In this document: one piece after another, positions 1 to 15,874 of the stretch | Position numbering within the stretch: position 1 is the first letter of the stretch | Layout of the letters: every line of letters starts with the position of its first letter | NCBI GenBank assembly: GCA_964014485.1 | Contig: CAXHAT010000180.1 | Location: 1-15,874 of the forward strand | Direction of reading: 5' to 3' | Origin: an uncultured Deferribacteres bacterium | GTDB lineage: Bacteria; Zhuqueibacterota; Zhuqueibacteria; Zhuqueibacterales; Geothermadaptataceae | DNA: 15,874 nt | Position numbers and translations under genes: made by a program | The notes under the pieces: model-generated | Databases searched by the model: none | What the model saw: the letters and a program-made list of their open reading frames with translations, nothing else | What the model was told of the DNA's origin: nothing

Positions 1-1080
1 AAGGCCGCATCGATGGAGTTGTTGGTTTCGCCGCTGGCGATGGTGACGGGGTCGGTTTGGTTATTATTGTTCGGATCGTAATCCGAGTCGAGTTCATCGT
101 CCGCGCCTTGATCCTTGTCGCAAGTTTCGAAGCCGTTCGGGGTCGGGAACTTGACGATATAGGTTCCGGGCTGAACGTTGAAGCAGTACTCGCCGTTGGC
201 GTCAGTCGTCAAGGTCGAGTTGCCGTCGAGATCGACAATCGGGTTGCCGTTAGCGTCGCAGAGCTGAACCGTCGCGCCTTGAATCGGGGTTTCGCCGTTC
301 TGGAAAACGCCGTCGCCGTTTTCATCGGACCAAACGAAATTACCGAGCTTGGCGGGCTGGAAGAAGCACGCGTCCACGGAATTGTCCGTTTCGCCGCTGG
401 TCATGGTGATGACGCCAGTCTGGTTGTTGTTATTCGGATCGTAATCCGAGTCAACCTGATCGTCCGCGCCCTGATCCATCGCGCAAACTTCATAGCCGTT
501 TGGCGTGGGGAATTTGACGGTGTAATCACCGGGCGCAACGAAGAAGCAATATTCGCCGTTGGCGTCCGTCGTCAACGAAGAATTGCCGTTCAAATCGGCA
601 ACCGAAGCGCCGTTGGGGTCGCAAAGTTCAACCGTTGCGCCTTGAATGGCGGGCTCGCCGTTGTCAAAAACACCGTCGCCGTCCAGGTCTTCCCAAACAA
701 AGTTGCCGAGCTTGGCTTCCTGGAAAAAGCAAGCGTCGATATCGTTGTTGGTTGCGCCCTGAGCGATTGTGATCGGATCAGTTTGGTTGTTGTTGTTCGG
801 ATCGTAGTCCGAATCGACCGTATCATCAACGCCCTGATCTTTCGCACACGTTTCGTAGCCGTTCGGGGTCGGGAACTTGATGATGTAGGTTCCGGCGTCA
901 ACGAAAAAGCAGTACTCGCCGTTCACATCTGTGGTCAATGAAGAATTGCCGTTGAGGTCGGCAATCGGATTGCCGTTGGCGTCGCAGAGCTGAACCGTCG
1001 CGCCTTGAATCGGGGTTTCGCCGTTATCGAAAACGCCGTTGCCGTTCAAGTCTTCCCAAACAAAGTTGCCGAGCTTGGCT
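1..1080 (-). repeat. Intragenic tandem repeat, 363-bp (121-aa) period, about 3 copies visible; a more diverged SdrD-B unit precedes them at about 1085-1455
   Basis: The anchor CCGAGCTTGGC recurs at 343, 706 and 1069, exactly 363 nt apart. Each copy contains DSDYDPNNNNQT. Confidence 0.93.
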
Positions 1081-3347
1081 TGAGAAACCAGACCCATGTC
1101 GAGGGAGTGCAGGTTGTGGCCCGCCGCGCCCGTCGAGAAGGCGATGGTTGCATAACCGGGGTTGGTCGTATCGTCCGCATCGGAATCGTGCAGATCGGAG
1201 CCTTGGTTGGCGATCGTCAGATTTTCGCAGCTTGCCGCCGCCAAACCTGCGTCGTTCAAATCAACGCGGATTTCATAATCGTTCGCGTTGTAGTCGAGAC
1301 CGCTGAAAAAATAATAGCCGCTGCCGTTGGTCGTCGTGGTCGTGACTTGAGAGCCGCCTTGCCACAATTCAACCGTCACGTTGGCGATACCGGATTCGTT
1401 CGGATCCTGGACGCCGTCTGCGTTGTCATCGCACCAGACATAGTTGCCGACTTCGATGGCCGCCGGGGGAGCGAGCGGTTCGAGATCGCCAAGACCGTTG
1501 CCTTTGCCGAAGGTGAGCGGATCAGCGCCGTCGGTGTCATAAACACGGTAGCCTCTTGCCGTGGCGCCGCTGTTATTGTCGAGCCACAAAATACCGCCTT
1601 CAAAGAAATTGGCGGCCAGGTTGATCGGATCGTAGACCGTCATCATAACTTGATCGAAACCCGGCATTTGAGCCAGACCGCCAAGAGACGTTTCATTGTG
1701 GTTGCCGAGATAGCGTTCTTCAAAATAGAATTCACCGTTGCCGGGGCCCTGGCCGTTTCCGGCTCCCGCGGAAGGACCAAAAGTTGAACCGGCTGCGTTG
1801 CTTTCTATCGTCCAGGTTCCGCCGTTCGGGCTGGCGCGGAGAACGTCGCCGCCGGAATCGACAATTGGCAACCCGCCGCCCTGAGGAGGCATTTGATTGT
1901 AACCGCCCTGGTCGCCCATACGGTCACGAATACCGATGATCATGTCGCCGCGATCAAATTCAATATCGCTCAACCATGGCTGCGGATAGCCGACTTCGCC
2001 GTTGGTGGCGTCGGAAATCAATGCCGTGTCCCAAACCGGAACCCAGGGATTCCATTCGCCGTCGGTCACGCCGCCGAAGTTTTCGATGTGTTCGCGCGCA
2101 TAATCAAGAGGGAAACTCAAAACTTGCGCGAAAACTTGCGTTGAAGGATCGAAAGAATAAACATAACCGCGCAGTTGCGTACGGTCGCCGGTGTTGGTAA
2201 TCGTGTTGCCGGTGTTGGCAACCGTCGATTGCGCCGTGCCGGTCAGGCCGACATAGACGAGACCGTCGTGGAAGGCGAGTGCGAATGGTCGAATGTCCTG
2301 ATCGCGTTCCGCCGCCGTGCCGAGCAGTCCGGAAAGGTCGGTCATGTCCGAGCCGTCCGTGTCAAACGGCCAACGGCTGATCTGCGCCGCAGTTGGAGCG
2401 GTTGGAGATGACGCGTCCGTTCCCAGGGGAATCTGATAGAGCTGACGGTCGGTCAAATTGATCGCCCATATGGTCAATTCGTCGTCGGAAATATCGATAT
2501 CGCCAAGAGATGCTTTGCCGACTTCATCGAACGAATTAGGATCGAGGGTGAAATTGGTCGCCGCCGGATGCGGATCCGCGCCCGCCGTTCCAGCGCCGAA
2601 CAATGCGTTCAGATCGAGAAATGTGGAAACGGTGCTGGAGTTCATGTCAACGCGATAGATCGCGCCCGTGCCGCTCGGTCCAAAGCCAACGTGGCGTTTC
2701 ATAAATGCGCCGGCAAAAAGGCTGTTGGACGTACGCTGGTGCGCGAGACCCCACGTCGGACCGACCTGGCTCGCGACCGCCGCAACGCCGTGCGCCGGAG
2801 ACGTGCCGCCGGGAGGAGGAGAGCCAGCGTTATCGGGAAACGTGGCCAAAACGTCGCCGTTGCTGACAAGGTTGTCGCCGGTGACGTAGCAGTTTGTGAC
2901 CATCGTAATCGCGCCGGTTCCGGGGGCCAAAAACACGTCCGCCGGATTCGACACGCCGAAATTAACACCGGTACTTCCGCCGTTGACGAACTTGACCGTA
3001 CCGCCGCCGCCAGCCGCCGGAGCGGGTTGAAGAAACGAAGGCAAGCCGGTGAGTTCAACGCGGAAAGCCGCCGTACTGCCGACAGTCAACGTGTACGTGC
3101 CGTCAGCCGCGGACGTCACTTGATCAATGAGTGTATTGGTTGCGTCATATGCTGAAACGGTGAGACCGCCCTGTCCAATTTCTGTGGCGGTTTGGAAGGT
3201 TCCGTTGCCGTTGTAGTCGCGAAAAACGGTTCCGGAGACAGTTTGCGCTTGAGCGAGAGCCGGAGCGCAAGCCATCAAAAAAAGTCCGAGCCAAAAATAG
3301 CCCGTTTTACAGAATCTCTGGATGTGTTCCATCGTTTTCTGCTCCAT
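1..3347 (-). CDS. Large secreted SdrD B-like repeat protein (putative adhesin/surface protein); 3' end runs off the window
   Basis: Hand translation from ATG 3347 (alternative ATG 3332, GGAG upstream): MEQKTMEHIQRFCKTGYFWLGLFLMACAPALAQAQ (signal peptide), then TVSGTVFRDYNGNG, a middle region with VGPTWGLAHQRTSNSLFAGAFMKRHVGFGPSGTGAIY, and repeats of the type AKLGNFVWEDLNGNGVFDNGE...TTDANGEYCF...DSDYDP...IDA. The same frame is still open at position 3 (about 1,115 codons). The ORF track lists no minus-strand ORF in this frame, consistent with no internal stop. Confidence 0.93.
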   Translation of the reverse strand, partial: MEQKTMEHIQRFCKTGYFWLGLFLMACAPALAQAQTVSGTVFRDYNGNGTFQTATEIGQGGLTVSAYDATNTLIDQVTSAADGTYTLTVGSTAAFRVELTGLPSFLQPAPAAGGGGTVKFVNGGSTGVNFGVSNPADVFLAPGTGAITMVTNCYVTGDNLVSNGDVLATFPDNAGSPPPGGTSPAHGVAAVASQVGPTWGLAHQRTSNSLFAGAFMKRHVGFGPSGTGAIYRVDMNSSTVSTFLDLNALFGAGTAGADPHPAATNFTLDPNSFDEVGKASLGDIDISDDELTIWAINLTDRQLYQIPLGTDASSPTAPTAAQISRWPFDTDGSDMTDLSGLLGTAAERDQDIRPFALAFHDGLVYVGLTGTAQSTVANTGNTITNTGDRTQLRGYVYSFDPSTQVFAQVLSFPLDYAREHIENFGGVTDGEWNPWVPVWDTALISDATNGEVGYPQPWLSDIEFDRGDMIIGIRDRMGDQGGYNQMPPQGGGLPIVDSGGDVLRASPNGGTWTIESNAAGSTFGPSAGAGNGQGPGNGEFYFEERYLGNHNETSLGGLAQMPGFDQVMMTVYDPINLAANFFEGGILWLDNNSGATARGYRVYDTDGADPLTFGKGNGLGDLEPLAPPAAIEVGNYVWCDDNADGVQDPNESGIANVTVELWQGGSQVTTTTTNGSGYYFFSGLDYNANDYEIRVDLNDAGLAAASCENLTIANQGSDLHDSDADDTTNPGYATIAFSTGAAGHNLHSLDMGLVSQAKLGNFVWEDLNGNGVFDNGETPIQGATVQLCDANGNPIADLNGNSSLTTDVNGEYCFFVDAGTYIIKFPTPNGYETCAKDQGVDDTVDSDYDPNNNNQTDPITIAQGATNNDIDACFFQEAKLGNFVWEDLDGDGVFDNGEPAIQGATVELCDPNGASVADLNGNSSLTTDANGEYCFFVAPGDYTVKFPTPNGYEVCAMDQGADDQVDSDYDPNNNNQTGVITMTSGETDNSVDACFFQPAKLGNFVWSDENGDGVFQNGETPIQGATVQLCDANGNPIVDLDGNSTLTTDANGEYCFNVQPGTYIVKFPTPNGFETCDKDQGADDELDSDYDPNNNNQTDPVTIASGETNNSIDAA

Positions 3348-3708
3348 GATGTTGTTTAACAAAGATGATTTTCCTCCATGGAACTTACAGGCCGTAACTC
3401 TCCCTAGTGGGCCCGATACTTTGCGTCGTGGCATGGATCATTCATGGGCAGATCCCGGCTCCCCCGCAATGAACAGTCGTCGCCAAATTTCCGCTCTTTG
3501 CGTGTGTTGCCGGTACATTCATTCCGATGTTTTCAGCAAGGCGAATGCGTACGTCACCCTGGTCGTCGCCAAAGTCTCAGCGTGACTTCCTCGCCGGACG
3601 ATTCATCGTGTGAACAACCGGATTTTATCAGTTGCGTGCTTTTTTTAGACCATAGCGCCTCCTGAGTTTCTTCTTGTGGTTGTTTGCCTTGCAAAGGTTA
3701 TTTGTTTT

Positions 3709-3740
3709 AAAGCGGCGCGCCAACGCCGCTTTCTTTTTTT
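3709..3740 (+). terminator. Intrinsic terminator-like hairpin
   Basis: AAAGCGGCG (3709-3717), 6-nt loop, CGCCGCTTT (3724-3732), then CTTTTTTT on the + strand. Confidence 0.55.
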
Positions 3741-3940
3741 CGCGGCGACCCCGACCATTGTGGGGAGCAGGGAAATCGGGGCCGCCTGTCGCCGTGGGGA
3801 TTCTTATCCGTATTCAGCTAAGCAGTTCCGCTGCACCCATACCGGCAGAGCCGGAATTTTTCGGTTTTTTTCTTCACAAACCGCCTAAAGACGGTATTTT
3901 ATTAAGAATAAAAAAGGCGAAGGACGCACGTCACCGGAAG

Positions 3941-3962
3941 AAATGGCGTTGCCATTTTTTTT
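3941..3962 (+). terminator. Short terminator-like hairpin
   Basis: AAATGGC-GTT-GCCATTT continuing into a T-run; the stem is short. Confidence 0.35.
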
Positions 3963-4337
3963 AAGGTTGTCTCATTTTCCAGGTTTGCCGACCGTTGGAA
4001 ATCCGCGGCTTTCGCCTCTTTATTCTTGCTCAAAAACGAGAGTTTTTCTTCCCTATATTCACTGAAAAGCCAAATTTGCATATAAAAAGGCGCAGGGTCG
4101 CACCACTCCTTTGCCAAACGGTTCAACCGAACGGCTGGCGGGTGCTTGGTATTTTAGGTTGCTCGACCTTAAAATGCGCGGCTCTACGCCTTATATTTTA
4201 CTTAAAACGTTTAGCTTGAATAATTCAAGTTAGACCACTTTCCCTTGCTCCAGCGCCTAAGCCTGATCTTTTCAAATCGCAGGCATATCAAATATTTGAC
4301 ATGAACGGCATCGATTCATTGAATCAGCCAGGTTCGA

Positions 4338-4532
4338 ATGAGCGTCTTAAGAGACCAAGCGGTTTCAGCTTTACTAACGCAAAAAAATGTTTTGATTTGG
4401 GGTTCCATCCCCTACGGAAAACGGGATCGTTTGAGGAAAGAGAGGCGAGAATTACGACGCGCTCTCAAGGCGACGATTTTTGGGGTGATGCTTGAAGATT
4501 TTCTTCACCCTGCTCCACAGCAAAAAGACTAA
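4338..4532 (+). CDS. Possible small basic hypothetical protein (64 aa)
   Basis: ATG start, with TTGACA (4296-4301) and palindromes upstream. No recognisable motif and no clear RBS. Confidence 0.25.
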   Translation: MSVLRDQAVSALLTQKNVLIWGSIPYGKRDRLRKERRELRRALKATIFGVMLEDFLHPAPQQKD

Positions 4533-4785
4533 CGGTCCCCTGACCAAATTCTTGCCGGAAATCCTGCCCTGGATCTCACAGCTAAACGCAACGCCGCTTC
4601 GCAACTTGCTTCCCTAAGTCAGCGCTTTGTTTAAGTATTTCTGAAAAGACGTTTTAAGAATACAACCGCCAATCTTGTAATGCGTAACAAAAACTGAGAA
4701 GAAATTCGACTTTTGCGACGCAGATGAGACAAAAAGCTTACCTGTTTGTCACGTGCTCATAAAAACAACACGTTTTGATCGATTA

Positions 4786-5052
4786 TCATCCAAAACGTTT
4801 TGCAGCGCGTTCGCGGGCTTTTGCCGCTTCAACTTCGCGGTTTTTCGGCGGTGCGTTGGTGACAAGCGCATTCAATAACTTCTGTGCGACGACGGTCGTT
4901 TCTTGCACGGCGGCGTTAAACGGCGCTTCATTCGCTTGTGAAGGCTTGTTGAAACCGCTGATTTTTCTCACGAACTGCAAGCAGGCCGCCTCGATTTCAT
5001 TGTGGGTGGCGGGGGGATCAAAATTGTAGAGCGTTTTGATGTTACGGCACAT
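4786..5052 (-). CDS. DUF2277 family protein (88 aa)
   Basis: Family-typical start MCRNIKTLYNFDPPAT..EIEAACLQFVRKISGFNKPS and end ..EAAKARERAAKRFG. Start moved to ATG 5052 because the upstream extension in the track is a translated heptamer repeat. Confidence 0.9.
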   Translation of the reverse strand: MCRNIKTLYNFDPPATHNEIEAACLQFVRKISGFNKPSQANEAPFNAAVQETTVVAQKLLNALVTNAPPKNREVEAAKARERAAKRFG

Positions 5053-5095
5053 ATTGATCGGTGATTCGTTATTTGTGAATAGTAAGCAGTTGATT

Positions 5096-5128
5096 ATGAC
5101 CAATGACCAATGACCAATGACCAATGAC
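5096..5128. repeat. Heptamer tandem repeat (ATGACCA)x4 + ATGAC
   Basis: Read directly; intergenic, between the divergent DUF2277 and MFS genes. Confidence 0.95.
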
Positions 5129-5307
5129 GTCGATGATCGCGGTGAAGCTATATCTCTGACCAAACTTTGTCAAATTTTAACGCCCGGTTCGTGTTGCTCC
5201 GCCAGATTCTACGCACAAAATAAAAACGCTTGTATTTCTATCGACATTGTCTATGTTGCCCCCTGCCAAATTATCGTGTTCGTTTGCGCTTTATCATCGG
5301 ACGGTTC

Positions 5308-6543
5308 ATGCACAAAAAAGCCTCCCTGACTATAATTTTCATCACAATTTTCATCGACCTCGTCGGATTTGGGATCATACTCCCCGTCCTGCCGTTTTAT
5401 GCGCTGGAGTTCGGCGCTTCAGCGTCGCAAATAGGGCTGCTCGGCGCATCCTTCTCGTTGATGCAATTTCTGTTCATGCCGATTTGGGGCAGGCTTTCTG
5501 ATCGCTACGGGCGCAGGCCGATTCTACTCATGAGCCTGTGCGGCTCAACGGCGTTTCTCATTTGCACCGGCCTCGCAAACAGTCTGACGGCGCTTTTTGT
5601 CGTGCGCATGGGAGCCGGTCTGTTTATGGCCAATATTGCAACCGCGCAAGCTTACATGGCGGACATAACTTCTGACGAAGAACGCGCCAAAGGGATGGGG
5701 CTCTTGGGCGCAGCTTTTGGACTGGGCTTTATTTTTGGCCCGGCCATCGGCGGATTTCTCAGCGGCTACGGCCTCGCAACGCCGTTTTTTGCAGCCGGTG
5801 CATTGGCCGGCGCCAACACGATCTGCGCCTTTTTTCTCTTAAAAGAATCCAGACCGGTGGAAAAGAGGGAGAACTCTCCGGCGCTAAAAGGCGTCTGGCG
5901 GAATGAATACGACCGATTCAAACGCGCCGTTTTTCATCCTGTTATTGGACTGCTGCTGTTGCTTTTTTTTATCATCACGCTCGCATTCTCAAATCTCGAA
6001 GCGACGTTTGCGCTTCTGTTAGATGCAAATTTTGGCTATGACGAGCGAGACAACGCTTTCATTTTTACCTTCATCGGCGTGATCTCGGCCATTGTCAACG
6101 GTGGATTAATCGGGCCGCTGGTGAAGAAATTCGGGGAGAGAAAACTGCTGGTGACGGGCGTTTTTACGCAGGCTGTTTCGTTTGTTATGCTCCCTTACAC
6201 CGAATCACTGTTCGCGCTGCTCTTCGCAACCGGCTTGATCGCCGTGGGAGCCGGTCTCACCAACCCGACGCTCACCAGCTTAATCTCCAGAAATTCAGGC
6301 AGCGACGTTCAAGGCGGAACGCTTGGGGTGACGCAATCTCTCGGAGCGCTGGCGCGCGTTTTCGGCCCGGCCTGGGGCGGGTTGTTTTTCGATCTTTACG
6401 GCCCCGCCGCCCCTTATTGGAGCGGCGGAACACTTCTGGTGCTTGCTGGAGGCGTGGGGCTGTATGTCCTACTTGGCAGAGACGCGATGCATCGCGTCTC
6501 TACTCCTCCCAGTCCAGAACAGCATCCACCGAATTCGCCGTGA
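5308..6543 (+). CDS. MFS transporter, DHA1/TetA-like drug:H+ antiporter (411 aa)
   Basis: About 12 hydrophobic segments; IFIDLVGFGIILPVLP, motif A GRLSDRYGRRP, AYMADIT..ERAKGMG and motif C GFIFGPAIGG. Likely start is ATG 5308 (MHKKASL). Confidence 0.93.
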   Translation: MHKKASLTIIFITIFIDLVGFGIILPVLPFYALEFGASASQIGLLGASFSLMQFLFMPIWGRLSDRYGRRPILLMSLCGSTAFLICTGLANSLTALFVVRMGAGLFMANIATAQAYMADITSDEERAKGMGLLGAAFGLGFIFGPAIGGFLSGYGLATPFFAAGALAGANTICAFFLLKESRPVEKRENSPALKGVWRNEYDRFKRAVFHPVIGLLLLLFFIITLAFSNLEATFALLLDANFGYDERDNAFIFTFIGVISAIVNGGLIGPLVKKFGERKLLVTGVFTQAVSFVMLPYTESLFALLFATGLIAVGAGLTNPTLTSLISRNSGSDVQGGTLGVTQSLGALARVFGPAWGGLFFDLYGPAAPYWSGGTLLVLAGGVGLYVLLGRDAMHRVSTPPSPEQHPPNSP

Positions 6544-8386
6544 TCGCATGATACGACGGTCGTGCGATTTTGTAAATGCGTCGTGCGAATTCCTTGCCCT
6601 CCGGCGTGCTCGCAAGCTGGCGAAACAACGGGCGAACAAACTTGCGCCGCCCCTGCCGCTTTAAAAAATCTTCCAAAGCCAAAAATCCCGGCGTGTACTT
6701 ATTTTCGATCACAAGCTCCAGCCAAACGAACAGAATTTCCGAATTTTTTGTATCGGTGAATTGAAATGCCTTGTCCAGAGCCAGCATTTTTTCAGCCGAC
6801 AATTTGCCTTTTAAAGCGTCCAGGAAATACCGCCAATGGTGCGTCGTCCAGCCTTCGGTTTGCAGAGATTCAGCGGGCGTTCCGCTCTGCCATAATTTGA
6901 TCGTTTGCTCAACTTGGCTCAGCGCGGATGACGATATTTTTGGACAGTTCTCAGGCAGTCCAGGCCCGTAAATCCAATCGTTGACAAGCAGACTGTCCAT
7001 CATCGCCGGATTTTCAGCGAAAAGGTTTTGGTCCAAATAGTCCAGAAAACGCTCGCTGGTCATCGATTTAAAAGCAAACGTCGAAAAGTACCCGTTCAAA
7101 AAAGCGTCCCACTTTTCCCGCCCAACATTTGCCTCCAGCATCCGCAAAAACAGGTAGCCCTTGTCATAAGCTATGCCCGTCATGCCGTTGTCCGGATTTT
7201 GATTTTTGAGATCGAGCTTGAGATGCGTACGCACGCTGTCCGGGTAGATGCTTTTGATTTCATCTACCAGACCGCGATAATCAAGCGTCGTCAGCATATC
7301 GTCGTACTCGCGGCCGTAAACGGCCTCCATGATGCGATGCTCGAAATAGGTGGTAAAGCCTTCGTTTAGCCAGAATTCATTCCAATTGGCATTGGTCACC
7401 AGATTTCCCGACCACGAATGTGCCAGTTCGTGCGCCACCAACGAAACCAAGGAACGATCTCCGGTAATCACCGTCGGCGTCAGGAAAGTCAAGCGCGGGT
7501 TTTCCATGCCGCCGAACGGAAAACTTGGCGGCAGGACGATCACATCGTAACGTCCCCAGCGATATTCGCCATACAATTTTTCCGCCGCTTCCAGCATTTT
7601 TTCCATATCGGCGAATTCGTTGGCCGCCGATTCGAGCATAGCCGGTTCGGCGTAAACGCCTGTTCGCGAACCAATTTCCTGAAATGCAATATCGCCCGCC
7701 GCCAGCGCGAGCAGATAAGCCGGGATCGGCTGTTCCATTTTGAATTCATAGACGCCGTCCTCGGATTTCTCGGTCGGGTTCTCCGCACTCATAACGGCCA
7801 TCAAGCCTTTCGGCACGCTGATTTTTGCATTGTAGGTAAAACGCACGCCGGGGCTGTCCTGCAGCGGAATCCAGGTGCGCGCCAAAATGGCCTGCGACTG
7901 GCTCAACAAAAACGGACGCTTTTTCCCAGCCGTTTGCTCCGGCTTCAGCCACTGCAAAGCCTCAGCGTCTGGGCTGCTGGCGTAATAAACATGGACGAGC
8001 TTGGTTTCAGGAGCGATGTTAATGCTGATTTTTTCTCCAAGAACGGAATCTCGATAAGCGACGCGAAACGGCGTTTCCGCCTCTGATTCGCCGAGAGTGA
8101 CTTTCTCAATTTTCAAATCTTTCCCGTCCAAGTACAAGCGGCGAGCTTTTGCAAGATGTTCAATCGTTAAAGACGCTTTTCCGGCAACAATGCGCTCGTC
8201 GAAATTCACTTCTAAATCAAGATCGAGATGCGTCATCATCACCCGATTCGGGTTGGAGAAACTGTGCGGATCGTGCGGCATTTTTTGCGGTTTTTTACCG
8301 GGTTTGCAAGAAATTAAAAGGGATAAGCTGAAAATTAGAGTTCCAAAAAGTAAGAAAGCTTTTTTACGATGAAAAAGAAACGTCAT
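6500..8386 (-). CDS. M1 family zinc aminopeptidase, leukotriene A4 hydrolase-like, probable lipoprotein (628 aa)
   Basis: GGMEN motif, HELAH...WLNEG zinc motif (HExxH-18-E), YDKG catalytic Tyr, C-terminal GRRKFVRPLF. N-terminal basic + hydrophobic stretch ending in lipobox-like LLISC from ATG 8386. Confidence 0.95.
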   Translation of the reverse strand: MTFLFHRKKAFLLFGTLIFSLSLLISCKPGKKPQKMPHDPHSFSNPNRVMMTHLDLDLEVNFDERIVAGKASLTIEHLAKARRLYLDGKDLKIEKVTLGESEAETPFRVAYRDSVLGEKISINIAPETKLVHVYYASSPDAEALQWLKPEQTAGKKRPFLLSQSQAILARTWIPLQDSPGVRFTYNAKISVPKGLMAVMSAENPTEKSEDGVYEFKMEQPIPAYLLALAAGDIAFQEIGSRTGVYAEPAMLESAANEFADMEKMLEAAEKLYGEYRWGRYDVIVLPPSFPFGGMENPRLTFLTPTVITGDRSLVSLVAHELAHSWSGNLVTNANWNEFWLNEGFTTYFEHRIMEAVYGREYDDMLTTLDYRGLVDEIKSIYPDSVRTHLKLDLKNQNPDNGMTGIAYDKGYLFLRMLEANVGREKWDAFLNGYFSTFAFKSMTSERFLDYLDQNLFAENPAMMDSLLVNDWIYGPGLPENCPKISSSALSQVEQTIKLWQSGTPAESLQTEGWTTHHWRYFLDALKGKLSAEKMLALDKAFQFTDTKNSEILFVWLELVIENKYTPGFLALEDFLKRQGRRKFVRPLFRQLASTPEGKEFARRIYKIARPSYHAITANSVDAVLDWEE

Positions 8387-8581
8387 CCTGTCGAAATCTC
8401 CGTTTTGCGTTTGTTCAAAATCGCAGCCGAGACAGTCGGGAAATCTCGGAATTGTCAAAATGTAAGCATCTTTTTAAACCTGACCCTTGATGTTTTGAGC
8501 ATAGCCAGAGCCGGGCGATAGCAAAGATTCTTGCAGAATGACATGCGAAGGGGGTTGTTTCAGAGTCAATCTATTCCGTTC

Positions 8582-8610
8582 TGAAACTTTCCAAAAATCT
8601 GTGTATTATA
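8582..8610 (+). promoter_or_regulatory. Putative ECF-type (autoregulatory) promoter
   Basis: TGAAACTTT (8582-8590) and GTATTATA (8603-8610) lie just upstream of the ECF gene. They resemble the AAC (-35) and (C)GT (-10) ECF elements; spacing is slightly short. Confidence 0.4.
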
Positions 8611-8652
8611 CAGGCAAACCGCGTTGCGTTGCGAATCCTTTTGGAGAAATTT

Positions 8653-9231
8653 GTGTCCACAATCGGCAATACAATATTGTCCGAAATTGAGCAGGAAAAA
8701 GCCTGGGTGGAAGCCGCCCGTCGCGACCCGCAAGCGTTTCAAAATCTGTTCGACAAATACCACGACCGGATTTTGAATTACGCGCTGCGACGTACCTGCA
8801 ACTTGCATCTGGCGCAGGATATTACCGCGAGCGCATTTATGAAAGCGCTGGACAATATCCACAAATTTACCTGGAGAGGCGTGACGTTTTCCGCCTGGAT
8901 TTACCGCATTGCCACCAATGAAATTAACCAGAATTATCGCAAAATAAAACGCATGACCCCGCTCACGCCGGAAATCAGCCGCGGCGTTACCGACGACGTC
9001 CGCAGCGATAACAGCGTCTTGCGGCGGGAAGAGATGCAGGTGCAAAAAGCGAAAATGAAGCGCGTTTATGCAGCGCTTGCCAAGCTTAAGCCGCGCTACC
9101 AAACGGTTTTGTCTCTAAGATATTTTGAAAACAAATCAATCAAGGAAATCGCCGAAATTTTGGAATTGCCCGAGAATACGATTAAAACGCATATTCGCCG
9201 CGGGCTCATTCAAATGCGAGAGCAACTATGA
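8653..9231 (+). CDS. RNA polymerase ECF-type sigma-70 factor (192 aa)
   Basis: Region 2 (AFQNLFDKYHDRI..AQDITASAFMKA..FSAWIYRIATN) and region 4 (LAKLKPRYQTVLSLRYFENKSIKEIAEILELPENTIKTHIRRG). GTG 8653 preferred because GGAG lies at 8643-8646. Confidence 0.95.
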   Translation: MSTIGNTILSEIEQEKAWVEAARRDPQAFQNLFDKYHDRILNYALRRTCNLHLAQDITASAFMKALDNIHKFTWRGVTFSAWIYRIATNEINQNYRKIKRMTPLTPEISRGVTDDVRSDNSVLRREEMQVQKAKMKRVYAALAKLKPRYQTVLSLRYFENKSIKEIAEILELPENTIKTHIRRGLIQMREQL

Positions 9232-9452
9232 ACGAAGATTTGCAAGACATTGAAGTTCTACTGCGCGAATCCCGGCCGCCGGATCGGGAATTTACTCAGC
9301 GCGAACGACTCAAGGCATGGTCGAATTTAGTGGCGCAGCAACGCCGCCGCCGTCGTGAGTGGAAACTGCTCGGTTTGCCCGCATGGGGTTGGGCTTGGCT
9401 GTCCGTCACCTTTATCATTCTTTGTATTCTGGTGATGTATTTTCTCAACTGA
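9228..9452 (+). CDS. Small single-TM protein, putative anti-sigma factor (74 aa)
   Basis: ATGA overlap with the sigma stop codon. Charged N-terminus, Arg-rich patch and C-terminal hydrophobic helix. Confidence 0.7.
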   Translation: MNEDLQDIEVLLRESRPPDREFTQRERLKAWSNLVAQQRRRRREWKLLGLPAWGWAWLSVTFIILCILVMYFLN

Positions 9453-9511
9453 TTCAAAGGCAGCGTTCATTGAAGTGTAAATCCGATGAGTTGCGTTTGG
9501 AGACGTCAAGT

Positions 9512-9556
9512 AAACAAAAAGCCCCTGTACTATAAAAGTGCAGGGGCTTTTTGTTT
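9512..9556. terminator. Bidirectional intrinsic terminator
   Basis: AAACAAAAAGCCCCTGTAC-TATAAAA-GTGCAGGGGCTTTTTGTTT, lying between the convergent ECF and vapBC operons. Confidence 0.9.
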
Positions 9557-9578
9557 TGGACGATTAAGTCGCGGCAAG

Positions 9579-9992
9579 TTAACGAATGAAAAATATTTGG
9601 AAACGCCCGGTCTCTGCAATAGGATCAAATTCATGGTGGTCGGAAGTGATCAACTCAGCTTGTAATCGATTCGTCAACGCCAGAGCGAAGCAATCGGCGA
9701 GTGATATTTTTCTGATTTCCGCTTTGTATCGTCCGGCCGTCATCCAAAATTCCGAATCCATATCATCTCTTTTAGTCACGCCGCTTTCGATTAAATCCTG
9801 AATCGCGGTTTTGGCGTTTTTCGCATTATCTGTTTTGAGAAAATCGTAATAGACTTCGCACAGATTTACCGCATGTGCAAAACATTCCACGCTTTGATCT
9901 TTCAAGAGCGTTTTGACTACTTCCGCTCCGTCCTCTGCTCTAAGATAAGCGAGCATCGCACAAGCGTCCAGAACTTTACGAGAAGTTTTCAC
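9579..9992 (-). CDS. vapC: PIN-domain toxin, VapC family (137 aa)
   Basis: VLDACAMLAYLRAE, NLCEVYY, ISLADCFALA and LITSDHHEF carry the conserved PIN acidic residues. The GTG start overlaps the upstream TGA. Confidence 0.92.
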   Translation of the reverse strand: MKTSRKVLDACAMLAYLRAEDGAEVVKTLLKDQSVECFAHAVNLCEVYYDFLKTDNAKNAKTAIQDLIESGVTKRDDMDSEFWMTAGRYKAEIRKISLADCFALALTNRLQAELITSDHHEFDPIAETGRFQIFFIR

Positions 9993-10240
9993 CCTTCCCT
10001 CGCGATTTCTTCCTGCTTTCGCAAAGCAAATTCTTCGCTGCTTGTTTGTACATGAGCGTATTTCCCGCAGATGGCTTCAATTTTTGCAGCTTTTTCCGAA
10101 GAAGTCGAGCTGCTTGATTGCATCTTGAGCCGCAAATGCCCGGAAATCTCGGTGATTAAACGCAGTTGTTCTTCTACGGACAAAGCGTCAAGCAATTGGA
10201 TGGCTTGTTGATATTCTTGTGACGCCGCAAATGAATTCAT
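9989..10240 (-). CDS. Putative antitoxin cognate to VapC (83 aa)
   Basis: Small helical ORF translationally coupled to the PIN gene. GGAGG RBS; C-terminus GKYAHVQTSSEEFALRKQEEI. Confidence 0.8.
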   Translation of the reverse strand: MNSFAASQEYQQAIQLLDALSVEEQLRLITEISGHLRLKMQSSSSTSSEKAAKIEAICGKYAHVQTSSEEFALRKQEEIAREG

Positions 10241-10275
10241 TTAAACCTCCGCTTCTAAATTGATGTGCTGAATTG

Positions 10276-10304
10276 AAAATAATCATGTATTCGAGGAGAG
10301 TCAA
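10276..10304 (-). promoter_or_regulatory. Sigma-70-type promoter of the TA operon
   Basis: Minus strand TTGACT (10304-10299), 17-nt spacer, TATTTT (10281-10276). Confidence 0.55.
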
Positions 10305-10441
10305 GAGTTGAAGCCGTTTTGGAAGCTCAATCTCTGAGGCTGGCGCAATTTCCAAAGCGTCGTTATATACGATTTGTATTTCTTCCGCTCATTCTTTATC
10401 CAAATCCAACGTTTATCTCAATTTAACGCTTGGAGGAAAAG

Positions 10442-13400
10442 ATGGCTCGCCTTTCAAATTTCATCAAGTCTTTGTTTTTTCGATTTTTGCTTATCACAGT
10501 CGTTCTGTTGTCTATCGGAACTGAAGCGCTGGCGCGGCAGGAGAAGAACGTTTTCGATCCGTCTCTGTTCAGCGCGATGAAGTGGCGCAACATTGGGCCG
10601 TATCGCGGCGGTCGCTCGACGGCGGTGCATGGCGTACCGACGCAGCAATTTGTTTACTACATGGGCGCGACCGGCGGCGGCTTGTGGAAAACGACCGACG
10701 GCGGCACGTCCTGGAACAATGTTTCCGACGGCTTCTTCAAAACCGGCACCGTCGGCGCGATTGCCGTCGCGCCGTCCGATCCGAACGTGATTTACGTCGG
10801 CATGGGTGAGGCGCAGGTGCGCGGCGTGACGACCTCGCACGGTGACGGCGTTTATAAATCTCTCGACGCAGGCAAAACCTGGACGCACATTGGTCTGGAA
10901 AAATCCTGGCAAATTTCCACCGTGCGCGTGCATCCGCAAAATCCTGATCTGGTCTACGTCGCGGTGCAAGGCAATTACTGGGCGCCGAACCCGGAGCGCG
11001 GCGTCTATCGTTCAAAAGACGGCGGCGATACGTGGGAACAAATTCTTCATATCAATGAAAAGGCGGGCGCGAGCGATCTTTCGATGGACGCCAACAACCC
11101 GCGCATTTTGTACGCCGGGTTTTGGGAGCACCAGCGCCTGCCGTGGAAAGTGAACAGCGGCGGCGAGGGCAGCGGCGTTCACAAATCCGTCGACGGCGGC
11201 GATACGTGGAAAAAACTGGAAGGCGGTCTGCCGGATTTCATGGGCAAAGTCGGCGTTTCGGTTTCTCCGGCCAATTCCGAGCGCGTGTGGGCGATTGTCG
11301 AAGCCGAAGAAGGGGGGCTTTTTCGCTCGGACAACGGCGGGAAGAAATGGGAGCGCGTCAACAAGCAGCGCGTGCTGCGGGCGCGTTCGTGGTACTACAC
11401 CAAAGTTTTTGCTGATCCGGTCGATGAAGAAACGGTTTACGTGCTGAACGCGCCGGTGATGAAATCGGTGGACGGCGGCAAAACCTTCACCCAAATTCAG
11501 GTGCCGCACGGCGACAACCACGATCTCTGGATCAATCCCAACAACAACAAATGGATAATCAACGCCAACGACGGCGGCGGCAACGTGAGCTTTAACGGCG
11601 GCAAATCCTGGTCGACGCAAACCAACCAGCCGACGGCGCAGTTTTACCGCGTTATCACCGACAATCAATTTCCCTACAAAGTTTACGGCGGCCAGCAGGA
11701 CAATTCGTCCGCGGCGGTGCTCAGCCGCACCAGCGACGGCGGCATCGGGCGCGAAGACTGGCATCCCGCCGGGGGCTGCGAGAGCGCGTTTCCAGCCTTC
11801 GATCCCGACAATCCCGTGCTGGTCTACGCCGGGTGCTACCAGGGCATCATTTCCGAGTACAACCACGCCACGCGCTCGACGCGCAGCATCATGGCGCATC
11901 CCTATCTCGGCCTCGGCACGGACGCCAAGGACAACAAATATCGCTTCAACTGGAACGCGCCGATCTTTGCTTCGCCGCACGATCCTTCGGTGATTTATCA
12001 CGCAGGCAACGTGCTGCTGAAAACCGAAGATCGCGGGCAAAGCTGGACGGAAGTCAGCCCGGATTTGACGCGCAACGAAGTCTCGAAACAGGGCAAGGGC
12101 GGCGGGCCGATCACCAACGAAGCGGCCGGGGCGGAGACCTACAACACGATCATGTACGCCGCGGAATCGCCGCACGAGCAAGGCGTGATTTGGGTGGGCA
12201 CGGACGATGGGCTGGTGCATCTCACGCGCGACGGCGGGGAAAATTGGGCGAACGTCACACCGAACGCGGTGGGCGAAGCGCTGATCAATAATATCGAAGT
12301 TTCGCCGCACGATGCGGCGACGGCTTACATAGTTGTTGCGGGCTACAAATTGAATGATTTCTCGCCGCACATTTACAAGACCGCCAACTACGGCAAAAGC
12401 TGGACGAAAATCGTCTCCGGCATTCGCGAAGACACGTTCGTGCGCGCCGTGCGCGAAGACCCGAAGCGCAAGGGCTTGCTCTACGCCGGAACCGAGGCCG
12501 GGATGTTCGTCTCCTTTAACGACGGCAAGCAGTGGCAGGAATTTCAGCTCAACCTGCCGGTCACGCCGATCACCGATATCACCATCCGCCGCGACGATCT
12601 TGTTGCCTCAACGCAAGGGCGTGCGTTCTGGATTCTGGACGATTTCACGCCGCTGCATCAATTGACTGACGAGATTGCGAAAAAATCGGCGCACTTGTTC
12701 AAGCCGCGCAAGGCGTTCCGCATGCCTGGCGGCGACGGCAAGATTCCGGGGCAGGGGCAAAACCCGCCGAACGGCACGATCATTTACTACCATTTCACCG
12801 AAGCTCCTGACACGACGAACATCGAAGTTAAGCTCGAAATTCTGGACGACTCCGGCAATCTCGTACGCACGTTTTTGACGAAAAAAGAAGACGACGAGAC
12901 CGCACCGGAAGACAAGCTGTTGCCTGTGAAGAAGGGCATGAACCGCTTTGTTTGGGATTTTCGCACCGAAGGCTACGTGCGCGTGCCCAAGCTTTTCGTC
13001 TTTGGCAGTCCGTCGGGTTACCGTGTTGCGCCGGGGACTTACACCGCGCGTCTGACGGTCGATCACGAAGTCCAGTCGCAGGAATTTGAAGTGGCGCACG
13101 ATCCCAGACTCGACGCAACGGCTGCGGAATTTGCTGAATACTCGCGCCTGCAAGCCGAATTGCTTGCCAGTGTGAATGAAATTCACGCGGCCGTGAATAA
13201 AATGCGCTCGGTGAAAAAGCAAGTGGCGGCGTTTGCGGAACTCTCCGGCGACAGCGATGAAAACAAAAGCCTGAAAGCGCTGGGTGATTCATTGACTCAA
13301 GAACTAACGGAACTGGAAGAAGAAATCGTACAGCCCAAACAGGAGACCTTCCAGGATGTGATCAATTTTCCCAACAAACTGAACGCCAATTTTGTCTACT

Positions 13401-13588
13401 TGATGGGCTTGGTCGACGAAGCCGGTGCGCCGGTCACCCAAGGCGCCAAAAACCGCGCGCAGGAATTACAGAAAAAGTGGAGTGAAATCCGCGCGCGCAT
13501 TCAATCGACGCTGAAAGGTGAAGTCGATGCTTTTAACCAAGCGGTAAGAGAAAAGGCGGTTCCGGCGGTGGTTGTGCCGAAGGAATGA
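10442..13588 (+). CDS. Secreted BNR/Asp-box beta-propeller protein (VPS10/sortilin-like, GH74-like 'glycosyl hydrolase'; 1,048 aa)
   Basis: Signal peptide, [11 protein letters not shown] start, many S/T-x-D-x-G-x-T/S-W Asp-boxes, C-terminal Ig-like ([10 protein letters not shown]) and helical regions. GGAGG at 10432-10436 precedes ATG 10442. Confidence 0.92.
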
Positions 13589-13604
13589 TGAAGCGGCAGG
13601 TCGG

Positions 13605-13795
13605 ATTACGGTGCAAATGAGATTGTCTTGGGAAAAACTACGACTTGATTTACCCACCCCTAACCCCTCCCAAGATGGGAATTTGGCGACCGCGAAGCGG
13701 TCGAAGAAATCCCCTCCAGGGAGGGGACAAAGGGGTGGGTTTTGAGCGTAGAAGCAATCTCGATCCATTCGGTTTTGCATAGACTTATGGGTAAG
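13605..13795. repeat. 'Empty' 191-bp unit: left end A + cloverleaf core (13641-13748) + right end B
   Basis: A matches 13884-13919, B matches 14572-14619, and the core matches the two cores flanking DUF559. Confidence 0.9.
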
Positions 13796-13919
13796 AGTTA
13801 ATCGAGGGCCGGAACCAAGATGTGGGTGAGATGATATTTCAAATTCGCTGAGTATTTGCATTAATGCAAAAAAGCTTCCAGAAATTACGGTGCAAATGAG
13901 ATTGTCTCGAGCAAAACTT

Positions 13920-14025
13920 CGACTTGGTTTACCCACCCCTAACCCCTCCTCGGAGGGGAATTGCGTGACCGCGAAGCGGTCGGAGAAATCCCCTCCCAGG
14001 AGGGGCAAGGGGTGGGTTTTGAGCG
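13920..14025. repeat. Cloverleaf/REP-doublet core, copy 2
   Basis: The ACCCACCCCT/AGGGGTGGGT stem encloses CCCCTCC-TC-GGAGGGG, GACCGC-GAA-GCGGTC and CCCCTCC-CA-GGAGGGG. Confidence 0.92.
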
Positions 14026-14072
14026 ATTCTCAAAATCACTGAATCGTCTAATTTGGAAAACAATGCCATAAA

Positions 14073-14438
14073 ATGAACCCCAAAATCATTCCTTACAATC
14101 CGAAACTCAAGGAACGCGCTCGTGAACTTCGCAAAAACAGCACGCTTGCTGAGGTATTGCTTTGGAACCATCTCAAGCGAAAACAAATGCGCGGTTATGA
14201 CTTTGACCGCCAAAAGCCAATCGATAATTACATTGTTGATTTCTACTGCAAGAAATTAATGCTGGCCATTGAGATCGATGGTATGAGCCATGCCGAAAAG
14301 AAAGATTACGATGTAAAACGCCAGGGTAGATTAGAATCGCTTGGCGTTCGGTTTCTGCGCTTTTATGATTGGGGCGTCAAGAATAACATGCCGGGCGTTT
14401 TGCAGAGGATTGAGTCGTGGATTTTGGAGAATGAGTAG
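14073..14438 (+). CDS. DUF559 endonuclease-domain protein (Vsr-like, restriction-endonuclease fold; 121 aa)
   Basis: Family-typical motifs ARELRKNST.AE.LLW, F.RQ.PI..YIVDFYC, LAIEIDG.SH, YD..RQ..LE.LG.RFLRF. Confidence 0.93.
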   Translation: MNPKIIPYNPKLKERARELRKNSTLAEVLLWNHLKRKQMRGYDFDRQKPIDNYIVDFYCKKLMLAIEIDGMSHAEKKDYDVKRQGRLESLGVRFLRFYDWGVKNNMPGVLQRIESWILENE

Positions 14439-14465
14439 AGAATGAGAATGCTGAGTGGGAAACGC

Positions 14466-14571
14466 CGACTTGGTTTAACCCACCCCTGGCCCCTCCCAGG
14501 AGGGGATTCCCGGCGACCGCTTTGCCGTCGCGTAACTCCCCTCCAGGGAGGGCAAGGGGTGGGTTTTGAGC
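14466..14571. repeat. Cloverleaf/REP-doublet core, copy 3
   Basis: ACCCACCCCT (14478-14487) / AGGGGTGGGT (14555-14564) enclose CCCCTCC-CA-GGAGGGG, an imperfect GCGAC..GTCGC hairpin and CCCTCC-AG-GGAGGG. Confidence 0.92.
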
Positions 14572-14655
14572 ATAGAAGCAATCTCGATCCATTCGGTTTT
14601 GCACAGACTCATAGATAAGGATCAGCTTTGAAGGAAGAACTTTGGACGCTTCGGT

Positions 14656-14904
14656 TTAGGCTTTCGTGGAGAATGATTTCGGCTGCCATTGGTTTATAAA
14701 ATTCCTGGCTTCTTGTACGCCTTGGATTTCCGCATCAGTCCAAACTGAAGTAGATAAGAGTTTTTTCTTCCAATCTTCTTGTCCGTTTGCTAGCTGATCC
14801 TGGACAGACGATTGCTCTTGCTTTAGCAACTGCAACAATGCTTTTTTCTTGTTGAAAGGCAAGGCGTCGATTTGCTGCACAATTTGTTGTGTCAGAGCAT
14901 CCAT
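14656..14904 (-). CDS. Small hypothetical protein, antitoxin-like (82 aa)
   Basis: AGGA upstream of the ATG. N-terminal pattern (QQIVQQIDALP...LLQLL) resembles the antitoxin at 9989-10240 (QQAIQLLDALS...LRLI). TA-rich context. Confidence 0.6.
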   Translation of the reverse strand: MDALTQQIVQQIDALPFNKKKALLQLLKQEQSSVQDQLANGQEDWKKKLLSTSVWTDAEIQGVQEARNFINQWQPKSFSTKA

Positions 14905-14959
14905 AGTGAAGTTTTCCTGAAAAGCGGGCGACCTGCGTGTTCGTTACCCATGAAACAGA

Positions 14960-15202
14960 TCAAGCAGTTTTTGAAGCAGCGGACTTTTTAGCATTCTTTT
15001 TGCTTTTCAGATAAGCTGATCCCCGATATTTATCGAGAACACGATTGGCTTCGTGGTCAAAAAATTCATCTTCGCAAACTTCGCATTTTTGGCGGGACAC
15101 CTGAGGAATTGTCACTAGCCCGCCGGGAGTTTGGAATTTCATTTCTCCAGAGATTTTTTTGATACGGTCTGAGTGACACATTGGGCATACGGTAAGTAAC
15201 AT
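14960..15202 (-). CDS. YgiT-type zinc-finger protein (MqsA N-terminal-like, no HTH; 80 aa)
   Basis: CPMC...VTIPQV...CEVCEDEFFD: two CxxC motifs with family-typical spacing, directly downstream of a toxin-like gene. Confidence 0.85.
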   Translation of the reverse strand: MLLTVCPMCHSDRIKKISGEMKFQTPGGLVTIPQVSRQKCEVCEDEFFDHEANRVLDKYRGSAYLKSKKNAKKSAASKTA

Positions 15203-15211
15203 GGTCTTTTC

Positions 15212-15527
15212 TCAAAAAGTTGAGCGTTTTGATGAAATCAAGACATAAAGCGTCTCGACGCCGGCGGCGCTCTTGTGAATTTTGCCTTTCGTGTAGATCA
15301 ACAACCCGTCATAAGTAAAGCTTTCGATCACGTACAGCTTTTCTCGCTTTCCCGTTCCGGGATTTTTGGAGCGCAGGGCTTTATTGACGCCGTTTGCATT
15401 TAAAAATGGATTCAAGCACGTCGCCTTCCGTCAATCCATCGGCAAACATCTCGGTTTCGGCTTTGAGGGTAAAACTATACTGCTTGTTGATAATGAGACG
15501 CTTGATCCTTTTTAGAATAGTTTGCAT
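15212..15527 (-). pseudogene. Frameshifted DUF4258-like putative toxin (104 aa if repaired)
   Basis: ATG 15527 gives MQTILKRIKRLIINKQYSFTLKAETEMFADGLTEGDVLESI. This joins LNANGVNKALRS...LIYTKG...YVLISSKRSTF if one T is removed from the T5 run (A5 at 15402-15406). The span is 316 nt (3n+1). Confidence 0.75.
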
Positions 15528-15626
15528 AACAACAAGAAAATACAACCGGCAATTGGCTAAAATCAAGCTCAATAAATGCTGATAGCAGGGATTTTTTTGA
15601 TCTGGACATAAAATTGGAACCTGATT

Positions 15627-15827
15627 ATGGATAGGGATGAATTTAGAAGAAAAATTCGGCGAGAATTGGAAAAGCTCGACAGGGAGCAGGTCGTGCAATT
15701 TGCCTGGCGCTGCGGCGTGCGCGCGCTGCCGTTTCTGGGCTATCGCGGCAATTTTGATTTCTGGAAGGAGAAGGACAGGCAAAAGCACCTTTACGCTGTT
15801 TTCTATGCGTTAGACGCGGCTTTCGGC
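15627..15827 (+). CDS. Hypothetical protein, N-terminal fragment truncated by the contig end/adapter
   Basis: MDRDEFRRKIRRELEKLDREQVVQFAWRCGVRALPFLGYRGNFDFWKEKDRQKHLYAVFYALDAAFG is open up to the adapter. Not in the ORF track because it has no stop. Confidence 0.75.
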
Positions 15828-15874
15828 CTGTCTCTTATACACATCTCCGAGCCCACGAGACTCCATTGCATCTC
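15828..15874 (+). other. Illumina Nextera adapter read-through (artefact)
   Basis: CTGTCTCTTATACACATCT-CCGAGCCCACGAGAC, 8-nt index position TCCATTGC, then ATCTC (start of the P7 side). Confidence 0.99.

Follow-up and report, generated by a model that had tools for sequence, protein, structure and literature searches.

The window, the whole 15,874-nt stretch of DNA analysed here, is contig C180 of an 8.4-Mb assembly of 465 contigs. It carries three palindromic cores of about 105 bp, at 13641-13747, 13920-14024 and 14466-14571, downstream of a host gene, with a small DUF559 gene (PF04480, Pfam E 2.7e-32; ORF 14073-14438) placed between cores 2 and 3. The cores fold better than 200 shuffles (z = -7.0 to -9.6), and a profile built from the three found 21 places in the genome and 0 in the reversed genome. 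The features of the locus are as follows.

10430..13588, plus strand: upstream host gene for a Sortilin-Vps10/BNR repeat protein; the repeats start 16 nt past its stop
13605..13801, plus strand: unit 1, gene-less (A, forward unit, central hairpin, reverse unit, B)
13605..13651, plus strand: flank A of unit 1, 42/47 identical to the A of unit 2
13652..13679, minus strand: triplex-type unit F1, with a minus-strand purine third strand; two stem mismatches, decayed
13711..13740, plus strand: triplex-type unit R1, with a 7-bp hairpin, 5-nt loop and mirror third strand
13741..13801, plus strand: flank B of unit 1, ending in a right terminal inverted repeat of IS4 type (13782-13801)
13802..13883, no strand: unique spacer, unlike both outer flanks
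13884..14625, plus strand: unit 2, filled (A, core 2, leader, DUF559, A remnant, core 3, B)
13931..13958, minus strand: triplex-type unit F2, intact
13990..14017, plus strand: triplex-type unit R2, intact, with a gene-facing third strand; conserved upstream end of the cassette
14073..14438, plus strand: DUF559 gene, 121 aa, Vsr/EDxHD-like nuclease fold; the only PF04480 match of the genome
14441..14477, plus strand: diverged flank A remnant preceding core 3
14478..14505, minus strand: triplex-type unit F3, intact, with a gene-facing tail; conserved downstream end of the cassette
14538..14564, plus strand: triplex-type unit R3, one G lost
14565..14625, plus strand: flank B of unit 2, ending in a right terminal inverted repeat that has decayed (14606-14625)

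Much of the layout proposed in the initial annotation was confirmed: three cores (given as ~106 bp), the DUF559 gene between copies 2 and 3, a core-to-core spacing of 547 bp, and an arithmetic in which removal of that interval from the 736-bp filled unit leaves 189 bp, against 191 bp for the empty one. The 88-bp spacer between the units (13796-13883) has no second match anywhere in the genome, and a Pfam scan of 11 window ORFs agreed that neither a transposase nor an integrase is present among them; no methyltransferase was found among the ORFs scanned either. Some points needed revision. Copy 1 carries both flanks and copy 2 carries A, as described, but copy 3, said to have B only, is preceded by a segment (14441-14476) that aligns ungapped with the last 36 nt of A (25-26/36 identities; 15/25 over the first 25 nt of the match, shuffle p 0.0002). 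Copy 3 thus retains part of A, and the direct repeat around the gene is about 130 bp. The ~106-bp core is not the basic unit but a head-to-head pair of ~28-nt units. Elsewhere in the window lie small toxin-antitoxin-like genes at 14656-15415 (a YgiT-type zinc finger, TIGR03831, and two unnamed neighbours), a toxin-antitoxin-like PIN-domain gene with a small partner at 9579-10240, and, on the minus strand at 3-3434, a gene truncated by the start of the contig, whose large secreted product has SdrD B-like repeats.

Since the assembly is fragmented, with adapter at contig ends, the duplication might be an artefact, which had been named as a finding that would overturn the original reading. Logan contigs from two runs of one study span copy 1, the spacer and copy 2 with 0 differences (X1, 13654-13960; X3, 13649-13932), the best-covering run possibly being itself the source of the assembly. 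Contigs of X2 and X3 link core 2 to DUF559. No RNA run was listed for the locus. Among the pieces listed none links the gene to core 3, and run X1 has no cover at 14040-14403, a gap that may be a filter effect. Because the copies differ by 11-21% and contigs of two runs cross the junction between units 1 and 2, the arrangement is not a collapsed or duplicated assembly, and we regard an artefact as very improbable indeed. The contig end itself (15828-15874) is sequencing adapter, which we take to be Nextera and which lies within 120 nt of an end in 139/465 contigs. The final ~100 nt of the Vps10/BNR gene recur at 88% on contig C392 of this genome (G000, 1310-1546), where a decayed unit and a B arm come after them; all three runs contain this arrangement, and the gene fragment may be DNA carried along with the element.

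In each core, two inverted ~28-nt units stand head-to-head around a small central hairpin, and elsewhere in the genome such units also occur tail-to-tail and singly. A unit consists, in order, of a pyrimidine arm, a 2-nt loop, a purine arm, a 3-5-nt loop and a G-rich strand that is the mirror image of the purine arm, T standing opposite A. From this arrangement, each unit is predicted to be able to fold, when single-stranded, as a class II intrastrand triplex made of a 7-bp hairpin and a mirror purine third strand. By eye, five of the six window units conform to the ITxF rule (three stems of 6-15 nt, loops of 1-6 nt, triads G-G-C, A-A-T and T-A-T), the exception being F1 with its two stem mismatches; the units that flank the gene are the intact ones. 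The third strand covaried with the arm over six arm types: after tails had been pre-filtered for 5 or more G in 14, 160 of the 285 distinct pairs gave 7/7 triads with their own arm, whereas pairing with the arm of another type was perfect in a mean of 17 (maximum 28) of 285.

Repeats of the BoxC/PIT/TM kind were already known in E. coli in the 1990s, and hundreds of genomes contain them. In the parts of Holder et al. (2015, PMC4666352) available to us, they are described with the same anatomy, a C-rich arm, short loop, G-rich arm, short loop and mirror G-rich third strand, and as intergenic, often paired in inverted orientation, variable between strains and prone to collapse from a pair to one hairpin. 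The window units differ from the TMECO consensus of that work, which has 9-nt stems and for which those parts name no mobilising gene, in having 7-nt stems and a DUF559 gene between them. The long-stem form is a sister type, which we found beside other DUF559 clades and E. coli ycjD. On these sequence features the window repeat is to be classed as a short-stem member of the BoxC/PIT/TM kind and not as a new family.

Within the genome the family is small, with 18 exact hairpins of the window's type. Perfect triplex units number 42 for three other arm types against 11 for the window's type, and there are 29 hairpins of another type, yet a single DUF559 gene. The commonest repeat genome-wide (~200 copies) resembles the NTS/SRM consensus, as far as that is given in the available part of PMC11893778. 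By a crude ORF call, 5/15 sites of the window's hairpin type and 10/20 of the sister type lie inside long open frames (C114, C269, C24, C78 and C210 among others). Rfam returned no match near gathering score for the repeat locus, promoter and terminator scans gave counts not above shuffles, and an exact-pattern scan of metagenome contigs for the window core gave 0 matches. In a search of mobile DNA, viral contigs yielded 4 weak partial matches, phages 2 records and plasmids 17 records, several of them chromosome-sized. An integron attC site was considered and dropped as cores 1 and 2 were seen by eye to have no conserved AAC end. A reading of A and B as the two inverted arms of a single long hairpin was also abandoned: the fold pairs them, but 857 of 2000 shuffles align as well.

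The 121-aa DUF559 protein was modelled with a pLDDT of 91.9. Foldseek matched the model to 3hrl, to the homing endonuclease I-Bth0305I (3r3p, E 8.8e-5) and to Vsr (1cw0, E 0.025), and residues D56, E67, D69, H73 and D80 were invariant in 24/24 sequences. DUF559, Vsr and 3r3p are placed in one group within the PD-(D/E)XK superfamily (PMC3424549, as excerpted), and Vsr-like proteins can act as homing endonucleases according to the portions consulted of PMC2677866 and PMC3239194. The protein is a single domain encoded by an intergenic gene and has no N-terminal DNA-binding extension; its homodimer prediction scored 0.37 against a mark of 0.42 and was given no weight. It has no match to the Pfam Vsr family, which, with no methyltransferase among the scanned ORFs, sets it apart from Vsr, an endonuclease of mismatch repair. 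DUF559 genes are under purifying selection, with a median dN/dS of 0.079 on the 9 unsaturated of 28 beta pairs (19 were dropped as saturated) and 0.11 on one further pair; the delta pair was saturated. Nucleases of the PD-(D/E)XK/Vsr type hydrolyse DNA through no covalent intermediate and cannot religate it. With such a fold the locus is not an autonomous transposon, and host repair must complete any move. The autonomous/non-autonomous mobile system first suggested finds no support in the locus itself either, where the units have a right-hand inverted repeat only and flanks with no direct repeat, that is, no target duplication.

We then looked at the pairing of gene and repeat across 217 pooled loci (59 drawn from the window's phylum, 78 from species in GTDB and 80 from metagenomes), of which 196 were distinct and 165 had full flanks; these are close homologues and not independent. 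With a detector tuned after the loci had been viewed, a tailed hairpin lay within 250 nt of the gene at 150/165 DUF559 loci against 21/283 control ORFs of the same loci, and on both sides at 101/165 against 1/283. A simpler, untuned detector gave 100/121 for one side and 49/121 for both (controls 11/208 and 0/208). No unit was found at 15/165 loci. Units numbered 5-6 per kb near the gene and thinned to about 0.1 per kb within 2 kb, and polarity was mostly consistent, the tail pointing toward the gene for the nearest upstream unit in 89/121 cases (13 ambiguous) and for the nearest downstream unit in 107/130 (11 ambiguous). The enrichment of flanking repeats and the repeat/protein co-phylogeny that the initial annotation had put forward as checks were thus both observed: repeat type changed 18 times on the protein tree, against at least 52 times in 100 shuffles (FastTree, 109 columns, many open forks; 169/196 rows labelled), although kin share labels and the agreement is therefore not proof of co-evolution. 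In the sample from the window's phylum, four repeat types sat on separate branches, and the type found in the window reaches across Bacteroidota, Cyanobacteriota, Planctomycetota, Nitrospirota and others. Of 61 related genomes, 7 had at least 5 exact window-type hairpins and 6 of these 7 a gene of this clade; G004, G007 and G027 have 24, 20 and 45 hairpins of another type and no match to the window's protein. These data support well the conclusion that DUF559 genes are bracketed by these repeats strongly and clade-specifically. Several DUF559 domains also lie in frame within proteins of ~1000-1500 aa, mostly with flanking hairpins (G029:C24, G043:C4, G043:C5, L145), and at L010 (800-2600) a doublet array encloses DUF559 and another small ORF in a cassette-array-like arrangement.

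The above findings suggested a selfish cassette of nuclease plus repeat, and this is the reading we lean towards, going by sequence and model: a putative structure-specific nuclease whose cuts would drive host recombination at hairpins. The minimal cassette would be a repeat unit, DUF559 and an inverted repeat unit. The protein would recognise the folded unit of its own clade and nick or cut at or near it, and host repair or recombination between hairpins would then copy, invert, amplify or delete modules. Several observations count against it: repeats are present without a matching gene in this and other genomes, the hairpin family here is small, some DUF559 loci have no unit, the link with copy number is modest in the genus of G142 and the sites there also take other cassettes (see below), and an IS4-type element inserting into hairpins could move some copies.

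The last of these leads to the flanks. A-like and B-like flanks are present on dispersed copies (C116, C297 and C24), and they are therefore parts of the element and not unique target DNA. B extends to 13801 and 14625 and closes with a 20-nt terminal inverted repeat common to other small elements of the genome. That inverted repeat occurs in five paired copies elsewhere, enclosing 205-283 bp; four of the five hold other palindromic cargo, and an 8-9-bp duplication was seen by eye at three. Ends related to B surround a decayed IS4-family transposase in G133. The locus thus resembles miniature elements of the IS4 family (Tn5/IS50-like, NF033590) in flank B alone, by comparison of its last 20 nt with the G133 repeats, and unlike them it has no left repeat, target duplication or transposase; in our model the right arm B would come from such an element. 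An earlier candidate, the end of an abundant IS701-type element, was rejected, since the motif was not abundant (3 found, 4 expected) and proved different, of IS4 type. Ends of the IS4-type element and of its miniature derivatives often lie in loops of triplex-type hairpins (L397, L069, L071, L399; G000 contigs C228, C61, C165, C42 and C297), with a 9-bp duplication at the L071 copy, and by its sequence this element can be described as a repeat-targeting insertion sequence.

DUF559 might then be a passenger, the repeats being spread by a transposase of IS4 type, by a RAYT or by slippage of the host at triplexes. The IS4-type end of B and the paired copies with other palindromic cargo point that way, as do repeats present without a cognate gene, and Holder et al. 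attribute the variability of TM sites to the structure itself (PMC4666352, in its available parts). But a clade-specific repeat and a fixed polarity over more than ten phyla are not what a passenger would keep, and the units flanking the gene are just those that stay intact. None of the 7 Y1 transposase matches in the genome has these hairpins within 600 nt, PF01797 (Y1_Tnp) has no match on this contig, and NF033590 has none over cut-off in this genome. We consider a passenger role rather improbable.

A further question is how unit 1 relates to unit 2. The unit 1 core is nearer to core 2 (83/96) than to core 3 (77/97), and its B matches the B beside core 3 at 45/54, other genomic B copies reaching 31-39 of 54-56. 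Diagnostic positions side with core 2 until the reverse hairpin, and with core 3 from there or just beyond. Unit 1 is thus composed of A, core 2 and B, the make-up expected of an empty sibling, with one crossover, as read from these alignments; it would be the gene-less sibling of unit 2, linked to it by a single crossover within or beside the reverse hairpin, our best guess for the site being R1 (13711..13740). Cores 2 and 3 are alike in only 75/95 positions (79%) while core 2 matches the dispersed copy C297 at 86/95; each is closer to C297 than to the other, and they do not stem from a recent duplication of one target. The spacer is unique and matches neither outer flank, which argues against a plain tandem duplication of unit 2, a possibility that we discarded. 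Loss from a copied filled unit, and gain by one of two empty copies from a donor circle, would leave the same pattern.

The gain could take the form of homing, a nuclease making a double-strand cut in an empty core that the cassette enters, or of a 547-bp circle (one core and the gene) integrating there. Unit 1, with A, a core 2-like core and B, beside the outlying core 3 and A remnant, fits a donor circle that integrated at the core's right end. Long direct repeats surround the gene at 40/168 loci and inverted ones at 6, the module is local in two genomes checked, and one tail-less hairpin remains in three empty S2 sites (below). The fold, too, is that of I-Bth0305I, a dimer that cuts a pseudo-palindrome (PMC3239194, in part). 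Against this, deletion yields the same pattern; the filled allele keeps its hairpins intact, so the target would not be destroyed as homing requires; the protein has no DNA-binding extension of the I-Bth0305I kind; and third-strand covariation points to a single-strand structure. The circle junction that the initial annotation had proposed to seek did not appear among the read-derived contig pieces listed, where the sole joint near the locus (13586 to 13751) stems from the look-alike on C392. This route has, in our estimate, a small probability. A third module lay within 1.5 kb at 8 of the 40 loci with a long direct repeat, and the three opened (L117, L134 and L191) were tandem arrays, so that L117 was withdrawn as a second case of empty beside filled; the arrays resemble BIME amplification beside tnpA-REP in the part of PMC3333891 seen.

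The initial annotation had proposed a search for empty and filled versions of orthologous sites. For this locus, no congeneric genome was found among 60 relatives, and in genus g4 sites were shared (G003/G008) or not syntenic; the proposed polymorphism was seen in another genus, that of G142 (record L103, Pontibacter; 61 genomes), at two sites with the best 30 loci examined for each. At S1 (29 examined, 27 with both flanks), 13 were filled by three clades in two orientations: 2 by the window's clade, 10 by a second clade (1 forward, 9 reversed) and 1 by a third. The S1 empties held third-type repeats only (4), another gene (6) or nothing (4). At S2 (17/30 with both flanks), 7 were filled, again by three clades, and a single tail-less hairpin was left in 3 empties. 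Over both sites there were four DUF559 clades, each with its own repeat; all are DUF559, the other clades being 35-46% identical to the window's protein, compared with 61-64% within its own clade. The empty L321 equals the filled L324 minus 543 nt, with the junction in the centre of a hairpin loop. The presence of several clades at one site requires several gains. One clade is kept at S1 in ten genomes, and the same clade is found at three different sites in three congeners. Many copies carry stops.

Other arrivals were noted at these sites. A GIY-YIG gene between CGTC-type repeats (L310:2139-3017, G145) occupies the site of the L103 DUF559 cassette, and L360 has a GTAG-type doublet at S2, so that such intergenic sites may serve as landing places in general. 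At one site, a single DUF559 clade is found in either orientation between its inverted repeats (L317 versus L320, L326, L330-L332, L334, L336, L338 and L342), possibly by inversion through hairpin recombination, and the upstream unit of L316 is an apparent hybrid, with the left half of one repeat type and the tail of another, as if one cassette had entered a hairpin of another type.

Hairpin copies in this genus had a median of 11 in the 21 genomes with the gene versus 6 in the 40 without (p 0.006), and 10/40 genomes without the clade had at least 20 hairpins. This weak link, the purifying selection on the gene and the retention of one clade at S1 in ten genomes could also mean that the putative nuclease recognises the repeat but serves the host, for example by cutting repeat-bearing incoming single-stranded DNA like SsnA, and spreads neither repeats nor cassette. 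The gene architecture is as in NTS-ssnA-NTS, where cleavage limits transformation (PMC11893778, available part). Such service would need repeated gains to account for four clades at two sites in both orientations and for three congeners at three sites, and the many copies with stops are as expected of selfish DNA; we think it unlikely, though worth keeping in view.

Among known systems, compared through the available parts of the sources, the locus seems by analogy to work most like Ssn with its NTS/SRM repeats (Chenal et al. 2025, PMC11893778), although its fold is not that of Ssn. Both have a gene for a small single-domain hydrolytic nuclease, oriented hairpin-plus-tail repeats that are also dispersed, and clade-specific nuclease-repeat pairs. 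They differ in fold (GIY-YIG for Ssn, Vsr-like PD-(D/E)XK for DUF559), in repeat (a CGTC-tagged hairpin for SRM, a triplex-type unit here) and in evidence, activity having been shown for Ssn, whose hallmark is to cut single-stranded DNA alone in a sequence-specific way, while DUF559 is known here from sequence and model. Ssn/SRM, and not the RAYT-REP named in the initial annotation, is the closest working analogue. REPtrons (PMC3333891, PMC3733652) resemble the DUF559 system in that each family has a single enzyme gene with inverted repeats on its flanks, doublets occur in either orientation, tandem amplification is local, and gene loss is precise and spares the repeats. However, RAYT, an HUH tyrosine enzyme, both cuts and rejoins DNA, whereas the DUF559 protein is PF04480 and has no HUH/Y1_Tnp domain, REPtron palindromes are GTAG-tagged and the window units have, by eye, no GTAG end, and E. 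coli REPtrons stay at one locus while DUF559 cassettes occupy many. With the EDxHD homing endonuclease I-Bth0305I (PMC3239194, PMC2677866), the protein shares the fold of the catalytic domain and the superfamily group; unlike it, the protein has no N-terminal DNA-binding repeats, and its gene lies not in an intron, intein or fractured gene but between dispersed repeats.

The E. coli K-12 protein YcjD is 39% identical to the window's protein, and a TMECO match lies 168 nt past the ycjD stop; BoxC adjoins fabI there. The function of ycjD is treated as unknown in the consulted part of PMC12817139. TM sites have been linked to local instability, with no mobilising gene found and mechanism and origin left open in what was available of Holder et al. 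(PMC4666352). We found no description of a DUF559-BoxC/triplex pairing in the literature, subscription papers and supplements aside; the flanking-gene table of PMC4666352 may list ycjD. A broader proposal, which we put forward tentatively as rather less likely than not, is that DUF559 proteins including YcjD would be clade-specific, putatively triplex-recognising nucleases, the long-missing agents that create and move BoxC/PIT/TM repeats by transposase-free cut-and-repair spread between hairpins, with the present locus as a before-and-after pair.

The pairing of DUF559 with these repeats is real and widespread, and the mechanism proposed for it is our reading of the sequences. A candidate enzyme makes BoxC/PIT/TM mobilisation testable with one 120-residue protein, short oligonucleotides and E. 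coli K-12 (ycjD). If the proposal is true, a function would be assigned to DUF559, and HUH (RAYT) and GIY-YIG (Ssn) would be joined by a third fold, unrelated to either, that has a palindromic repeat of its own. Should the enzyme read the triplex, nature would have supplied a triplex-specific nuclease in many sequence variants, of use as a tool for single-stranded DNA.
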